Part shown: positions 1 through 64,000 of the stretch, one piece after another | How positions within the stretch are numbered: the first letter of the stretch is position 1 | How the letters are laid out: every line of letters starts with the position of its first letter | DNA from: Candidatus Hopanoidivorans cymbastelae | GTDB lineage: Bacteria; Actinomycetota; Acidimicrobiia; Acidimicrobiales; Hopanoidiivorantaceae | Direction of reading: 5' to 3' | Length of the DNA: 64,000 nucleotides | NCBI GenBank assembly: GCA_028283145.1 | Contig: JAPYNY010000066.1 | Coordinates: 2,171-66,170 of the forward strand | Made by a program: the position numbers and the translations under genes | Notes under the pieces: model-generated | What the model saw: the letters and a program-made list of their open reading frames with translations, nothing else | The model's database searches: none | Told to the model about the DNA's origin: nothing

Positions 1-143
1 TTGATCGAGCCAGTAGGCGCGATAATCCACCCTGTGCTGACTGGCCTCGTATGCCAGGCTGCACAACGGTGTATAAATTGGTAGTAAACATTATCCAGAA
101 TGAAACACAAGAAAGCTAACTTGAAGCTTTACAGGCGCAATAA

Positions 144-2402
144 ATGGATACAAAACAAATGAAAAAGTCAGGCTCTCAGCTTGCTGGAGTTGTAACCAAA
201 GTATTTCATGCTAGCCCTGACTGGTCGTCTGGGTTGCTTAAAACGGCTTCAGGGGACACCGCGCGGTTTTCAGGGAAGATATTTGCCAAGCTCTACAAAT
301 CGGTTGTTCTGGATGGCCGCTGGGTTGATGACCCAACCTACGGACAAAACTTTGAAGTAAAGGATTTCATACCCAGCCTTGAGCTTAATCTTGAGGGCCT
401 GGTGCGCTATCTCTCAGAAGATCCTGCTATCAGGGGCGTTGGCTTAAGCAGGGCGCAGAATATCGTTGATAAATGCGGACACGACTTTGAGAAAATGATT
501 TCTGACCAACCCATTGAGTTCATGACCTTGAGCCAACTCAATGAGCGTGTCGCAAACAACCTCAAAAAAGTTTGGGCAAGAAATCACCCACGCAACGCCA
601 CCAGGTCATGGCTTTACAGCTACGGCTTATCCAATTTCATAGTGGAGCAACTTATCAAGCAACTCGGCAATAGCAGCTTGGATGTAATCCAAAGTGACCC
701 CTACGTGCTGCTGGACAAAAAGTATCCAGGCTTCGGTTTCAGCAGGGTTGATGCAATTGCACGCAGGATCGGCATTCCACCCGATCATCCCTCACGGTTA
801 AAAGCAGTCATCATGCACACCGTCTCACAAGAACTTATGGAAGGACATTGCTGGACTTCGCAGCAAGAATTGCTTGTCAAAGCAGCACAAACTCTTTCAA
901 TACCTCAAGATAGCCAGATAGAAATCAGCTCAGAGCAACTATCCGAAGCCTTGAGAAGCCTTTTGGATGAATCTAAACTAGCGTGGCTGGCTCCTGAGGA
1001 AGCTGAGGTATTTGTTGAAATGGCTTTGCGATCCGAAAATCTCAGAATTGGGCTGCCGGAGTTGAAGCAACAAGAAAGCGACCTAGCTAATTTGTTCAAA
1101 CAAGCCAGCCAGAAAAATCCGCACTCCAACACCTTCCTGACCTTGGCTTTCAAAACCACTCAAAAAACCGCCGGTCTCAATGACAAGCAAGAACAAGCTG
1201 TCAAACTGGCCCTCTCCAAAAATCTGTGTTTGATTTCAGGTGTAGCTGGGGCAGGGAAAACCCATGTCGTTTCGCAAATTTCAGAAATATTCAAGCGGGC
1301 TGGCTTGGAGGTTGCTCTGACAGCTCCCACTGGCAAGGCTGCCAGACGCATGGAGGAGGTATGCGAAGGGGACGCCAAAACCATTCACCGCCTGCTGCGC
1401 TGGGACGGAAAGAGGTTTGGAATCACTAGGCAAAACCAGCTTCAAACAGACGTGATCGTCGTTGACGAATTCTCCATGGTGGATGTCCACTTAGCCTGGC
1501 ACCTATTTGAAGCCATTGACTTGTCAAAAACATCTGTCATAATGGTTGGAGACCACAACCAGCTACCTCCAGTCGGCCCTGGCAATATTTTGCGAGACCT
1601 CATCCAAAGTGAAGTTTTGCCCACAGTCATCCTTGACGAAGTAGTTCGCCAAGCAGGCGAATTGCCCCACAAGTGTGCTGAAATCCTTAAAGGCGAAGTC
1701 CCTGACTCAACTCCTGCCGATTCCAACCGTCGAATTGCTTGGGCTGTCATGCCAGACCTGAAGACCACAGAAGAAGTTTTGGATTATTTATCTCTACTTT
1801 TTGAGGAGCGCTTGGAAGCCAGGGGCTTTGATGATATTTTGAAAGACGTCCAGGTCTTGTCTCCCCAGCGAGCTGGACCCATCGGTACTGAAAATCTCAA
1901 CCGACAACTTCAGAAGCTAATTCAAAAGAAACTCTGGGAGGTAGATGTTGACACGTCTGCGGAGACCACAGAACTCCTCAAGAACGATAAAGTCATCCAA
2001 ACCAAGAACAACTACAACTTAGGCAAAAATGGGGTCATGAACGGCACGATTGGCACCGTGGTTGACCGAGACCCCAAAGGTGTGCTGGAGATCGAATTTG
2101 ACGGAGAGAAAGAACCCGTCAAGATAAGGCCAAAATCCGCCGACCGGCAAGATATTCAACTGGCCTACGCTTTGACAATCCACAAATCTCAAGGGTCGGA
2201 GTTTCCTTGCGTGGTTCTGGTCGTTCACAGCGACCATTACTACATGCATCACCGCAACTTGTTTTACACAGGTGTTACACGCGCCAAAACAACTGCCCTG
2301 ACCATAGGCGACAGCCGAGGCATAAGAGTCTGTGCGCAACGCATTAAAGCCGATAAGCGCAGAACGTTCTTGTCGCAGTTGCTGCAGGACAGCAACGCCT
2401 AG
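144..2402 (+). CDS. recD2: RecD2-like SF1 ATP-dependent DNA helicase
   Basis: 752 aa ORF with Walker A GVAGAGKTH, motif II VIVVDEFSMVD, GDHNQLPPVGPG and TIHKSQGSEF, typical of the RecD/TraA SF1 helicase family. The long N-terminal region before the helicase core matches RecD2/YrrC-type architecture. Confidence 0.85.
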   Translation: MDTKQMKKSGSQLAGVVTKVFHASPDWSSGLLKTASGDTARFSGKIFAKLYKSVVLDGRWVDDPTYGQNFEVKDFIPSLELNLEGLVRYLSEDPAIRGVGLSRAQNIVDKCGHDFEKMISDQPIEFMTLSQLNERVANNLKKVWARNHPRNATRSWLYSYGLSNFIVEQLIKQLGNSSLDVIQSDPYVLLDKKYPGFGFSRVDAIARRIGIPPDHPSRLKAVIMHTVSQELMEGHCWTSQQELLVKAAQTLSIPQDSQIEISSEQLSEALRSLLDESKLAWLAPEEAEVFVEMALRSENLRIGLPELKQQESDLANLFKQASQKNPHSNTFLTLAFKTTQKTAGLNDKQEQAVKLALSKNLCLISGVAGAGKTHVVSQISEIFKRAGLEVALTAPTGKAARRMEEVCEGDAKTIHRLLRWDGKRFGITRQNQLQTDVIVVDEFSMVDVHLAWHLFEAIDLSKTSVIMVGDHNQLPPVGPGNILRDLIQSEVLPTVILDEVVRQAGELPHKCAEILKGEVPDSTPADSNRRIAWAVMPDLKTTEEVLDYLSLLFEERLEARGFDDILKDVQVLSPQRAGPIGTENLNRQLQKLIQKKLWEVDVDTSAETTELLKNDKVIQTKNNYNLGKNGVMNGTIGTVVDRDPKGVLEIEFDGEKEPVKIRPKSADRQDIQLAYALTIHKSQGSEFPCVVLVVHSDHYYMHHRNLFYTGVTRAKTTALTIGDSRGIRVCAQRIKADKRRTFLSQLLQDSNA

Positions 2403-3862
2403 ACCACCCGTTCACCACCCACCCAAGTTGCTCTGACTGGATTTTCGGGCATAGCTGCTGCCACCTCGCGCCAAGGTGCCTCCAGCAAGCACAAATCGGC
2501 TGGTTCACCTAGCTTGACCTGTCTTGGCACGCCACCCGGGTCATCCAAGTGAGACAAGAACAAAGCCAAAGCCTGCTCGGATTTGACCCGCTCAGCTGCT
2601 CCCAGAACAACTCCGCCAAACTGTGTACGCCTAGTTACCGCAGCCCAGATAGCCTGCCAAGGATTGGGGCTTCCGAATGGCGCGTCTGTGCTTCCCGCAA
2701 CCCGGAGCCCTGCTTCTTGCAAACCCCTGCAGCGATACAACCAGTCAATGTCGTCCGATTCGACTTCAGCCAAATATCTATCGCCCCTTTCTGCCACAAA
2801 ATTGGGCTGGGTCACAACCCGAACATTATGGCGCAGCAACCCTTCCATAAGTTCGGGCGGAACTACACTGGCATGTTCCACCCTGTCGCCAGCAACTGAA
2901 CCAACTTCATCCAAGACTGCCACCAACAAAGCCAGCGAAGCCCTTGTTACAGAGTGGACAGCTGCAGAGCGACCACTGCCATGCGCGCTAGAGATTTTCT
3001 CAGCCAAGTGATCAAACGAAGGCAAACTGTGGTCTGAGAGAATAATTTTGTAGGGGCCAGGGTTGACATGCTCAGAACCCTCAGGCACCATGAGCGTAAG
3101 CCTCTGTGGCAGCTCCCCACCAGAAACTGCCTGTGAAAAAAACGCAACTTCTTCAGCTCCATATTCGGGCGTTGCATCTGTGATACCCGTAACCCCAAAG
3201 CCAGCCAACAATGCCCCCACCTGACCGATCCTGTTGGCTGCTCCCGTTCGTTCTAAGGCATCCAGCCGCAAGAACTCATCGCTGCCAAAAAATCGTCCCG
3301 TGGGTTTGCCATCGGCGCCCACCTCCGCACCCGAGGTATCTTGCGTTAAACCCAGAAGTTCCATTGCCAGGGAATTGAACATCCACATGGCTCCGCTGGA
3401 ATGTTGAACCCTTATGGGATGATTGGAGGCTATGGCATCCAAAGCTTCTTGATCTAACTCCCCGGCAACGGATTCGTGGTAGCCGACTGCTCTGATCCAG
3501 TCTTTGCCTGAAGCCAAGCCAGCCTTGGCTGACAAAAATGCCTGATAAAACTCCTCCCTGGTTGCAACTTCTGGAGGCCCAACCTTCAAAGATCTGAGCG
3601 ACTCAGCTAAAGACAGCAGATGGATATGGTGGTCGTGGAGACCCATTAGCAGCGCACATCCTGCGGCCTCAATCTCATCTGCTATGTTCAACTCAGAATG
3701 GGCCATGTCCAACTTAGAATTGGTTTTCCGCCCTGTGAATGAGAGTTTGGATGAGGCAGGCAGAATCCTATTTATCTGGCCTCTGGAAACTACTACGTCA
3801 GCTGCTTGCCACTCCCGCCGACCAAGTTGAAGCAGTTCAGCATTTCTGATCACAAAATCCAT
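2399..3862 (-). CDS. Amidohydrolase family (YtcJ-like, amidohydrolase 3) metal-dependent hydrolase
   Basis: HxH metal motif (LHDHHIHLL) and C-terminal GSTDAPF. I moved the start to ATG 3862 (MDFVIRNAELL), which sits just downstream of the upstream gene stop at 3880. The track start at 3952 would overlap that gene. Confidence 0.7.
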   Translation of the reverse strand: MDFVIRNAELLQLGRREWQAADVVVSRGQINRILPASSKLSFTGRKTNSKLDMAHSELNIADEIEAAGCALLMGLHDHHIHLLSLAESLRSLKVGPPEVATREEFYQAFLSAKAGLASGKDWIRAVGYHESVAGELDQEALDAIASNHPIRVQHSSGAMWMFNSLAMELLGLTQDTSGAEVGADGKPTGRFFGSDEFLRLDALERTGAANRIGQVGALLAGFGVTGITDATPEYGAEEVAFFSQAVSGGELPQRLTLMVPEGSEHVNPGPYKIILSDHSLPSFDHLAEKISSAHGSGRSAAVHSVTRASLALLVAVLDEVGSVAGDRVEHASVVPPELMEGLLRHNVRVVTQPNFVAERGDRYLAEVESDDIDWLYRCRGLQEAGLRVAGSTDAPFGSPNPWQAIWAAVTRRTQFGGVVLGAAERVKSEQALALFLSHLDDPGGVPRQVKLGEPADLCLLEAPWREVAAAMPENPVRATWVGGERVV

Positions 3863-3879
3863 GACGAAGGCGCTTTCTC

Positions 3880-5151
3880 TTATTGACCACTCAGCCAGCT
3901 GGCTACTTTGGCCATTGGAATGTCCAGCACTGCCCCAGATGAATTCGGCCAAGCTCTCAGGATTGAAACAGCTGCATAGACGCCTGTGGTTGGGTCTGCC
4001 AAGGCATCACCTATAAAACAGGGCAGGGGCTGGTTTAAGCCATCTTTGATTTGCGCCTCCCATACCAAACCTCCAGCCGCCGCGGCATCATCTCCGAAAG
4101 CTACTCTATTTCGGCTTGCTCCATACAATCCATAGCCTGTTATGGCAGCCCAAATACCCCCGCTGGTCGCCACCACTTCACTAGGGTTGATCCCCAACTG
4201 CTCCAAAGCTCTGAAACGACAAGACGAAATGACAATATCTGATTCAAGCAGAAGTTCCCGCAATTTTTCTCTGCCTTGAGAGTTTCGCAAATCAAACGAA
4301 AGGTGCTTCTTGTGTGAGTTCAGTCTCTCATAGAACACCGGCTGTCCCTGACGCAACCCGTCTGGGCGCGAGACACTTTCCAACTTGATCACCTGTGCTC
4401 CCAACCTTCCCAGCAAATCGCCACACAATGGCCCCGCCCACATAGCAGACATGTCTGCTACCTTGGCTCCGTCTAGCTGCCGGCTTCGTTTTAGGTTTCT
4501 TTTAGTTTCACCCCGAAAGGTTGACTCAACTTCTTGCGCTGAGCACCAGTCAACTGGAAATTTGAAGCTGCCCACCCCGCAAACTGCCATGCCAAGTTCT
4601 GCTCCAACGGTTTCCAAATCCGCAACGTGACATTTGCTGACGAGCTCAGATATAGCTTCCCAGTCCGAAACATCCCCTACGTAATCTCCCAAAGCTAAAG
4701 AGAGATTTCCCAAGGCTAACGAAAGCCAAGCCTCCACCAACTCCCAATCGCTCACACGTGGCAAGTTCACAGCTATCACACCATCTGCTGCCCGCAACAT
4801 CCTGCATGCCCCGCCCAAAGAAATTGGCTCGCGTCGGCTCCAAAAATCATGTCGCGCGACACCCAGCAATTCAGCTCTTTCCACCAAAAGCTTTTCTCCA
4901 GACAAAGCCGGCGGCTCAGCTCGACTCTCCCCCACCCCACCAAAGTCCTGGCCATGAAGCGACTCCAAAAAACGCTGATATGCACTGCCGTCGGCTGCCA
5001 GCAGCTTTGCCAACTGCTCCAACTCCGACACCAACGCCCCCCACCGCTTCAAGGCAGTAGCTGGTATGGCTCTAGTAGCAGGCTTAGTGGCAGGCATGGC
5101 TTCAACAACCGGCATAGCTCCAGAAGCGGACATAGCTCTAGTGGCGGACAT
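3880..5151 (-). CDS. CaiB/BaiF (family III) CoA-transferase-like protein with an atypical N-terminal ~220 aa extension
   Basis: The family III signature MWAGPLCGDLLGRLGAQVIKLES..RPDG lies in the middle of the 423 aa ORF instead of at the N-terminus. Confidence 0.6.
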   Translation of the reverse strand: MSATRAMSASGAMPVVEAMPATKPATRAIPATALKRWGALVSELEQLAKLLAADGSAYQRFLESLHGQDFGGVGESRAEPPALSGEKLLVERAELLGVARHDFWSRREPISLGGACRMLRAADGVIAVNLPRVSDWELVEAWLSLALGNLSLALGDYVGDVSDWEAISELVSKCHVADLETVGAELGMAVCGVGSFKFPVDWCSAQEVESTFRGETKRNLKRSRQLDGAKVADMSAMWAGPLCGDLLGRLGAQVIKLESVSRPDGLRQGQPVFYERLNSHKKHLSFDLRNSQGREKLRELLLESDIVISSCRFRALEQLGINPSEVVATSGGIWAAITGYGLYGASRNRVAFGDDAAAAGGLVWEAQIKDGLNQPLPCFIGDALADPTTGVYAAVSILRAWPNSSGAVLDIPMAKVASWLSGQ

Positions 5152-5267
5152 GGCTCAAAACTTGGCTTGCGTTGGCTGACAATAGCTTTCCTTGTTAACC
5201 TTGCCCAACCGAACCTGATGTGGCAAACTTAAACAACAAACTAAAATTACCCTAACGGAGGTTTTCA

Positions 5268-5570
5268 ATGCAACTAACACCTGGCACAAGATTGAAAAGC
5301 GGCGCATGCGATACTGAGGTTATAGTCGTCAAAGCCCCAAGCCAAGACCTAGTCATTACCTGTGGCGGCTCTCCTATGGCGGCTCCAGGCGAGGAGAATT
5401 CAGCTGAATTGTCACCAGGTTTAAACAGCGGCACTCAACTGGGCAAGCGCTACGTCAATGAAGACGAGACGCTGGAAATTTTGTGCACCAAGTCGGGTGA
5501 AGGTTCCTTGAGCATTGGAGACAGCCCGCTGAAGGTCAAAGAAGCCAAGCCACTGCCTGCTTCTGACTGA
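5268..5570 (+). CDS. Small conserved hypothetical protein (100 aa) upstream of an acyl-CoA synthetase
   Basis: Clean ORF with GGAGG-like RBS (aacggagg) 6-7 nt upstream of the ATG. No family recognised. Confidence 0.45.
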   Translation: MQLTPGTRLKSGACDTEVIVVKAPSQDLVITCGGSPMAAPGEENSAELSPGLNSGTQLGKRYVNEDETLEILCTKSGEGSLSIGDSPLKVKEAKPLPASD

Positions 5571-5623
5571 CCAAATAGTGCCACAGAGCTTGGAGTTGTC
5601 CAACATCAAAAGGAGGATTTGCG

Positions 5624-7120
5624 GTGAATGTAATTACTTTGTTGGATATGGCTAGAAATTGCTTCCCCGACCGGCCAGCCATCACCAGCGGCAGCCGACA
5701 CTTCACCTACGAAGACATCTTCAACCTGTCTGGCGCAGCAGCCCAGCAGATCCGAAACTCCGAGATTGAAAATGTAAGCCTGGTTGACATCTCTTCACCT
5801 GCTCTGCCAATTGCTTTGTTTGCTTCCGCCTGGGCAGGCAAGCCTTTTGCTCCCTTGAATTACCGCCTGTCATCTTCTGACCTAACTGGCCTGCTTGATC
5901 GCATTTCCCCGGCCTTGGTGATCTGTGGCCAGAACTACCTGAACCAGATACGCCCTTCCTCCAAGCTTCACCAAATCAGCAGCGAACATTGGCTGTCGCC
6001 ACCCCGAAGCGAGACAGACCACCCACAAGACTGGAATTCCGACCCTGAAGAAACAGCCATCCTGCTATTCACATCCGGCACGACTGGCGGACCCAAAGCC
6101 GCCATCTTGCGCCACCGCAACCTCTTCTCTTACGTAACTGGCAGCGTTGAATTTATGAGCGCAGGCCCGCAAGAGGCCATCCTGACGGCAGTCCCTCCCT
6201 ATCACATCGCAGCCATGGCTAATCTGCTTAGTTCCATCTATGCCGGCAGACGCATCGTGCAGTTGCCCAATTTTGATGCTGATACATGGATTGACTTGGT
6301 AATCAAGGAAAAGGTTACCCATGCCATGTTGGTGCCTACCATGCTGACCCGCATTGCCGACCGCTTGGAGGCTCGCAGAGAAACTCTTCCGACGCTCACT
6401 TCTGTCTCTTACGGAGGAGGCAAAACCTCACGACCGGTAGTAGAAAAAATTCTCAACCTGCTACCCCATACCAACTTTGTCAACGCCTATGGTCTGACCG
6501 AAACCAGTTCCACTGTCTCCATCTTGGGACCCAAGGAGCACCGTGAAGCCATAGCCAGCGACAATCCAGTTGAGAGGTCTCGACTGGGCTCAGCAGGCTT
6601 GCCATTGCCGACTGTTGAGGTGTCAATTCGAGACCGCCAGGGCAGGGAGGTCTGTCCCGGCCAAAGCGGTGAAATCTGGGTCAGGGGCGATCAGGTATCG
6701 GGAGAATACAAGGAGCGCGAAAGCCAGCTGACTTCAGACGGCTGGTTCAAGACCAATGACGGCGGACATTTTGACACTGCCGGCTATCTCTACATTGAAG
6801 GGCGTTTGGATGATGTGATCATCAGGGGCGGCGAGAATATATCACCAGGTGAAATTGAAGATGCTATCTTGACTCACAGTAAAGTTGTGGATGCAGCAGT
6901 GGTTGGAATCGCCCACCGTGACTGGGGCGAACAAATTGCAGCCGTCGTAGTGCTGAGACAGGGAACTGAGGCCTCGCAAGACGAGATTATAGAACATGTA
7001 CGCTCCAAGCTGCGCTCGCTGAAGTCGCCTGACAAAGTCCTTTTCCGTGATGAGTTGCCCTACAATCCAACTGGCAAGCTGCTCCGTAATGTGCTGCGGG
7101 AAGAGTTGGCCGGCAGCTGA
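5624..7120 (+). CDS. AMP-dependent synthetase/ligase (acyl-CoA synthetase family)
   Basis: AMP-binding motif LFTSGTTGGPKAA, GYLYIEGRLDDVIIRGGENISPGEIE, GTG start preceded by aaaggagg. Confidence 0.85.
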   Translation: MNVITLLDMARNCFPDRPAITSGSRHFTYEDIFNLSGAAAQQIRNSEIENVSLVDISSPALPIALFASAWAGKPFAPLNYRLSSSDLTGLLDRISPALVICGQNYLNQIRPSSKLHQISSEHWLSPPRSETDHPQDWNSDPEETAILLFTSGTTGGPKAAILRHRNLFSYVTGSVEFMSAGPQEAILTAVPPYHIAAMANLLSSIYAGRRIVQLPNFDADTWIDLVIKEKVTHAMLVPTMLTRIADRLEARRETLPTLTSVSYGGGKTSRPVVEKILNLLPHTNFVNAYGLTETSSTVSILGPKEHREAIASDNPVERSRLGSAGLPLPTVEVSIRDRQGREVCPGQSGEIWVRGDQVSGEYKERESQLTSDGWFKTNDGGHFDTAGYLYIEGRLDDVIIRGGENISPGEIEDAILTHSKVVDAAVVGIAHRDWGEQIAAVVVLRQGTEASQDEIIEHVRSKLRSLKSPDKVLFRDELPYNPTGKLLRNVLREELAGS

Positions 7121-7238
7121 GTCTGGCTCCAAGTCTTGCATCGCTCGCTTGTTTTCGTCCAGCCCCCTGGCACTGCTCTCGTTGGCCTATTTGCCCTTTC
7201 GCTCCACCCTCCCGTTCGCGCTCTGCTCTTGACTAAAA

Positions 7239-8420
7239 ATGACAGAGCCGATTTCTTTTCAGTCGTTTGATGCTCTGGAAAATTTTCTCTGGCATCCCCA
7301 CGCGCATGAAAATTTCAACGAGAAATGTCCTCTGCTGCTGGTAGAACTATCCGGTGCTGCCTTAGTTGCCTACGACAAATCACTGAATAAAAATCCCCAA
7401 GGCAAAGCCACTAGCGCAAAACTAACCGAGCAGTTGGGTTCATTTCCAGCTGTTACGGTTGTGGCTCTTGGCTCTCCGGAGGGCTTTGACTTTGCTCTGT
7501 CTGACTCAACCAACCAGTTGCTTGCGGCATTTGATATTTTGCTTATCGACACACCTGGCACTGAACTGCCAGCCAAGCAGCTAGCCAGCCCTAGGCCAAA
7601 AACCGCCTGGGTTACTACGGAAAGCCTTCAAGAAGCAATAGCCAACCTCACCATCACTGTCAAGGCTTCTCCCCAGGCATCCATGTCGCTGGCCCAACTG
7701 CTGCGAGCCAGTCAAGCACTGTCCGTACGGGATGCCTTGATGTCTGAGTCATGGGTCTATTCCAACCTCCAAAGCGGCGCAGAATTTGCTCGCTGGCTGC
7801 AGACCTCCTCTGCCAAACCTTTGCTTGCCTCCATCACACAGTCTCTTCCTGCCATTAATTTGGCTTCTCCGGTGCTGGTGGAAGAACATGGTGACACCCT
7901 CAGGCTGGTGCTCAACCGCCCCGAGAGGCGCAATGCTTTCAACGCGGGCATGCGAGACGCCTTGGTAGAGGCTTTGCGTGCAGCCAGATTGTCGCCCCCT
8001 GCAGGTGGCATAGTTCTGAGCGGAGCGGGCAAGGCATTTTGCTCTGGTGGTGATTTGGATGAGTTTGGAACCACTCCAGACCCCGTTACCGCTCATGTTG
8101 TACGCTCACTCAGAAGCACAGCCTGGGAGATACATTTGCTGCGTCAGCACATAACCGTCAAACTCCACGGCGCGTGCGTGGGAGCGGGAATTGAACTGCC
8201 ATCGTTTGCCGACCGCGTCATTTCAACCCCTGACGCCTTCTTTTGGTTGCCGGAAGTGCGGCTTGGACTGGTGCCTGGTGCCGGTGGAACAGCTGGAATT
8301 CCCCGCAGAATCGGACGCCATCGAACTTGTTGGATGGCTTTGAGCAACCACCGGATTGACCCGCCTACTGCTCTGGAGTGGGGGCTGATTGATGCGATTG
8401 AGGAGATTGAAGCTACTTAG
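7239..8420 (+). CDS. Enoyl-CoA hydratase/isomerase (crotonase) family protein with ~200 aa N-terminal extension
   Basis: The C-terminal half carries LNRPERRNAFN and GAGKAFCSGGDLDEF crotonase motifs. The N-terminal half is unassigned. Confidence 0.7.
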   Translation: MTEPISFQSFDALENFLWHPHAHENFNEKCPLLLVELSGAALVAYDKSLNKNPQGKATSAKLTEQLGSFPAVTVVALGSPEGFDFALSDSTNQLLAAFDILLIDTPGTELPAKQLASPRPKTAWVTTESLQEAIANLTITVKASPQASMSLAQLLRASQALSVRDALMSESWVYSNLQSGAEFARWLQTSSAKPLLASITQSLPAINLASPVLVEEHGDTLRLVLNRPERRNAFNAGMRDALVEALRAARLSPPAGGIVLSGAGKAFCSGGDLDEFGTTPDPVTAHVVRSLRSTAWEIHLLRQHITVKLHGACVGAGIELPSFADRVISTPDAFFWLPEVRLGLVPGAGGTAGIPRRIGRHRTCWMALSNHRIDPPTALEWGLIDAIEEIEAT

Positions 8421-8458
8421 CCAAGTTGTGGACTTCAGCCACAAAACCAGCCTTGCAG

Positions 8459-9595
8459 CTACTTTCTTCTTACTTTTTTGCTAGTTTTTTGCCGGTGTCG
8501 GCCCCGGCTGGCTTTGCGCTCGTGTTCTTCACGTTCTTGAGCTAGATTGGCTAGTTCCTCCCACAGTTTCAAATAGCGCTCAAGTCTTTCCTTGGATAGG
8601 CTTCCCTCCACAACTTCTGCCACAACAGCACAATCTGGTTCCATACGGTGTGAACAATCTCTAAAACGACATCTCTGCGCCACTTGGGCAATGTCGGAGA
8701 AAACCTCATCCAAGGCTTCATCGCCATCCCAGAGGCCCACAGCGCGCAGCCCGGGAGTGTCAATTATCACGCCGCCTTTAGGCAACAGCAGTAAATCTCT
8801 GGCTACGGTGGTGTGCTGTCCTCTGGCTGGCGAAACGCGTTGCCCTTTCTCTGGCAAGCCAGAAGCAGATTCAGCCACTCGGATCGACTTCATTTGTTGC
8901 TCAACTTCAGGCGAAGTCCGGCCGCCTCTAGACAAAAGAGCCCTCGCAATGCTTGATTTCCCCACTCCAGAAGTGCCGATGAGTACCAAAGTCTGTGAGG
9001 GGTCTACTTGAGCTTCCAGCAATTCCAATCCCCACACATCACCCATCACACAGGTTGCCAGCACCTCCACCTCAGGCGCAATCTCGCCAACATCTCGTTT
9101 AAGATGCTTCAACTCTTCCAGCGATACTAGATCGGCTTTGTTCAGCACTACGATTGGACGAGACCCGCTGTTGACCGCCACCACCAGCAATCGCTCCAGT
9201 TGCGCCGGAAGCAACTCCCTGTCTAGCCCATGCACCACTGCCACAACATCCACATTTGACACGATCGTCTGCTCAGATACATCCACCGCAGGGTCACGTC
9301 TGACCAACTCCCCACGCCTAGGCAAAATGCTGTCTATAACCCAGCCAATCCCCACCTCGTGGCTGACAAGCACCCAATCCCCCGTTACGGGCGCAACTAT
9401 GTCTTGGGAAATCTGCGAATTCGAGGTAGCAGCTATGGTACCGTCTTTGGTAAAAACCACGCAGGTGCCTCTGTCAACTCTCCCAATTCGCCCTGGCTGG
9501 CTGTCTTTGAGCGAAGCGTTCTCCGTAACAGCTTCCTGAGTCAAGGCAGCGAAATGGGCATCCCAACCCAAATGTTCAAGTTCTACACTAGGCAT
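8459..9595 (-). CDS. rsgA: Ribosome small-subunit-dependent GTPase A
   Basis: Circularly permuted GTPase order NKADL .. GTSGVGKSS .. DTPG, plus the C-terminal zinc knuckle CRFRDCSHRMEPDCAV. Confidence 0.85.
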   Translation of the reverse strand: MPSVELEHLGWDAHFAALTQEAVTENASLKDSQPGRIGRVDRGTCVVFTKDGTIAATSNSQISQDIVAPVTGDWVLVSHEVGIGWVIDSILPRRGELVRRDPAVDVSEQTIVSNVDVVAVVHGLDRELLPAQLERLLVVAVNSGSRPIVVLNKADLVSLEELKHLKRDVGEIAPEVEVLATCVMGDVWGLELLEAQVDPSQTLVLIGTSGVGKSSIARALLSRGGRTSPEVEQQMKSIRVAESASGLPEKGQRVSPARGQHTTVARDLLLLPKGGVIIDTPGLRAVGLWDGDEALDEVFSDIAQVAQRCRFRDCSHRMEPDCAVVAEVVEGSLSKERLERYLKLWEELANLAQEREEHERKASRGRHRQKTSKKVRRK

Positions 9596-9677
9596 CTAAT
9601 GAAACACTGGATGTATAGCACATAGGCAATTACGGGCAAGTTCCCATTTTCTAGAATGTATTTGATTTCTTTGCCTG

Positions 9678-11483
9678 ATGACGTTTTTTCATACTTTCTG
9701 GTGGTTAAACTTGATTAAATCATTACATCTGCTAGCAATGTCCATCACTTCTGATACCGAGGCTGCAAACGTGGATATCGGAGATACCTCCGAAATTGAT
9801 GCTAGTCCCAAGGCTAGTTCCCCGTGGAGTTGGCTAGCCAGGGCAATAGTCGGACTCATTGGAGTTGGCGCAGGCCTTACGGTCGGTGAAGTTGCTGCCG
9901 CGGCATCAACCAGAATTCCGTCTCTGGTAATCGCTATTGGCGACACCATCATAGACAGCACGTGGGTGCCTTTCTGGTTGCGCCGATGGAGTATTGACCA
10001 GTTAGGGTCGGCTCAAAAGCCAGCTTTGGTGGCAGGGGTGGTCATCACTTCATTGATTGTAGGAGCTATCTGCGGGGTGCTTGCCAGACGATGGATTTGG
10101 CTGCCAGGTGCCGTGTTGGTGGTGTTCGGCGTTGTTGCTGGATTGTCAGCAGCCGACAATCCAATGTCTTCAGCGGCTTGGTCGGGCTTTACTGCTGGAC
10201 TGGCTACGGCCATCGCTATTGCCATGTTCTATTATCTGCTGTCTGTCATTCCCGACCCGGCGCGTCTGGCCAACCAACCCGTTGTCCACCAGCAGCGGCT
10301 GATGCGAGAGGAGCGACGGCGTTTTTTGGTTATCACCGGAGCCGTTTCGGTGGCTTTTTTGTTTGCCAACATCTTGAGCCGAGCCCTAGCCAGACAGGTA
10401 GATGTGGAAGCTTCACGTGCTGTAGCAGTTGATTCCATCAGCCAAGCCCTGGCTTCCCAGTCCAACCCATCAACCAGCGTCCCGACTTCCACCACCGCCG
10501 CCAACTCGCAAACTCCAACTTCTACAACTGATGCTCCCACTACGACGACAACCGTACCAGAAGCGGTTGAGTTGCCAGCCAACCTTGACGACATTCAGGG
10601 CATTTCTCCGCTGATTACCCCCAATAACAATTTTTATCGCATTGACACGGCTTTGGTAGTGCCACGGCTGACTGCTGAAGCGTGGAAACTTTCGGTCACA
10701 GGCATGGTGGACAATCCTCTGGAGTTGGATTTCAACCAGTTGTTGACCTACCCGTTGGTAACTGAGCCCGTGACGTTATCTTGCGTCTCCAACCCAGTAG
10801 GAGGCAGCCTAGTGGGCAATGCTGTTTGGACGGGAGTGCGCCTAGCGGACGTGCTGGAAGATGCAGGGGTCCAACCTGGCGCCACTCAAATTTCTGGCCG
10901 GTCGGTTGACAACTGGGCTAGCGGTTTTCCCACGGAATTGGCCTTTGACGGCAGGGTTGCCATGATCGCGGTAGCCATGAACGGCGAAGCACTGCCAGCC
11001 CGACACGGTTTCCCTGCCCGTCTAGTCATCGCTGGGCTTTATGGATATGTGTCGGCCACCAAATGGCTCTCAGAGATTCACCTCACTACCTGGGAGGGCT
11101 TTGACAGCTACTGGGTGCCAAGAGGCTGGGCAAAAGAAGGCCCCATCAAAACGCAGTCTCGCATTGATGTGCCCCGAGGAGACAACGCGCTTTTGCCTGT
11201 TGGCGAAGTGGCTATAGCTGGGGTGGCTTGGGCCCCCCATCGCTCAATCAGCCGGGTGGAAGTGCGCATTGACGGCGGGGATTGGGCAGATGCCGAACTC
11301 AGCCAAGAGTTGTCAACTAGTTCTTGGCGACAGTGGGTGCATTACTGGCAGTCAACTCCGGGCAGGCACAGCGTTGCTGTAAGAGCTACTGACGGTAATG
11401 GCGAAACCCAGACGCAGCAGCGTTCCCGCCCAGCCCCCAGTGGAGCCACTGGCTGGCATACCAAGGTTTTCAGAGTTGCCTGA
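9678..11483 (+). CDS. Membrane-anchored molybdopterin-dependent oxidoreductase (sulfite-oxidase fold)
   Basis: N-terminal multi-TM region, Thr/Pro linker, then FYRIDT, LSCVSNPVGG (Mo-ligand Cys context) and NGEALPARHGFPARLVIAGLYGYVSATKW. The start is uncertain (ATG 9738 is an alternative). Confidence 0.75.
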   Translation: MTFFHTFWWLNLIKSLHLLAMSITSDTEAANVDIGDTSEIDASPKASSPWSWLARAIVGLIGVGAGLTVGEVAAAASTRIPSLVIAIGDTIIDSTWVPFWLRRWSIDQLGSAQKPALVAGVVITSLIVGAICGVLARRWIWLPGAVLVVFGVVAGLSAADNPMSSAAWSGFTAGLATAIAIAMFYYLLSVIPDPARLANQPVVHQQRLMREERRRFLVITGAVSVAFLFANILSRALARQVDVEASRAVAVDSISQALASQSNPSTSVPTSTTAANSQTPTSTTDAPTTTTTVPEAVELPANLDDIQGISPLITPNNNFYRIDTALVVPRLTAEAWKLSVTGMVDNPLELDFNQLLTYPLVTEPVTLSCVSNPVGGSLVGNAVWTGVRLADVLEDAGVQPGATQISGRSVDNWASGFPTELAFDGRVAMIAVAMNGEALPARHGFPARLVIAGLYGYVSATKWLSEIHLTTWEGFDSYWVPRGWAKEGPIKTQSRIDVPRGDNALLPVGEVAIAGVAWAPHRSISRVEVRIDGGDWADAELSQELSTSSWRQWVHYWQSTPGRHSVAVRATDGNGETQTQQRSRPAPSGATGWHTKVFRVA

Positions 11484-11539
11484 TAGCAGTGAAGAGCCGG
11501 CTGGCTGATATGGAGCCAGCCGGTGTGCCTGATTGATTG

Positions 11540-12373
11540 CTAATCTCTCCGACGCTCGTTGACTTTTGATGCCGTCCAACGGGCGAGCGGCGTTGGCACC
11601 ACATCCAAGAATGCTGTCATGACTTTGTTGACTCCGCCAGGCACGCACAAAGGGTCATGTCTATCAACTGCCTTGATGGAAATCTCGGCCACTTCATCGG
11701 CCGACATCCACGCCATGTTGGGTATGTCTTCCACATGTTCTTCTCCGTCAGAACGTTCGTGCAGCTCAGTGCGGGTGACACCGGGAGCCACTGCGCAAAC
11801 ATGCACCCCGCTTTCCTTCAGCTCGGCATACAGACCTTGGCTGAAGCTAGTTACGAAAGCCTTGGTAGCCCCGTAAGTGGCTTCATAAGGCAACGGCAAA
11901 AATCCCGCAATGGAGGAAATGTTCATCACTGCTCCATGTGAGCGCGCTACCATCTGTGGAACAGCAGCGTGAGTCAACTCCACCAGAGCTAGAAGATTGA
12001 CGCTGATCATCTGTTGGAGGTCGGCTTGTTTCATCTCAACAAAAGGGGTGAAATTCCAAATGCCGGCGTTGTTCACCAGCAAGTCTATGGGCAGGCTTTT
12101 TGACCTAACGCGCTGAGCTACCGACTTACGCTGGGTGGCCTTTGAGAGGTCGGCAATTAGAACCTCAGTTTCAACTGGCAGCTTGTCGGCAAGCTTCTCT
12201 AGACGCTCCTGGCTCCTGGCAACCAACACTAGGTTCATCCCCCGCTCTGCCAGCTTGTGTGCCAAGCTCAAGCCGATACCGCTTGAAGCTCCCGTAACCA
12301 AAGCCCAAGCACCAGGGGAAATCACCTGTCGCCCTTGGTGGTGCCTCCTATGCAGAAAATCATTAATAGCCAT
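11540..12373 (-). CDS. Short-chain dehydrogenase/reductase (SDR)
   Basis: TGASSGIG cofactor motif and YEATYGATK (YxxxK) catalytic motif. Confidence 0.85.
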   Translation of the reverse strand: MAINDFLHRRHHQGRQVISPGAWALVTGASSGIGLSLAHKLAERGMNLVLVARSQERLEKLADKLPVETEVLIADLSKATQRKSVAQRVRSKSLPIDLLVNNAGIWNFTPFVEMKQADLQQMISVNLLALVELTHAAVPQMVARSHGAVMNISSIAGFLPLPYEATYGATKAFVTSFSQGLYAELKESGVHVCAVAPGVTRTELHERSDGEEHVEDIPNMAWMSADEVAEISIKAVDRHDPLCVPGGVNKVMTAFLDVVPTPLARWTASKVNERRRD

Positions 12374-12432
12374 ACTGCAAGGCTACCAAAGCCTGCAAAT
12401 CGGTTAGCAGCAAGTGCGTTGGCCAGGTCCTT

Positions 12433-13179
12433 CTACCTGGGCTGTGTGCTCTTGCCTCCGTGCACTGTGGGTTCACGACACCACCGGTCGCGTATCACCT
12501 CTGGCCAATCCATGATCTCCTCAGGCTGGGCGAGCATCCTCACAAAAACAGCTTCATCCAAACCGATGCGTGTTGGGTCTAGATATGCTTCGTTAGCTGG
12601 CAGGAATTCTTTTTCCCGAAATTCTTCAAAAATGGCTTGAGCCGTTGCTAACTGCTCTTCTGTCAGAGATCTATGGTCTAACACCTTTAGCTCTGGAAGG
12701 CGGGAAATGGTTGTTATCGACCTTCCAATTTGCTGGCGTGAGCCATGCAGCCAGCGGATTAGCAACCCTAAAGTTGTATTGCTCCAGAGCACGACTGGAT
12801 AAACCCATTCCATTTTCTCCGTTGGAGCAGGCGGTTTTGCTTGGTTGTTGTTCTTAGGATTGTTATTTTCATAAAGTATGTAATTTGGCCAGGCTCTTCC
12901 GCCAATGCATCTTTCTTCTGTCAAACAAGCAGCCAACGGCTGTGAGCCAAAACCCAAATCAAGTGAAAAATGTAACCGTGTAGCTTTTGCCCAAATGCCA
13001 ACTGCCTTCTGATTCAGGCCCGGCCGAACTCGGCCTTCCTTATCGGGTGCTACAATCAGCTTCTTCTCGTTTTCAGCCTTGTGCGCCCACAACATCGGAA
13101 AATGCACTTTTCCAATCGGTTTAGGTGCTGCTTTGAATGAGGCATAAGGTATGCTGTCGTGGTCTCGCTCGGTGACACT
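12433..13179 (-). pseudogene. 5'-truncated gene fragment (orphan C-terminal ~248 codons); possibly the tail of a large restriction-modification-type enzyme
   Basis: The track ORF starts at GTG 13107, but the frame stays open upstream to a TAG at 13180-13182 (SVTERDHDSIPYASFKAAPKPIGK-VHFPMLWAH...). There is no plausible start or RBS, and nothing coding lies upstream for ~600 bp. The link to an RM enzyme is inference only. Confidence 0.45.
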
Positions 13180-13777
13180 CTAAAAAATCTGCGTTATCGT
13201 GCGTACTTGGTCACAGGTACGCACATGAGCGGTACTCATCTGTGAGTAACATAAACCCACATCTACCATTACAGGCCATAGAACATCTCCATCTCTACCA
13301 AGCTAACCAAAACTATAAGCCAGGGTGTTGTCGTGCCTCTGTTCAATAACTCTGGCTACTACGTTTCACTTACGGAACCTTAACTTGATGCTTTTTGTGG
13401 GTTGGTACTTATAGTATTACGTTGCCTGCTAACTGACTCCTTCACCACACCTAGCAACTCAAGGAGGTTATAGTGTCTGAATGCTTCACAGGTCCGGCGC
13501 ATCATATATCATGCCGATTTTTGCGTGGTCTCTAAATCACTGGTTAATGCTCTGCCGGGTCACCTACTTTTAGGTTTACGACTATCATATAGACAGCCAC
13601 CACCCACTTGTGATCTCCAGATTTTGATAATTCCATCATAATGATTTTTTGAGCAAAACCCCAGCTCCACATCTACTTGCACGCAGAACAAACCAACTCA
13701 ACTACCTATCAACTGATTCACAAATCAAGGCCAATACCCCATAATTTACACAGCATCTAACAAACACACTTCTATAA

Positions 13778-14638
13778 TTAGTCTTGTGCAAGCAACTCGT
13801 TAAGTTCGCAGGCAGATCTTTGAATATCATAAATACGTATTTGTTCTGCAGAATGAGTACTAAATTCTTCACGTACCGAATTGCAAATTTTTTCAGCTCT
13901 ATTTGAGCATTGCTGAATACTATATACTTCACAAATGTGACTTAATTCTAACCATAAAATTTCTATATCCGATTGATTCTCCGATTCAAGAACAATAAAT
14001 TTACTATCTGATGATATTACATTTTTGTTATCTTTTGCAGCTTCATCAATTATAAAAAAATTCATTATCTCAGCTAATTCTCGAAGTTCAAAAAATGTTT
14101 TACTTTTAATTTTTTCTGAATTGAAGTCAAAAAAGCCAAATAACCTATATACATCACGTTCAATACTTATAAAATCCAAACTGTAGTGTTCATGTATTAT
14201 ATATCTCAATTCACCAACCTCTGCTATATGAGCAGCTTTGCAAATAAACTCAACGGTAGCACGCCTTGCTGATGGATCCACTGGATGATTATGTACAACA
14301 TGACGGCAAAAACTAAGAGCAAAATCAGCACATTTTGACTGTCGACTTAATATTCTAGAAGAAACCCAACGGTTCCTATTATAGTGAGTCTCTTTACATG
14401 CTTCAATAATTGTCTCTATATAATTGATATCTTCGTCATTTAGAGTATCAATGGAAGGTTGTTCATCATTATTGCCTAAGCTTATTAAAGCAAAAAATCC
14501 CACAACAAAGCTTACGAAAAAACAAACGATGGATATAGAAATTACTACAGGGCGAAACAATTGCCTGCTTCCTAATTTTTCTTGACTAAGCCAATCCTGC
14601 TCAATCCCATATAGAGGCATTTTACTGTTTTGCTTCAT
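13778..14638 (-). CDS. AT-rich island protein A: N-in single-pass membrane protein with two Cys-rich extracytoplasmic domains (domain A + domain B), unknown family
   Basis: A 286-codon ORF in ~25-30% GC DNA is very unlikely by chance. TM segment PVVISISIVCFFVSFVVGFFALISL. Domain A (~aa 60-190) is paralogous to ORF 15128-15718 and domain B (~aa 215-286) to ORF 14651-15124, each with 4 aligned Cys. Confidence 0.7.
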   Translation of the reverse strand: MKQNSKMPLYGIEQDWLSQEKLGSRQLFRPVVISISIVCFFVSFVVGFFALISLGNNDEQPSIDTLNDEDINYIETIIEACKETHYNRNRWVSSRILSRQSKCADFALSFCRHVVHNHPVDPSARRATVEFICKAAHIAEVGELRYIIHEHYSLDFISIERDVYRLFGFFDFNSEKIKSKTFFELRELAEIMNFFIIDEAAKDNKNVISSDSKFIVLESENQSDIEILWLELSHICEVYSIQQCSNRAEKICNSVREEFSTHSAEQIRIYDIQRSACELNELLAQD

Positions 14639-14650
14639 AAGTTTAAATTA

Positions 14651-15124
14651 TCAAGAATTACTAGAGCACGCATTTATGTGTGGGGTCATATCATAGAGCA
14701 TATTATAGAAAAGCCTGGTTTGATGGGCAATCCAAATATCATAGCAAATATCATTTTCTTTAAGCTGCTCAAGCAGTTCAACATATGGAATCCATAAAGA
14801 ACAAGTTGAATCTTTAATATTTGCAATTCTCTGCATAGTTAAATGACTGATATTTTTTGTACTACCATCCCATTGACATATCTCGCCGGTCTTATGATGA
14901 CAATTTTGCTCAGAAAAGAGCTCATAGTTTTGGCAGATTGATAATAATTGCTGCCACATAATCTCTATTTCAGTTTCTCGAATATTCCAGGCTTTGGACT
15001 CAATTATGTTATTTCCTAAAGCTCGTTCATTACCCTCTATCTGATTATCAGCCTTCTGACAACCTATCAAAATTATTGATGATAGCAAAGTGATTATACA
15101 ACAAAGAAACTTAAAGGTATCCAC
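14651..15124 (-). CDS. AT-rich island protein B: predicted lipoprotein carrying domain B only, unknown family
   Basis: Signal peptide with canonical lipobox LIGC (MDTFKFLCCIITLLSSIILIGC). EIEIMWQQLLSICQNY..C..EIC aligns with DIEILWLELSHICEVY..C..KIC of protein A. There is a 12-nt gap to the next gene. Confidence 0.65.
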   Translation of the reverse strand: MDTFKFLCCIITLLSSIILIGCQKADNQIEGNERALGNNIIESKAWNIRETEIEIMWQQLLSICQNYELFSEQNCHHKTGEICQWDGSTKNISHLTMQRIANIKDSTCSLWIPYVELLEQLKENDICYDIWIAHQTRLFYNMLYDMTPHINACSSNS

Positions 15125-15127
15125 TAT

Positions 15128-15718
15128 TCAGTCCTCTAATTGAACTGCGCTATATGCATTTACAGCAATATCATCAATGCTCTTTGTTAATTGTTTGAGT
15201 TTAGTATTTATTTCGCTCGAAATATGAGTGCTATTTACTTCCAATATACCAAATAGTACCTGAATATGATTTTCAATTGACTTACGATAGTGATCGAATT
15301 CTTTACCACGGCCACCATAATATTCTCGACCATACCGTGCAGCTAGAATATACCCTAAGTGGCTTGCCTCTATAGTATGCATAGCTTCACAAAAATAATT
15401 CTCAAGAGTCAGTTGTAGTTCATTTTTTTTAAGTAAATGGATATCCGTACTATTCATTACAGGGAGGCAAAAGCTTCGTATCAAGTAAAGACAATCTGTG
15501 CTTTCATGTAGACCTCTGCTCCAGTCTCTACGGCTAAAATTAGCTGCTTCTTCACATGCAGTGACAACACTGTCAATAGAAGCAATTTCTCTTTCGCTTA
15601 ACTCATCCAAAGAAATATCATCTCTTGCAGTCAATGAAAAAACTACTACTAGGCTAGTAGATGCCAATAGCATTATTGAAACTACCGTAATTATAAAGCG
15701 AAAAAGCTGCAAAATCAT
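15128..15718 (-). CDS. AT-rich island protein C: signal-anchored protein carrying domain A only, unknown family
   Basis: N-terminal hydrophobic anchor FIITVVSIMLLASTSLVVVF. Shared pattern with protein A: L..(E/D)I..I(D/E)..(V/I).AC.E ... R.W ... C ... SFC..V ... (F)C.A.H..E...L.YI. There is a 3-nt gap to protein B. Confidence 0.65.
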   Translation of the reverse strand: MILQLFRFIITVVSIMLLASTSLVVVFSLTARDDISLDELSEREIASIDSVVTACEEAANFSRRDWSRGLHESTDCLYLIRSFCLPVMNSTDIHLLKKNELQLTLENYFCEAMHTIEASHLGYILAARYGREYYGGRGKEFDHYRKSIENHIQVLFGILEVNSTHISSEINTKLKQLTKSIDDIAVNAYSAVQLED

Positions 15719-15736
15719 AAATTGATAATGGATTTC

Positions 15737-16159
15737 TCAAACTATGATATCCTCATTGGACACACCTAGTACTACATTTGCACCCTCTCCACCATCTATT
15801 ACATCTACTCCTGCATTGCCTCTGATAGTATCATCTCCTGGTCCCCCATAGATGATGTCATCCCCACGGCCTCCCCCAATCATATCTGCTCCCTCACCAC
15901 CGTCTATAGTATCATTATCTGCTTCGCCATGCAAAATATCGGCTCCATCTTCACCTTGCAGAACATCATTTCCTTGCCCACCATAGATCCCATCAGTGCC
16001 CACACCTCCATAAAGCATATGCACACCCCCCCCCACCACGTTTCTGCTACGCAAAGAAGACGGGCAGAGCGGCACCAGTGGCACCATGTTAGGAGAATCG
16101 CCCATCATCTCGCCCAGCGTGACCCTCTTTGGCATACTGGCAATGAGATGCGCAGGCAA
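15737..16159 (-). CDS. Mini RTX (hemolysin-type Ca2+-binding nonapeptide repeat) beta-roll protein
   Basis: Nine consecutive nonapeptides fit xGGxGxDx(I/L/V): YGGVGTDGI YGGQGNDVL QGEDGADIL HGEADNDTI DGGEGADMI GGGRGDDII YGGPGDDTI RGNAGVDVI DGGEGANVV. No signal peptide, and only ~10 aa follow the repeats. The start is uncertain (TTG 16159 or several internal ATGs). Confidence 0.6.
   Translation of the reverse strand: MPAHLIASMPKRVTLGEMMGDSPNMVPLVPLCPSSLRSRNVVGGGVHMLYGGVGTDGIYGGQGNDVLQGEDGADILHGEADNDTIDGGEGADMIGGGRGDDIIYGGPGDDTIRGNAGVDVIDGGEGANVVLGVSNEDIIV
16026..16034. repeat. Homopolymeric C9/G9 tract inside the 5' part of the RTX ORF
   Basis: The plus strand reads cacaCCCCCCCCCaccacg. On the coding strand it encodes VVGGGVH, immediately before the first RTX repeat and near the point where GC content changes. 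Confidence 0.9.
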
Positions 16160-16304
16160 CCCCGCTGAAGCGGATCGGACAGAACTCGGTCTGCCATGAT
16201 ACAGATTGTAGCAGACTTCAAAAGGCGACGTCGGCTGTTATAAGAAGCGACTTAGAAATCAAGTTCATGACATGCGGGACTCAAAGACCAGCATGCCCCA
16301 CCAG

Positions 16305-17831
16305 TTAGACCAGTCCCTCCACGAAGCGCTCCAGTTGCCGCAGGTTTCTGACTTCGTAAACGCCGTCGCAGTGGGTGGCGTATTCGGAGATGATGGAATC
16401 GCCTGTATCCCAGTATGATTTGGGCTCAGGATTTAGCCAAAACAGCTTGCGAGCTTTCTTGCGCAACTCCTTCAGCGTCCATGCTCCTGAAGCGTGATAG
16501 TTGTTGCGAGCGTCTCCCAACACCAAAACAGTGGTTTTTGGCCCGCAGGAGCGACCATACTCTTCCCAAAACACCCCCAAAGCATGACCATAATCAGAAT
16601 GACCATCTACCCAAATCACATCTGATTCGGTATTGACCCTGTGAATAGCCTCGGCAATGTCATCCGCCTGCTCAAAGAACTCCGTAACCTCATCTATCCC
16701 GTCAATAAACACAAACGACCGCACTTTGGTGAAGTGACTGGCAATGGCATACACCAAATGCAACGTAAACCGAGCAAACGACGCCACCGAACCGCTGATG
16801 TCGGCAATGATCACAATCTCAGGTTTGGACGGGCGGGGATAACGAAACTTGGGCTCAGCCGGCACGCCACCATAGCTCAGCGAGTGGCGAATAGTGCTGC
16901 GAAAATCCAACGGTCCCTTGCGGCCATGCCTGCGCTTGCGAGACAACCTGGCAGCCAACTTGCGCGTCAAAGGCACAATGGCCTTCCTCACTGCCTCCAT
17001 CTCCTCCCTAGTGGCATGCATAAAATCCACATCTTCGGGCAGAGGCTTGCGCAGCGTCTTGGCCATTGCCTCAGCACCTCGATCGGCCACTAACCGTCGC
17101 CGTATCTCGGCCTCCACCTCCTTGCGCAGTCGGTCAAGACGAATTTCAAACTCATCTCGCTCTAGACGCTCCTCCAGTGGCGTAAGCGGAGACAGCGCCT
17201 CCTGGCGCACAGTCTCCATCAAACGCTCCAACATATCATCCAACTCCAACCGGCGTAATGTCCTGAACAGATAGTAAGTGCCCCCCACAGGACGGCCAGG
17301 CTCCATATTGGCATAACGAATGACGGCTTGACGGGCTATAGCTGCCAGCAGAGCCTGATCCCCGTTCAACAAGGCACCATACAACAACTCCCGCAGCTCA
17401 ACGGCAGCAGCGTCGGATGAGTCCGTAGGCGGGCGCCCAGCGGTACCGGGCATATGTTGCATCTCTGCTGGAATATTCTCCCATCCCTCATCACCCGGCG
17501 CATACTCAGGGCCCCTGAGCGAAAAATAGACCTCAAACACCGTTTCAAAAGCTCTCCAATGAGCCTGGTTCTTCACCAAAGTAGCACCTAGCGCATACTT
17601 GAAATCCTCCCTGTTGTCAATCGGTATATGCGTTACAGCTTCCATAGCATCCAAGCTCTCTGTCAAGCTGACAGGCAGACCAGCTGCCCGCAACTCAGCG
17701 ATAAAGCCCCCTAAAAGCCCCAACAGCGGGGAATGAAGTCCAGACAGAGAAGACTGCAACCCCGACAGCGGAGAATTCAGCCCCGTAGAAATGGAACTTT
17801 CAAGCTCAGACTTGGCAATTGAATCAGACAT
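16305..17831 (-). CDS. VWA domain protein (CoxE-like), partner of MoxR ATPase
   Basis: MIDAS motif in VIIADISGSVAS within the C-terminal VWA domain. The long helical/charged N-terminal region is typical of CoxE-like VWA proteins, and the gene lies directly downstream of a MoxR-type AAA+ gene. Confidence 0.75.
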   Translation of the reverse strand: MSDSIAKSELESSISTGLNSPLSGLQSSLSGLHSPLLGLLGGFIAELRAAGLPVSLTESLDAMEAVTHIPIDNREDFKYALGATLVKNQAHWRAFETVFEVYFSLRGPEYAPGDEGWENIPAEMQHMPGTAGRPPTDSSDAAAVELRELLYGALLNGDQALLAAIARQAVIRYANMEPGRPVGGTYYLFRTLRRLELDDMLERLMETVRQEALSPLTPLEERLERDEFEIRLDRLRKEVEAEIRRRLVADRGAEAMAKTLRKPLPEDVDFMHATREEMEAVRKAIVPLTRKLAARLSRKRRHGRKGPLDFRSTIRHSLSYGGVPAEPKFRYPRPSKPEIVIIADISGSVASFARFTLHLVYAIASHFTKVRSFVFIDGIDEVTEFFEQADDIAEAIHRVNTESDVIWVDGHSDYGHALGVFWEEYGRSCGPKTTVLVLGDARNNYHASGAWTLKELRKKARKLFWLNPEPKSYWDTGDSIISEYATHCDGVYEVRNLRQLERFVEGLV

Positions 17832-17924
17832 AAGGCGAGCCTAGGGTTGGCTTATTGGCCTAGTGCTGGCTCAGGGTTGGCTTGGCGCATTCGGCGGGGA
17901 TCCATGAAGCTGCCCCCTTCAAGC

Positions 17925-18893
17925 CTAGCTATCCAAGGCAGCCGTCCCCGCCCCTGCAACACCCGAAGCACCAGTGCCAACCTTCGAACCTCCGGGAAAC
18001 TGCTCACCATTGGAGGAAAACTCTTTGAGAGCTTTTTCAATGTCGCTGCGATACTTCAACAAGATATTGGCTGTGTCAGACGCAATTTCAGCGTCAATGT
18101 GAGACACTCCCAGCAACACCAAAGTGCGTGCCCAATCCAAAGTCTCAGACACGGACGGAGACTTCTTCAAATCCAACTGGCGCACTGAACGCACGATTCG
18201 GGCTATCTGGTCGGCCAAGGTTTCAGTGATCTCAGGCACTTTGGTCAGCACGATCTCCCTCTCACGCTCCAAATCGGGGTAGTCAATATAGAGATACAGA
18301 CAACGTCGCTTCAGCGCCTCCGAAAGCTCCCTAGTGCTGTTGGAGGTCAGAAACACAAGTGGAATTTGCGTAGCTTCAACTGTGCCCAACTCCGGAATAG
18401 ACACCTGGTAATCGCTCAACACCTCTAGCAGCAAAGCCTCGGTTTCCACTTCAACTCTGTCAATTTCATCTATCAGCAGCACCACAGGCTCTTCAGCCCT
18501 GATTGCCTCCAGCAGAGGTCGCGTCAACAAGAACGGCTCAGAAAAAATGCTCTCCTCCATCTCTTCCCAGCCACGATTGGTTGCACCCTCAGGCATCCCA
18601 TCTGAAATTTGCCGCTCAGCTTGAATTCTCAAAAGCTGCTTTTTGTAGTTCCATTCATACAGCGCCTTGGACTCATCCAAACCCTCATAACACTGCAGGC
18701 GAATCAGCCTAGAATTCGTCAGGTCTGCCACGCTCTTGGCCAACTGCGTTTTGCCGGTGCCGGCTGGCCCTTCCACCAGCACAGGCTTGCCCAGACGGTC
18801 GGCTAGATAGACCACTCCTGAAATGCCGTCGTCAGCCAGATATTTCACATCGCTCAGGCCTGAGCGCACTTGCGTGGGCGTTTCAAAACGCAT
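17925..18893 (-). CDS. MoxR-like AAA+ ATPase (CoxD-like)
   Basis: Walker A GPAGTGKTQLAK, Walker B VLLIDEIDR, about 320 aa as in single-ring MoxR ATPases. Confidence 0.85.
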   Translation of the reverse strand: MRFETPTQVRSGLSDVKYLADDGISGVVYLADRLGKPVLVEGPAGTGKTQLAKSVADLTNSRLIRLQCYEGLDESKALYEWNYKKQLLRIQAERQISDGMPEGATNRGWEEMEESIFSEPFLLTRPLLEAIRAEEPVVLLIDEIDRVEVETEALLLEVLSDYQVSIPELGTVEATQIPLVFLTSNSTRELSEALKRRCLYLYIDYPDLEREREIVLTKVPEITETLADQIARIVRSVRQLDLKKSPSVSETLDWARTLVLLGVSHIDAEIASDTANILLKYRSDIEKALKEFSSNGEQFPGGSKVGTGASGVAGAGTAALDS

Positions 18894-18897
18894 AAAG

Positions 18898-20205
18898 TCA
18901 GCCCCTGACCTGCCCGTCGCCGCGCACGATATAACGCGCAGTGGTCAACTGTGCCAGACCCATCGGGCCTCTGGCGTGCAGTTTCTGCGTGCTGATGCCA
19001 ATCTCGGCTCCATAGCCTAGCTCCTCCCCGTCGGAAAAGCGAGTTGAAGCGTTCACAAAAACCACCGCAGCGTCCACCTCTTTCACGAACCGCTCAGCAG
19101 TCCCGTAGTCTGACGTAACAATAGCCTCTGAATGCCCTGAGTTGTGAGAGTTGATGTGGGCTATCGCAACGTCCACATCTTCCACCACGCACACCGACAT
19201 TTTCAAATCCAAGAACTCACGGCTGAAATCGCCAGGCTCGGCTGGTTGAATGCTAGGAGAAATCCGACACGCTTCAGAGTCGCCCACCAACATAACACCT
19301 GCCAAGTCAGCCACAACCAGAGGCAAGAACGCCCCCGCAATATCTCGGTGAACCACCAGCGATTCAGCAGCGTTGCACACCGACGGACGCTGGGTTTTGG
19401 CATTCACCACAATCTGCCTAGCCATCTCAAAATCGGCTGAGCTATCAACATAAATATGGCAGTTGCCATCCCCATCAATGATGTATGGCACGGTGGCATT
19501 CTCCAACACCGAAGCGATCAGCCCGTGCCCGCCTCTGGGAATGAGACAATCTATGACATCGGTCAGCTGCATGAACTTCACCGCCGCCTCGCGGGAAGTG
19601 TCTTCAACCAGAATCAAGGCATCCGCCGGCAATCCAGCCTCGCTGAAAGCCTCTCGTAACACATCAGCAATAGCAATATTTGACTCCAACGCCATGGACG
19701 ACCCGCGTAAAAATGCCACATTGCCCGATTTGACACACAGAGCGGCAGCATCGCTGGTGACGTTGGGACGGCTTTCGTAGATGATGGCGACGACACCCAA
19801 CGGCGAGCGCACTTGCTCCACTCGCAGACCATTGGGACGGGTATTGCCTGCCACAACCTCCCCAACAGGGTCGGCCAAGCCAGCTACAGCCCGCAAGCCA
19901 GAAGCCATCGCCTCCAAGCGTGCTGGATTTAGCTTCAGGCGGTCAATGAGCGTTTCTGAAATGCCCGCTTGCCTGGAAGTCGCAATGTCTGCAGCGTTGG
20001 CGGCCAAAATTTCATCAGAATGCTCCAGCAGCCTTTCAGCCCCGAGTAATAATGCAGCATTTTTGACTGAAGTAGCAACTGCCGCCACTTGAGGAGCTGC
20101 TGTTTTAGCTCGGTCTCCCAACTCAGCAACCGTGAATTTGGACCTGCTGTTGAATTTAGGACTGCTTTCAGGCGTCGCAAGCTCTTGTGAAATTACAGAA
20201 GTCAC
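18898..20205 (-). CDS. proA: Gamma-glutamyl phosphate reductase
   Basis: VIYESRPNVTSDAAALCVKSGNVAFLRGSS and a C-terminal RGPMGL motif typical of ProA; 435 aa. Confidence 0.9.
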   Translation of the reverse strand: MTSVISQELATPESSPKFNSRSKFTVAELGDRAKTAAPQVAAVATSVKNAALLLGAERLLEHSDEILAANAADIATSRQAGISETLIDRLKLNPARLEAMASGLRAVAGLADPVGEVVAGNTRPNGLRVEQVRSPLGVVAIIYESRPNVTSDAAALCVKSGNVAFLRGSSMALESNIAIADVLREAFSEAGLPADALILVEDTSREAAVKFMQLTDVIDCLIPRGGHGLIASVLENATVPYIIDGDGNCHIYVDSSADFEMARQIVVNAKTQRPSVCNAAESLVVHRDIAGAFLPLVVADLAGVMLVGDSEACRISPSIQPAEPGDFSREFLDLKMSVCVVEDVDVAIAHINSHNSGHSEAIVTSDYGTAERFVKEVDAAVVFVNASTRFSDGEELGYGAEIGISTQKLHARGPMGLAQLTTARYIVRGDGQVRG

Positions 20206-20459
20206 AATTCCTTTATGCTACCGCCTGACTGGCAAAGCTATATAAAGAGCCTGCTGTAAGGTGCCCAATTGAGTGGGCAAAAAGCACCGGGTACCAATTG
20301 GTGAGCAACCTGGGGTCGTTGATGATGCTACGGGGTGCCAAAAATATCGCTGGAGTGCTGTGGGATTGCTGCGAGGCAAAACATCTAGACAACCCGCATA
20401 CAAAATCTTGACTAAATTTCATTTTCTAGCCACAGCATAAACTAGCCTGTTTATGCGGT

Positions 20460-22202
20460 ATGACCAGTTCTCATTCGGCCGCGCCTCACCACCCTCAAAT
20501 TCCTGCCTCCAGAGCTTCTTCTGGTCGCAGCGGGCGCAATGCTGTTTTGGTGGGCGCCGGCATTGTGCTGTCTCGTATTTCAGGGGTGATACGGGAAGGT
20601 TTCCTGGCCGCATATCTTGGTACCCGCTCTTCGGCTGATGCCTTCAGCGCCGCTTTGCGCATACCTAAACTGCTGCAGAACCTGCTGGGTGAAGGGGCGC
20701 TGTCGGCCTCCTTCATTCCCGTTTACTCACAGGTGCTTCACAGAGACGACGAAAGGCGCGCCGGGCAAGTAGCCGGGGCAGTGGCTGGCCTTTTGACCCT
20801 GCTGACGGGCGCCCTTGTACTATTTGCGGTTCTGGCTGCCAGACCTCTGGCTGCCGTCATCGCACCCGGCTTTGCGGGGCAAAAACATGAACTGACTGTT
20901 TATCTCATCCGCATAGTGGCTCCTGGAATTGGGTTTTTGGTGCTGTCGGCTTGGTGCTTAGGGGTGCTCAACGCCCACAGAAAATTTTTTCTTTCGTATG
21001 TGGCCCCGGTGCTGTGGAACACCGCTATTATCTGCGGGCTGGCTATAGCCGGAATCCGCGCTTGGGCCGAAGAAAACATAGCTGAGGCAGCAGCTTGGGG
21101 AGTGCTGATAGGCGGAGCTCTGCAGTTCCTCATCCAACTGCCTGCCATCAGAGCGCTGGTGCCACACCTGAGACTGACTTTTTCCACACGATTGGCAGCT
21201 GTCAGAGTTGTCATGCGTCGGTTTTTGCCGGCCGTGGCCGGACGCGGGGTTGTCACCCTAGGCAACTACACCGACTTATTTCTGGCTTCTTTGCTGGCAA
21301 CAGGAGCCGTATCAGTGCTAGACCGCGCCCAAGTGCTGTATCTGCTGCCAATCAGTGTTTTTGCTGTCAGCGTGGCAGCAGCCGACCTGCCCGAACTCTC
21401 CCGCGAAAGCGCCGTCAGCACAGACTTCTCCCACTCAAACAACCAAGCCATAACCCACAGACTGGCTGTTGGCAGCGAGCGGGTGCTGCTGTTTTTGATG
21501 TTTTCAGCAGTGGCATTCATTGTCTTTGGACGACTGATCGTCTCCGCCCTATATGAGAGAGTCAACTTTACTGCTGACGACACTTTGTTGGTGTGGGCTA
21601 CCCTAGCTGTCTATAGCTTGGGAATGGTCTCTACAGGACTGTCACGCCTGTTGCAAAATGCCTGCTATGCTTCAGGCGATGTTACTGGGCCAGCCCGAAT
21701 TTCGGCCGTGCGGCTGAGTTTGTCGGTAGTGGTTGGTGTTGTGCTGATGTTCCAGTTTGACCGCATCGTCATATTGAACGAAACGTTCTATGATCTCGGC
21801 TCTTTGCCCACTTTTGGGCCGCTAGACAGCGACATCCGCCAAGAAACCGACCTGCGTCACCTAGGGCCCTTGGGTTTGGCATTTGGCAGCGCGCTAGGCG
21901 CTTGGGTGGAGTTGAGTCTGCTGAAAAGACGTATCCGGCTGACACTGCGCCACCGAATTTCCTTCAGGCGATCTGTGTTGCGCCTCATACCGGCAGCCAT
22001 TGTGTCAGCCCTGTTTGGTCTGCTGGTAGCGGTGTCCATGCGCTCACAACCCACCATCGCAACAGCCATTATTGCCTTGTTGGTAGCTGGACTGGTCTAT
22101 CTGCTGGCAGCCAACGCAGCAGGACACCCCACTTCCCGAGCCATGTTTCAACCGATACGCCGAGCCATCTGGGGCCGACCACCGCCCAGCCAAGGAAGCT
22201 AG
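20460..22202 (+). CDS. murJ: Lipid II flippase MurJ/MviN family
   Basis: LSRISGVIREGFLAAYLGTRSSADAFSAALRIPKLLQNLLGEGALSASFIPVYS is the canonical MurJ N-terminus. The protein is polytopic and 580 aa. Confidence 0.85.
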   Translation: MTSSHSAAPHHPQIPASRASSGRSGRNAVLVGAGIVLSRISGVIREGFLAAYLGTRSSADAFSAALRIPKLLQNLLGEGALSASFIPVYSQVLHRDDERRAGQVAGAVAGLLTLLTGALVLFAVLAARPLAAVIAPGFAGQKHELTVYLIRIVAPGIGFLVLSAWCLGVLNAHRKFFLSYVAPVLWNTAIICGLAIAGIRAWAEENIAEAAAWGVLIGGALQFLIQLPAIRALVPHLRLTFSTRLAAVRVVMRRFLPAVAGRGVVTLGNYTDLFLASLLATGAVSVLDRAQVLYLLPISVFAVSVAAADLPELSRESAVSTDFSHSNNQAITHRLAVGSERVLLFLMFSAVAFIVFGRLIVSALYERVNFTADDTLLVWATLAVYSLGMVSTGLSRLLQNACYASGDVTGPARISAVRLSLSVVVGVVLMFQFDRIVILNETFYDLGSLPTFGPLDSDIRQETDLRHLGPLGLAFGSALGAWVELSLLKRRIRLTLRHRISFRRSVLRLIPAAIVSALFGLLVAVSMRSQPTIATAIIALLVAGLVYLLAANAAGHPTSRAMFQPIRRAIWGRPPPSQGS

Positions 22203-22264
22203 ACAGCTAGGGGCACAAGATTTCCAAGGGTGCAAGAGCCTCCGCACCCCCTGCCACTCAAAAT

Positions 22265-23413
22265 CTAGCCCAACACAATCATATGGTCTCTGTGAATCAA
22301 CTCAGCATTCGAATTTTGGGGCAGCTCACTTGAACGTTTGCCCGCTGCTTGAGCCGCCTGCTGGCTAGCCAGCGAAACCAAGCCCTTAGCCACAACCTGC
22401 CCATCTGAAGTCTGCACCTCCACCGCATCTCCAGCCACAAATTCCCCCGAGACCTCCGTTACTCCCACCGTCAGCAACGAACTGCCCTTGTCCAGCAGGG
22501 CTCTGGCTGCGCCACCATCCACGATTACCTTCCCCTTGGACGGCAGGGCGAAGCCAATCCAAAGTTTGCGCGCTGACAATCTGGAGTCGCGGGGGTGAAA
22601 CACTGTGCCCACCTCACGGCCAGCTATGGCATCTTGGATAATGTTTTCGCGCTTGCTCAAAGCTATCACCACTTCCACCCCGGAATGCGCGGCAATCTTA
22701 GCCGCCGACAGCTTTGACGCCATCCCACCACGCGATTGAAAAGACCCAGCTTTGCCGGCAACTGCTTCCAGCTTCGCATCGACCTCCTCAACCTCAGCAA
22801 TCAAGGAGGCATCTTGGGCAACTCTGGGGTCGGCTGTGAAAACTCCTTCGGTATCGGTCAACAACAACAGCTTGTCGGCACGCACCAGATGAGCTACCAG
22901 AGCTGCAATGCGGTCGTTGTCGCCAAAGCCAATGGCATCGTTGGCCACAGCATCATTTTCGTTGACAACTGGCACCACCCCCAACTCCAGCAACCGCTCC
23001 AGCACACCCCTAGCCAGCAGATAGCGGGAGCGCTCAAAGAAATCGCTTGGAGCCACCAGCACCTGCCCGACATTTATGCCGTGTTCAGTAAAAGCCTGCT
23101 CATAGGCGGCCATAAGCCGACTTTGACCGACTGTGGAAAGCGCCTGCAGCGTAGCTGAGTTTGCGTTCTCGCGGCTGATTTTCAGCACTGACTCACCTGC
23201 TGTGATTGCCCCTGAAGTTACAACCAACAGCTGATGCCCGTCCTTGACTGCGACTGCGACTTGCGCAGCCAAGGATGCGATGGCAGCATGATCTATGGCG
23301 GCATGAGCAACGGCTGCTGGGGCAACACTGTCGCTAAAACCAGCTGGGCCACTGCCAGCAGCAATCTCTCGCTTGGTCAGCGAAGAAGTCCCGATTTTGA
23401 CTACAACAATCAT
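22265..23413 (-). CDS. proB: Glutamate 5-kinase (with PUA domain)
   Basis: N-terminus IVVVKIGTSSLT, amino-acid kinase fold motifs, C-terminal PUA-like region. Overlaps the obg stop by 4 nt. Confidence 0.9.
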   Translation of the reverse strand: MIVVVKIGTSSLTKREIAAGSGPAGFSDSVAPAAVAHAAIDHAAIASLAAQVAVAVKDGHQLLVVTSGAITAGESVLKISRENANSATLQALSTVGQSRLMAAYEQAFTEHGINVGQVLVAPSDFFERSRYLLARGVLERLLELGVVPVVNENDAVANDAIGFGDNDRIAALVAHLVRADKLLLLTDTEGVFTADPRVAQDASLIAEVEEVDAKLEAVAGKAGSFQSRGGMASKLSAAKIAAHSGVEVVIALSKRENIIQDAIAGREVGTVFHPRDSRLSARKLWIGFALPSKGKVIVDGGAARALLDKGSSLLTVGVTEVSGEFVAGDAVEVQTSDGQVVAKGLVSLASQQAAQAAGKRSSELPQNSNAELIHRDHMIVLG

Positions 23414-24729
23414 GAATCCTTCAAAAAGACCTCATCATCAGCGTATTCAAACTCTAACGTCCCCACATAGACACTGTCCCCATTTCGCACTCCAGCTCGG
23501 CGTAAAACGGTCTCAACTCCCAGTTTGTCCAATCTCTCCAACGCAAACTCCAGTGCACCTGGCTGGGTCAAGTCCGACAGCGCTACGGCCCGCTCGGCAG
23601 TTCGACCTGAAATTCTCCAACCAGATTTCTCGCGGGTAGCCGTAATGGAATCAGCCAGCGGACGGTGAATGACCATCTCCGTATCCCGTACTGACGGCTT
23701 AGCATCCGCAGGAATGTCCCTGCCCGCACGGACCAGCTGTTCCATCTTCTCAACTAACTCCCCCAGCCCCTCCCCTGTTACAGCTGAGAACACCGCATCA
23801 ACAGGCTCCACCTCTTGGCGCTGCACCTCAGATACCTGGGACAACAAGTCCGCCTTGGAAATAGCAACCAGACGGGGTCTGTCCAACAACTCGGGGGAAT
23901 AAGCTTCCAACTCCTGCGACAACACCTCCAGTTGTCGACTGGGAGAAGTGCCATCCAAAGCCATAGGATCCAGCAGCATCACCAGCACTCGGGCCCGCTC
24001 GATGTGGCGCAAGAATCTCATGCCCAAACCGACCCCTTGGCTAGCTCCTGCTATCAGACCCGGCACATCGGCTACTATCCAGTCAAAATCTCCGATGCCA
24101 CTACCACCCACGACCACCCCTAAATTGGGCTCCAACGTGGTGAAGGGATAGTCGGCAATCTTGGGCTTGGCAGCTGAAATTCTGGAGATCAGGGTGCTCT
24201 TGCCTGCGTTCGGAAACCCCACCAAGGCTACATCTGCCAGCAACTTCAACTCCAGCTTCAACCAGCGCTCCTCTCCCTGCTCAGCTTGCTCAGCAAAAGC
24301 GGGGGCCCGGCGACGATTGCTCAAAAACTTGGCGTTGCCCTTGCCGCCTTCGCCTCCCTTGGCGGCCATCCAACGCTCCCCCGAAGCCACCAGGTCACAG
24401 AGAAACTCGCCATCTTGCGACCGAACTGTGGTGCCTTCAGGCACATGCACCAGACAATCCTGTCCTCTAGTGCCGTGGCGACGCTTGCCTGAGCCATGCT
24501 TGCCGTGACCAGCTCGGCGGTGGGGATGATCTTTGAAAGCAATCAACGAAGCGATATTGTGGTCGGCTATCAGCCAGACGTCTCCCCCGGCCCCGCCGTC
24601 TCCCCCATCTGGCCCACCTCGGGCCACCTTGGCTTCGCGCCTGAACGACACGCAGCCGGCGCCGCCGTTGCCTCCCTGCACGCAAATAGCGCATTCATCT
24701 ACAAAATTAGATACAGACTCCCGTGCCAC
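23410..24729 (-). CDS. obg: GTPase Obg/CgtA
   Basis: FVDECAICVQGGNGGAGCVSFRRE (Obg fold), GFPNAGKST, DVPGLI, and a C-terminal TGS-like/OCT extension. I moved the start to GTG 24729 (MARESVSNFVDE). The track start 24825 adds a hydrophobic 32 aa extension not expected for Obg. Confidence 0.85.
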   Translation of the reverse strand: MARESVSNFVDECAICVQGGNGGAGCVSFRREAKVARGGPDGGDGGAGGDVWLIADHNIASLIAFKDHPHRRAGHGKHGSGKRRHGTRGQDCLVHVPEGTTVRSQDGEFLCDLVASGERWMAAKGGEGGKGNAKFLSNRRRAPAFAEQAEQGEERWLKLELKLLADVALVGFPNAGKSTLISRISAAKPKIADYPFTTLEPNLGVVVGGSGIGDFDWIVADVPGLIAGASQGVGLGMRFLRHIERARVLVMLLDPMALDGTSPSRQLEVLSQELEAYSPELLDRPRLVAISKADLLSQVSEVQRQEVEPVDAVFSAVTGEGLGELVEKMEQLVRAGRDIPADAKPSVRDTEMVIHRPLADSITATREKSGWRISGRTAERAVALSDLTQPGALEFALERLDKLGVETVLRRAGVRNGDSVYVGTLEFEYADDEVFLKDS

Positions 24730-24855
24730 TGCAACTAGCTTAGATATATGTAGAGACACTGCCAAGCCAGCAGCCACGAACCGCGCAACAAATAGCGAAA
24801 GAACCGCCCAAAACCGCCCAGCCATACGCTAACCCAGCCAAACCCCGTCCCAGCA

Positions 24856-26148
24856 ATGTTCCTAGAATACACCGAAGACGAACAAGCCATTTATGATGCT
24901 TTTGCGGCTTTCTTTGAAAAGGAGTGCCCCCCGGAAGTAGTTCGCTCATCTGAGCCGCTGGGCTTTTCTCAGCCACTATGGGGGCAACTATGTGAAACAG
25001 GGGCAGTGGGAATGGCTATGCCCGTTGCGTGGGGTGGCGGCGGTGCCAGCCTGACAGAGTTGGGGATTGTAGTTTCACTTGTGGGAGCTCATCTTGCTCC
25101 TGTGCCTTTGATCGAACATGCCGTAGCTTCCAGGCTGATAGCCGAATTGCGTCAAATTCAGACTGGGCAAACCAGCGGCTATACATCTTCACAGGAAGCC
25201 TTTTACACTCCTGCTCCTATCCAGTCGAACTTCAGCCAGCCAACTTTAGCTTTGTTGGAGTCCTTGATTGACGGCTCTAAAATAGCAACCTTGGCGCTCA
25301 GACCTGCCAAGCCCGAAGCTCCTGACAACTCTGTTCCTGATAACCCTGCTGCCAAAGCCGATGCTTCCAAGACTCGCGCTGACTCTTCAACTAGTGCTTC
25401 GCCAGCAATTGCCAAGCTATTGCCGTCTGGAGCTGTGGCAGAAGTTTTTCTCACCCTGTCAGAATCGGACAACTCAGTCGACCAGCTAATAGCCACCACT
25501 AGCTCCCCGTCTTTCGCTTCTCTGCCCAACACAGCCGACCTGCCCATTGCCAACCGAGCTATTTTCAGCGCTGGTGGAGCCACGGGAGGAACTGACAGAG
25601 CCTCAGATGAGGCTTTCGGAGCCATGGGAAAGTTGGAAATGTCAGCAGCAGACAACTCCCAGCCAGGCAAGTCTTATGTTTTGGCTTCGGGGGAGCACGT
25701 CCTCTCCTGCTATGCCAAAGCCCTGAGCGAATGGAAAGCCCTCACAGCCATAGCCTTGTGTGGTCTCGGTAGGCGAGCCTTGGAAATTGGGGTGGACTAT
25801 GCCTTGGAGCGCAAGCAATTTGACCGGCCCATCGGTAGCTTTCAAGCCGTACAGCATGGACTGGCAGATGCAGCTGTGGAGCTTGAGGCAGCCTGGTATC
25901 TCTGCCAGAGAGCTCTTTGGATGTTGGACACCGACCAGCCTCAAGCTGCAGTGCACGCCTCCATGTCTTTTCTATTTGCGTCTGAAGCTGCACAGAAAGC
26001 CACCGCAGCGGTCTTGCACTACCACGGAGGCTACGGCTATGCCACAGAATACGACATTGGACTTTACTATCGCCGGGCTAAAGGCTGGAGTTTGATTTAT
26101 GACGACCCGACCAATGAATACCAGCGACTAGCCAATACGCTGCTCTGA
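24856..26148 (+). CDS. Acyl-CoA dehydrogenase family protein with a low-complexity Ala/Ser/Pro insertion
   Basis: The C-terminal domain RPIGSFQAVQHGLADAAVELEAA and YHGGYGY are ACAD-like. The central ~130 aa are low complexity. Confidence 0.65.
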   Translation: MFLEYTEDEQAIYDAFAAFFEKECPPEVVRSSEPLGFSQPLWGQLCETGAVGMAMPVAWGGGGASLTELGIVVSLVGAHLAPVPLIEHAVASRLIAELRQIQTGQTSGYTSSQEAFYTPAPIQSNFSQPTLALLESLIDGSKIATLALRPAKPEAPDNSVPDNPAAKADASKTRADSSTSASPAIAKLLPSGAVAEVFLTLSESDNSVDQLIATTSSPSFASLPNTADLPIANRAIFSAGGATGGTDRASDEAFGAMGKLEMSAADNSQPGKSYVLASGEHVLSCYAKALSEWKALTAIALCGLGRRALEIGVDYALERKQFDRPIGSFQAVQHGLADAAVELEAAWYLCQRALWMLDTDQPQAAVHASMSFLFASEAAQKATAAVLHYHGGYGYATEYDIGLYYRRAKGWSLIYDDPTNEYQRLANTLL

Positions 26149-26215
26149 CATGAGCCACCCTTTTTCCACCCACGACTAAGCCAACAACCCAACCTTCACA
26201 ACAACCTGATTTCAA

Positions 26216-27382
26216 ATGAACTTCGCCCTGACACCACTGGAAGAGAACTTCCGAGCAGAATTGCGTCAGTTTTGCGCTGAGCACGTCACACCAGAAGTCC
26301 GCGAGCAAACCCGCAGCGGCACACTTCACAACTGGGAGCTCCACCGCAAGATTGCTGAAAGAGGTTGGCTCTGGGGTGCCATCTTGTCTGAGTTGGGAGG
26401 CGGCGGTCGTAGCCCGATGGAAATGGCTGTCTTCACCGAGGAGCTGCAGCTGGCTTGTGCACCCATTGACGGCATCGGCAACATCGTGTTGGTGGCTTCT
26501 GTAATTCTGGAGCTGGGCAACAGCTTCCTCAAAAGCGAAGTGGTGCCCAAACTGCTGAACGGAGAATCCTTGGTCTCTTTAGGCTACAGCGAACCTGAAG
26601 CTGGCTCAGACGTGGCAGCCTGTCGTACCAAGGCTGAGCGTGACGGCGAACAGTGGATTATCAACGGCCAGAAGATGTGGACGACCATGGCCCACGAAGC
26701 CGACTTTGTCATTTTGTTGACCCGCACCGACCCTGAACTGCCCAAACACAGGGGTTTGACCATGTTCATAGTGCCTCTGGATGCGCCAGGCGTGGAAATT
26801 CAGCCTGTTCATACCATCGGCACCGAGCGCACCAACGCAACTTTCTACGATAATGTCCGCATCACCGACAACTGGCGCTTGGGAGAAGTCAACCAGGGCT
26901 GGCAAGTCATGCTGGCGTGTCTGAAATATGAACGAGGTTTTGCCGGCGGGCAGTATCCTTCGGCGCCTCTGATTGAGGCGGCCAAGCAATATGCCCAAAG
27001 CCACCACAACTCAGAAGGCACAGCCATCATAGAAAATCCTGTCGTCCGTGAGCGTCTGGTGCGTGCCATGATTGACTTGGAAGCTTGCCGTGTGTTGGCG
27101 TATCGGACGGCCTACATCGCAGCTGCCGGAGAGCAATTCGGAGTGGAAGGTTCCATGACCAAACTGTTTTCGTCTGAGCGCTATCAACAGCACTGCAACT
27201 GGTTCTTGGACATGTTGGGGCCTGAAGGCTTGCTGCAATGGGGCACTGCGGGCGCCCACGAAGACGGGGAGATTGAGGAAAACTGGCGGCACGCCCCCGT
27301 TACCACCATCTACGGGGGCACCAGCGAAATCCAGCGAAACAACATTGCCGAGCATCGCCTGGGGCTGCCACGCTCACGCTAG
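26216..27382 (+). CDS. Acyl-CoA dehydrogenase
   Basis: GYSEPEAGSDVAA, WIINGQKMWTT, YGGTSEIQRNNIA. Confidence 0.85.
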   Translation: MNFALTPLEENFRAELRQFCAEHVTPEVREQTRSGTLHNWELHRKIAERGWLWGAILSELGGGGRSPMEMAVFTEELQLACAPIDGIGNIVLVASVILELGNSFLKSEVVPKLLNGESLVSLGYSEPEAGSDVAACRTKAERDGEQWIINGQKMWTTMAHEADFVILLTRTDPELPKHRGLTMFIVPLDAPGVEIQPVHTIGTERTNATFYDNVRITDNWRLGEVNQGWQVMLACLKYERGFAGGQYPSAPLIEAAKQYAQSHHNSEGTAIIENPVVRERLVRAMIDLEACRVLAYRTAYIAAAGEQFGVEGSMTKLFSSERYQQHCNWFLDMLGPEGLLQWGTAGAHEDGEIEENWRHAPVTTIYGGTSEIQRNNIAEHRLGLPRSR

Positions 27383-27440
27383 AGCTTGATTCACCTCGCT
27401 CACGCTAGTGCCTGTGCGCTCCGGCACCGCTGCTAGCGGG

Positions 27441-28484
27441 TTAGCGGCTATTTGCTAAATCCCTGTGTTCAACTGAGACAGCAAACCCCTTAAGGCGCAA
27501 ACGCTCAGCTATCTCTTCCGCCACACAGACCGACCGGTGCCTTCCCCCTGTGCAGCCAAACGCCAGCGTAACATAGGAACGACCCTGCTGGGTGTACTCA
27601 GGCAGCAAGCCGAGATACATCTCTACCTGTTGCCCTACAAACTCAGCCGCCGAAGCCAATACAAAATCACGCACCTGGCTGTCCAGCCCTGTGAAATCCC
27701 GCAACTCTGCCTCCCAGTGCGGGTTGGCCATGAACCGACAATCCATGACCGTATCGGCATCGGCGGGTAAGCCGTACTTGTAGCCAAACGAAACTAGGCG
27801 CACCTGCATGGCTTTGCCATCTGAATCAAATCCAAAAGCATCTGCTATGCGCACCTGCAATTGGTGGATATTTAAGCTGGAAGTGTCGATCACCACATCA
27901 GCCAAGACCTTCAACTCGCGCAGAGCCTCCCGCTCGGCTTCAATAGCCTTTTCAAGTCCCATGTCGGAGGTGGACGCACCGGCGGCCGCGGGATTGGCGA
28001 CGGTGGCCGCGGCAGAAACGGAGGCGGCGGCACTTCCAGCCGCCACGCTCTGCCCCTCCAGTGCAATCCGCCCAGCCAGCACGAAAGGATGTGGACGGCG
28101 CGTGCTGCCGTATCTTTGAACCAGCACAGGTGTGCTAGCTTCCAAAAACAGCACACGGGTCTGGAAACCAGATCGCGATTTGAGGTTTGCTATCGCTTCG
28201 GCCACCTGACGACTTGGCCCACCCATAACAGCTTTGGCGCCGTTGCCTCCCGACCCCACCACAAAAGCTAATCTGCCAAAATCTCCGCTCTGTCCCCCCG
28301 CCAGTTCGATCACCTTTTCAATCAAGCGCACTGGCAGGTTGTCAATAACGAAATAACCCAAGTCGTCAAAATGGTTGGCAGCACCTGAGCGTCCAGCTCC
28401 GGACATCCCGCAAATGATCACCAGTTGTCTGGCTGACGAATGTCCCGCTGTCATGTTCCCAGAAGCCATGTTCCCCTCAATCAC
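27441..28484 (-). CDS. rapZ: RNase adapter / nucleotide-binding protein RapZ (YvcJ family)
   Basis: P-loop GMSGAGRS, FGYKYGLPADADTVMDCRFMANPHW, GCTGGRHRSV. Carries an Ala-rich insertion and overlaps the uvrC stop by 4 nt. Confidence 0.85.
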   Translation of the reverse strand: MIEGNMASGNMTAGHSSARQLVIICGMSGAGRSGAANHFDDLGYFVIDNLPVRLIEKVIELAGGQSGDFGRLAFVVGSGGNGAKAVMGGPSRQVAEAIANLKSRSGFQTRVLFLEASTPVLVQRYGSTRRPHPFVLAGRIALEGQSVAAGSAAASVSAAATVANPAAAGASTSDMGLEKAIEAEREALRELKVLADVVIDTSSLNIHQLQVRIADAFGFDSDGKAMQVRLVSFGYKYGLPADADTVMDCRFMANPHWEAELRDFTGLDSQVRDFVLASAAEFVGQQVEMYLGLLPEYTQQGRSYVTLAFGCTGGRHRSVCVAEEIAERLRLKGFAVSVEHRDLANSR

Positions 28485-30334
28485 AACCCTTGGTGAAGTT
28501 TCTCATAGATAGCAGTTGCCACATTGTCGGGCAGCCAACTCAACTGCTGCAGGTCTTCCTCTGAGGCTTCACGCACTGCCTTCAAACTTCCCAACTCTTT
28601 GAGCAAACGCTTCCGGCGAACTTCACCCAAACCCGCAATGTCATCCAAGGCTGATTTGGTCATTCGCTTGCCCCGCAGCTTGCGCTGATATGACACGGCA
28701 AAGCGATGGCTCTCGTCTCGAATTCGCTGCAACAAATACAGGGCTTCAGACGGTCGAGGGATAGCTACGGGAGCAGACCGCCCCACGATGAACACCTCTT
28801 CAAATTCCTTGGCCAGCGCAGCCGCGGGAATATCCAAATTCAAATTGCGCAATACCTTGGTTGCCACCCCCAATTGCCCTTTGCCTCCGTCCACCAGCAA
28901 CAATCCCGGTGGATAAGCAAAAGAAGTTCCTTCCGCAACTGGTTCGGCTTGAGCTTCCAGATACTTCTCCAGCCGCCTGGTGAGCACCTCTTCCATAGCC
29001 GCGAAGTCGTTGTTTTCTCTCACATCGCGGAGCCGAAAGTGTCGGTAGTCCTTCTTGCGTGGCAAGCCGTCTTCTAGCACCACCATTGAGCCGACATAGT
29101 CCTGCCCCGAGAGGTGGCTCATGTCATAGCACTCAATGCGCAGCGGGGCTTCGGGTAAATTGAGATATCTAGCCAAGTCGTTCAGCGCACGGGCCCGACT
29201 GTTGTGGTCGCTGGCTCGCTTGAGGCGATGACGGGTGAGGGACTCCTGCGCATTGCGGTGTACCGTCTCAGCCAAGGAGCGTTTGGCGCCACGCTGGGGC
29301 ACTGAAATAGCCACCTGTGAGCCTCGCATGTCCGAGAGCCAGCTTCGGTATAGTCCCGCGTTGTTGGGCACCGCGGGCACGAAAACATGCTTGGGGCTGC
29401 CCAGTGGGTTCTCCTCGTGATAAATCCGTTCCAAGATGCGAGCTGTCAAATCGGCCGAGCTTAAATCCTCGGCTTTGTCCACTATGAAGCCCCGCCGCCC
29501 CAGCACCTTGCCCTTGCGCACAAAGAAAACCTGCACCGCGGCTTCCAACTCGTCATCACAAATGCCGATGACATCAAAATCCTCCCGCTTGTCATCCACC
29601 ATCTGCTGTTTTTCCACCGCCCGCTCCACACTGGCCAAGCGGTCGCGCCAACGCACGGCAAGCTCAAAATTGAGATCCGCGGCAGCAGCTTGCATCTTCT
29701 CCTTAAGTCGCTCTACGAATTCGTCGGTGTCGCCTTCCAGAAATTGAATCAATTCAGCCACCATGTGGTCATAGTCATCTTTGGCAACCTCCCCCACGCA
29801 TGGCCCGGCACATTTTTCTATGTGAAACAACAAGCAAGGTCGGCCCAGCTTGGCGTGATGGCGGAATTTGTTTTCGCTGCAAGTCCTGATGGGGAAGGTG
29901 CGCAGTAGCAAGTCCAAAGTTTCACGGATGGCATAAGCGTGCCCAAATGGGCCGAAATAGCGGTTGCCTTTGATTTTCTTGCCCCGCACGACCATGGCAC
30001 GAGGCCATTCATCCACCAAAGTAAGTGCCAAAAATGGGTAGCTTTTGTCGTCCCGATAGCGGATGTTGAAGCGAGGTTGGTGCTTTTGGATGAGCGAATA
30101 CTCCAGCAGCAAAGCCTCCACCTCGGTATCCACTACAATCCAGTCCACCGACTTGGCGGCGCGCATCATCTGTGCGGTGCGGGGCAGCAGCGTTCGGGGG
30201 TCGACAAAATAGCTAGCAAGCCGGGCGCGCAAGGATTTAGCTTTGCCAACATAGAGAATTCGCCCGTGGGCGTCCTTGAAGTGATAGACGCCGGGTTGGC
30301 CTGGAACACTTCCAGCCTCTGGTCGCTCTATCAC
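28481..30334 (-). CDS. uvrC: Excinuclease ABC subunit C
   Basis: GIY-YIG N-terminus (PGVYHFKDAHGRILYVGKAKSLRARL), UvrB-interacting region, and a C-terminal (HhH)2. Confidence 0.9.
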   Translation of the reverse strand: MIERPEAGSVPGQPGVYHFKDAHGRILYVGKAKSLRARLASYFVDPRTLLPRTAQMMRAAKSVDWIVVDTEVEALLLEYSLIQKHQPRFNIRYRDDKSYPFLALTLVDEWPRAMVVRGKKIKGNRYFGPFGHAYAIRETLDLLLRTFPIRTCSENKFRHHAKLGRPCLLFHIEKCAGPCVGEVAKDDYDHMVAELIQFLEGDTDEFVERLKEKMQAAAADLNFELAVRWRDRLASVERAVEKQQMVDDKREDFDVIGICDDELEAAVQVFFVRKGKVLGRRGFIVDKAEDLSSADLTARILERIYHEENPLGSPKHVFVPAVPNNAGLYRSWLSDMRGSQVAISVPQRGAKRSLAETVHRNAQESLTRHRLKRASDHNSRARALNDLARYLNLPEAPLRIECYDMSHLSGQDYVGSMVVLEDGLPRKKDYRHFRLRDVRENNDFAAMEEVLTRRLEKYLEAQAEPVAEGTSFAYPPGLLLVDGGKGQLGVATKVLRNLNLDIPAAALAKEFEEVFIVGRSAPVAIPRPSEALYLLQRIRDESHRFAVSYQRKLRGKRMTKSALDDIAGLGEVRRKRLLKELGSLKAVREASEEDLQQLSWLPDNVATAIYEKLHQGL

Positions 30335-30393
30335 ATAGGGAATTCTAGATTGCTATTTTTGTGCTGGCTGACGCAAACTTTGGCAGGGCGCTT

Positions 30394-31557
30394 TCAGCAA
30401 ATCTGCAACATCCGCTCCAGCGCCAATATGGCTTCCGTAGCTATCTCAGGCGCAACTCTAATCTGGTTGCGGACTTTGCCATCCACTAGTCCTTCCAAAA
30501 TCCAAGCCAAGTGAGCTGCATCAATGCGGAACATGGTGGCACAGGGGCACACCAGTGGGTCTAGCGTGAGTACAATCTTGTCGAGAGTTTCCTCATTCAG
30601 GCGATTGACCAGGTGGATTTCAGTGCCGACTCCGATGACACTGCCAGGTGCTGCCTGTGCTATATAGGCGATGATGTGCTCGGTAGATCCCACACTGTCT
30701 GCCACTTCCACCACACTGTGGTCGCATTCCGGGTGAACTACCACCAAACCATCCGGGTGCTCTTGACGAAAGTCGGCCACATGCTGCGATGTGAATCTCT
30801 GGTGGATGGAACAATGCCCCTTCCACAGCAACAGAGTGGCTTCTTTGCAGTCTTTTTCTTCCAAGCCACCCAACTCAAATCTCGGATTCCAGAGCTTCAT
30901 GTCGCCCGCCTGGTAGCCCAAGTCAAAACCAGTGTTGCGCCCCAGATGCTGGTCGGGGAAAAACAGCACCTTGTCGCCGCGCTCCAACGCCCAGGTGAGC
31001 ACAGCCTTGGCGTTGCTGGAAGTGCAGACGGCACCGCCGTGGCGTCCAACGAAGGCTTTTATGTCGGCTGAAGAATTCATATAGGTAATGGGTATGACTC
31101 GGTTGATGTCAACAATGGCATCCAACGCATCCCAGCACTCCTCCACGTCTTCAAGATCAGCCATGTCAGCCATGGAGCAGCCAGCATTCAAATCGGGCAG
31201 GATGACGGTTTGGTCGTCTGACGTCAAGATGTCGGCTGATTCGGCCATGAAGTGCACGCCGCAAAAGACAATGTAGCGAGCTTGTGGGCGGGCACTGGCC
31301 AACTGCGACAATTTGAAGGAGTCGCCTCTGGCATCAGCCCAGCACATCACTTCATCGCGCTGGTAGTGATGCCCCAAGATGAACAGCGATTCACCAAGTG
31401 TTGCTTTGGCTTGGCCAATCCAGTTGTGGAGTTGTTCGGGGGAAGCTGAGGTATAACGTTCCGGTAGGCGGGTCTGAATCCGAAGCATTTTTGTTGTCCT
31501 GTCTCTTGCAAAGAACCTCAATGTGGCCGGTGGGGACAGCCGGGTCGCCTCGCCCAC
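30394..31557 (-). CDS. nadA: Quinolinate synthase
   Basis: ILGHHYQRDEV, FCGVHFMAESADIL, and a Cys-containing C-terminal third (VCPCATM) typical of NadA. The start is uncertain (GTG 31557 or ATG 31488). Confidence 0.8.
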   Translation of the reverse strand: MGEATRLSPPATLRFFARDRTTKMLRIQTRLPERYTSASPEQLHNWIGQAKATLGESLFILGHHYQRDEVMCWADARGDSFKLSQLASARPQARYIVFCGVHFMAESADILTSDDQTVILPDLNAGCSMADMADLEDVEECWDALDAIVDINRVIPITYMNSSADIKAFVGRHGGAVCTSSNAKAVLTWALERGDKVLFFPDQHLGRNTGFDLGYQAGDMKLWNPRFELGGLEEKDCKEATLLLWKGHCSIHQRFTSQHVADFRQEHPDGLVVVHPECDHSVVEVADSVGSTEHIIAYIAQAAPGSVIGVGTEIHLVNRLNEETLDKIVLTLDPLVCPCATMFRIDAAHLAWILEGLVDGKVRNQIRVAPEIATEAILALERMLQIC

Positions 31558-31747
31558 GGGTATGTCGGCCTCAAGGTTTGATATGTTGCTGGAATTCCCG
31601 GCCAGCGTGAAGTAATTTTATCTCAAAAAATCAGGCAATGCAACCGCAATGCTGAGTGGGTTGTGTTCAGGTGCGGTGCACTAAGGCAAGTCAAAGGGCG
31701 CGTTGGAACGGGGCACTCCAGAACGAGTTGCGCTGAGACAAGCCACG

Positions 31748-32350
31748 CTATGGCCAGTTAATAATTCCAAAAACCTCCAGCAAAGCAGATATGTTGCCTG
31801 TTTGAGCGTTCTCGCCTATTTCTTGGAGCTCTTGGATGAGGTTAATGCCTAAAACTTCCAGCAAAGCAGATAGACCTGCCCCAGCCACTAGGAAAGGGCC
31901 AAACGGCGATTTTTTCTTCAAACCTTCGCGTACTCCGTGCCTGATCAAAAACCAGACCGACAACGGAAAAGCCACCACAAAGCCCAACGCCATGCCCACC
32001 CAAGCTGCAGAAATGCCAAACCAGCCAACCGTTAGACCATTCAGAGTTACCAACCTGACATCCCCTAACCCCAAATCCAACCATTCTGAGCGGATGATGT
32101 AGATGATGTAATGGATGATGTAAAAGATGGCACCGCAGGATCCCCCAGCCAGCAGGAACTCCAAAATTCTGGACGGCTCGCTCTCCACAATGGAAGCCAC
32201 AATATAAAGTGCTAGTACAACTCCTGCCGTGGACCAGATGATTCTTGTCGGCAGTCTTGTCTCCTTCAGGTCAATCACCGATACCCATACAGCCCCCACA
32301 CCCCAAGCAGCGAAACCGGCTGCTACCAAAACAATGCCCGCGGTTGTCAT
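31748..32350 (-). CDS. A24-family prepilin (type IV/Tad) peptidase, short CpaA/TadV-like form
   Basis: Both catalytic Asp contexts are present (VIDLKETRLP and LGLGDVRL), plus SPFGPFLVAG. 200 aa, polytopic. Confidence 0.7.
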   Translation of the reverse strand: MTTAGIVLVAAGFAAWGVGAVWVSVIDLKETRLPTRIIWSTAGVVLALYIVASIVESEPSRILEFLLAGGSCGAIFYIIHYIIYIIRSEWLDLGLGDVRLVTLNGLTVGWFGISAAWVGMALGFVVAFPLSVWFLIRHGVREGLKKKSPFGPFLVAGAGLSALLEVLGINLIQELQEIGENAQTGNISALLEVFGIINWP

Positions 32351-32917
32351 ATATCTCTAAGCTAAATGTTTAACAATCAAATTAAGAACATTGTTACCAA
32401 CAGCGCGGCCACGCCTGCTCCGGCCACCAAAATAGGCCCGATCGGAGATTCAATCTTCGAACCCTTACCTACCCCATGCCTGATCAAAAGCCAAACCGAC
32501 AGAAAAAAAGCTAGCACAACTCCCAGTGCCAAACTCACCCAGGCGGCTGAAATGCCAAACCAGCCAACCGTTAGACTATTCAGAGTCACCAACCTGACAC
32601 CCCCAAACCCAATCCCCTCTGGATAGATGGTGTAAATGATGTAAAAGATCGCCGAGCAGGAGGCACCCGCCAGCAGGAACTCCAAAATCCTGGACGGCTC
32701 ACCCTCCAAAATAGCCGCCACAGTGAAAAGCACTAGCACAACTCCCCCCGTGAGCCAGATGATTTGCTTCGGCAGGATTTTCGTCTGCAAGTTAATCACT
32801 GACACCCATACGGCACCAACACCCCAAGCAGCGAAACCGGCTGCTACCAAAACAATGCCCGCGGTTGTCATATATCTCTAAGCTAAATGTTTAACAATCA
32901 AATTAAGAACATTGTTA
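32298..32917. repeat. Two copies of a 99-bp perfectly identical block (32298-32396 and 32819-32917) covering the 5' UTR and first ~17 codons of both peptidase paralogs
   Basis: Base-by-base comparison at offset 521: identity starts at acaccccaagcag and ends at ..aacattgtta. The flanking coding sequence is clearly diverged. The block contains the inverted repeat TAACAAT-N12-ATTGTTA (32371-32396; 8-bp arms in the second copy, 32891-32918). Confidence 0.85.
32377..32871 (-). CDS. A24 prepilin-peptidase paralog lacking both catalytic aspartates (predicted inactive)
   Basis: Collinear with the neighbour and identical over the first 26 aa. The Asp contexts read VINLQTKILP (D to N) and GIGFGGVRL (D to G), and SPIGPILVAG replaces PFGPF. 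Confidence 0.6.
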   Translation of the reverse strand: MTTAGIVLVAAGFAAWGVGAVWVSVINLQTKILPKQIIWLTGGVVLVLFTVAAILEGEPSRILEFLLAGASCSAIFYIIYTIYPEGIGFGGVRLVTLNSLTVGWFGISAAWVSLALGVVLAFFLSVWLLIRHGVGKGSKIESPIGPILVAGAGVAALLVTMFLI

Positions 32918-33922
32918 AATGTTGGCTTCAACGCCGTGGCGGGACGCCCGGTGGACGAATACAGCTTTGACCCAACCCGTTTTGACCAGATGCGCCAAGG
33001 CGCCTGGGACATTTCAGCCCGTCTGGCCGATATGAGCTTGGATGGGGTGTATGCTTCGCTTTGCTTTCCATCTTTCTTGCCGGGCTTTTGCGGCCATCGT
33101 TTGCAGCAAATTACCGATGACGCTGAATTCGCTCTTGCCTTGGTACGGGCTTGGAATGATTGGCACATGGAAGAATGGGCTGCGGCCGACCCAAATCGGA
33201 TCATCCCCATGCAGCTCCCCTACCTGCTCAACCCCGAGGTAGCCGCTCAAGAAATTCGCCACAACGCCGAGCAAGGCTTCAAAGCCGTCACCTTCTCAGA
33301 AGCGCCCCACATGCTGGGCCTGCCATCGCTTCACACGGGATACTGGGATCCTTTCATGGCTGCCTGCGAAGAGACCGAAACAGTCATTTGCGTTCACATC
33401 GGCAGCTCCGGCACCTCCCCTTCCACTGCACCTGATGCGCCAGCCGACACCGTCGGAGTGCTGTTTTTCGGATATGCCATGTTTGCTGCCTGCGACTGGC
33501 TCTACTCCAAAATCCCCGTGCGCTTTCCAAACCTTAAAATCTGCCTGTCGGAAGGCGGCATAGGCTGGGTGGCCGGTCTGCTGGATCGCTTAGAGCACGT
33601 CAGGCGCTACGACTCCATGTATGGCACTTGGAACGACGTAGACATCAGCCCGGCTGAAACCTTCAGGCGCAACTTCTGGGTCTGTGCCATAGACGACCCG
33701 TCGGCCTTCGCGCAACGGCACGTCATCGGAGTAGAAAATATTCTGGTGGAATCCGACTACCCCCACGCCGACAGCACTTGGCCTAACACCCAGGAGATGC
33801 TGCACACTCAGCTAGCTGGAATTCCCCAAGACGAAGTAGCCGATATGTGCTGGCGCAATGCTTCCAAGCTGTTTCGCCACCCAGTGCCTGAGAGTGTGAT
33901 TGCCAACCCGGAGAGCTTCTGA
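32912..33922 (+). CDS. Amidohydrolase-2 (PF04909-like, ACMSD-related) protein, apparently 5'-truncated
   Basis: WDISARLADMSLDGVYASLCFPS, RAWNDWHMEEW and VICVHIGSSG match the middle and C-terminal parts of actinobacterial amidohydrolase-2 proteins. The frame closes at TAA 32879-32881, and the only start (TTG 32912) lies inside the duplicated peptidase 5' block. The N-terminal metal-binding (S/A)xDxHxxE region expected in this family is absent. Confidence 0.55.
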   Translation: MLNVGFNAVAGRPVDEYSFDPTRFDQMRQGAWDISARLADMSLDGVYASLCFPSFLPGFCGHRLQQITDDAEFALALVRAWNDWHMEEWAAADPNRIIPMQLPYLLNPEVAAQEIRHNAEQGFKAVTFSEAPHMLGLPSLHTGYWDPFMAACEETETVICVHIGSSGTSPSTAPDAPADTVGVLFFGYAMFAACDWLYSKIPVRFPNLKICLSEGGIGWVAGLLDRLEHVRRYDSMYGTWNDVDISPAETFRRNFWVCAIDDPSAFAQRHVIGVENILVESDYPHADSTWPNTQEMLHTQLAGIPQDEVADMCWRNASKLFRHPVPESVIANPESF

Positions 33923-34161
33923 AGGCTAACTGTCCGCCTCAAGGTGATAACCTTCGGTTGCAACCAAAGCTCTGACAAGGTGATACATTCTTCACTCAAA
34001 CCAATACTGGATGACCATGCAAACATGCGCTGCTGCGCTGCCGTTGCGAATCGACAAAAGAGCAAAAGTATGCCACAAAAAGGGGAGAGCATAGAGCAAC
34101 CTAGGCGAAGACGAAATTGAGGCTGTCTACTAGCAAATCCAAATCTTTCATCTCCCGTGGG

Positions 34162-34392
34162 TCAAAATGCTTTTTGTTCATGGTCAAAAGTGAGTTCTGG
34201 GTTCGCTGAAATGCTCGCGACCATTGGCCCCCACTCGCTGATCACAAAATCTGAAATGGACAGGCGACACAGTCCGCTTTGCTCTGCAGCAACTATAAAG
34301 TCGCGCAAATTTGGATTGGCTACAACATTTGTATCCAGGAAAATGTTGACACCTAGAACTTTTGGGGCCTCGATCTGGTATCTGAATGCCAC
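34162..34392 (-). pseudogene. Possible truncated PIN-domain (VapC-like) remnant
   Basis: The 76 aa ORF contains the PIN N-terminal signature IFLDTNVV but is only about half the length of a PIN domain. No antitoxin ORF lies upstream. Confidence 0.3.
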
Positions 34393-34531
34393 ACAGGCAT
34401 AGTAGTTTTGGGCTGTTGCAAACCTTCCCTGCCGGCCTTTAACTCCCTCAGTTGGTGTCAGACCGAATCAACGATTCAAAACGTCTTGGGAGCCTCGGGA
34501 TCGAAGTAATACTCCCCGCTACCCTCTCGCC

Positions 34532-35299
34532 TCAGTGAAACGCGTTCTCTGACTGCGGGCGCTCGTTATAACCCACCAGAACTCTACCGAAGGGCGTCTG
34601 TGCAATCACCGTTATAGACGCCGGGCGTGAATGAATGTGCATGATCATCTTGGCATCTCCACCCAACGCCCAGACAACCGCAGCCTTGATCGGCGTGGCA
34701 TGGGAACAAACCAGCACATTGCTCTTTTGGTCGGCATGCATCAACTCTTCGCAAGCAGCGCTCACACGCTCAAACAAGGATGCTATGGACTCCCCGCCTG
34801 GCGGAGCGAAGTTCACATCCATGTTCCACCGGTCAATCATGTCTGAGGCTCGCAAAGCAATCGCATCGCCTTCCCATTCCCCGTAGTCAATCTCAGCAAA
34901 GCGCCGATCTTCCAGCAAGGGCAGCTCGTCAAAGCCCGCGTAATGAATGGTCTGGCGTGTGCGCTTCAACGGCGACGATATGACTTGATCCACATTGTAG
35001 AAAGCACGAATGAACTTGCCGACCTTGCGGGACTGACTTTGCCCGTGAAAATCCAAGTCGACATCGGTGGTACCCTGCAGTCTGTCTTGATTGTTCAGCA
35101 CTGTGCGGCCGTGGCGCAGCAGAATTAATGTAGGTGCCCCGCTGGTGGGCAAAACAGCTGGATTTACGGCTGGGGTCGTCTCTGCCTGAGTCTCCGCCTG
35201 GGTAGTCGTGCCGAAATGCGGACTTGATGCCGCTCGGCTCCCAGCAGACATGCTTCCAGCGGAAATGGACACTATGTCGCTCCCAGAATCACCCGACAT
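34532..35299 (-). CDS. Histidine phosphatase (phosphoglycerate mutase) family protein
   Basis: LILLRHGRTVLN (RHG catalytic motif), DLDFHGQSQ, VCSHATPIKA. The start is uncertain because the low-complexity N-terminus overlaps the end of ribF. Confidence 0.8.
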   Translation of the reverse strand: MSGDSGSDIVSISAGSMSAGSRAASSPHFGTTTQAETQAETTPAVNPAVLPTSGAPTLILLRHGRTVLNNQDRLQGTTDVDLDFHGQSQSRKVGKFIRAFYNVDQVISSPLKRTRQTIHYAGFDELPLLEDRRFAEIDYGEWEGDAIALRASDMIDRWNMDVNFAPPGGESIASLFERVSAACEELMHADQKSNVLVCSHATPIKAAVVWALGGDAKMIMHIHSRPASITVIAQTPFGRVLVGYNERPQSENAFH

Positions 35300-36189
35300 C
35301 TTTCAATGTCTTTCTGAAGCTGCTCTTTCAGTTCTTCAATGCCGCCAAAGCGTCTCTCACTGCGCAGAAACTCCGCAAACTCAACTTCCACAAACTGCCC
35401 ATAGAGGTCGCCCTCAAAGTCCAGGACATGCGCTTCCAAGACGGAATGCTCAGCATGGTGATAAAACGTCGGGCGCCGCCCGATATTGATGGCACACGGG
35501 CGCCGCACCCGCCCCTCATCGGTGAACCAGCCCGCATAAACGCCGTCGGCGGGCCAAGCGCGCTCTTGGGAAACCGGCAGATTGGCGGTGGGGAAACCGA
35601 TGGTCTGCCCTCGCCTGTCGCCCACGATGACTTCTCCCTCAATGGAATACGGCCGCCCCAACATTCTGGTTACCTCACTTACCCGACCCCCAGCCAAAGC
35701 CCTTCTGATGGCAGTTGAAGAAATAGGCTCTGGAGCAGACGGCAGACTGAAAAGCCCCACAGCTTCCACTATGAAGTCATGCTGTGAGCTTGCCTGTTTC
35801 AAAGTCTCAACGGAGCCAGCCCGGCTTTTGCCAAAATGAAAATCCTTCCCCACCACCACCGAGCGAGCGTTCAGTGAATCCACCAGACAATCTTTGATGA
35901 ACTGCTCGGGAGCTGCCAAAGCTAGCTTCTCATCAAATTCCAGTACCACTGTTCTTTCAATACCGCACTGCTCAAACAAAGAAAGCTTGTGTTCTAGGCC
36001 GGTGAGCAGCTGCGGCGCATTTTTGGGTCGCAGCAAAAAAGCCGGGTGGGGTTCAAACGTCAACACGGTTGACAGCAGATAGTCCTGCGCTGCCTGAGTG
36101 GTGACCTTGTTGAAAATTTCCTGATGTCCCAGATGAACCCCGTCAAATACGCCTATCGCCACCACCGACGGAGGCGACATGGCTGGCAT
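35272..36189 (-). CDS. ribF: Bifunctional riboflavin kinase / FMN adenylyltransferase
   Basis: VVAIGVFDGVHLGHQ, GKDFHFG, and a C-terminal riboflavin kinase region (GFPTANL..). I moved the start to ATG 36189 (MPAMSPPSVVAIG). Confidence 0.85.
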   Translation of the reverse strand: MPAMSPPSVVAIGVFDGVHLGHQEIFNKVTTQAAQDYLLSTVLTFEPHPAFLLRPKNAPQLLTGLEHKLSLFEQCGIERTVVLEFDEKLALAAPEQFIKDCLVDSLNARSVVVGKDFHFGKSRAGSVETLKQASSQHDFIVEAVGLFSLPSAPEPISSTAIRRALAGGRVSEVTRMLGRPYSIEGEVIVGDRRGQTIGFPTANLPVSQERAWPADGVYAGWFTDEGRVRRPCAINIGRRPTFYHHAEHSVLEAHVLDFEGDLYGQFVEVEFAEFLRSERRFGGIEELKEQLQKDIERCRVILGAT

Positions 36190-36258
36190 CTCCCGCTGAA
36201 CTTCCACTGCTAAAAGGCTAGCATGAAATAGCCTCTTCAAAAGCAGCAGCCGCACACA

Positions 36259-37095
36259 ATGACTTCAAATAATTTTGATTTTTCGGATTCCACAGTCATC
36301 GTAACTGGTGGCACCAAGGGCTTGGGCAAAGGCATCACACAAGCTTTTCTGCAGGCCGGGGCTAATGTGGTCGTCTGCGCTCGGGGCGAGCCTGGAGAAG
36401 TTCCTTCAGCCAAAATAGCCAAGACAGGCAACTCGGCCAAGGCCATGTTTGTGGCAGCCGATGTGCGCAAATCAGAGGATATCCAAAATGTGGTATCGGA
36501 AACTTTGAAGGCGCACGGTCGTATAGACGTGTTGGTCAACAACGCCGGGGGCGCCCCTCCTGTAGCTTCGGCTGAGGCTTCGCCGCGCTTCAATGAGCGA
36601 GTTGTGGCCCTCAATCTGTTGGCACCCATTATGTTTGCCCAAGCTGTCTATCCGACCATGTCGGCCCAAGAGACAGGGGGTGTGATTTTGAACATTTCCA
36701 GCGTGGCAGCACTGCGTCCGAATCCGTATGGCGTGGCTTACGGGGCTGCCAAGGCGGGTTTGATCAATGTGAGCGAGACGCTGTCGGTGGAATGGGCCCC
36801 CAAAATCCGGGTGCTGACAGTTACAGCTGGGCTTCTGGTTACTGAAAATGCCCATTTGTTCTACGGAGACGAGGAGGGCATCAAGCAAGTCGGCAACACC
36901 ATTGCTGCAGGGCGCATGGGCACCCCCGAAGACATTGCCGATACATGCCTATTTCTGGCTTCGCCTCTAGCCAAGTGGATGACAGGCGCCAACATCAAAG
37001 TTCACGGAGGGGGCGAAAAGCCTGCTTATCTGGCTGCCAGCACTGGGCAGGTATCGCAGACCTCAAACCAGCTTGGCAAACCCAGCGGTGAGTGA
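36259..37095 (+). CDS. SDR family oxidoreductase
   Basis: VIVTGGTKGLGKGI, NNAGG, YGAAKAG. Confidence 0.85.
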   Translation: MTSNNFDFSDSTVIVTGGTKGLGKGITQAFLQAGANVVVCARGEPGEVPSAKIAKTGNSAKAMFVAADVRKSEDIQNVVSETLKAHGRIDVLVNNAGGAPPVASAEASPRFNERVVALNLLAPIMFAQAVYPTMSAQETGGVILNISSVAALRPNPYGVAYGAAKAGLINVSETLSVEWAPKIRVLTVTAGLLVTENAHLFYGDEEGIKQVGNTIAAGRMGTPEDIADTCLFLASPLAKWMTGANIKVHGGGEKPAYLAASTGQVSQTSNQLGKPSGE

Positions 37096-38167
37096 ACACG
37101 CACCCTTGGAGGAATTCCTCAACACCGACCACGAGGTGACTTGGGGACAGTGTGAGCAGTTGTCTCCGCTGGTGCGCCGTGTTACCGCCAACAACCCCAG
37201 CAAATTCACCTTCAAGGGCACTGGAACCTACATCATCGGCAGGGGCAAGGTAGCAGTCATAGACCCTGGCCCGTCAGACGATAAGCATATCAAGGCTGTC
37301 TTGGGTGCCGTTCGGGGTGAAGAAATAACGCATATCTTGGTCACCCACACACACCGAGATCATTCGCCTGCAACGACTGCGCTGGCCGAAGCTACAGGGG
37401 CCAGAACTTTTGGGTTCGGCCCCCATCCGGCTGACCCGCAGGACTATCCCTATGAATTCAACACAGGCAAAATTGGCTCAGAGGGCGATGGTGCGCAGCT
37501 GGGCACGGACACCTCACAGGCAACTAGAAAATCAGGTGGTAAGGAAGCAGGGGACACAGAGGTGACGACCGCGAAATCAGCGGACGATACAGAAAAATCA
37601 GGCGACACTGAATTCACCCCCCAGGAAACGCTCCGGCACGGCGATATAGTCCACGGCAAGGATTGGACTATTGAGTGTCTTTGCACACCTGGGCACATTT
37701 CCAATCACTTGTGTTTCGCTCTGGAACAGGAAAGCACCCTCTTCACGGGCGATCACATCATGGGCTGGTCTTCCACCATCATTCCTCCGCCTCATGGCAA
37801 CCTGGCTGCCTACCTAGACAGCCTTAGCCTGCTTTTAGCCAGGCGCGATACAACCTATTACCCCACTCACGGTCCCAGCATTCAAAAGTCGCCTAAGTTT
37901 TCGCCACAAGATTTTGTGCAAGCCATGCTGGGGCACCGAGAGCAGCGCACCGCACAAATCCTGCATCACCTGAAATCAATGCCAATGACCATAGCTAGCT
38001 TGGTGGCCCAAATGTATAGCGACAAGCCTAAAGAACTGCACCAACCGGCAGCCCAGTCGGTGCTGGCACATCTTGTTTTTCTGCTTGAGACAAACCGCAT
38101 TCAAGTCTTTCCGCCAGAAAACCAAGACGACCAAGCGCACTTGTTTGCCTTGGCCACGCCTTGCTAG
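37073..38167 (+). CDS. MBL-fold metallo-hydrolase with an internal acidic/Gly-rich insertion
   Basis: ILVTHTHRDH (HxHxDH), then TPGHISNHL. TTG start overlaps the upstream SDR by 23 nt. Confidence 0.75.
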   Translation: MANPAVSEHAPLEEFLNTDHEVTWGQCEQLSPLVRRVTANNPSKFTFKGTGTYIIGRGKVAVIDPGPSDDKHIKAVLGAVRGEEITHILVTHTHRDHSPATTALAEATGARTFGFGPHPADPQDYPYEFNTGKIGSEGDGAQLGTDTSQATRKSGGKEAGDTEVTTAKSADDTEKSGDTEFTPQETLRHGDIVHGKDWTIECLCTPGHISNHLCFALEQESTLFTGDHIMGWSSTIIPPPHGNLAAYLDSLSLLLARRDTTYYPTHGPSIQKSPKFSPQDFVQAMLGHREQRTAQILHHLKSMPMTIASLVAQMYSDKPKELHQPAAQSVLAHLVFLLETNRIQVFPPENQDDQAHLFALATPC

Positions 38168-38226
38168 TTTGACTTACTAGCTCGGACGTTTTGTCGGACA
38201 TTTTGCTGCCCCGAAACCCATGTAGC

Positions 38227-39531
38227 CTAGCCATTCACCACGCCAGGTTCCAACAAGTCGGCAAACTTCTCCCAAGCTGCCTGGCGCCGAGTCGGAACGT
38301 GCTCGCTGGGCCATCCCGTTACGGCCTCATATTCCTTGAGCGTCTTGCGAGCGATGGTGACCTTATGAACTTCGTCAGCCCCATCCAAAATACGCGACGC
38401 CCTGGCCACGCGATACATCTCTTCTAAGGGCAAATCGGTGGTGTAGCCCAAAGCTCCGTGTACCTGAATAGCCCGGTCGATAGCATTGAAGAGCATCTTG
38501 GTGGCATAGACCTTGATCATGGCTATCTCCACTCTTGAGGCCGACGATCCATAGGTGTCCATGTGCCAGGCAGCGTACATGCACAACATTTTGGTGGCTT
38601 CAATTTCTATTTTGGTGGAAGCGATGAAATCCTGAATCATCTGCTTCTCAGACAGCAGCGATCCATGAGCATACCTGGACAGCGCCCGCTCACACATCAT
38701 GTCAAAGGCTCGTCTAGCTTGCCCAATCCAACGCATGGCATGATGAATCCGACCAGGCCCCAGCCGCTTTTGCGCCAGCACAAAGCCATCTCCTGGCTGG
38801 CCGATCAGGTTTGCCTTGGACACTCTGGCATCGTTGTATCTGATCTCAGCATGACCGGCGGGCTGGCGGGCAAAAGGCGCATCGTAGGGATGGTGCATAT
38901 TGGCTACGTCACGCACTATCTCCACACCCGGCGTGTCCGTTGGAACCACCAGCATGGAACAGCCCTGGTAGGGGTGGACTTCAGGATTGGTTACCGCCAT
39001 GACAATGAGAAAATCAGCCACCGAGCCGTTGGATGTAAACCATTTGTGCCCTGAGATGACATACTCATCGCCATCTAGCACTGCTTGAGTTTGAATCAGC
39101 GTGGGGTCGGAACCGGCAACATCCGGCTCGGTCATGGAAAAAGCACTGCGTAATTCCCCGTTCAACAAAGGGGTGAGCCACTTGCGTTTTTGTTTTTCGT
39201 TGCCGCCGATGGCTAGCAATTCGGCATTACCACTGTCGGGAGCAGCATTGCCAAAAATAGCAGGAGCGATAAAAGAACGCCCAAGTATCTCATGCATCAG
39301 CGCCAGCTTCACCTGTCCATAACCCTGTCCGCCCAACTCAGGGTCTAGATGGCAAGCCCACAGGCCTCGGTTTTTGACTTCTTGCTTCAGAGGGGCTGTG
39401 AGTGCTCTCCACTGCTGCCCATTCAACTCCTCCACCAGGGTTTCAAGCGGCAGAATTTCCTCGCTGAGAAAGTTCTGCATCCAGTCCAGCTTCTCTTGGA
39501 ATTCGGGCTCTGTCGAAAAATCCCACGCCAC
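38227..39531 (-). CDS. Acyl-CoA dehydrogenase
   Basis: FSMTEPDVAGSDPT, GHKWFTSNG, C-terminal ACAD helices. Confidence 0.85.
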   Translation of the reverse strand: MAWDFSTEPEFQEKLDWMQNFLSEEILPLETLVEELNGQQWRALTAPLKQEVKNRGLWACHLDPELGGQGYGQVKLALMHEILGRSFIAPAIFGNAAPDSGNAELLAIGGNEKQKRKWLTPLLNGELRSAFSMTEPDVAGSDPTLIQTQAVLDGDEYVISGHKWFTSNGSVADFLIVMAVTNPEVHPYQGCSMLVVPTDTPGVEIVRDVANMHHPYDAPFARQPAGHAEIRYNDARVSKANLIGQPGDGFVLAQKRLGPGRIHHAMRWIGQARRAFDMMCERALSRYAHGSLLSEKQMIQDFIASTKIEIEATKMLCMYAAWHMDTYGSSASRVEIAMIKVYATKMLFNAIDRAIQVHGALGYTTDLPLEEMYRVARASRILDGADEVHKVTIARKTLKEYEAVTGWPSEHVPTRRQAAWEKFADLLEPGVVNG

Positions 39532-39581
39532 GCTCTGCTGTCTCCTTTGGCTTTCTTTCGGCTTGCTCTAGGCTTTTCGGC

Positions 39582-40718
39582 TCAGCCCACAGCCTTGCGC
39601 TCGCGCAACTGCTCGATCTGGGCCGTCTCATAGCCCAACTCTGCCAGCACCTCATCGGTAGCTTCGCCCGAAGTGTCAGATTCTTGGGCTGGTTCAGCCG
39701 GGGTTGCGCTCCAGCGCGGCGCGGGGAACGGCTGGCTCTGCCCGCAGGTGTCAAAGAATGCAGCTCGCTGTTTGGCTTGGGGGTGCTCGCGGGTCTCCCC
39801 CATGGTCAGCACTGGCGATACACACGCATCGGTGCCGTCAAAGACTTCCTGCCATTGCTGACTGGTCTTAGACTTGAAAATCGCCGCGAACTTGGCTTTC
39901 ATTTCCGGCCAGGAATTCCGATCCATCTGGTGGGGCAAATCTGCTTCGCTCAAACCCAAGCCCAGCAACAGCGCGGCGTAAAAGGGAGGTTCAATGGCTC
40001 CCACTGCCAGCCATTTACGATCGGCTGTCTCATAGACGTCATAAAAATGAGCCCCGGAATCCAACATGTTGGTACCCCGCTCATCAGCCCAGAAACCAGA
40101 GTTGTGGGCGGCATAGAGGGGAGACAACAGATAAGCAGCGCCATCAACCATGGCAGCATCCACAACTTGACCTTCGCCTCCTTTGGCTACATGCAGCAGG
40201 GCAGCGCAGATCCCCAACACCACAAAAGCCGAGCCACCTCCAAAATCGCCAATTAGGTTCAACGGGACGCTGGGAGGCTGACCTTGCCTACCGATGTGGG
40301 CCAGTGGCCCAGCCAAGGAGATGTAGTTGATATCGTGGCCTGCGCTTGTGGCTAGCGGGCCTTGCTGTCCCCAGCCAGTCATCCTGGCATAGACCAGCTT
40401 GGGATTGCGACTGAGGCACTCCTGGGGGCCGACTCCTAGCCGTTCAGCTACCTGGGCTCGAAACCCTTCCAGCAGCACTTGGGCTGTTTCCACTAGCCTC
40501 AGGACAACTTCTGCTCCTTCAGGCTGCTTTAGATCTACTTGAACAGAGCGTTTGCCTCGCTCCATAGGCCCTGATGAGGAGGCGACAGGGTTGGTTGAAC
40601 CTCCCACACGGTCAATCCTGATGACCTCTGCCCCCATGTCTGAGAGCATCATGCCGGCAAACGGAGTGGGTCCGATGCCGGCTAGCTCAATGACTCGAAT
40701 GCCGTTCAGCGGGCCCAC
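39582..40718 (-). CDS. Family III CoA-transferase (alpha-methylacyl-CoA racemase-like)
   Basis: N-terminal LNGIRVIELAGIGPTPFAGMMLSDMGAEVIRIDR, 378 aa. Confidence 0.8.
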   Translation of the reverse strand: MGPLNGIRVIELAGIGPTPFAGMMLSDMGAEVIRIDRVGGSTNPVASSSGPMERGKRSVQVDLKQPEGAEVVLRLVETAQVLLEGFRAQVAERLGVGPQECLSRNPKLVYARMTGWGQQGPLATSAGHDINYISLAGPLAHIGRQGQPPSVPLNLIGDFGGGSAFVVLGICAALLHVAKGGEGQVVDAAMVDGAAYLLSPLYAAHNSGFWADERGTNMLDSGAHFYDVYETADRKWLAVGAIEPPFYAALLLGLGLSEADLPHQMDRNSWPEMKAKFAAIFKSKTSQQWQEVFDGTDACVSPVLTMGETREHPQAKQRAAFFDTCGQSQPFPAPRWSATPAEPAQESDTSGEATDEVLAELGYETAQIEQLRERKAVG

Positions 40719-40727
40719 AGGTTTGGG

Positions 40728-41600
40728 TTATTCCTCCATATCGTGCATCCAGCAGAAGCTGAAGGCTGCGCCCTGCGGGTCTAGCATCGTGGCAAATCTG
40801 CCGCCTGGGATGTCCATCGGCCCCACAAGGCTCATCGCCCCAAGTTCTTGCGCCTTGCTGTGGGTGGCGTCCACATCTTTGGCTGCAAAATATACAGCCC
40901 AGTGGGGTGGCATAGACTCAGCGCCTGGAGCATCGGCAGGAATGGTCATGCCTCCGGCTACAGGTTGCTCATTCAGTTTGAATTCTGTGTAGCCCATGGG
41001 GGTTTCCGTGTGTTCGAATGGCTGCCAGCCGAAGACCTCTTGGTAAAACGGCAATACCTCTTTGATGTCGGTGGGAAGATTCAGTTCACTCCAGCAATAG
41101 GTTCCGGGCTCATTTACGATGGTTGCACCAATGTGTGCCATTGGCTCCCAAAGACAAAGCGCGGCACCAGCAGGGTCCATGAACACAGCCATCTTGCCGA
41201 CCGTCTCACCGCTCAGCGGGGTAACTTCCATGGGCTCCATCATGATATGTCCACCTGCTGCTGTGACTCTGGTGGCGGCGTCTTGTATGTCATCCACCGA
41301 GACATAAGTTGCCCAAAATGACATCTCTGGGGGTGCTTCCGTATCGGGAGCAGCCATTTTCATATCCGCAGGCGGCTCATCAGCGGGAGGCATTTGCATA
41401 GGTGACATCATGGCTGCGATGGGGTTTTCCAAGTCGCCCTTGGGAAAACACATCGTATAGATAGCGTTTTCGGTGGCCGCATTGCCCACAAAGTCCCAGC
41501 CAAAAAGCTCTCCGTAGAACTGCTTCGACCCTTCGACATCGGTGCTAGTCAATTCCACCCAGCATGGAGTTCCGGATTCGTTGCTACTGCGTTTACTCAT
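40728..41600 (-). CDS. Two-domain VOC (glyoxalase/bleomycin resistance/dioxygenase) family protein
   Basis: Two repeats of CW.EL...D......FY.E.FGW separated by a Met/Pro-rich linker. Confidence 0.75.
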   Translation of the reverse strand: MSKRSSNESGTPCWVELTSTDVEGSKQFYGELFGWDFVGNAATENAIYTMCFPKGDLENPIAAMMSPMQMPPADEPPADMKMAAPDTEAPPEMSFWATYVSVDDIQDAATRVTAAGGHIMMEPMEVTPLSGETVGKMAVFMDPAGAALCLWEPMAHIGATIVNEPGTYCWSELNLPTDIKEVLPFYQEVFGWQPFEHTETPMGYTEFKLNEQPVAGGMTIPADAPGAESMPPHWAVYFAAKDVDATHSKAQELGAMSLVGPMDIPGGRFATMLDPQGAAFSFCWMHDMEE

Positions 41601-41740
41601 TATTTGCTCCTTTTCTTGAGGATTGCATTTTAAAAATTTAGCTGATATTTATCAGCTGAAGCTGAATTTATCAACCCCTTTCTCTCGGTGATGACACAGC
41701 TAACACGACTAGCTCGCTCCTAGCTCCCAGCCCTAAGTAA

Positions 41741-42673
41741 TCAGGCACGCTGGCTAGACACAGACACCACTTCGCCGGTCATATACGAAGACAAGTCGCT
41801 AGCCAAGAAAACCATCACATTCGCTACTTCCCAAACCTCAGCAGGGCGCCCGAAGGCCTCCTTGTCGGTCAACTCTGCCAGCAGTTCTTCAGTGGTGACT
41901 TTAGCCAAGAAAGGATGCATGGCCAGACTGGGCGCCACGCAGTTGACCCGCACGCCAGCTTCGGCAGCCTCCATAGCGGCACATCGGGTCAAAGCCATCA
42001 CCCCGGCTTTGGCGGCAGCGTAGTGGCATTGTCCCGCTTGGGCTCTCCAACCCAGCACAGATGAGTTGTTCACAATCACACCGCTGCGTCTGGGCATCAT
42101 GTGTCGCAAAGCCGCTCTCGTGCAGCGCATGGTGCCAGTCAGGGTGATGTCTACCACTTTGAACCACTGCTCGTCGGTCATCTCCGTCAGATTGGCCGTG
42201 CCGCCCAGACCGGCGTTGTTGATCATGACGTCAATGCGTCCCATCTCCGTTTCGGCCACATCCACCAGCTTTTGCACATCTCGCTCCGAAGTCACATCGC
42301 AAAGCACGCCGACCACCTTGGAGTCTCGTATAGCTGCCAACTCCTCCCCTGCGGCAGCCAGGCGCTGCCTGTGGATGTCGCTTATAACCACGTCAGCCCC
42401 TTCTTCTACGCAACGTCTGGCTACGGCGTTGCCGATGCCCGATCCGGCAGCTGCCGTGATGACCACACGTTTGCCTTCCAGCAGATTTCTGGAGGGTGGA
42501 TATTCGGGGGCAACGGGCGCAAAATCTGCCGTGGGAACAGAGGTTGATGACGCAGGGGACGCACCGGTTGCTTGCGACACGTCGGCTTCTTGTGGCAAAC
42601 CAACCGCAGGCACGGATTCAGCTTCCCGCGGCGCACCAGCTCGCGGCGCAGGCTCGGGTGTGATTTGGCTCAT
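41741..42673 (-). CDS. SDR family oxidoreductase
   Basis: VVITAAAGSGIGNAVA, NNAGLGG, YAAAKAGV. I moved the start to ATG 42673, which removes the overlap with the upstream gene. Confidence 0.8.
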   Translation of the reverse strand: MSQITPEPAPRAGAPREAESVPAVGLPQEADVSQATGASPASSTSVPTADFAPVAPEYPPSRNLLEGKRVVITAAAGSGIGNAVARRCVEEGADVVISDIHRQRLAAAGEELAAIRDSKVVGVLCDVTSERDVQKLVDVAETEMGRIDVMINNAGLGGTANLTEMTDEQWFKVVDITLTGTMRCTRAALRHMMPRRSGVIVNNSSVLGWRAQAGQCHYAAAKAGVMALTRCAAMEAAEAGVRVNCVAPSLAMHPFLAKVTTEELLAELTDKEAFGRPAEVWEVANVMVFLASDLSSYMTGEVVSVSSQRA

Positions 42674-42716
42674 CGGCACAGTCCTCGCTTTGGCGCCTCG
42701 CTTTGGCACAGCCTCA

Positions 42717-43628
42717 CTATTGATTTGGACGGCTGCCCGCCAGAGCATCTTGACGGCGACGCTCAACTTCCACCATGAAAGGATGCACTTCCTGACCGAC
42801 TTCGTCAAACCGGGCCACAATGTCGTCCACACTCCACTGGTCTGTAGCAGCCCGCATCTCCCGTATTTCTACTGTCTGATTCCAAACGGCGATCTTATTG
42901 CCTGTAATCGTATACATCTGAGCTGTTACATCTTTGCTGGCGTCAGACAGCAGATACACCACCATCGGCGCCACGTCCTCTGGCTCCCCCATGTCGGACA
43001 TCTCAGTCGGCACACCAGCCGACATCCGCGTTCGTGCAATGGGAGCCACGGCGTTGGCCCTCACCCCATAGCGTGACAATCCCAGCGCCGCGCTACGGGT
43101 CAACCCCACGATGCCAGACTTGGCAGCAGCATAGTTGGCTTGAGAGACACTGCCTGTATGGGCTCCGGAAGTGAATGCCACCAGCGAACCGCCCGTGTCT
43201 TGTTTGCGCATGATGGCAGAAGCATGGCGAAAGACCGTGAAGTGCCCCTTCAGGTGCACCCGAATGACATCATCAAATTCCTCTTCGGTCATGTTGAAAA
43301 GCATCCGCTCGCGCAATATGCCTGCCACGCAGACAGCGCCGTCGATAGAACCCCACCGGCCCACAGCCATCCGCACGGCCCCTTCGGCAACCGACATGTC
43401 TGAGATATCACCAGCTACACTCACAGCCTCACCGCCAGCTGCTTGGATTTCAGCCACCACAGCATCGGCAACTTCGCTGGTGGGGTCGCTTCCATCTTGA
43501 GCTACGCCATAATCACAGACAACCACTCTGGCGCCCTCCTGCGCGCAGCGCAGAGCAACCGCCCGGCCAATGCCTCGCCCAGCTCCCGTTACCAGAACGT
43601 TTTTGCCTTCCAAATGTTTTTTGCTCAC
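42717..43628 (-). CDS. SDR family oxidoreductase (3-hydroxyacyl-CoA dehydrogenase-like)
   Basis: NVLVTGAGRGIGRAVAL, YAAAKSGI. I moved the start to GTG 43628, preceded by a perfect AGGAGG (plus-strand cctcct 43635-43640) at 6-nt spacing. Confidence 0.85.
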   Translation of the reverse strand: MSKKHLEGKNVLVTGAGRGIGRAVALRCAQEGARVVVCDYGVAQDGSDPTSEVADAVVAEIQAAGGEAVSVAGDISDMSVAEGAVRMAVGRWGSIDGAVCVAGILRERMLFNMTEEEFDDVIRVHLKGHFTVFRHASAIMRKQDTGGSLVAFTSGAHTGSVSQANYAAAKSGIVGLTRSAALGLSRYGVRANAVAPIARTRMSAGVPTEMSDMGEPEDVAPMVVYLLSDASKDVTAQMYTITGNKIAVWNQTVEIREMRAATDQWSVDDIVARFDEVGQEVHPFMVEVERRRQDALAGSRPNQ

Positions 43629-43674
43629 AATTGACCTCCTGATTTTTTGCGATTTTTGACTTGGTTTTTTCGGC

Positions 43675-44610
43675 TTGTTTTTTAAAGCTAATCTAGCGGT
43701 TGATGGCACATCAGTCTTTTGGAACAACTTCAAGCGGGCAAGCGGCGTGAACTCATCTGGGGGTACGCAGCCCAGGAGTGAGGCGGCACAGCCCAAAGAC
43801 AGCATTACCCAAGCCAAGGGCAACAACGCGCAGGCCAAGGGCCGCCTGTCTGGGGAAACTGCCCTAATCACCGGTGCCACTTCAGGATTGGGCAAGGCTT
43901 TGGCATTGAGGTTCGCGGCGGAAGGAGCGCAGGTAGTGGTGGCTGGGCGCAACGCTGAGCGGGGTGAAGCTGTTTGCCGAACTATTGAATCTGGTGGTGG
44001 TGAAGCTGTTTTCGTAGCCGTGGATCTGCTGTCTGATACTTGTGGCGATGACCTTGTGAGACAGGCGTTGGATCAATTCGGGCAACTCACAATTCTGGTC
44101 AACAACGCAGTTGACTTGGAAGGCGACGGGCCTGTAACTGAAAACACTGCTGAGACTTGGAGCAGAATCCTGCGTGTGAACGTTACAGCCGCTGGCTTGA
44201 TCTGCCGTGCAGCCATACCAGCCATGCAACAAGCTGGTAGGGGCTCCATTCTGAATATTTCTTCACGCACGGCCGAACGGGCTTCCCCAAAGCTGGCAGC
44301 CTACACCGCCGCCAAAGGGGCTCTCAATGCGCTGACCCGCTCCATTGCGCTGGACTACGCCCACGAAGGTATCCGCTGCAATACCGTTCAGTTGGGCTAC
44401 ATTCTTCACGCAACCCGAGACGCCAGCAACTCACCCCAGCGCAAGGCCGAAATTGAAGCGATGGGTTTGACGCGGCCCGCCACAGCCGATGACGTCTGCC
44501 ACGCCTGTGTATATTTGGCTAGCCGCGAAGCTGAAGTCATCACCGGGATAACCCTGAATGTTGACAGCGGTTCAACCGCAGCTAGAGCCCGTAGCTTTGA
44601 CGCGCCCTAG
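43675..44610 (+). CDS. SDR family oxidoreductase
   Basis: ALITGATSGLGKALA, NNAV, YTAAKGAL. The start is uncertain (TTG 43675 or GTG 43747). Confidence 0.8.
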   Translation: MFFKANLAVDGTSVFWNNFKRASGVNSSGGTQPRSEAAQPKDSITQAKGNNAQAKGRLSGETALITGATSGLGKALALRFAAEGAQVVVAGRNAERGEAVCRTIESGGGEAVFVAVDLLSDTCGDDLVRQALDQFGQLTILVNNAVDLEGDGPVTENTAETWSRILRVNVTAAGLICRAAIPAMQQAGRGSILNISSRTAERASPKLAAYTAAKGALNALTRSIALDYAHEGIRCNTVQLGYILHATRDASNSPQRKAEIEAMGLTRPATADDVCHACVYLASREAEVITGITLNVDSGSTAARARSFDAP

Positions 44611-44680
44611 CCTTGGCCCGCTTCAGCCTGCCACTGCTTGTTTGCAGTGCGCCCGCAGAAAAACGAATTACCTAGCAGCT

Positions 44681-45970
44681 CTAAGCTAGAGCGTCGGCAA
44701 TTCTCTGGGAATTTACCCTCATTAGCTTGAGGTAGCTGTCGGCTTCTCCACCTGATTCGGAAAGCGTCTCAGTGTATAGCGATACGGCTTGCACGCCTGC
44801 TCGTTCTGCAAAGTTTTGAACGTCTGAGTTGTCGCCTGATACATCCACAAAAATGGCTTTGACTCCCACTTCTTGAATGGCCTCTTCCAACTCGATCGTA
44901 TTTCTGATGTCTGCCTCAGCCAAAGTAGATGTGGAAGGAATGAGGCTGCCCAGGATTGTGTAGCCATACCTGTCGGCCAGACGTTCCAAAGTCTGATGTT
45001 GGGTTACAAGTATTCGGCTTGCCTCTGGGACACTGAGTAGTCTCTCACTGACAAAACTCTCCGTTTCTTCCAGTTCAGCCAGATAGCTCTCTGTGCAGTT
45101 TTCTAAGGCTTCTGCGTCGGAGACTAGGGGAGAAAGTTCTCCAGCTATTTGCTCCACTGCCTCCTCCACAATGTGGAAATCAAACCAAAGGTGGGGGTCG
45201 TCGCCATCATCGGAGTGGCCATGTTCATCGCCATGGCTATCTTCGTCTTCCTCATCATCGTGATCATCATGCCCCTCCTCTTCATCTTCCTCATCGCCAT
45301 GGCCGTCTTCATCTTCCTCATCGATGCCTTCCTCCTCATCATCATGATCATCATGCCCCTCCTCTTCGTCCTCCTCATCGCCATGGCCGTCTTCATCCTC
45401 CTCATCGTCGTGTTCATCTTCCTCAGCCAAATCGGAAATCATTAGAGCATCATCTGGGATATTGGGGTTGTCAAGCAGAGTCTCCTCAAGGTTGAAGCCG
45501 TTTACCACTACCAAATCTGCGTTCTGTAGCGCAATGATGTCTTGAGGCACCGGTTCATAATGGTGCGGATCGGAACCGGAGGGGATAATTGTTGTAACAT
45601 CAACTTGCCCGCAAGTCATATCTTCCACCACACTGGCCCAGATGTCAATGGTTGCTGCCACTTGAGGTCGGGCGGCGTCTTGCTCTGTCTCTGCTTGTCT
45701 AGCCTCTGGCTGAGTGGTGGAAGGCGCCACCTGAGTGGTGGAGGTCACTTCCTGAGTGGTGGAAGGTGCCACCTGGTTAGCCTCATCTTCGGACTCACCA
45801 CAAGCTGCGGCGACGAGGGCAATCACCCCAAAAATCAGGGCGGCTGCAGTGAGTTTGAGCTTAAGCCCGCCAAAATACTGCTTCGGCCTGACTTCGTTGG
45901 TTTTGCGCCTAGCTGAATCGTTGCTAGATGCTGGCTGGCTAACTGGTGTGTTTGCAAACATGGCTGACAT
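44681..45970 (-). CDS. znuA: ZnuA/TroA-family metal ABC transporter substrate-binding lipoprotein with a very long acidic/His-rich loop
   Basis: LVAAACGESEDE lipobox-like signal, DPHHYEP and DPHLWFD motifs of cluster-9 SBPs, and a ~90 aa D/E/H loop. I chose the start ATG 45970 after aaggag. Confidence 0.75.
   Translation of the reverse strand: MSAMFANTPVSQPASSNDSARRKTNEVRPKQYFGGLKLKLTAAALIFGVIALVAAACGESEDEANQVAPSTTQEVTSTTQVAPSTTQPEARQAETEQDAARPQVAATIDIWASVVEDMTCGQVDVTTIIPSGSDPHHYEPVPQDIIALQNADLVVVNGFNLEETLLDNPNIPDDALMISDLAEEDEHDDEEDEDGHGDEEDEEEGHDDHDDEEEGIDEEDEDGHGDEEDEEEGHDDHDDEEDEDSHGDEHGHSDDGDDPHLWFDFHIVEEAVEQIAGELSPLVSDAEALENCTESYLAELEETESFVSERLLSVPEASRILVTQHQTLERLADRYGYTILGSLIPSTSTLAEADIRNTIELEEAIQEVGVKAIFVDVSGDNSDVQNFAERAGVQAVSLYTETLSESGGEADSYLKLMRVNSQRIADALA
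45261..45428. repeat. 84-bp (28-codon) tandem duplication inside the znuA His/Asp/Glu loop
   Basis: tgatcatcatgcccctcctcttc... recurs at offset 84 (45261 and 45345). At the protein level, DEEDEDGHGDEEDEEEGHDDHDDEE occurs twice. Confidence 0.8.
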
Positions 45971-46112
45971 TGTCTCCTTTGTCTTTTGTTTTGGTATTGG
46001 TTCTGGTATTGTCCAAGACTCACTAACATTGAGTATAGAAAAAAAATACAAATTCCAACATCCAACCCCAACCCAAAATCTTGGACAGCTTCAACCTATT
46101 TCTTCACAAAAA

Positions 46113-47048
46113 ATGTCTACCCTTCATTCATCCACAGAAACCTCAGCCAAATCTTGGAATTCCCAACTCGCATTGGATGAGCATCTGCTGGCTGGACAAA
46201 ACGAAGCCCATGTCGTTGCCGCCTGTGATGATTCAGAGCATGAGCAAGACAATTCAGCCGCCGTGCTGGATGATGTTTGCCTAGCTTTTGGCACCCAGGA
46301 GGTGCTGCATCGGGTAAGTGTCTCTTTCCGAAAAGGCACCACCACGGCCATAGTCGGGCCCAATGGGTCGGGTAAAACCTCCCTGTTGCGCATCGTGGCT
46401 GGCTTTACGCATCCAACTGTGGGCACGATCTGCTGGCATGATGTCGCCAATATTGCGATGGCTGAGCAAACTATCAGTGCCGACTTCTGGATGCCACTGA
46501 GGGTCAAGGATGTGCTTGTAATGGGACGCTACGTCACCACAGGGGCATTCAAGCGCCTCTCCAAGCAAGACCGACATACCATAGCTGAAGCAGCTCGGCG
46601 CATGGATGTGGGCGACCTGCTGAGCAGGCAAATTGGAGAATTGTCAGGAGGACAAAAGCGCCGAGTCCGCTTGGCGATGTGTTTGGCGCAACAAGCCGAC
46701 CTGTTGTTGCTGGATGAGCCGGAAAGCGGCTTGGACATAACCAGCCAGCAGAGGCTTTTTGCTGAAATTGACAAGGAGAGGCAGCGCGGGGCGGCTGTCG
46801 TCTTTACCACTCACACGCTGAGCGAAGCTGCCAGAAGCGATCAGGTTTTGCTGCTGAACCATGGGGCGGTAGTTCACGGGGCTGCCTCAGAAGTCTTGCA
46901 AGACGACAACCTGAACAAAGCCTTCGGCTTGGCCAGCACATCAGGCGATGCTAATCACCCTTGCGGCAATTGCATTTTTGGTAAATTGAATCATCTGGAA
47001 CCAAAATTGTTTGACAAACAAGGCCAGAAACCGCAATGGAGGTCTTAG
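46113..47048 (+). CDS. znuC: Metal ABC transporter ATP-binding protein (ZnuC-like)
   Basis: GPNGSGKTSLLR, LSGGQKRRVRLA, LLLLDEPESGLD. I moved the start to ATG 46113; the track start 45756 runs antisense through znuA. Confidence 0.8.
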   Translation: MSTLHSSTETSAKSWNSQLALDEHLLAGQNEAHVVAACDDSEHEQDNSAAVLDDVCLAFGTQEVLHRVSVSFRKGTTTAIVGPNGSGKTSLLRIVAGFTHPTVGTICWHDVANIAMAEQTISADFWMPLRVKDVLVMGRYVTTGAFKRLSKQDRHTIAEAARRMDVGDLLSRQIGELSGGQKRRVRLAMCLAQQADLLLLDEPESGLDITSQQRLFAEIDKERQRGAAVVFTTHTLSEAARSDQVLLLNHGAVVHGAASEVLQDDNLNKAFGLASTSGDANHPCGNCIFGKLNHLEPKLFDKQGQKPQWRS

Positions 47049-47965
47049 AAGCACAATGGGAATGGTGGTTCCAACCTTTCGTTAACCACACTCTGCTGCA
47101 AGAAGCCCTCTTTGCCAGCATGTTGACCGTCGTCAGCACCTCTTTGGTGGGTTCTTGGATAACCATCAGAGGCATGAGCTTTTTTGCAGAGACGCTTGGG
47201 CACGGCATTTTGCCTGGAGTGGCCGTGGCTGCTTTGGTCGGAGGCAGCACTCTGCTGGGAGCTGCAGCCTCAGCGGCAGCCGTGATTGTGCTGTTGTTCG
47301 TGGTGAGGCGCTACTCACCCTTGCCCAACGACATTGTCATTGGTCTTTTGTTTGTGAGCACCTTGGCTTTGGCTGTGCTCTTGTTGAGCCGCAGCCGAGA
47401 TGTTTTTATTGAACGATTTCTGTTCGGAAATGTGCTGGGGATTTCCTCCAGCGACATTCTCCAGCAGGGCGTTATCGCAGCGGTGATCTTCCTGTTGATG
47501 CTGTTGTTTTATCGTCCATTGATAGCTGCTTCTTACAATGCGGACGTAGCTGCTTTGCTGGGCTTCAACCCACGATTGGTGGAATTGGGTTTGCTGACCA
47601 TGTTGACTTTGGCTGTGGTAGCATCATTTAGAGTTGTGGGCAGCCTATTGGTGTTCGCCTTCTTGATCGCTCCTCCAGCGTCGGCGGCTTTACTGGCAAG
47701 ACGCGTCCAGACAATGATGTTTCTGGCGGTGGTCTTTGGAGCATTGTCGGTGTTTTTGGGATTAACCTTCAGTTATCACTGGGGGGTAGCTACCAGCGCG
47801 GCCATGGCGCTGTGTGCTGCAGGGATTTTCTTTGTGTGTCTGGTTGCGGTTTCGCTTTGGCATAAAATATCTCAAACCAGCACTGCCAAGCGAATGTCCC
47901 GAACGACCGTGTTTTTAGGCCAAGCAGAACCGGTAGCCTCAGAACAAGCAGCCCAGAAGCGGTAG
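47036..47965 (+). CDS. znuB: Metal ABC transporter permease (ABC-3/ZnuB-like)
   Basis: Polytopic 309 aa protein that overlaps the ATPase gene by 13 nt, as is typical for znuCB. Confidence 0.75.
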   Translation: MEVLEAQWEWWFQPFVNHTLLQEALFASMLTVVSTSLVGSWITIRGMSFFAETLGHGILPGVAVAALVGGSTLLGAAASAAAVIVLLFVVRRYSPLPNDIVIGLLFVSTLALAVLLLSRSRDVFIERFLFGNVLGISSSDILQQGVIAAVIFLLMLLFYRPLIAASYNADVAALLGFNPRLVELGLLTMLTLAVVASFRVVGSLLVFAFLIAPPASAALLARRVQTMMFLAVVFGALSVFLGLTFSYHWGVATSAAMALCAAGIFFVCLVAVSLWHKISQTSTAKRMSRTTVFLGQAEPVASEQAAQKR

Positions 47966-48042
47966 CCAAAAGAACGACAATTGGGGACTAGTTCTGTGTT
48001 AAAATGCGTAAATCCTTCTAGTCTTTATCCACAACCGAAAAA

Positions 48043-48888
48043 ATGACTGAATCAGACAAAGCACAAATCATAGCCCTGTTGAAGCAGGAGTGGGATGAAA
48101 TCGCCAAACTTTGCGCATCGCTCTCAGACGAACAGTGGCACACCCCAACTGAGTGCCCCGGCTGGTCGGTGAAAGACCAGATCAGCCACATCATCGGCAC
48201 CGAAAGAATGCTAGCGGGAGACCCCCTGCCCGATGTGGAAATTGGCAATCTCGCCCACATCAAAAATGACATCGCCGCCGCTAACGAAAAATGGGTTGAG
48301 CAGCGTCGCAGTTGGACTCCAGCCGAAGTGTTAGCTGAATTCAAGGAGATCACGGCCAAAAGAATAGGCATGCTGGAAGCCATGACACAGAAAGACTTTG
48401 ATGCTCCGTCTTGGACTCCCGCAGGCCAAGATACCTATGCCAGATTTATGAAAATCCGCCTTTTTGACTGTTGGACGCACGAGCAAGACATCCGCCAAGC
48501 CCTAGCTCAGCCAGGTAATGACTCAGGGGCCGTCATGGAAGAAGTCCTGCGCGAAGTGAGCCGCGCCATGGGTTTTGTAGTAGGCAAACTGGGAGGCGCC
48601 CCCGCTCATTCACGCATTGAATTCCGACTCAGCCCGGCAGCCTCTAGTGGGCCTGAAATTATGTTGCGAGTGGAGCGGCAAAGTGAAGACTCAAGAGCAG
48701 CTGTGGTGGAATCGTTCTCAGCCGGCGGCACGGCGACAGTTGCCATCGCCATGGACTTACCCTTGTTCTTCAGGCTCACAGCAGGGCGCGAAAGTTGCGA
48801 AACTGCCATTGCAGACAGCAGAGTGTCTATAAGTGGGGATGAAGAAACAGGCAAGCGCATTGCCAGCAACTTGGCGTATGTCTTTTAG
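48043..48888 (+). CDS. DinB/MDMPI_N (mycothiol-dependent maleylpyruvate isomerase-like, TIGR03083-type) protein
   Basis: WHTPTECPGWSVKDQISHIIG is the characteristic N-terminal metal-binding region of this actinobacterial family. Confidence 0.7.
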   Translation: MTESDKAQIIALLKQEWDEIAKLCASLSDEQWHTPTECPGWSVKDQISHIIGTERMLAGDPLPDVEIGNLAHIKNDIAAANEKWVEQRRSWTPAEVLAEFKEITAKRIGMLEAMTQKDFDAPSWTPAGQDTYARFMKIRLFDCWTHEQDIRQALAQPGNDSGAVMEEVLREVSRAMGFVVGKLGGAPAHSRIEFRLSPAASSGPEIMLRVERQSEDSRAAVVESFSAGGTATVAIAMDLPLFFRLTAGRESCETAIADSRVSISGDEETGKRIASNLAYVF

Positions 48889-48996
48889 GCTGTTTTCTTC
48901 TCTTGGTCTGCTTCTGTCCTGTAGCACACTTGCTTTGTGCCAAGGCAGCCAAGTTAAATTTCAGCGAAATCGAGCTTTATTTTAGAAACTAGGAAG

Positions 48997-49473
48997 TTGG
49001 TTGAAAGGCAAGTGGTTTTGACAAAACTTGGGTTCAATCAAGGAAGAACCAGAAAGGATCAAACCAGACAGCGGTTACTTGGCAACCGGCGACTACATTT
49101 GTTTGTATCGGGGTTGATAGCGGTCGGGGTGCTTTTCGTTGCTAGTTGCTCCGGCTCAGATGAAGAACCGATGCCAACTACCACTACTACTACCACGTCC
49201 ACTACCATTGCTGAGACAACAACCACTATCCCACCTACAACTACAGAACCACCACCTAGCACAACGACTACCACTCCACCGACAACCATCAGTGTCGCTC
49301 CGGGGATGCGGCCACCACCAATCCAACTGCCACCAACGACAACCACTACAACTACCACTGCGCCACCTCAAAGCATTACGATACCAAGCATAGACTTGCA
49401 GCCTCCTGAAGAACCATTGGATGACATTCCACCTCCCCCGCCTTTGCCTATCCCAGGCTACTCGCTGCTCTAG
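48997..49473 (+). CDS. Thr/Pro-rich predicted lipoprotein without a recognisable globular domain
   Basis: Signal peptide plus lipobox LFVASC, followed by poly-Thr/Pro. It ends one frame off from the next gene (see findings). Confidence 0.45.
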   Translation: MVERQVVLTKLGFNQGRTRKDQTRQRLLGNRRLHLFVSGLIAVGVLFVASCSGSDEEPMPTTTTTTTSTTIAETTTTIPPTTTEPPPSTTTTTPPTTISVAPGMRPPPIQLPPTTTTTTTTAPPQSITIPSIDLQPPEEPLDDIPPPPPLPIPGYSLL

Positions 49474-49475
49474 CA

Positions 49476-50378
49476 GTGCTTTGCTTGGCTGCCGCAGCCT
49501 GTGGCGGCGGTGACTCAGATAGTTCTACTGACACTGCTGCGGTTCAGGATCCCCCCGAGCAGACCGACAACGGCTCAGACGCTCAAAACCCAGATAGTCC
49601 CCCACTCAATAATGAAAACCCAACTGGTGCTGAAACTGATCCTCCGACCACCACCCAGCCCCAGCCACCAACAACCACCACCACAACAACAACAACTACC
49701 ACGACCGCGCCGCCGCCACCCACAACAACAACCACAACGACAACAACTACCACCACTACCGCTCCGATAACAACAACTACCACAAGAATTACAACCCACT
49801 CAGTACTACTGCCACCGCTGCCCACAACCACAACAACAACGACCACAGCACCACCGTCGCCGCCACCCACAACCACCACCACAACGACAACCACAACTAC
49901 TACTACCACCACCACAACCACAACTACCACCACGACCACAGCACCACCCCAAATCATTTATGATTCTGTTTTGCCAAATGTTGATGTTGTCAGAGTTTCA
50001 ACCGGCGAGACAGTCAACCTCGCATCTTTGGCGCCTGCCAGCACCCCGCTGATTATCTGGTTCTGGGCTCCTCATTGACCGACTTGCCGTCGGGAAGGCC
50101 CCGACATTGAGCAGTTCGCTCAAGAACACCAAAACATAGTCCAAGTCATCGGCCTAGGCACCCAAGACGACTATGGCTACGCCCAAAACTTCATAGAGGC
50201 AACCGGCACAAACACCCCCGACATGCTCTGGGACGAAAGTTCCAGCTCATGGATATCTTTAGGAGTCAGAGGCCAGCCTGCATGGATGCTGCTAGACCAA
50301 TACGGTCAAATCCTCATTGACAGCAGATTCGGAAGTCTGGACGAAGACTTGATTTTGGAAACCTTGGGAGATCTCTGA
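49476..50378 (+). CDS. TlpA/ResA-like thioredoxin-fold protein, candidate selenoprotein copy 1 (TGA 50076-50078 read as Sec); N-terminus defective or frameshifted
   Basis: The track ORF stops at WFWAPH-TGA. The same frame continues PTCRREGPDIEQF...GQPAWMLLDQYGQILIDS.. for 99 codons to TGA 50376-50378, completing a redoxin fold. Only 8 aa precede the lipobox Cys from the GTG start, so the signal peptide is incomplete. Confidence 0.45.
50079..50123 (+). promoter_or_regulatory. Candidate bacterial SECIS region (two hairpins after the UGA); identical copy at 51105-51149
   Basis: Hairpin 1: CCGAC-UUGCC-GUCGG directly after the UGA (50079-50093). Hairpin 2: UUGAGC-AGUUC-GCUCAA at 50107-50123, which is 29 nt after the UGA with a G in the second loop position. 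The two copies are identical, so there is no covariation support. Confidence 0.3.
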
Positions 50379-50579
50379 CGCCAGCCCGCAGCTTGCCCAG
50401 CAGCTCTTGCCACTGACATCAAACCAATAACCCAATCTAGGCAAGCATTCAGGGAAATTAGCTTTTTAAAGATTTTGCAAAGATGCATCTTTTATTCATT
50501 ATTTTGGAAAATAGGAAGTTAGGTTGATGACATTCCACCTCCCCTTACATAGGCCTAAACTAAAACAGCAATAGAGTGT

Positions 50580-51404
50580 ATGAAGCCTAATTCAAACCCA
50601 CAGACCAGTCCCAAAACTAGTGCGCCAAAACGGCCCAGACAACTGCCAAGACCAGTTGCCTGGAAGTTGCTCGCTGCACTGGCAGTGCTTTGCTTGGCTG
50701 CCGTAGCTTGCGGCGGCGATTCCGGTAATTCCGCAAGTAATGTTTCAGTTCAAAATCCCCCCAGCCAGACTGGCGATGACACAGACACGGATGACGACAC
50801 TCAGTCGCCGACCAACGAATCGCCCACTCCAACCAATAGCGCCTCGCAAAATCCCGGCAGCACCGACCAAAACCCAGACAGTCATTCACCCAGCCCAGCA
50901 AATCCAACTGACCCTGAAACCACCCCTCCAACTACGGCTGCTGGACAAACCGGGCAGCCAACACCAACTACCGCCCAAATCACTTATGATTCTGTTTTAC
51001 CAGATGTTAATGTTCTGAGAGTTTCAACCGGCGAGACAGTCAACCTCGCGTCCCTGGCGCCTGCCAGCACCCCGCTGATTATCTGGTTCTGGGCTCCCCA
51101 TTGACCGACTTGCCGTCGGGAAGGCCCCGACATTGAGCAGTTCGCTCAAGAACACCAAAACATAGTCCAAGTCATCGGCCTAGGCACCCAAGACAGCTAT
51201 GGCTTCGCCCAAAACTTCGTAGAGGCAACCGGTACAAACACCCCCGACATGCTCTGGGATGAAGGCTCCAGTTCTTGGAGGGCTTTGGGAGTCAGAGGCC
51301 AGCCTGCATGGATGCTGCTAGACCAATACGGTCAAATCCTCATTGACGGCAGATTCGGAAGTCTGGACGAAGACTTGGTCTTGAAAACCTTAGGAGCCTT
51401 TTAG
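50580..51404 (+). CDS. TlpA/ResA-like thiol:disulfide oxidoreductase lipoprotein, candidate selenoprotein copy 2 (TGA 51102-51104 read as Sec)
   Basis: Complete signal peptide (KLLAALAVLCLAAVAC), Pro/Thr/Ser linker, then LIIWFWAPH-TGA-PTCRREGP. The frame stays open for 99 codons to TAG 51402-51404. The TGA sits at the position of the first Cys of the FWAxWCxxC redoxin motif. Confidence 0.6.
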
Positions 51405-51420
51405 AGTTCTGGCCGGTGCT

Positions 51421-52527
51421 CTAGCCCAAAGGCACAAAAGGCGGCTTCACAACTTCAGCGGGCAACTGCCTGTCAGACACCATCACCACAGACCCAAGGT
51501 CTACCCCAGCTTGCAACAGTGCCAAGGCAATGCCTCGCTCCAAAATCGGAGAATAGCCCCCACTGGTAATTCTGCCAACCTCTTCTTCTTCAAACCAGAC
51601 TGCCTGCCCATCCCGCAACGGGCGGCGACCTTGCGCTACCAACCCCAACAGATGCTGGGCCACGCCCGCCTCCTTTTGTGCTAACAGAACTTGGCTGCCC
51701 CGAAAAGCATTTTTTTTCCAGCCCACAACCCAGCCTAAACGTGCATTCAACGGGGTAATCCCTGGACCTAAATCATGCCCGTGGAGCGCAAGGCCAGCTT
51801 CCAGTCGCAACAGGTCTCTCGCACCTAGTCCAGCCGGCTCAAATCCCAAAGACAGCACTTGCTCCCAAAATTCTTCCGCCACCACAGCTGGGACTTCACA
51901 CTCAACTCCATCTTCACCTGTATAGCCAGTACCAGCCACAAAGCACCGAACGCCTGAAAACTCAAATGTCTCAACCGCAAACCTGCCAACATCGGCTGCT
52001 CTTTCAGACAAGCTAGCCAAGTGTTGTCTGGCTCGGGGGCCCTGCAGAGCTATCAGAGCTCTGTTCTGTGTGACATTTTCCACCTGAACTTGCCAAGCGC
52101 CAGCCCCTGCTACACCTGCCTGTGCAGCTTCAGCGGAACTTTTGCGCAGAACCTCAGCTACAGTTTCGGTGTTGGATGCATTGGGCAAGACTCTGAAGCT
52201 GCCATCGCCCACCCACCAAACGATAATGTCGTCCATCACCCAAGCATCAGTTGGGTCTAGCAGATGGGTATATTGCGCTTTGCCTGGCGAAATGCGACTC
52301 AAGTCGTTGCTGAAACACCACTGGAGTGCATCAAATACCCCCTCCCCTGAAACCTCCAAAGTCCCCAGGTGGCTGACATCAAAAGCTGCGGCGTCTTGGC
52401 GACAAGCTTGGTGCTCTGCTAGTGTGCCAGAGTTATAGCTGAGCGGAAGCTCCCAGCCGGCAAAATCCGCTAACTTGGCACCACCAGCCAAGTGCCGTTC
52501 ATGCAGCGGGGAGTGCTTGAGTGCCAC
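51421..52527 (-). CDS. gcvT: Glycine cleavage system aminomethyltransferase T
   Basis: N-terminus SPLHERHLAGGAKLADFAGWELPLSY and overall GcvT length (368 aa). Confidence 0.9.
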   Translation of the reverse strand: MALKHSPLHERHLAGGAKLADFAGWELPLSYNSGTLAEHQACRQDAAAFDVSHLGTLEVSGEGVFDALQWCFSNDLSRISPGKAQYTHLLDPTDAWVMDDIIVWWVGDGSFRVLPNASNTETVAEVLRKSSAEAAQAGVAGAGAWQVQVENVTQNRALIALQGPRARQHLASLSERAADVGRFAVETFEFSGVRCFVAGTGYTGEDGVECEVPAVVAEEFWEQVLSLGFEPAGLGARDLLRLEAGLALHGHDLGPGITPLNARLGWVVGWKKNAFRGSQVLLAQKEAGVAQHLLGLVAQGRRPLRDGQAVWFEEEEVGRITSGGYSPILERGIALALLQAGVDLGSVVMVSDRQLPAEVVKPPFVPLG

Positions 52528-52529
52528 TA

Positions 52530-53132
52530 TCAGCCTTGGGCCACTTGCTGTTGTCGCTCCGCCGACTGCTTTGGCTCCGACTGGTCTGGCTCGCTGGCTC
52601 GGCTGGCGGCTTCGGCTGAGAATATCTCCACAATTTTGCCGTCCAACTCCTGAAGAATAGTGGGAACGCCAACAACATTAAGCACGCCTTGACCCTGCTT
52701 CACCAAGTCCAGTATCTCCTGGTCATCCCGAGCATACCGCACCTGCTGGTCATCAATAATCAAATTAGCTGTCTGGATGTTGTCCCCCAGCCGCTCAATG
52801 TAAGAAAAAATCTTGACCACTGCATCAAAGTCAACGCCACCGTCAAGCAGTCTTTTGGCCACTTTTAACCGGAGCAAATCCTGATACGAATACAACCTTC
52901 TGCTGCCGCTACCCTTGGCTTTTCTGGCTGACGGCTTGATGAAATTCTTTTTGTCCCAGTGGTCTAGCTGGCGGTAGGTTATGCCTATTATTTTGATCAC
53001 CTGCATGCTGGTGTAGCCAGTGCCTTCAGATATTGAACTGACTTGATTGTCAGTTGCCTCAGATGAGACTGGAAGTTCAAAACCAGTCAGCCGTTCTTGG
53101 ACACCTTGATGATAGTTGTTTGCTAGAGACAT
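52530..53132 (-). CDS. MerR family transcriptional regulator
   Basis: HTH YTSMQVIKIIGITYRQLDHWDKK. I moved the start to ATG 53132. Confidence 0.75.
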   Translation of the reverse strand: MSLANNYHQGVQERLTGFELPVSSEATDNQVSSISEGTGYTSMQVIKIIGITYRQLDHWDKKNFIKPSARKAKGSGSRRLYSYQDLLRLKVAKRLLDGGVDFDAVVKIFSYIERLGDNIQTANLIIDDQQVRYARDDQEILDLVKQGQGVLNVVGVPTILQELDGKIVEIFSAEAASRASEPDQSEPKQSAERQQQVAQG

Positions 53133-53390
53133 CTGCTTTTTCCCTTTCTCTAGAAGACAGATTGAAACCAACCGTGGATGCTGGCGACAAGCATCCAAGT
53201 TACATCTATGTAGGTTAGCACTATCCAAGTTAGGTATGCAAGAGAAAATTTCCCAGAAATCTTGCCCGCTGGAAAATTGTTAAGAGGAGAATTGTAAGAC
53301 TTAGTGCTGCTCTACAGGAGGTGCTGCCCCGCAGCAGGCAGACGGCAGGGTTTGATCCCTAAAGCCCTAAGCCCTCAGAAGCCTTAAGCC

Positions 53391-53933
53391 CTATGACGAC
53401 TCGAAATCATCAGCCGATACGTTGGCCAGGAAATTCTTGAACTCTTCTATCACTTCTTCAGGTGGCTGGTCGGCTTCTTCCATCTCTTCATCCCCGCCTT
53501 CCAAGTTGTCATCGTCCTCTGAATCAAATTGCGGAATGAAGCCGGCTTCGTCTAAAACTTTGTCTATAGCAAAAATCGGCACATCAAATCTGACTGCCAA
53601 GGCAATTGCGTCAGACGGGCGCGAAGAAATCCTGACCGCCTTTTCTTGAGCTTGAAATACAAGATCGGCAAAGAAAGTTTTGTCCTCTAAGTCAACAATT
53701 TCCACCTTCACAAGCTCAAGGTCGGTCTCAGACAGAATGTTTCGGATCAGGTCGTGAGTCATCGGACGGGACGGCTCAACACCCTCTTGAGCCAGCGCAA
53801 TTGACAGGGCTTCAGGCTTGCCAATAAAAATGGGCAGAATTCGCTCTTCGTCCTCAAGCTCCCTGAGCAACAAGACAGGGATGCCACCCATAGCGACATG
53901 TTCGCGGAGTCCTATAAGTTCCATTTCCTTCAT
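53391..53933 (-). CDS. Bifunctional nuclease family protein (DUF151)
   Basis: PVLLLRELEDEERILPIFIGKPEALSIALA..RPMTHDL is the DUF151 signature. It has an acidic C-terminal tail. Confidence 0.8.
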   Translation of the reverse strand: MKEMELIGLREHVAMGGIPVLLLRELEDEERILPIFIGKPEALSIALAQEGVEPSRPMTHDLIRNILSETDLELVKVEIVDLEDKTFFADLVFQAQEKAVRISSRPSDAIALAVRFDVPIFAIDKVLDEAGFIPQFDSEDDDNLEGGDEEMEEADQPPEEVIEEFKNFLANVSADDFESS

Positions 53934-53962
53934 AATCGGTCCTCTGTTTCAATTATAGCACT

Positions 53963-54892
53963 TCAGTTAGGCTCGTTCAGCAGGCGCTTAAGCAAAATCT
54001 GTTGAAGTTCGCCGCCCAGCTCAACTATACGAGTTAGCTTTTGCAGCCCCTCTTGGCGCGTTTGGGGGTTTTTGCGGGCCAGAATCGGCCGGGCTAACTG
54101 CTGGGCTAAATCAGCCTCACGCTCCGCTGCCAGCGCATAAATGCGCAAATGCCTTGGCTCCAGACCAAGAGGCAGCATCTCCTTGGCTAACTGAGCCACA
54201 TCCAAGTCATATCGGTTGTATCCCCGCCTTCTGGAAGCCCTGTTGAACAGCTTGAATTCCTCTAACTGTCGCAACTGAGAGGTGCTCAAGCCGCTTTGTT
54301 GCATAAAGTTTTCCAAACTCAACATCTCTTCGGCCTGCCCAGACTTCTGGTCTGCTTGCCCACCTCCCTTTTCAGCCTGCCTGCCCCTCTTGCCTGCTTG
54401 CCTGCCCCCCTGGAGCAATGTTGTGTCTTCAATTCGCGCTCTTGTGTCCGACCGGGTGCGTCTGAAGGCAGTTGAATCTCTTGCGGCCACAGTTTTTTCA
54501 GATGTGGCTTTCGTTAAAACTTCTCCTGATGCAGCAGATGTCGCCAAAGCCGAGGCGGTCTTGCCGCCCGATGCCCTCGATGCAGAGCCGCTGCCGCTTG
54601 CACTCCTTGGCTTGGCTGCAATGACAACTGATGGTTGTTCTCCCTTCCACTCCCCTGATTCCAACTGTTCCTGAATCACCTTCAAGGGCAGAAACTTTTG
54701 CTGCTGCTTCAAGACCCAATGCAGCTGGTCTATGTCTATTTGCCTAAATCTTCGATAGCCGGATTGGCTGCGATTGAGATTTAAAATGCCGATTCTGTCT
54801 AGGTATCTGACTTTGGAAACCGTGACGTCTGGAAACTCACGCTGCAAACTCTCCACAACCTGACTTATCAGGTAATACTTCTCCTCAACCAC
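53963..54892 (-). CDS. MerR family transcriptional regulator (two MerR-like modules separated by a low-complexity linker)
   Basis: N-terminal YLISQVVESLQREFPDVTVSKVRYLDRIGIL and a second HTH-like segment near aa 195-240. Confidence 0.7.
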   Translation of the reverse strand: MVEEKYYLISQVVESLQREFPDVTVSKVRYLDRIGILNLNRSQSGYRRFRQIDIDQLHWVLKQQQKFLPLKVIQEQLESGEWKGEQPSVVIAAKPRSASGSGSASRASGGKTASALATSAASGEVLTKATSEKTVAARDSTAFRRTRSDTRARIEDTTLLQGGRQAGKRGRQAEKGGGQADQKSGQAEEMLSLENFMQQSGLSTSQLRQLEEFKLFNRASRRRGYNRYDLDVAQLAKEMLPLGLEPRHLRIYALAAEREADLAQQLARPILARKNPQTRQEGLQKLTRIVELGGELQQILLKRLLNEPN

Positions 54893-55032
54893 GAAAGGCT
54901 AACCAACTACCCAGCCAGGCCTCTTGGCCCCGCCATAAATCCACTTTGTTTTGTGGCCAATTTGCCCGCAAGCCCGCTTGCCCCCTGTCGCCAAATTTAC
55001 CGCAAGCCTGCCTGCCCCTGTCATCAATACCA

Positions 55033-55536
55033 TCAATTCAGTGGCATTTGCGTTGAGGCTGCTGATTGCTCAGGTGTTTGATATTCCAGCTTGAACCGCC
55101 CGACTTGAACGACATCGCCATTTTGCAGCTGGGCTGAATCTACTCGCTGCCGATTGACGTAAGTGCCGTTCAAAGATCCCACATCGCGCACTTCAAACCC
55201 GCTTTCGCTGATCATGACTTCAGCATGTCGGCGTGAAACTGTCAAGTCGCTCAAGAAAATATCACTTTCAGGATGGCGGCCAACGGTGGTGACAGCGTCC
55301 TTCAAGGTGAATACTACTCCCGCCTTGGCCCCTTCTTGGACAACTAGCCGCGCCGCCGGTGAAGGTTCGGCTGCCTCCGCGCCTATAGAGGTGTGGACTT
55401 GAGTCGGCTCTAGGGTCATGGGCACACCTGAATCTGCCAAATCGACACCGCAGGAAGCACAATAGGAGGATGCAGGAGAACTGATGTGGTCGCAGCGAGA
55501 GCAGCGCAGACTGCCGTCGCCTTGATCGTTACTCAT
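55033..55536 (-). CDS. FHA-domain protein (GarA/OdhI genomic position) with N-terminal zinc-ribbon
   Basis: CSRCDHISSPASSYCASCG, then the FHA core TTVGRHPESDIFLSDLTVSRRHAEV..GSLNGTYVN. Confidence 0.8.
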   Translation of the reverse strand: MSNDQGDGSLRCSRCDHISSPASSYCASCGVDLADSGVPMTLEPTQVHTSIGAEAAEPSPAARLVVQEGAKAGVVFTLKDAVTTVGRHPESDIFLSDLTVSRRHAEVMISESGFEVRDVGSLNGTYVNRQRVDSAQLQNGDVVQVGRFKLEYQTPEQSAASTQMPLN

Positions 55537-55590
55537 GGGGTTGCGCGGTTCACTGAAGTGGTAAGTCCTGTCGGCTGCCCTAAAATTCCG

Positions 55591-56004
55591 CTAGAGTCCC
55601 CCGAGGAATGCCCTGTATTCCTCAGCCGACAGCAAATTGTCCAGACCGCTTTGGTCGCTGAGCCGGATCTTGCATATCCAACCTTGTCCGTATGGGTCGC
55701 TGTTCATCAATTCTGGCGTTTCATCCAGCGTTGTGTTGATTTCCACTACTGTGCCTGAGACAGGGGTGAAAATGTCCGACACCGACTTGGTGGATTCCAC
55801 TTCACCCAGCGATTCAGTGGCCGCAACGGCTGCCTCTCGGGCTGGCAACTCTATAAAGACTATGTCGCCAAGAGCGTCCTGCGCATAGTCTGTAATGCCG
55901 ATTTCCACTGTTGCATCTCCCAGTGTGCGCACCCACTCATGATCCTTGGAGTATTTCAGGTCGTCCGGGACTTCAGTAGGCACAACTGACGTAGGTTCAG
56001 ACAT
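55591..56004 (-). CDS. gcvH: Glycine cleavage system H protein
   Basis: Lipoyl-lysine context GEVESTKSVSDIFTPVSG; 137 aa. Confidence 0.9.
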   Translation of the reverse strand: MSEPTSVVPTEVPDDLKYSKDHEWVRTLGDATVEIGITDYAQDALGDIVFIELPAREAAVAATESLGEVESTKSVSDIFTPVSGTVVEINTTLDETPELMNSDPYGQGWICKIRLSDQSGLDNLLSAEEYRAFLGGL

Positions 56005-56061
56005 GGATTTTACTATAGCACAATAGACAGACAGCCAGAAAGCTGATTTGGCGAGCGGCCG

Positions 56062-56745
56062 CTAATCTCTGGAGCGAATAGCTGCTTTAGCAAGCGGCAC
56101 ATAACCCAACATGGCGACATATGACACTGCCACCCCGACAATCCCGAAGACCCAGGCAACAGCCGACCAAGCTTGCTCCCCCGCCACGTCTGCGTTGCTC
56201 ATCAAATACAACGGGAAGGCAAACATCAAGATGAATGTTCCGGTTTTGCCTAGCCAGGTTACAGCAATTCTGCTGGCTCCCAAAGCGGCCAGGGTCAAGG
56301 TGGCTGCTGAAACACCCGCTTCGCGTGCCAGCGTCAACACGCAGATTACCAGCGGAGCCGATTGGTCAATCATCAGCGAGACAATGCCCACAAAAAACAA
56401 CAGCCTGTCTGCCACAGGGTCGATGACCTGCCCGATTTCTGAGTGCTGATTCAGTCGGCGGGCTGCCCAGCCATCCACCCAGTCAGTAGCCCCCAGAGCG
56501 CCTAGCAGAATGGCCGCAGCTGCTCTGTTTTCAACTCCAAACAACAACCAGCAAAAGACGGGTAAGCAAAGCACCCGTGCCAAAGTGATGAGGTTGGGCA
56601 CTGTCAGCACCTTTTTGGATGCCACTTGTGAGTCGGGTGGCAAAGGCTGGGGCTGGGCGGGCTGACCATGTGAGTCTGGCAAAGGCTGGGGCTGCGTGCT
56701 TGCCAGAGACTGCTGTTCAGGGAACTCAGAATTCATGTATTTCAA
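56062..56745 (-). CDS. pgsA: CDP-alcohol phosphatidyltransferase (PgsA-like)
   Basis: DWVDGWAARRLNQHSEIGQVIDPVADR matches D(x)2DG(x)2AR(x)8G(x)3D(x)3D. Confidence 0.8.
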   Translation of the reverse strand: MKYMNSEFPEQQSLASTQPQPLPDSHGQPAQPQPLPPDSQVASKKVLTVPNLITLARVLCLPVFCWLLFGVENRAAAAILLGALGATDWVDGWAARRLNQHSEIGQVIDPVADRLLFFVGIVSLMIDQSAPLVICVLTLAREAGVSAATLTLAALGASRIAVTWLGKTGTFILMFAFPLYLMSNADVAGEQAWSAVAWVFGIVGVAVSYVAMLGYVPLAKAAIRSRD

Positions 56746-56836
56746 AATTTAGCTTTGTGCCTTGCAACAATTATTGCAAGCAGGTTTGACATAAAAATAG
56801 AATTTCAATATTCTCACTTCCAAAAAGGGGCAGCAT

Positions 56837-57241
56837 ATGGCTACAGTTTTTACAAAAATCATTGAGGGCGAACTCCCAGGGCACTTCGTCTGGCAAGACG
56901 AGCACTGCGTTGCTTTCATGTCTATCAACCCGATTACCCAAGGACACACCCTGGTTGTCCCGCGTATGGAAGTTGACCACTGGATTGAACTTCCAGTTGA
57001 GTTGAACGCCCACCTGATGAAAGTCTCTCAGCGAATTGCGGCTGCCCAGCAGCAGGTTTTTCAGCCTGAAAGAATTGGACTGATTGTGGCAGGGTTTGAA
57101 GTGCCCCATGTGCATATTCATGTGCTGCCCGTCAACTCAATGGCTGATTTCTCCTTCGCTCGGGCCGCGGCCCATGTGGAACCGGCTGAACTGGCTACCG
57201 CCACTAAAGCTATCAAGGAAGCTTTGAGTTCAGATGCCTAG
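56837..57241 (+). CDS. HIT family protein
   Basis: Histidine triad VPHVHIHVLP. RBS-like aaaaagggg upstream. Confidence 0.85.
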   Translation: MATVFTKIIEGELPGHFVWQDEHCVAFMSINPITQGHTLVVPRMEVDHWIELPVELNAHLMKVSQRIAAAQQQVFQPERIGLIVAGFEVPHVHIHVLPVNSMADFSFARAAAHVEPAELATATKAIKEALSSDA

Positions 57242-57288
57242 CAACGAGTTCAGACCAACAACCCCGCCGCCACACCCGTCTCTCCGCT

Positions 57289-58350
57289 ATGCCCACACCC
57301 AATGCCATGCCCGCAGGAATTAACTCAACTCAAGTAACCCAGTGGTTTACGGAGAACATACCACAAGCTGCGCCTCCGCTGGTGTTTGAGCTGGTCCCCA
57401 GCGGCCACTCTAATTTGACCTACATTGTCTCAGATTCTGCCCAGCAAAACTTCGTTTTGCGCCGGCCACCTCTGGCGCAGGTGCTGGCAACAGCTCATGA
57501 TATGTCGCGAGAGTATCTCATTATCTCAGCCTTGGGCGCCACGGATATACCTGTTCCAGAAGCCTTGGGCCTGTGTGAGGATGAAACTGTGAATGAGCGG
57601 CCGTTTTATGTGATGGGTTTTGTGGAGGGAATGGTCCTGCGCAATCCTGAGTTGGCTATGGAACTGACTCCGCCAGCCCGAGCAGAGGCCAGTCGCAACA
57701 TGGCACGGATGTTGGCCCAACTTCATCTTTGCGACCCCGATGAGGTCGGACTGGGAGATCTAGGGCGCAGGGAAAACTACATCGCCCGCCAGCTTAGACG
57801 TTGGAAAGGCCAGTTGGAGCAATCTCAGACTACACAGCGTCAGCAGTTGTTTGAAGTTCATGCTCACCTGGAGCGGCACATCCCAACTCAGCTTTTCACC
57901 GGTATTGTGCATGGAGATTATCGTCTGGACAACTGCATAATTTCACCTTCAGGGCAAGTTTTGGCGGTCTTGGACTGGGAGCTCTGCGCCTTGGGAGATG
58001 TGCTGGCTGATGTAGCCATGCTGCTCATCTACTGGGCTGAACCTGGCGATGAATTCAAAGCTCTGGAAACCAGCCCGACCGTGGTGCCTGGTTTTGCTTC
58101 CAGGGTAGAAATGTTGGAAGCTTATGCTGAAGCTTTGGCTCAAACTGGACGGTCTTCCCAACAACTATCTTCTATTGACTATTATCTCGCCTTCGCTGCC
58201 TGGCGCCTAGCTTGCATTCTGGAGGGCGTCTATTCCCGCTATCTGATTGGCGCAATGGGGTCTAAGGAACTCCCCGGCGGCTCAGACAGCTTCAACACTC
58301 GCATTGAGAGGCTTATTTCCAAAGCCGTCGAATACTCCGAGGCTATTTGA
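57289..58350 (+). CDS. Phosphotransferase (APH/ChoK-like kinase fold, ACAD10/11 N-terminal type)
   Basis: Catalytic loop HGDYRLDN, then DWELCALGD. Confidence 0.75.
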   Translation: MPTPNAMPAGINSTQVTQWFTENIPQAAPPLVFELVPSGHSNLTYIVSDSAQQNFVLRRPPLAQVLATAHDMSREYLIISALGATDIPVPEALGLCEDETVNERPFYVMGFVEGMVLRNPELAMELTPPARAEASRNMARMLAQLHLCDPDEVGLGDLGRRENYIARQLRRWKGQLEQSQTTQRQQLFEVHAHLERHIPTQLFTGIVHGDYRLDNCIISPSGQVLAVLDWELCALGDVLADVAMLLIYWAEPGDEFKALETSPTVVPGFASRVEMLEAYAEALAQTGRSSQQLSSIDYYLAFAAWRLACILEGVYSRYLIGAMGSKELPGGSDSFNTRIERLISKAVEYSEAI

Positions 58351-58587
58351 TGGGTGATTACATGCTTGACTTGCCTTTTTTAGGGTCTGGATGTGGCAGA
58401 GAGGTTTTTGGGAATAGTGTCAGACCCATAGTGGTTCGTATGGTCTTGCAAAATGGAGTGTCAGCAACAAGCTGGCAAGGGAACTGGCATCACCCAGAAA
58501 TCCGGTTGACATATGACCCGTTGCATTCGCAAAGGGTTCAAACAAGACAACCCTGAGTTTTTGGTGGAATCATGGAAGTTGAAGAGA

Positions 58588-58884
58588 TCAGTATAGGAAG
58601 CAACGTAGCGCAGCAATTCTAACTTCTGCCAGCACTGGCGGTCTTGCAATTACCAGTCTGTTCGAGTCTAGATCATCTCCATGGTCTGGGTCGTTTGCCA
58701 GCACATCAATCGATACAGGCTCGCCGAGCGCGACAGAAGCGTTGTTGCCAACCGCGACGGGAGCCATGGTGTGGGTGGGATTGGGTTGTCGCCGGGGAGG
58801 TGTGTGCTGTCTACTGGAAGGTGAGTTGGCAGCCTGAATGCGCTCCCAGTCAGGTGTCTGCCCGCATTGAACTCGGCGCCTACC
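58588..58884 (-). pseudogene. Short remnant with a cadherin-like/Big-type VLANDxDxxxD motif
   Basis: A frame not listed in the track (59 aa from ATG 58767) reads MAPVAVGNNASVALGEPVSIDVLANDPDHGDDLDSNRLVIARPP. A second frame continues with RYVASYTDLFNFHDSTKNSG, which suggests a frameshifted fragment of an adhesin repeat. Confidence 0.3.
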
Positions 58885-60525
58885 CTAGCTGGTGTATTGA
58901 AACACCAAGGTATCGGCCTGGTTGAATTTCAGCTCATAGCCGCTTTGACGCAAGACCGTGGCAAACCGTTGAACTTCAAGCAACTGATCACCCCAAACGG
59001 GTGCCTGTTCGGTGTCTAGCAGTATCCAGTCAACTCCTATCATGGCCTCTTCGGCGGCTTCTCTAGCTTGTTCGCCAGTGGTGTCCAACTCAAACACTCC
59101 AACTCTTTCTGCCAACCTCGGCAAAAAAGACGGCGATGCTCTAACGACCGCACCATCAGGCACCAACTCGGCAGCAGCTAAACGGACTTCCTCCTGGGTC
59201 TGAGGCTCGGGCCACCGCCACGGAGAATTGTAAGGCGATGTTGCTGCATCGTTGATATAGAACACTGCTGCCGCCAGAGCCAAAGCAAAAATTACCTGCC
59301 GGTTTACCCTCACCCTTTCAACTAGCACCTGACCGCTTCGTTTCAAGGCGAACGCAGCTGCCACGAAGACAAAAGCCAGCACTGGAATATTTTGAGCTGC
59401 TTCGTTGAACTCATCGGATGGAACGTCAGCTGCCAGATACAGCACATAAAGAGGCACAGCCGGCAACAAGTATCGGTAAGCCACGAGAGGCAAGAACACC
59501 AAGGGAGCCAGCAACATTACCACCGCGGTGAAATTGCTTTGCGACCAAATATCTCGTAACAAGTCCGCAGGGTTGGTAAGCATGCCCCAAAATACCGACA
59601 ACGGATTGTCCGTTCCGTATTCGGAGAAGAACTGCGTATAGACATATTGCCCATCAGCCAGAGCCGGCTGGATAACCCAGACCACCAACAACAGCCAAGC
59701 CATCCCCACAGATGCCAGCCACCATCCCAGTTGCCTGCGCCCCTCGACCATCACGAAAATGCCATAGGCTGCAATGAGCAAACCGAGGTCTGCCCGGCTG
59801 AGCAGCACTACCACCACAAAAAACCAGAGCCAGATCAAATCGCTTTTTTTGAGCTTGCTCTGTTCCAGTGGCGTTACTGCCCACCAGCGTCTCCAGTTGG
59901 CAAACGGCACCTCGCTGGCTGAAATAGCTGTGGAAATGGGGCTCAGGTTGACTGATTCTAGTTGCGAACCAGGATGACGTCGGCCGAGCCGTGTGTGCAG
60001 CACCATAGCCAGAAGCGCCGGCAAAGCCAGTGACTCTGGGTGAAAACCTGCCAAATTCAAATTGTGCACCGCAGCTGAAATGCTGTAGGCAAAAGCCAAA
60101 ACGATGGAAGTTCCAACGCCTAGGGAAGTCTCGTTCCTAGCTATTTTCCAAAGTGGCACAAGACCTAGTGACAAAGCCAAAGCCTGCATGGTCAGCAGAG
60201 CTTGGGCCGTAGAAAAAATATTGGCCACAAGTGCCAGCGGGTAGATGATGAAGCTGGCTTGGGCTGCCAGATAGTTCTCCCCCAGCAAGGTGGATTCAGG
60301 TATATAACCCTCGTTTATGAGCCACGAGCTTTGAACTACAGACGCTAAATTGACACCGTGGTCAAACCCCCAAAATCTAGCCAGAGCCACCCATTCCAAA
60401 GCAGCGAATAATATGGCAGCCATCAGCCAGGGTATAACCCTGTCGGCACTTTTGGTGTCTAGGCGAGCTTGGACACGCAGTTGCTGGCGCTCCAACCAAG
60501 ACCGCCAATTATTGCTGGAGTTCAA
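58885..60525 (-). CDS. Polytopic membrane protein (DUF2079-like / GT-C-fold-like)
   Basis: 546 aa with more than 10 predicted TM segments followed by a C-terminal soluble domain. The family assignment is from memory and tentative. Confidence 0.5.
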   Translation of the reverse strand: MNSSNNWRSWLERQQLRVQARLDTKSADRVIPWLMAAILFAALEWVALARFWGFDHGVNLASVVQSSWLINEGYIPESTLLGENYLAAQASFIIYPLALVANIFSTAQALLTMQALALSLGLVPLWKIARNETSLGVGTSIVLAFAYSISAAVHNLNLAGFHPESLALPALLAMVLHTRLGRRHPGSQLESVNLSPISTAISASEVPFANWRRWWAVTPLEQSKLKKSDLIWLWFFVVVVLLSRADLGLLIAAYGIFVMVEGRRQLGWWLASVGMAWLLLVVWVIQPALADGQYVYTQFFSEYGTDNPLSVFWGMLTNPADLLRDIWSQSNFTAVVMLLAPLVFLPLVAYRYLLPAVPLYVLYLAADVPSDEFNEAAQNIPVLAFVFVAAAFALKRSGQVLVERVRVNRQVIFALALAAAVFYINDAATSPYNSPWRWPEPQTQEEVRLAAAELVPDGAVVRASPSFLPRLAERVGVFELDTTGEQAREAAEEAMIGVDWILLDTEQAPVWGDQLLEVQRFATVLRQSGYELKFNQADTLVFQYTS

Positions 60526-60657
60526 CTGCCTGGTCCTTTTGTAGGTGCGCTATCCGGAGGCAAGACGCTCGCACACTCGGCAACCATCCGGAAGGCGCAT
60601 CCTATACTGCAGGAATTCCTCCTATAGAGGCGTGGCTTCCTCAGCCACAAAAGGCTT

Positions 60658-61575
60658 TTAGCCCAGCATTGCTGCCAGTTGCTCTTCGGAAGGCGCGAAA
60701 TAGTAAGAACCAGAAGCTGGGTTGGAAAAGTTGGTCAGCTTATCACGTGGCTGTCCGTCTTGCCCGTACATGGCGCTCAAACGCTCACGGAAGGGAGCTT
60801 GCTCACGACAAAACGCCATGAAATAGAGACCTACCGTGCCATCATGGAAGGCGTAAGGAGTGGAGCGGCGAGCGATTTCATTGCGCTTTGGCTTAGTGGC
60901 GTCAGCCGTCTCGCCTTCGCGCAATTCTACGTGAGCTAGATGGGAATAGTCTTCCTGAATGTCCAAGCGGGTGCTGTCGGCTTTGGTGCGCCCGAATACT
61001 TTCTCCTGGTCTTCCACTGACATTTCATTCCAGCCATCCAAGTCGTGAACCCAGCGCTGCGCCAAAATGAAGCTGCCACCAGCACCTGGAGAGCCATCCG
61101 GCACAAGTGCCACAGCAGGCTCATCAGCTGGCTCAGGATTGCCGGTGCCGTCAATAAAGCCCGTCATATCCAGGGACTCTCCATAGATGAAAGTTGGCGT
61201 TTCACGGGCTACCGACATGTGCCCCTTCAAGGCTGTGCGCGCATCGTACTGTGCCTTCCAGACATCGTCTTTTTGAGGGCTGTTGAGCCAGAACAAAAGC
61301 TCTTCCTGAGTACCCTTGGCTTCACGGCCGCTGCCGTCATTTGAGTGCACGGTCTCAAACTTTTGAAAATCGCCGGGAACATCCCCGCCTAGGTCGGCCA
61401 ACAAGTCGGGGCCCAAACCCACTACCAAGTTGATGCCCTTGGCGTCGCAATCGGAACGCAACTGGGAAATGACGGAGCGAATCACCCCCAAGTCGGCGCC
61501 TGATTCCCGACTCAGGTGGACATACCATTGGTGTTGCCCCATTTCGTTGAATATGGCTGCTTGTGGTTTAGGCAT
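60658..61575 (-). CDS. Dyp-type peroxidase
   Basis: GFIDGTGNP (GxxDG motif) and FMAFC near the C-terminus. I moved the start to ATG 61575, preceded by AAGGAG at 5-nt spacing. Confidence 0.8.
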   Translation of the reverse strand: MPKPQAAIFNEMGQHQWYVHLSRESGADLGVIRSVISQLRSDCDAKGINLVVGLGPDLLADLGGDVPGDFQKFETVHSNDGSGREAKGTQEELLFWLNSPQKDDVWKAQYDARTALKGHMSVARETPTFIYGESLDMTGFIDGTGNPEPADEPAVALVPDGSPGAGGSFILAQRWVHDLDGWNEMSVEDQEKVFGRTKADSTRLDIQEDYSHLAHVELREGETADATKPKRNEIARRSTPYAFHDGTVGLYFMAFCREQAPFRERLSAMYGQDGQPRDKLTNFSNPASGSYYFAPSEEQLAAMLG

Positions 61576-61756
61576 TGTTGCTCCTTTGATTGATTTAGTT
61601 AGGTTGATTTGATATTTTGAAGTTTCCCCCATTCTAGTAGAGCGGACTGACATTTTCCCAATGCCGCCCCAGAAAAACCAGTTTGCAGCAACGGCTTGCT
61701 AAGTTGGCAATGACAGCTGGAATGCTGACAGACAGCACACCACAGACAGGAGGAAG

Positions 61757-64000
61757 ATGACTGCTGCGGGCAATGTAGCCGAGCCCAACTACAACCAAGT
61801 CTTGGCAGAGCAACTCAGTCGCCGGCTGCCACGCTGGACGGTCTCATCGCAAGCCACAGGCCTGCTTCAGAACTCCCAGCAGCAGCCCGACGTTTACGTG
61901 CAGCTGCCTAGCGGCTTGCCGGTCATATTGGAGTGCAAATACAACTCGCCCATCAGCAACGTGGCAGGAGTGGAAAAAGCTGCTCAGGGGCGTTTGGGTC
62001 AGGTTGCGCAAACGACCGGCCAGCAGGTAGAGCAGTCTGTAGCTGTGCTGTATCCGGAGCGCTTGAAGTCTGAAGCTGGCTCATTGGGGCAAGCTCTGGA
62101 GTCAGCGCAACTCAGCTATGCCGCTTTTTTGGGAACTCAGTCGGATTTTGTGAGGTTTCCAGAGTTGGGCTGGTTGGAAGGAAATTTGGATGACTTAGCC
62201 GATTTCATTGAGAATGTGGCTGTTTCTGAGCAAAAAATTCAAAGAGCCTTGGAACATTTTGCCAATTCGGTCAATGCAGCCGCCAATCGACTGACAAGCA
62301 TTCAGCCCTCGCCTGAAGCAACGTTGCGAAAACTTGGAAGGGTTCTGCATCAAGAACCTGGAGAACAAACCACTCGGATGGCGGTGGCTATCTTGTTGAA
62401 TGCTATGGTTTTCCACTCAACTGTGGCTGCCAACCACGCTGAGGTTGGCTCAATCAGCCAGCTTGCCGCCAAAGCCAGGCAAAAGGGCAGGTCTGTCTCC
62501 CAAAACGATGTCTTGGAAACCTGGGACTATATTTTAACCGACATTGACTATTGGCCGATTTTCGCCATCGCCAGAGATGTGCTTTGTTCAATTGACGATG
62601 AAACAGCTGCTGCCGCCATGCTGCAGTCTTTAGCTGAATCAGCTGAGCAACTGGCGCAACTCACAGCACAGACTGTCCAGGATTTGGCGGGACAGATTTT
62701 CGGAAGGCTGATCAGCGACAGGAAATTTCTAGCCACCTTCTACACTCTGCCCGCTTCGGCTGCTTTTTTGGCCGAACTGGCCATCAGCCGGCTGGATGTG
62801 GATTGGGATGCCGCCGATGCGGTCAGGTCTTTGAAAATTGCAGACTTTGCCTGTGGCACAGGTGCACTGCTTTCGGCTGCCTACCGACAAGTTGCCCAAC
62901 GGGCCAGAAGAAGAGGCATTGACGAAGTGTGGCTGCACAGAAAAATGATGGAAGAGATGCTCATCGGCACCGACATCATGCCTGCCGCGGTGCATATTAC
63001 AACGTCAATGCTTTCCTCGGTGCATCCAGAGATTGAATACACCAGCACGCGCACTCATGTGATGCCGTATGGCGCCCAGCCCGATGGGAGCATCAAGATC
63101 GGTTCGCTGCATCTCCTCAAGGCAGATGAGATGGACACTTTGTGGGGTGACGGCACTCGCGCGGTAACAGGTGAAGGGGAAGACACGACGGCGCATCTGT
63201 CGGTAGCACATGGCGAGGTGGATTTGGTGATAATGAATCCTCCATTCACCCGTTCAACCAAACACGATGCCGAGGCTGCTGGCGTTCCAGTGCCGTCTTT
63301 TGCCGGTTTTGGAACCAGCGAAGAAGAACAAAAGGAAATGGCAGCCATACTGAAGGAGCTCTATAGGAATGGAGCTGTCCGAAAGGCAGGGCATGGCAAC
63401 GCTGGGCTGGCCAGCAATTTCATCGACTTGGCTATTGCCAAAGCCAAGCCTGGAGGCGTCATTGCATTGGTTCTGCCAGCAACTTTTGCATCTGGCAATT
63501 CTTGGCGCAATGCGCGTGAACTGATAGCCAAAAAATGTGCTGATGTCTGTGTGATCAGTATCGCTGCTGATGGCACGGCTAAGCAGTCTTTTTCTGCCGA
63601 CACAGCTTTGGGCGAAGTTTTGGTCATAGCCACGCGCCGTGACGACAGCGAAACAGGTGACTCGCATTCAACTGAAAAATGGCGGTGGGTCAATCTTAGG
63701 AGCCGCCCGCAATCCCCAGCAGCAGCCACAGAAACAGCCAAGAGCATAAACGCAGCCACCGAAGGCGAGTTTTTGGTGGGCACGAGCAAAATAGGACTGG
63801 CCATTGAATCTCCGTTCGGCAACAGCTTGGAACAAATTGGAAGCTTTGACTTGGCTAGGTTGGCTTTACAGATTGAGCAGGAAAAGCATCTGAGGCTGGC
63901 TCTCCACCCTTCGGCGAAACAGGCTATGGTTGAGCTTTGCCCGCTGGGCAAAATCGGCGACAGTGGAACGTATCATCTGGATATCATCGGCAAATACACC
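61757..64000 (+). CDS. Type IIG/IIL-like restriction-modification enzyme (N-terminal PD-(D/E)XK nuclease + gamma-class N6-adenine DNA methyltransferase), 3' end outside the window
   Basis: Absent from the ORF track because it has no stop in the window. I translated it by hand from ATG 61757 (ggagga RBS at 61749-61754) with no in-frame stop through 64000 (748 codons). It carries PD45...E59-C-K61 (PDVYVQLPSGLPVILECKY), methyltransferase motif I DFACGTGALL (62843-62872) and motif IV NPPF (63236-63247). Confidence 0.75.
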   Translation, partial: MTAAGNVAEPNYNQVLAEQLSRRLPRWTVSSQATGLLQNSQQQPDVYVQLPSGLPVILECKYNSPISNVAGVEKAAQGRLGQVAQTTGQQVEQSVAVLYPERLKSEAGSLGQALESAQLSYAAFLGTQSDFVRFPELGWLEGNLDDLADFIENVAVSEQKIQRALEHFANSVNAAANRLTSIQPSPEATLRKLGRVLHQEPGEQTTRMAVAILLNAMVFHSTVAANHAEVGSISQLAAKARQKGRSVSQNDVLETWDYILTDIDYWPIFAIARDVLCSIDDETAAAAMLQSLAESAEQLAQLTAQTVQDLAGQIFGRLISDRKFLATFYTLPASAAFLAELAISRLDVDWDAADAVRSLKIADFACGTGALLSAAYRQVAQRARRRGIDEVWLHRKMMEEMLIGTDIMPAAVHITTSMLSSVHPEIEYTSTRTHVMPYGAQPDGSIKIGSLHLLKADEMDTLWGDGTRAVTGEGEDTTAHLSVAHGEVDLVIMNPPFTRSTKHDAEAAGVPVPSFAGFGTSEEEQKEMAAILKELYRNGAVRKAGHGNAGLASNFIDLAIAKAKPGGVIALVLPATFASGNSWRNARELIAKKCADVCVISIAADGTAKQSFSADTALGEVLVIATRRDDSETGDSHSTEKWRWVNLRSRPQSPAAATETAKSINAATEGEFLVGTSKIGLAIESPFGNSLEQIGSFDLARLALQIEQEKHLRLALHPSAKQAMVELCPLGKIGDSGTYHLDIIGKYT

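What the first reader, a model, noticed from the sequence alone, without database searches (positions are those of the whole stretch)
13778..15718. Three paralogous Cys-rich envelope proteins built from two shuffled domains (A+B, B alone, A alone)
- Protein A (286 aa) is TM anchor + domain A + domain B. Protein C (196 aa) is signal anchor + domain A. Protein B (157 aa) is lipoprotein signal (LIGC) + domain B.
- Domain A pattern shared by A and C: L..(E/D)I..I(E/D)(T/S)(I/V)(I/V).AC(K/E)E...R.W...C...SFC..V...(F)C(K/E)A.H..E...L.YI.
- Domain B pattern shared by A and B: (E/D)IEI(L/M)W..L..IC..Y...C...(E/K)IC...S.C.L...ELL.Q.
- Each domain keeps four aligned Cys, which suggests two disulfides and an extracytoplasmic location.
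- A fused form alongside the two separated forms in one operon suggests proteins that assemble with each other, or a diversifying family (for example receptor/immunity-like or surface-exposed).
- The function is unknown.
Basis: seen in the sequence. Interest (0 to 1): 0.65.

Follow-up and report, generated by a model that had tools for sequence, protein, structure and literature searches.

The report
Variable cassette of RTX-partner surface proteins
Three small cysteine-rich membrane-tethered proteins, built from two undescribed domains, sit on a strain-swappable low-GC cassette in a sponge-type actinobacterium and appear to be orphaned cell-bound partners of large Ig-like/RTX surface proteins.

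Summary
Three tightly packed minus-strand genes share two domains: C (196 aa, anchor + domain A), B (157 aa, lipobox + domain B) and A (286 aa, anchor + A + B). A–C gives E=4e-17 and A–B gives E=4e-6. Each domain keeps four invariant Cys in 13 and 9 sequences respectively. No Pfam, NCBIfam, PADLOC, PHROGs or PDB match exists.

New context:
- The host is an Acidimicrobiales (Actinomycetota) bacterium of a sponge-associated family.
- The genes lie on a 3.7-kb island of about 34% GC, against a 54% backbone. The closest genome lacks it. A strain with 99.2%-identical flanks carries a non-homologous C'–B'–A' allele.
- The ORF just upstream is the 3' stump of a large Sec-exported Ig-like/RTX protein gene.
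- In seven of nine such RTX loci, domains A and B are encoded next to the RTX gene or fused behind the RTX repeats.
- Between two copies of the window allele, B carries 6 nonsynonymous and 0 synonymous changes.

Best reading: disulfide-locked helical ectodomains that bind these RTX proteins (docking or neutralising), under diversifying selection. The biochemical function is untested.

The parts
12394..16128 (-). Strain-variable island. It is absent from the closest genome and replaced by a non-homologous 2.0-kb allele in a sister strain.
   Evidence: blastn of L004 against the window gives flanks 99.2% identical, with homology ending at 16129 and 12393. The site is empty in L009. GC is 27-37% across 13700-15800, against about 54% in the backbone.
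15737..16135 (-). RTX stump: a 132-aa ORF whose residues 37-132 correspond to the last 95 aa of large Ig-like/RTX proteins. Only the 93-aa part from M40 (15737-16018) is shared with strain L097. There is no signal peptide, so it is probably a remnant.
   Evidence: Pfam HemolysinCabind 2.7e-27. End-to-end alignment to the C-termini of P0008-P0016 at 52-61% identity, E 1e-28 to 1e-36. A 12-nt indel and a 2-nt indel in the 5' part relative to L097.
16026..16034 (-). G9 homopolymer inside the stump, and the site of a 2-nt length difference between strains.
   Evidence: Sequence.
15128..15718 (-). Protein C (196 aa): N-terminal membrane anchor plus domain A.
   Evidence: The domain-A HMM places the domain at ORF residues 37-202. 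The AF2 model of residues 31-196 has pLDDT 81.8 and pTM 0.80 and is a five-helix bundle.
15131..15616 (-). Domain A of protein C (about residues 35-196), with Cys55, Cys76, Cys84 and Cys110.
   Evidence: Alignments A8 and A9 show four invariant Cys. In the model Cys1 lies in helix 1, Cys2 and Cys3 in helix 2, and Cys4 in helix 3.
14651..15124 (-). Protein B (157 aa): signal peptide with lipobox L-I-G-C, domain B, and a 45-aa tail with two more Cys.
   Evidence: The Cys22-Gln23 pair is conserved in B'. It carries 6 nonsynonymous and 0 synonymous changes relative to strain L097.
14789..14977 (-). Domain B of protein B (about residues 50-112), with Cys64, Cys75, Cys83 and Cys108. The variable patch is residues 76-101.
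   Evidence: Alignment A7 shows Trp plus four Cys invariant in 9 sequences. The substitutions are H76Y, T89I, N91T, S93N, L95I and A101T.
13778..14638 (-). Protein A (286 aa): cytoplasmic tail with the LYGIE(Q/H)DWLS motif, a TM helix (about residues 26-57), domain A, a linker and domain B.
   Evidence: The AF2 model is all-helical, with domain A at pLDDT 70-90, the linker 199-227 below pLDDT 50 (unstructured 203-221), and domain B at pLDDT about 50.
14024..14455 (-). Domain A of protein A (residues 62-205), with Cys81, Cys103, Cys111 and Cys133.
13781..13990 (-). Domain B of protein A (residues 217-286), with Cys237, Cys245, Cys253 and Cys278.
12433..13107 (-). Decaying 224-aa ORF fragment of different composition (47-49% GC). 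It belongs to the island but not to the C-B-A module.
   Evidence: No family hits. The only tblastn relatives are unannotated or hypothetical-protein stretches on two kinds of plasmid; on the Dinoroseobacter plasmid that was examined they lie between IS elements. It has a nonsense mutation in L097.

Best explanation
C, B and A are real, exported, membrane-tethered proteins. C and A are held by a TM helix and B probably by a lipid anchor. Their ectodomains are small all-alpha bundles, inferred to be locked by two disulfides each.

The two domains (A, about 145 aa, five helices; B, about 65 aa, three helices) form a module family. Its normal genomic place is directly behind the gene for a large Sec-exported Ig-like/cadherin-like + RTX surface protein. 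Sometimes the module is fused to the C-terminus of such a protein.

I read them as the cell-bound binding partners of those RTX proteins. My preferred mechanism is docking or retention: the tethered A/B bundles bind the conserved C-terminal Ig/RTX part, or the free domain A that some RTX proteins carry. This holds the protein at the surface of a cell that has no outer membrane.

The window holds an orphaned version. The RTX gene is reduced to a 3' stump, and the three partner genes ride on a low-GC cassette. That cassette is exchanged between strains by recombination in the flanks and is under diversifying selection.

**Shown:** paralogy, domain family, genomic association, fusions, cassette replacement and the excess of nonsynonymous changes.
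**Inferred:** topology, disulfides, binding, and the docking role.

My probabilities are about 0.75 for 'functionally linked partner of Ig/RTX surface proteins' and about 0.35 for the docking mechanism specifically. The single confidence value given (0.5) is a compromise between the two.
For: **Association with RTX genes**
1. HMMs were built only from window-lineage sequences and searched against 14,511 six-frame ORFs of 97 loci. They hit only the cassettes, the RTX fusions, and ORFs lying right after large RTX genes. Domain A: L090 E=2e-8, L091 1.9e-6, L095 5.4e-5. Domain B: L090 1.3e-5. L098 is an independent later confirmation.
2. Seven of nine RTX loci examined carry A/B adjacent (L090, L091, L095, L098) or fused (L003, L008, L096).

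**Two independent fused-versus-split relations**
3. RTX + domain A are fused in P0004, P0005 and P0007, and split in the window, L090, L091 and L095. Domains A + B are fused in protein A and in the L091/L095/L098 proteins, and split in C and B.

**The stump**
4. The window stump aligns to the very C-terminus of the large proteins at 52-61% identity.

**Export and tethering**
5. The large proteins start with signal peptides or lipoboxes. The host is an actinobacterium. Both partners would therefore sit outside one membrane.
6. The relatives have tethering features: lipoprotein signals plus Pro/Thr-rich spacers of over 100 aa, and a 720-aa protein with several B and A modules.

**Structure**
7. 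The domain-A model is confident (pLDDT 81.8, pTM 0.80, five helices).

**Population data**
8. The two alleles have non-homologous DNA between 99.2%-identical flanks.
9. The sister cassette differs by 1 nt between backgrounds that differ by 198 nt per 20.7 kb.
10. Flank distances do not follow the cassette allele.
11. B has 0 synonymous and 6 nonsynonymous changes, against 27 and 6 in three flank genes (Fisher p=2.8e-4).
12. C, B and A stay intact while the neighbouring 224-aa ORF acquires a stop and the stump's 5' part acquires indels.
Against: - No binding, localisation or disulfide data exist. No complex prediction could be run.
- Two RTX loci (L092, L093) show no A/B genes within the DNA available.
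- The window strain has no intact RTX gene next to the cassette. The sister allele has not even a stump. The module must therefore work with RTX proteins encoded elsewhere or on its own.
- RTX-domain-A fusions occur in the same metagenome series, on contigs with similar tetranucleotide usage (r=0.91). They are not proven to be from the same genome.
- Linkers in C, B and A are short. Unlike the L090 proteins, they would not reach through a cell wall.
- Diversifying selection and orphan arrays are at least as typical of immunity proteins as of anchors.
- The family is tiny in a single-sequence search (6 representatives among 1.84 billion). The association rests on few, partly related, loci.
Confidence: 0.5

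Rival explanations
1. Immunity or inhibitor proteins. The large Ig/RTX proteins, several of which carry an HExxHxxGxxH motif, would be secreted proteases or toxins. The tethered A/B proteins would bind and neutralise them at the producer's surface. The window would then be an orphan immunity island kept for protection against neighbours' proteins.
For: - A gene stump followed by small partner genes looks like the orphan modules of polymorphic toxin loci.
- The locus is a low-GC, strain-variable cassette with several paralogues.
- B has a localised 6:0 nonsynonymous-to-synonymous patch, as expected at an arms-race interface.
- The cassette is retained although the adjacent RTX gene is gone.
- A metzincin-like motif is seen in P0009, P0010, P0011 and P0014.
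Against: - The C-terminal tails of the RTX proteins are conserved, not polymorphic.
- Domain A is fused in cis to RTX proteins that lack the protease-like region (P0004, P0005, P0007). That is odd for an immunity factor.
- No known toxin or immunity family is detected.
- Pfam does not recognise a protease domain.
- Long Pro/Thr spacers and multi-module proteins fit display better than protection.
Confidence: 0.25
2. RTX-independent surface proteins, for example phage-exclusion or receptor-masking proteins, or host-recognition antigens of a sponge symbiont. On this view they merely share islands with RTX genes.
For: - The cassette functions, or at least persists intact, without an adjacent intact RTX gene in both alleles.
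- It shows hot-spot behaviour, diversifying selection and recent spread across strain backgrounds.
- It has low GC like many accessory islands.
Against: - The adjacency recurs in at least four divergent contigs with tight gene spacing of 3-40 nt, and there are three fusion proteins.
- There is no hit in PADLOC or PHROGs, nor in viral, phage or plasmid collections.
Confidence: 0.15
3. Extracytoplasmic folding or maturation helpers, such as chaperones or redox factors, for the RTX proteins rather than stable partners.
For: - The gene order and coupling with RTX genes are the same as for the partner reading.
- The conserved Cys could be redox-active.
Against: - The Cys spacing (C-x7-C within one helix plus one Cys in each flanking helix) suggests structural staples, not a CxxC active site.
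- A helper would not be expected to evolve by diversifying selection, or to be fused permanently to its client.
Confidence: 0.06
4. Non-functional leftovers of a decayed RTX locus.
For: The stump and the 224-aa ORF in the same island are decaying.
Against: - C, B and A keep full length, anchors and all eight core Cys in two alleles that are only 26-50% identical, and in two strains per allele.
- The sister cassette has recently spread between backgrounds.
Confidence: 0.03

Closest known systems
Cohesin-dockerin surface display (cellulosome anchoring scaffoldins of Gram-positive bacteria)
   Same: This is a functional analogy only.
- Secreted proteins carry a C-terminal Ca2+-binding module.
- Cell-tethered proteins are built from one to several repeated binding modules separated by Pro/Thr-rich linkers.
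- The genes are clustered.
   Different: - Cohesins are beta-sandwiches and dockerins are duplicated EF-hand-like loops. Here the tethered modules are disulfide-stapled helical bundles and the Ca2+ module is an RTX beta-roll.
- There is no Pfam match.
- Binding is untested.
Serralysin-type RTX metalloprotease with its adjacent inhibitor (AprA/AprI, PrtG/Inh)
   Same: An RTX-tailed protein carrying a metzincin-like motif is encoded next to a small exported partner.
   Different: By textbook knowledge:
- Serralysins are type I secretion substrates without N-terminal signal peptides, in diderm bacteria.
- Their inhibitors are about 10-kDa beta-barrels.

Here:
- The RTX proteins have Sec signals or lipoboxes.
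- The host is an actinobacterium.
- The partners are all-alpha and membrane-tethered.
- No Inh-family hit was found.
Polymorphic toxin / orphan immunity modules (CDI, Rhs)
   Same: - A 3' gene stump is followed by small partner genes.
- The locus is strain-variable and low in GC.
- Evolution is rapid.
   Different: - In those systems the C-terminal domain is the variable toxin and the immunity protein is unrelated to it.
- Here the C-terminal tail is conserved.
- The same domain A occurs both fused to the large protein and as a free tethered protein.
Disulfide-stapled helical domains (CHCH twin-Cx9C proteins such as NDUFB10; plant PMEI/invertase inhibitors)
   Same: These are small all-alpha domains held by two disulfides in an oxidising compartment.
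   Different: - The Cys pattern differs: C-x(7-21)-C-x7-C-x(21-30)-C across three helices.
- The profile hit to NDUFB10 has E=0.09.
- Foldseek to PMEI gives TM 0.37-0.42 at E>1.
- Neither match is significant.

Membership tests
Any curated protein family (Pfam-A 2025, NCBIfam r20, PADLOC 2.0, PHROGs v4) | A profile match above or near the family threshold. | tested here: not met
   A, B and C have no hits better than E=0.014, all far below the curated cut-offs. B' gives only weak sub-threshold hits.
Any solved structure | Sequence-profile or fold similarity. | tested here: not met
   - hmmsearch of the domain A and domain B profiles against PDB gives a best E of 0.049 for domain A and nothing for domain B.
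- Foldseek of the confident domain-A model gives a best E of 0.11 and TM of 0.46 or less, matching generic or de novo helical bundles.
- The viral library gives nothing.
Bacterial lipoprotein (protein B) | A signal peptide ending in a lipobox [LVI][ASTVI][GAS]C. | tested here: met
   - Residues 19-22 are L-I-G-C after a hydrophobic core.
- The Cys-Gln pair is conserved in B', although B' has N at position -1.
- Lipidation itself cannot be tested here.
Serralysin inhibitor (Inh/AprI) system | A type I secretion substrate without an N-terminal signal, adjacent ABC/MFP/OMP genes, and a beta-barrel inhibitor. | tested here: not met
   - The large RTX proteins have N-terminal signals or lipoboxes.
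- There are no secretion genes in the loci.
- The partners are predicted to be all-alpha.
- The host is Actinomycetota.
Polymorphic toxin-immunity locus | A conserved N-terminal/repeat region with a variable C-terminal toxin domain, plus an unrelated small immunity gene downstream. | tested here: not met
   - The C-terminal 95 aa are conserved at 52-61% among the large proteins.
- Domain A appears both fused and free.
- The stump and the rapid evolution resemble orphan modules, so a 'works like immunity' reading stays open.
Cohesin-dockerin | A cohesin beta-sandwich and a dockerin with duplicated Ca-binding loops. | tested here: not met
   There are no Pfam hits. The predicted structures are helical.
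CHCH (twin Cx9C/Cx3C) domains | Two CxnC motifs on the two helices of a hairpin. | tested here: not met
   There is only one C-x7-C, located on the middle helix, plus single Cys on the flanking helices. The NDUFB10 hit has E=0.09.
Domains A and B as one superfamily | Significant profile-profile similarity. | tested here: inconclusive
   - hhalign gives E=0.18 with small alignments.
- With 13 and 9 sequences it gives E=0.011 and probability 3.7%, aligning Cys2-x7-Cys3...Cys4 of both domains.
- Weak HMM cross-hits have iE 0.012-0.14.
- The pairwise shuffle test shows nothing.

The most novel reading that the evidence does not exclude
Sponge-associated and marine actinobacteria possess a previously unrecognised modular surface-docking system. 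Membrane- or lipid-tethered, disulfide-locked helical modules (domains A and B) would pair specifically with the C-terminal Ig/RTX part, or the appended domain A, of large secreted adhesin- or protease-like proteins. This would be a helical analogue of cohesin-dockerin. Strain-specific alleles would be swapped as cassettes and kept diverse by selection from phage, host or competitors.
Probability: 0.25. Interest if true: 0.8.

Novelty: categorically new. Interest (0 to 1): 0.58.

Why it matters
Large Ig-like, cadherin-like and RTX proteins are, from my own knowledge, among the most enriched gene classes in sponge and marine symbiont genomes. How single-membrane actinobacteria keep or control such proteins at their surface is, as far as I know, unknown.

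If the partner reading is right:
- Two small domain families with a simple Cys signature would mark the cell-side half of that machinery.
- A hypothesis about binding could be tested directly with short recombinant ectodomains.
- The genes could serve as a strain-level marker locus under diversifying selection in uncultured symbionts.

Even if the mechanism is wrong, the locus is a clean natural example of cassette replacement and gene-specific spread within a species that is about 99% identical.

Tried and rejected
- **Word-indexed searches.** Searches with protein A and with the domain-A profile returned only the window's own proteins.
- **Metagenome scans.** Both metagenome-contig scans (patterns from B/B' and from A/A') found nothing, not even the source contig.
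- **Genome scan with the domain-A alignment.** The single genome scan went to the VWA neighbour instead. That gave the taxonomy and the empty site.
- **Mobile-element collections.** Viral contig scans and phage and plasmid tblastn found nothing. A phage or plasmid origin is therefore unsupported.
- **MoxR-VWA link.** Rejected. Those genes are conserved in 80 relatives without the domains, and the closest genome has them with an empty site.
- **Type I secretion.** Rejected for this lineage. The RTX proteins carry N-terminal signals and the host is Actinomycetota.
- **Island boundaries.** There are no att-like repeats, integrase or tRNA at the boundaries. One 14-nt inverted pair near both ends is at chance level by my rough estimate.
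- **Promoter and terminator scans.** Counts were at shuffle level.
- **Gene conversion as a source of the B substitutions.** Only one of six residues matches B' and none matches domain B of protein A.
- **Literature.** Searches on the family, genus and run accession gave nothing relevant.
Full report
**1. The observation**

The ORF listing shows three consecutive minus-strand ORFs exactly as described:
- C, 15128-15718, 196 aa.
- B, 14651-15124, 157 aa, with a GTG start and a GAGGA motif 7 nt upstream.
- A, 13778-14638, 286 aa.

They are separated by 3 and 12 nt.

Pairwise comparisons:
- BLASTP gives A-C E=4e-17 and A-B E=4e-6. B-C shows nothing.
- Composition-preserving shuffles give z=22.7 for A-C and z=8.5 for A-B, with 0 of 2000 shuffles reaching the score.

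Each protein has one N-terminal hydrophobic segment followed by an acidic stretch. B has L-I-G-C at residues 19-22. The paralogy and the A+B / B / A architecture are therefore real.

**2. Where it sits**

The three genes lie in a trough of 27-37% GC within a 52-56% backbone.

The exact protein A occurs on a 100-kb JGI contig and on one SRA assembly. Its neighbours are obg, proB, murJ, proA, a MoxR-type AAA protein, VWA_CoxE, then the island, then an SDR and a sulfite-oxidase-like gene.

A scan of GTDB genomes with the VWA protein returned only Acidimicrobiia and related Actinomycetota MAGs:
- The best hit (86%) is a 'Candidatus Hopanoidivoransaceae' chromosome.
- That family also holds the genus Ca. 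Poriferisocius, whose name points to sponges.
- Several of the returned MAGs are labelled Ca. Poriferisocius.

In that closest genome, VWA_CoxE is followed directly by the SDR gene. The site is empty there. None of the 80 related loci contains either domain. The MoxR-VWA pair is therefore a bystander.

**3. A replaceable cassette**

Protein P0002, a 36%-identical relative of A, lies at the same site in a sister strain (L004-L007).
- blastn shows flanks 99.2% identical. Homology stops at window 16129 and 12393 (breakpoint alignment).
- Between the breakpoints, the window has 3.7 kb and the sister has 2.0 kb of unrelated DNA. The sister DNA is also 30-38% GC.
- The sister cassette has the same gene order: C' (244 aa, anchor + domain A), B' (122 aa, signal + domain B), A' (232 aa, same LYGIE(Q/H)DWLS tail, TM, domain A, but no domain B).
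- Protein identities between the alleles are only about 26-50%.

Four strain backgrounds are available. They differ from each other by about 1% in the flanks, and these distances do not group by cassette allele.

The sister cassette differs by a single nucleotide between two backgrounds that differ at 198 positions over 20.7 kb. About 21 differences would be expected in 2.2 kb. That cassette has therefore moved between backgrounds recently.

No integrase, tRNA or att-like repeats flank the island. Exchange by homologous recombination in the flanks is the simplest route (inference).

**4. Microevolution of the window allele**

L097 carries the window allele at 98.8% nucleotide identity.

C, B and A keep their lengths. 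Synonymous versus nonsynonymous codon changes:

| Gene | Synonymous | Nonsynonymous |
|---|---|---|
| C | 1 | 2 |
| A | 3 | 1 |
| B | 0 | 6 |
| VWA (flank) | 20 | 3 |
| SDR (flank) | 4 | 1 |
| MoxR (flank) | 3 | 2 |

- B against the three flank genes gives Fisher p=2.8e-4.
- The six B changes (H76Y, T89I, N91T, S93N, L95I, A101T) all fall between Cys2 and Cys4 of domain B.
- They do not copy B' or domain B of protein A. A conversion tract would also be expected to bring synonymous changes. Positive selection on one surface patch is therefore the likeliest cause (inference).

By contrast, other parts of the island are decaying:
- The 224-aa ORF (12433-13107) has a stop codon in L097.
- The 5' third of the RTX ORF has a 12-nt indel and a 2-nt indel at a G9 run.

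**5. The RTX ORF is a stump**

The ORF upstream of C (15737-16135) matches HemolysinCabind.
- Its residues 37-132 align end-to-end with the last 95 residues of large proteins P0008-P0016 (586-1357 aa), at 52-61% identity and E down to 2e-36.
- They also align to the tail of L096 gene 1 at 57% identity.
- The start codon lies in the shared flank. The first 36 residues are not conserved between strains. There is no signal peptide.

It is a 3' remnant of such a gene.

**6. The domain family and its normal context**

An exhaustive phmmer search of 1.84 billion representatives with protein A found only six proteins:
- A itself.
- C.
- P0002.
- P0003.
- Two long proteins, P0004 (777 aa) and P0005 (715 aa).

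In P0004 and P0005, domain A follows Ig-like domains and RTX repeats at the extreme C-terminus. P0007 is a third such fusion.

The unfused relatives of these large proteins have signal peptides or lipoboxes, Big_9/Cadherin_4/PKD domains and RTX repeats. Four of them carry an HExxHxxGxxH motif, seen by eye and not recognised by Pfam.

The genes directly downstream of them encode Cys-rich proteins made of the same two domains:
- **L090:** a lipoprotein + Pro/Thr spacer + A. Then a 720-aa protein with B, B, spacer, A and further Cys modules. Then a second lipoprotein + A. Then a B-B protein.
- **L091, L095 and L098:** proteins with a basic tail + TM + A + an extra Cys module + B. This is the architecture of window protein A.

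The statistical support:
- HMMs built only from window-lineage sequences detect the downstream proteins at E=2e-8 to 5e-5 among 14,511 ORFs, and detect nothing elsewhere.
- In the enlarged alignments, the four Cys are the only invariant residues of domain A (13 sequences). Trp plus four Cys are the only invariant residues of domain B (9 sequences).

Overall, seven of nine RTX loci have A/B adjacent or fused. L092 (five tandem RTX genes) and L093 do not, within the DNA held.

All these genes have lower GC (43-48%) than their flanks (54-59%).

The contig with P0005 comes from the same metagenome as the sister allele. P0007 comes from the same metagenome as L097. The housekeeping part of L008 has tetranucleotide correlation 0.91 with the window backbone. 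Within-window values are 0.96-0.98, and the same-family genome gives 0.80. The fusion proteins are therefore from the same or a very close lineage. This is not proven.

**7. Structure**

- **Protein A.** AF2 with a 6-sequence alignment is all-helical. Domain A has moderate confidence, the 199-227 linker falls below pLDDT 50 (unstructured 203-221), and domain B is a low-confidence three-helix unit.
- **Domain A of C.** With 7 sequences it gives pLDDT 81.8 and pTM 0.80, a five-helix bundle. Cys1 lies on helix 1, Cys2 and Cys3 (C-x7-C) on helix 2, and Cys4 on helix 3.
- **Disulfides.** Two disulfides stapling helix 2 to its neighbours is the natural reading.
- **Known folds.** Foldseek against PDB and BFVD gives nothing below E=0.1. 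Profile searches of PDB sequences give nothing significant.
- **Relationship of A and B.** Domain B has the same Cys topology as the first half of domain A. Profile-profile comparison is only suggestive (E=0.011, probability 3.7%).

**8. Interpretation**

Two fused-versus-split relations (RTX+A and A+B), together with conserved tight adjacency, argue that the large Ig/RTX protein, domain A and domain B act together outside the membrane.

Actinomycetota are, as a rule, monoderm and form extracytoplasmic disulfides (established knowledge, not tested here). This fits Sec-exported RTX proteins and Cys-stapled partners.

I favour a docking or retention role for these reasons:
- Tethers, long Pro/Thr spacers and multi-module proteins in the relatives.
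- Domain A appended to secreted RTX proteins that lack the protease-like part.

An immunity or inhibitor role is a serious rival for these reasons:
- A stump plus small partner genes.
- An orphan array.
- A fast-evolving patch on B.

An RTX-independent surface role, a folding-helper role and junk are less likely for the reasons given under the rivals.

In the window strain the module is orphaned. It either serves RTX proteins encoded elsewhere or has a stand-alone role.

**9. Comparison with known systems, and novelty**

No defining feature of the following is met: serralysin/Inh systems, polymorphic toxin-immunity loci, cohesin-dockerin, CHCH domains or PMEI-like inhibitors (see the membership table). 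Resemblances are functional analogies only.

Both domains are absent from Pfam-A 2025, NCBIfam r20, PADLOC and PHROGs. Literature searches found nothing.

I therefore rate it as lying outside known kinds. The caveat is that 'new' here means new protein families with a new, reproducible genomic association. It does not mean a demonstrated new mechanism.

**10. Verdict**

- The finding is real.
- Interest is moderate to high (0.58). The biology is unexplored and directly testable, but the function remains inferred and the family is so far small.

Noticed in passing
window 12433-13107 (-) and 13108-13777: A 224-aa ORF of intermediate GC (47-49%) with no family match. Its only relatives are unannotated or hypothetical-protein stretches on a Dinoroseobacter shibae plasmid, where they lie between IS elements, and on a Nitrosospira plasmid. 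It has a nonsense mutation in strain L097. The 670 bp upstream hold no ORF. It looks like a decaying passenger fragment of separate origin within the same island.
   Followed up: partly
window 16026-16034 and 16105-16116: A G9 run inside the RTX stump carries a 2-nt length difference between strains. A 12-nt indel lies nearby. This is either slippage-prone DNA or decay of a non-functional 5' region.
   Followed up: partly
L003 1260-2189 and 4941-5324: The gene for the RTX-domain-A fusion P0004 lies between a tRNA-synt_1e-like gene (CysRS/MshC type) and a duplicated copy of that gene's 3' end. It is followed by about 30% GC ORFs, including a CorA-like protein. This may be an insertion with target duplication.
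   Followed up: no
L092 1-10154; L096 1-5946; L008 1-2541: Tandem arrays of two to five paralogous Ig-like/RTX genes. They have lower GC than their flanks. In L092 there are no domain-A/B genes within reach.
   Followed up: partly
P0009, P0010, P0011, P0014 (N-terminal halves): An HExxHxxGxxH (metzincin-like) motif is visible in the N-terminal region of about 600 aa of the large RTX proteins. Pfam finds no protease domain there.
   Followed up: no
L090 10670-12832, L091 9970-11220, L095 9059-11648, L098 6701-7891: A third recurring Cys module (roughly C-x20-C-x6-C-x10-C) precedes domain B in the longer relatives. It is absent from the window proteins.
   Followed up: no
L004 vs L005, 8600-10818: The sister cassette differs by 1 nt between two strain backgrounds whose flanks differ by 198 nt over 20.7 kb. 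This indicates recent gene-specific spread. Flank distances among four strains do not follow the cassette allele.
   Followed up: yes
L093 4220-6133 and L098 4824-6689: In two loci the gene after the large RTX gene is a lipoprotein of about 620-640 aa. It is built from repeats resembling the 'ELRD...YSTDGG' Ig-like region of the RTX proteins themselves. In L098 a TM + A + B protein follows it.
   Followed up: partly
window 13778-14638, residues 9-18 of protein A: The cytoplasmic tail motif LYGIE(Q/H)DWLS is conserved between A and A' although the proteins are only 36% identical. This hints at a cytoplasmic contact of unknown kind.
   Followed up: no

Follow-up and report, generated by a model that had tools for sequence, protein, structure and literature searches.

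Tandem TlpA/DsbF-like redoxin genes with an in-frame UGA at the first active-site cysteine position: candidate U-x-x-C selenoproteins of Acidimicrobiia

The stretch of DNA analyzed here (hereafter, the window) comprises 64,000 nucleotides of a Candidatus Hopanoidivorans cymbastelae contig and carries, in tandem, two open reading frames (ORFs; 49476-50078 and 50580-51104) that both end in an in-frame TGA right after the residues LIIWFWAPH. In each case, the same frame then continues for exactly 99 further codons, which complete the fold of the encoded protein. These observations had been made in a first-pass annotation of the sequence and were reproduced here, as was the lack of a start codon behind the TGA, which had been given as about 45 codons and extends, in our hands, over 48 codons in which ATG, GTG and TTG are all absent in frame (the next listed ORFs begin at 50223 and 51249). 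The features of the locus are as follows.

48997..49473, + strand: upstream ORF with a lipoprotein-like signal (LFVASC) and a Thr/Pro-rich region
49476..50378, + strand: copy 1, UGA gene with redoxin domain and poly-Thr linker; stop codon TGA at 50376-50378
50076..50078, + strand: putative Sec codon (UGA) of copy 1, from translation and comparison of the copies
50089..50105, + strand: hairpin H1 of copy 1, identical to H1 of copy 2
50107..50123, + strand: hairpin H2 of copy 1, SECIS candidate, identical to H2 of copy 2
50580..51404, + strand: copy 2, complete putative selenoprotein gene, from translation through the TGA; stop codon TAG at 51402-51404
50580..50711, + strand: signal peptide of copy 2, with positively charged n-region, hydrophobic LLAALAVLCLAAVA and lipobox Cys44, read from the sequence
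51102..51104, + strand: putative Sec codon (UGA) of copy 2, first position of U-P-T-C, from alignment to the first Cys of DsbF CPTC
51115..51131, + strand: hairpin H1 of copy 2, GUCGGG-AAGGC-CCCGAC, starting 10 nt past the UGA, from folding
51133..51149, + strand: hairpin H2 of copy 2, UUGAGC-AGUUC-GCUCAA, encoding (I)EQFAQ, from folding and the RNAalifold consensus

Read through its TGA, copy 2 consists of a lipoprotein signal peptide, a linker rich in Pro, Thr and Asp, and a TlpA/DsbE-like redoxin domain with U-P-T-C, an architecture that is matched in its orthologues. The lipobox of copy 2 is AVAC, with Cys44 encoded by TGC at 50709-50711. The elements that mark an extracytoplasmic location (n-region, h-region, and lipobox) are all found in copy 2, the only one of the two copies with a complete lipoprotein signal peptide, and not in copy 1, which has lost its start codon together with the n-region of the signal peptide. 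The earliest possible start of copy 1, the GTG at 49476 (giving MLCLAAAAC), falls within the remnant of the signal peptide, and the sequence upstream of it is the same in an independent contig (L093). That is, the first-pass description of a lipoprotein pair holds for copy 2 but not for copy 1, which is not an intact lipoprotein gene and whose export and expression appear doubtful because its own start codon and n-region are lost.

The ORF that precedes copy 1 lies in a different frame, stops 2 nt short of the copy 1 GTG, and had no match in Pfam or NCBIfam. Its 3' end holds a copy of a 19-nt segment that is also found upstream of copy 2. A homopolymer error fusing this ORF to copy 1 was considered and rejected, since the C-run in question is identical in an independent assembly.

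With Cys substituted for U in the query, the joined proteins matched the Pfam families Redoxin (PF08534; E 9e-11, 42-43 bits vs. a cut-off of 26.6) and AhpC-TSA (PF00578; 39-40 bits vs. a cut-off of 26), and their best matches among solved structures were DsbF (Rv1677, 3IOS; E 7e-16) and DsbE/Mpt53 (Rv2878c, 1LU4; E 1.4e-10) of Mycobacterium tuberculosis. In both alignments, the TGA stands opposite the first Cys of the active site (WFWAPWCPTC in DsbF), and in that to DsbF, FWAPH-U-PTC aligns with FWAPW-C-PTC and the conserved Pro loop GQPAW with QQPAY, which bears out the earlier proposal that the TGA occupies the nucleophilic Cys column of a redoxin/TlpA fold. The TlpA-like thioredoxin fold, the motif WFWAP-x-[C/U]-P-T-C and the QPA (cis-Pro) loop are common to both copies and the two mycobacterial proteins, which share the actinobacterial and exported setting as well. 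The mycobacterial proteins differ, however, in having Cys as the nucleophile where Sec is predicted here and in the residue preceding it (Trp vs. His), and identity to them is only ~35-40% over ~100 residues. M. tuberculosis DsbE and DsbF are reportedly oxidases in vitro, an activity that need not transfer to the window genes.

A comparable relationship exists with E. coli CcmG/DsbE (W-C-P-T-C), B. subtilis ResA, and TlpA, all of which are extracytoplasmic reductases fed by DsbD/CcdA; these proteins are membrane-tethered and have a TlpA-like fold, as is the case here, and CcmG has the same x-x dipeptide (PT) as the window genes. In contrast to the CcmG/ResA systems, there is no ResB/CcsA nearby and no CcdA beside the genes in the window, and the scores of the DsbE/CcmG/ResA equivalog models are far under their cut-offs (33.1 vs. 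123 bits for TIGR00385, 28.5 vs. 170 for NF002854, and 25.7 vs. 359 for NF011941), the top NCBIfam matches being sub-threshold dsbE and ResA. The NCBIfam models of selenoprotein thioredoxin-like families NF047660 (HUIPC-motif) and NF040730 (SaoT) gave no match at E <= 0.01, and SelL_rel_redox (NF040769, SelL-related) reached E 0.002 and 17.8 bits, below its cut-off of 120. Judging from sequence, the family appears to consist of lipoprotein-anchored extracytoplasmic thiol-disulfide oxidoreductases.

Past the TGA, 17 codons differ between the two copies, six of them only synonymously, with zero indels or stops, as the first-pass annotation had counted. Close to the TGA, from -3 to +92 nt, the copies show no difference at all. 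The dN/dS ratio between them is 0.31 downstream and 0.20 upstream of the UGA. The copies are recent paralogues, and the domain of copy 1 is under purifying selection. Because of this recent duplication, the presence of a TGA in both is not independent evidence; that is, the earlier argument that a stop-free run of 99 codons "happens twice" is correct in that both copies have the run, but not in treating the second as independent of the first. The independent evidence for recoding comes from other lineages.

The TGA is kept in orthologues from two metagenome-assembled genomes (MAGs) of Acidimicrobiales (L005, 51% identity; L006, 47% identity), which read WFWAPH-(stop)-PTCRREAPG and are positional orthologues, with the same downstream genes (MerR, BFN-nuclease, MerR, GcvH). 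A metagenome scan based on a 3-sequence family alignment (an 18-sequence alignment was too divergent) covered 80 loci with 88 gene copies, in which the codon at the Cys column is TGA in 83 (77 + 6), TGC in 5, and no other codon in any. The tblastn matches cross the stop (query residues 6-142, 42-54% identity), the tails past the UGA are uniformly 95-106 codons long, and a lipobox-type signal peptide is present in 67/67 of the relatives that are N-terminally complete. Full-length Cys-form homologues read WAPHCPxC and, as expected by the first-pass annotation for a recoded Cys, it is Cys that aligns at the UGA column in DsbF, DsbE, the Cys-forms and the TGC copies. In Acidimicrobiia, the lipoprotein anchor, the putative Sec codon, and even the tandem pairs are features of the family as a whole.

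Folding of the RNA 3' of the UGA, also proposed earlier as a check, was positive and revealed a conserved hairpin. This hairpin, H2, starts 29 nt past the UGA, has the consensus YGAGC-AGUUY-GCUCR, and encodes EQFA[R/Q]. It is 97.1% paired over 75 distinct sequences vs. 20-48% for slid controls, and its covariation score was reached by 0/500 shuffles. For instance, pair 42-56 is CG in 47 sequences, UA in 22 and UG in 4, with one break, and pair 44-54 is AU in 71, CG in 3 and GC in 1, each of the four switches at the latter pair combining an E-to-A/G change with a synonymous Ala change. The loop (AGUUY) has an invariant G-U-U, and synonymous sites within H2 are frozen: Ala is encoded by GCU in 73/77 cases vs. 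11% for Ala in the remainder of these genes, Glu by GAG in 73/73, and Gln by CAG in 76/76. Within the 532 kb scanned, 90 of the 92 occurrences of the H2 motif are at these UGA sites. The Cys-form homologues, in contrast, lack the motif and have variable residues at the position where the Sec-forms have EQFA[R/Q]; therefore, the constraint operates at the RNA level and is specific to the UGA genes.

The hairpin closer to the UGA, H1, was first favored as the SECIS for its E. coli-like spacing and was subsequently demoted: a hairpin recurs in this region in the relatives, and pair 24-38 covaries in part, but the hairpin does not keep its register and only 69% of the cells are paired (75 sequences). 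Hence, H2 is the best SECIS candidate. It resembles the SECIS of E. coli fdhF in being a coding-sequence hairpin 3' of the UGA with a small apical loop and compensatory stem changes, and it differs from it in its short stem (5-6 bp) and in the second, variable hairpin between the UGA and H2. SelB-bound SECIS loops carry G-U, as the H2 loop does, and the latter begins 34 nt past the UGA, farther than the fdhF loop.

A U-x-x-C selenoprotein is the only reading supported as fitting these comparative data. Specifically, we assign a probability of about 0.87 to the reading that both genes encode TlpA/DsbE/DsbF-type thioredoxin-fold oxidoreductases with Sec as the nucleophilic first residue of CxxC (APH-U-P-T-C). 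The read-through of the UGA proposed in the first-pass annotation is likewise supported, by the conservation of the TGA, the downstream frame and the hairpin.

Alternatively, decoding of the UGA may not involve selenium: a near-cognate or suppressor tRNA could insert Trp, Cys or Gly, and the hairpins would then promote read-through instead of serving as a SECIS. Consistent with this alternative, Rfam returned no SECIS match (zero matches at the gathering threshold and at E 10), and the conserved hairpin is farther from the UGA than in the E. coli paradigm. However, TGA is the commonest stop of the long ORFs of the window (28/63) and also terminates copy 1, a stop-codon usage on which genome-wide code reassignment was rejected. 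Further, the sole alternative codon at the column is the Cys codon TGC, and alternation of Cys and UGA at a redox-active site is a signature of Sec; the G-U in the H2 loop is invariant; and a related order within the class has the Sec machinery throughout, with selA, selC, selD and a divergent selB in each of the 84 Actinomarina genomes (preprint 10.64898/2026.04.03.716425). We thus consider selenium-free decoding quite unlikely.

Our own search for the Sec machinery covered ~0.6 Mb of scattered flanks as opposed to a genome, and its outcome is not counted as a negative result. ARAGORN, run on the window and on 90 loci, detected no tRNA-Sec, and tblastn with approximate E. coli query sequences of SelA, SelB and SelD gave zero matches. 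Ten large ORFs at 17.9-31.6 kb of the window, some of which have a selA/selB/selD-like length, had no Pfam match to SelA, SelB or SelD and represent UvrC, RapZ, NadA, Obg, ProB and other housekeeping genes. The 7.6 kb past the window hold restriction/defence-like genes and no Sec machinery, and the window itself has no other TGA-split ORF with a redox motif.

A further alternative, which we regard as very unlikely, is that translation does terminate at the UGA, the product being a short lipoprotein composed of the signal, the linker and a further 42 residues, and the 99 codons being a separate gene or otherwise conserved. Gene callers and the NCBI/JGI annotation do treat the parts as separate ORFs, and C-terminal pieces of 95-100 aa from Acidimicrobiia, Ilumatobacter and Ca. 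Poriferisocius are annotated there as 'TlpA family protein disulfide reductase' or 'peroxiredoxin'. However, the break would fall inside the beta1-alpha1 active-site motif of a single thioredoxin fold, the 48 codons without a start in the window leave the tail without a beginning near the UGA, and the called 'start' of the fragments in relatives is simply whichever x of U-x-x-C is Met or Val. The full-length Cys-forms also indicate one protein.

That the genes are pseudogenes, i.e., that a Cys-type redoxin was inactivated by a nonsense mutation, the duplication passed this on to the second copy, and decay of the frame behind it has yet to set in, is hardly credible. One mutation could indeed explain the TGA of both paralogues, given their identity around it, and copy 1 has lost its start codon, but the same TGA is found in 42-54% identical orthologues (two genomes plus 80 metagenome loci; 83 TGA vs. 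5 TGC), the tails are all intact, and the post-TGA dN/dS of 0.31 also speaks against decay. The pseudogene reading is refuted because the TGA and the downstream frame are conserved across lineages. Finally, a sequencing or assembly error in place of a true TGC or TGT, favored only by the general expectation that many in-frame stops are artefacts, has a negligible probability, as the TGA recurs in independent assemblies (from several further JGI samples and from two SRA runs, among them strain variants whose domain carries 4-5 substitutions) and in 80 unrelated metagenome contigs.

Under the selenoprotein reading, recoding of the UGA would take place during translation, through SelB in complex with Sec-tRNA(Sec), and SelB would be recruited by a hairpin in the coding sequence of the mRNA, namely the conserved H2, preceded by the less conserved H1. 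The full-length product of copy 2 would then be exported through the Sec translocon and lipidated at Cys44, with the long disordered linker tethering it on the membrane's outer face, where disulfides (or sulfenates) of its substrates may be the target of the selenolate, and a selenenylsulfide may subsequently form with the resolving Cys. A CcdA/DsbD-type membrane protein encoded beside the genes of some relatives could supply reducing power from the cytoplasm, i.e., the role would be that of a reductase. A DsbD_TM/CcdA gene is adjacent in 7 of ~80 related loci, with none in the window, and this adjacency suggests the reductase direction. A role in cytochrome c maturation is unsupported: CcdA accompanies the genes in 7 loci, yet ResB/CcsA genes of cytochrome c biogenesis are absent from the neighbourhood.

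UxxC selenoproteins with a thioredoxin fold, thiol-disulfide-isomerase-like ones among them, are textbook examples from metagenomes. Selenoproteins named 'thiol-disulfide isomerase-like protein' were described from the Sargasso Sea by Zhang, Fomenko and Gladyshev in 2005 (PMC1088965), and this family is listed as cd02966 TlpA-like, UxxC in PMC13188914 (representatives MGB1650493.1 and HEU0032618.1), the table of which also has an entry 'Redoxin family protein, PF08534, UxxC'. Compared by description only, the descriptors of the Sargasso Sea family (cd02966/TlpA-like, UxxC, one Sec) all fit the window genes; shared features are the TlpA-like/redoxin domain, the UxxC Sec, the occurrence in marine metagenomes, and a stem-loop 3' of the UGA with G in a small apical loop, whereas the lipoprotein anchor, Acidimicrobiia, tandem pairs and the H2 hairpin are not mentioned in PMC1088965 or PMC13188914. 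That is, the window genes, if read as above, are UxxC TlpA-like selenoproteins of a kind catalogued since 2005, and no new class is opened. The first-pass view that an exported tandem pair would be unusual is thus not upheld, given that its features recur across the family in Acidimicrobiia and that lists of selenoproteins have included the UxxC thiol-disulfide-isomerase/TlpA-like kind from the Sargasso Sea work onward.

It is possible, albeit rather unlikely at present, that these genes represent a distinct, hitherto unannotated selenoprotein clade, lipoprotein-anchored, DsbE/DsbF-like, typical of Acidimicrobiia from marine and sediment habitats and mostly in the Sec-form, with an atypical two-hairpin SECIS whose SelB-binding AGUUY loop, ~34 nt from the UGA, imposes EQFA[R/Q] on the protein. 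If this were true, the geometry of SelB and SECIS would be specific to the lineage, and the thiol-disulfide chemistry of the cell envelope would require selenium in an abundant group of aquatic actinobacteria. Independent of the clade question, the selenoprotein reading would place selenium at the membrane's outer face in widespread aquatic actinobacteria, and the family and its conserved hairpin together would offer a simple rule to repair split annotations and a marker of the Sec trait in Acidimicrobiia bins. The EQFA[R/Q] stretch may also represent a clean natural case of a protein motif dictated by an RNA element.

Two paralogous genes for TlpA/DsbE-like redoxins lie head to tail on the plus strand, downstream of a further ORF, and reading of the sequence gave the following anatomy:

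48997-49473, plus strand: upstream ORF of lipoprotein-like character, containing a region rich in Thr and Pro; stops 2 nt short of the copy 1 GTG, in another frame
49476-50378, plus strand: copy 1, domain as in copy 2; internal TGA at 50076-50078, terminal stop TGA
ATG 50580 to TAG 51402-51404, plus strand: copy 2, translated through its TGA

The copy 2 product begins with positive charge and a hydrophobic segment closing in the lipobox LAAVA-C44, followed by a Pro-, Thr- and Asp-rich linker of ~90 residues and then a domain of ~140 residues, and the single interruption of its frame is the TGA at 51102-51104 (context LIIWFWAPH-TGA-PTCRREGPDIEQFAQEH). The copy 1 linker is poly-Thr and ~130 residues long. 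The two linkers are unrelated (49650-49940 vs. 50712-50975), that of copy 1 being almost pure Thr with some Pro and Ala, encoded by ACC/ACA/ACT/ACG runs whose reverse strand carries long spurious poly-Val ORFs, and that of copy 2 being acidic and Pro/Ser/Thr-rich.

The first-pass annotation had described a TGA directly after LIIWFWAPH in both copies, a 99-codon continuation without an early start codon, and 17 differing codons (6 synonymous) in that continuation, and all of these held: beyond each internal TGA there are exactly 99 more sense codons, the nearest in-frame ATG, GTG or TTG is 48 codons on, and comparison of the copies shows 17 codon differences past the TGA, of which 6 are purely synonymous, and 9 ahead of it, with dN/dS of 0.31 and 0.20, respectively. 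Its argument from chance, (61/64)^99 occurring twice, counts only once, because the copies are identical at every nucleotide from -3 to +92 around the TGA and hence are not independent.

Relative to copy 2, a deletion removed the ATG and charged n-region of copy 1; upstream of GTG 49476 the frame runs into a stop with no start codon on the way, and a product read from this GTG would start with the 9-residue MLCLAAAAC. Translation of copy 1 might depend on coupling to the upstream ORF, and its export, if any, on this short segment. Fusion of the upstream ORF to copy 1 by one extra C in the 49434-49438 run was ruled out, since an independent assembly also has five Cs, and the arrangement is therefore real. 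The copy 1 domain is, judging from sequence comparison, under purifying selection. A 19-nt segment, GATGACATTCCACCTCCCC, is found upstream of both copies (49420-49438, where it is coding, and 50526-50544, where it is intergenic) and marks the duplication junction.

With U (selenocysteine, Sec) written as C, the joined sequence scored above the Pfam thresholds for Redoxin and AhpC-TSA, and its top relatives of solved structure were Mycobacterium tuberculosis DsbF (3IOS, E 7e-16) and DsbE/Mpt53 (1LU4, E 1.4e-10). The first Cys of WFWAPW-C-PTC in DsbF lies opposite the TGA, and its QQPAY Pro loop lies opposite GQPAW. In the NCBIfam search, DsbE, ResA and thioredoxin matches were all sub-threshold and no selenoprotein-specific model matched.

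The decisive evidence for the selenoprotein reading is conservation across lineages. In a scan of genomes, the chromosomes of two Acidimicrobiales MAGs (L005 and L006) proved to have genes 51% and 47% identical to the query, both reading ...LLWFWAPH*PTCRREAPG... and both combining a lipoprotein signal with a Pro-rich linker and a tail of 98 codons; these are positional orthologues because MerR, BFN-nuclease, MerR (Rv1828-like) and GcvH genes lie downstream in both, as in the window. The actinobacterial synteny 3' of the redoxin genes covers 51421-56800 (MerR, BFN nuclease, Rv1828-like MerR, GarA-like FHA, GcvH and CDP-alcohol phosphatidyltransferase) and is matched at 10.4-14.4 kb in L005 and L006; compared with these, gcvT is an insertion confined to the window, and FHA was encountered in the window lineage only. 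Upstream, the two MAG loci have an ECF-type sigma factor and a 606-630-aa membrane protein.

A metagenome scan with the patterns [LI][LI]WFWAPH and EQFAQEH, which leave out the Sec/Cys column, yielded 80 loci of 40-54% identity, with TGA at that column in 77 plus 6 gene copies, TGC in 5 and no other codon. It is important to note that this 83:5 ratio describes the nearest relatives, not the whole superfamily, since EQFAQEH itself belongs to the Sec-specific element and similarity to a Sec-form (i.e., a homologue with TGA at the column) set the ranking of the loci. All tails after the UGA were 95-106 codons long, and every relative with a complete 5' end (67/67) had a lipobox signal peptide. 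Two tandem, diverged copies with TGA in both were present on six contigs (L018, L021, L022, L052, L072 and L082; sites 0.8-1.6 kb apart); one paralogue type in these pairs carries the motif [IV][EA]QLA..NP.LN and a compensated hairpin variant (GCGC/GCGC).

An exhaustive representative search with the 99-residue tail returned 209 matches, and the best 150 of these comprised ~49 full-length Cys-forms (WAPHCPxC, WAPYCPxC, WAPWCPTC), the remainder being mostly 70-100-aa fragments opening at or just past x-x-C (e.g., MCRREAPDVEQFAR...). By their sequences, such fragments are mis-called Sec-forms; NCBI and JGI label them 'TlpA family protein disulfide reductase' or 'peroxiredoxin', and they occur in Acidimicrobiia bacterium, Ilumatobacter sp. 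and Ca. Poriferisocius sp. C-terminal pieces of Sec-forms, 95-100 aa long (P0185-P0204), are publicly annotated as complete proteins, and no full-length U-containing entry was among the best 120 public protein matches.

Alternatively, the TGA could be a sequencing error, which was ruled out since it recurs in independent assemblies and strain variants: the JGI contig of the window, JGI contigs from other samples whose domain differs by 4-5 substitutions, and two SRA runs as assembled in Logan; the Logan assemblies also confirm the copy 1 to copy 2 junction. An altered genetic code was likewise ruled out, as TGA is the commonest stop in the window (28/63 ORFs of at least 150 aa) and also terminates copy 1. 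The selenoprotein interpretation of the first-pass annotation is supported by the conserved UGA, the downstream protein and the hairpin in other lineages, and we put the probability of Sec decoding in these genes at roughly 0.87.

In the window, two hairpins form side by side in the 100 nt around the UGA:

H1: GUCGGG-AAGGC-CCCGAC, starting 10 nt past the UGA (RNA fold)
H2: UUGAGC-AGUUC-GCUCAA, starting 29 nt past the UGA (RNA fold)

In an ungapped alignment of 75 distinct sequences, RNAalifold retained H2 alone, with 97.1% of its cells paired vs. 20-48% when the partner columns were slid, and none of 500 shuffles reached its covariation score. At pair 42-56, 47 sequences have C-G, 22 have U-A and 4 have U-G, and there is a single break; pair 44-54 was A-U in 71 and C-G or G-C in 4; all 4 switched pairs combine a Glu-to-Ala/Gly replacement with a matching synonymous change of the Ala codon. 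Codon usage within H2 shows that selection acts on the RNA and not on the protein: the 3' arm encodes its Ala by GCU in 73/77 sequences (in the rest of these genes GCU accounts for 11% of Ala codons), the Glu codon is GAG in 73/73 and the Gln codon CAG in 76/76. The third base of the Val/Ile/Leu codon before the motif varies in step with the second base of the Gln/Arg codon after it. Of 92 occurrences of the H2 motif in the 532 kb examined, 90 are at these UGA sites, and the position of EQFA[R/Q] in Sec-forms is variable in Cys-forms (VETFS, LLAFA, VEAFA and others). G-U-U is invariant in the AGUUY loop; the loop Phe codon, whose third base is alignment column 51, is UUU in 39/72 vs. 14% of Phe codons elsewhere in the genes, which points to U as the preferred base at the last loop position.

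The H1 region can usually form a hairpin, and one pair covaries within the CRREAP subgroup. We prefer H2 as the candidate SelB-binding hairpin because H1 changes register along with the encoded amino acids and has just 69% of its cells paired; H1 may be a spacer or helper. Rfam gave no match to the element even at E 10, as expected from its poor representation of bacterial SECIS elements, likewise noted in a recent preprint (10.64898/2026.04.03.716425).

No tRNA gene of any kind was found in the window, and ten large ORFs at 17.9-31.6 kb, some about as long as selA, selB or selD, all proved to be housekeeping genes. Across 90 loci, there was no tRNA-Sec and no similarity to E. coli SelA, SelB and SelD queries (approximate sequences), and past the right end of the window there were restriction/defence-like genes instead. 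In indirect support of Sec machinery here, all 84 complete genomes of Actinomarina (class Acidimicrobiia) are reported to have selC, selA, selD and a divergent selB, with ~5 predicted selenoproteins each (10.64898/2026.04.03.716425), and SelA and SelB COGs are reported from most sponge-symbiont bins of various phyla (PMC5649159).

Starting from the directly observed gene anatomy, UGA conserved at the Cys column, downstream protein, hairpin and lipoprotein signals, we propose that the UGA would be read by SelB with Sec-tRNA(Sec), assisted by H2; the pre-protein would leave the cytoplasm unfolded, receive its lipid at the lipobox Cys and stay tethered through the linker; and the U-P-T-C selenolate would attack substrate disulfides, with the second Cys resolving. 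In 7 related loci (L007, L009, L015, L034, L036, L054 and L079), including one Cys-form, the redoxin gene directly adjoins a same-strand gene for a DsbD_TM/CcdA-type membrane protein; none adjoins those in the window, and no ResB/CcsA genes were found near the redoxin genes of related loci. From this, we slightly favor a CcdA-fed reductase of general use over a cytochrome c maturation factor. A 595-aa pyridine-nucleotide-disulfide oxidoreductase is encoded ~2 kb upstream in 16 loci.

Thioredoxin-fold UxxC selenoproteins are classic metagenomic selenoproteins. The Sargasso Sea study described a UxxC 'thiol-disulfide isomerase-like protein' family (4 sequences) beside DsbA-like and DsbG-like families (PMC1088965); a 2026 review lists that family under cd02966 (TlpA-like), with a further entry 'Redoxin family protein, PF08534, UxxC' (PMC13188914), and the GOS study has a Trx-like COG0526 family normally with UxxC. 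Our genes fit the descriptors of these families. The sources consulted describe neither this lipoprotein clade of Acidimicrobiia as such nor its tandem pairs, nor the H2 element with its EQFA[R/Q] imprint. The practical value of the finding lies in annotation, and its kind would not surprise a selenoprotein specialist.

Finally, a low-GC island at 14001-16000 (GC 0.355 vs. about 0.53-0.56 around it) covers minus-strand ORFs at 13778-15718 and may be horizontally acquired. At the right end, a cluster of large defence-like genes (~61757-64000) runs on past the window (L089, 1-9876), where restriction/defence-like genes continue; it encodes two Eco57I-like methyltransferase/restriction proteins, one of 1008 aa and the other of >1173 aa, together with a 1155-aa SNF2/helicase protein that has a PLD domain.
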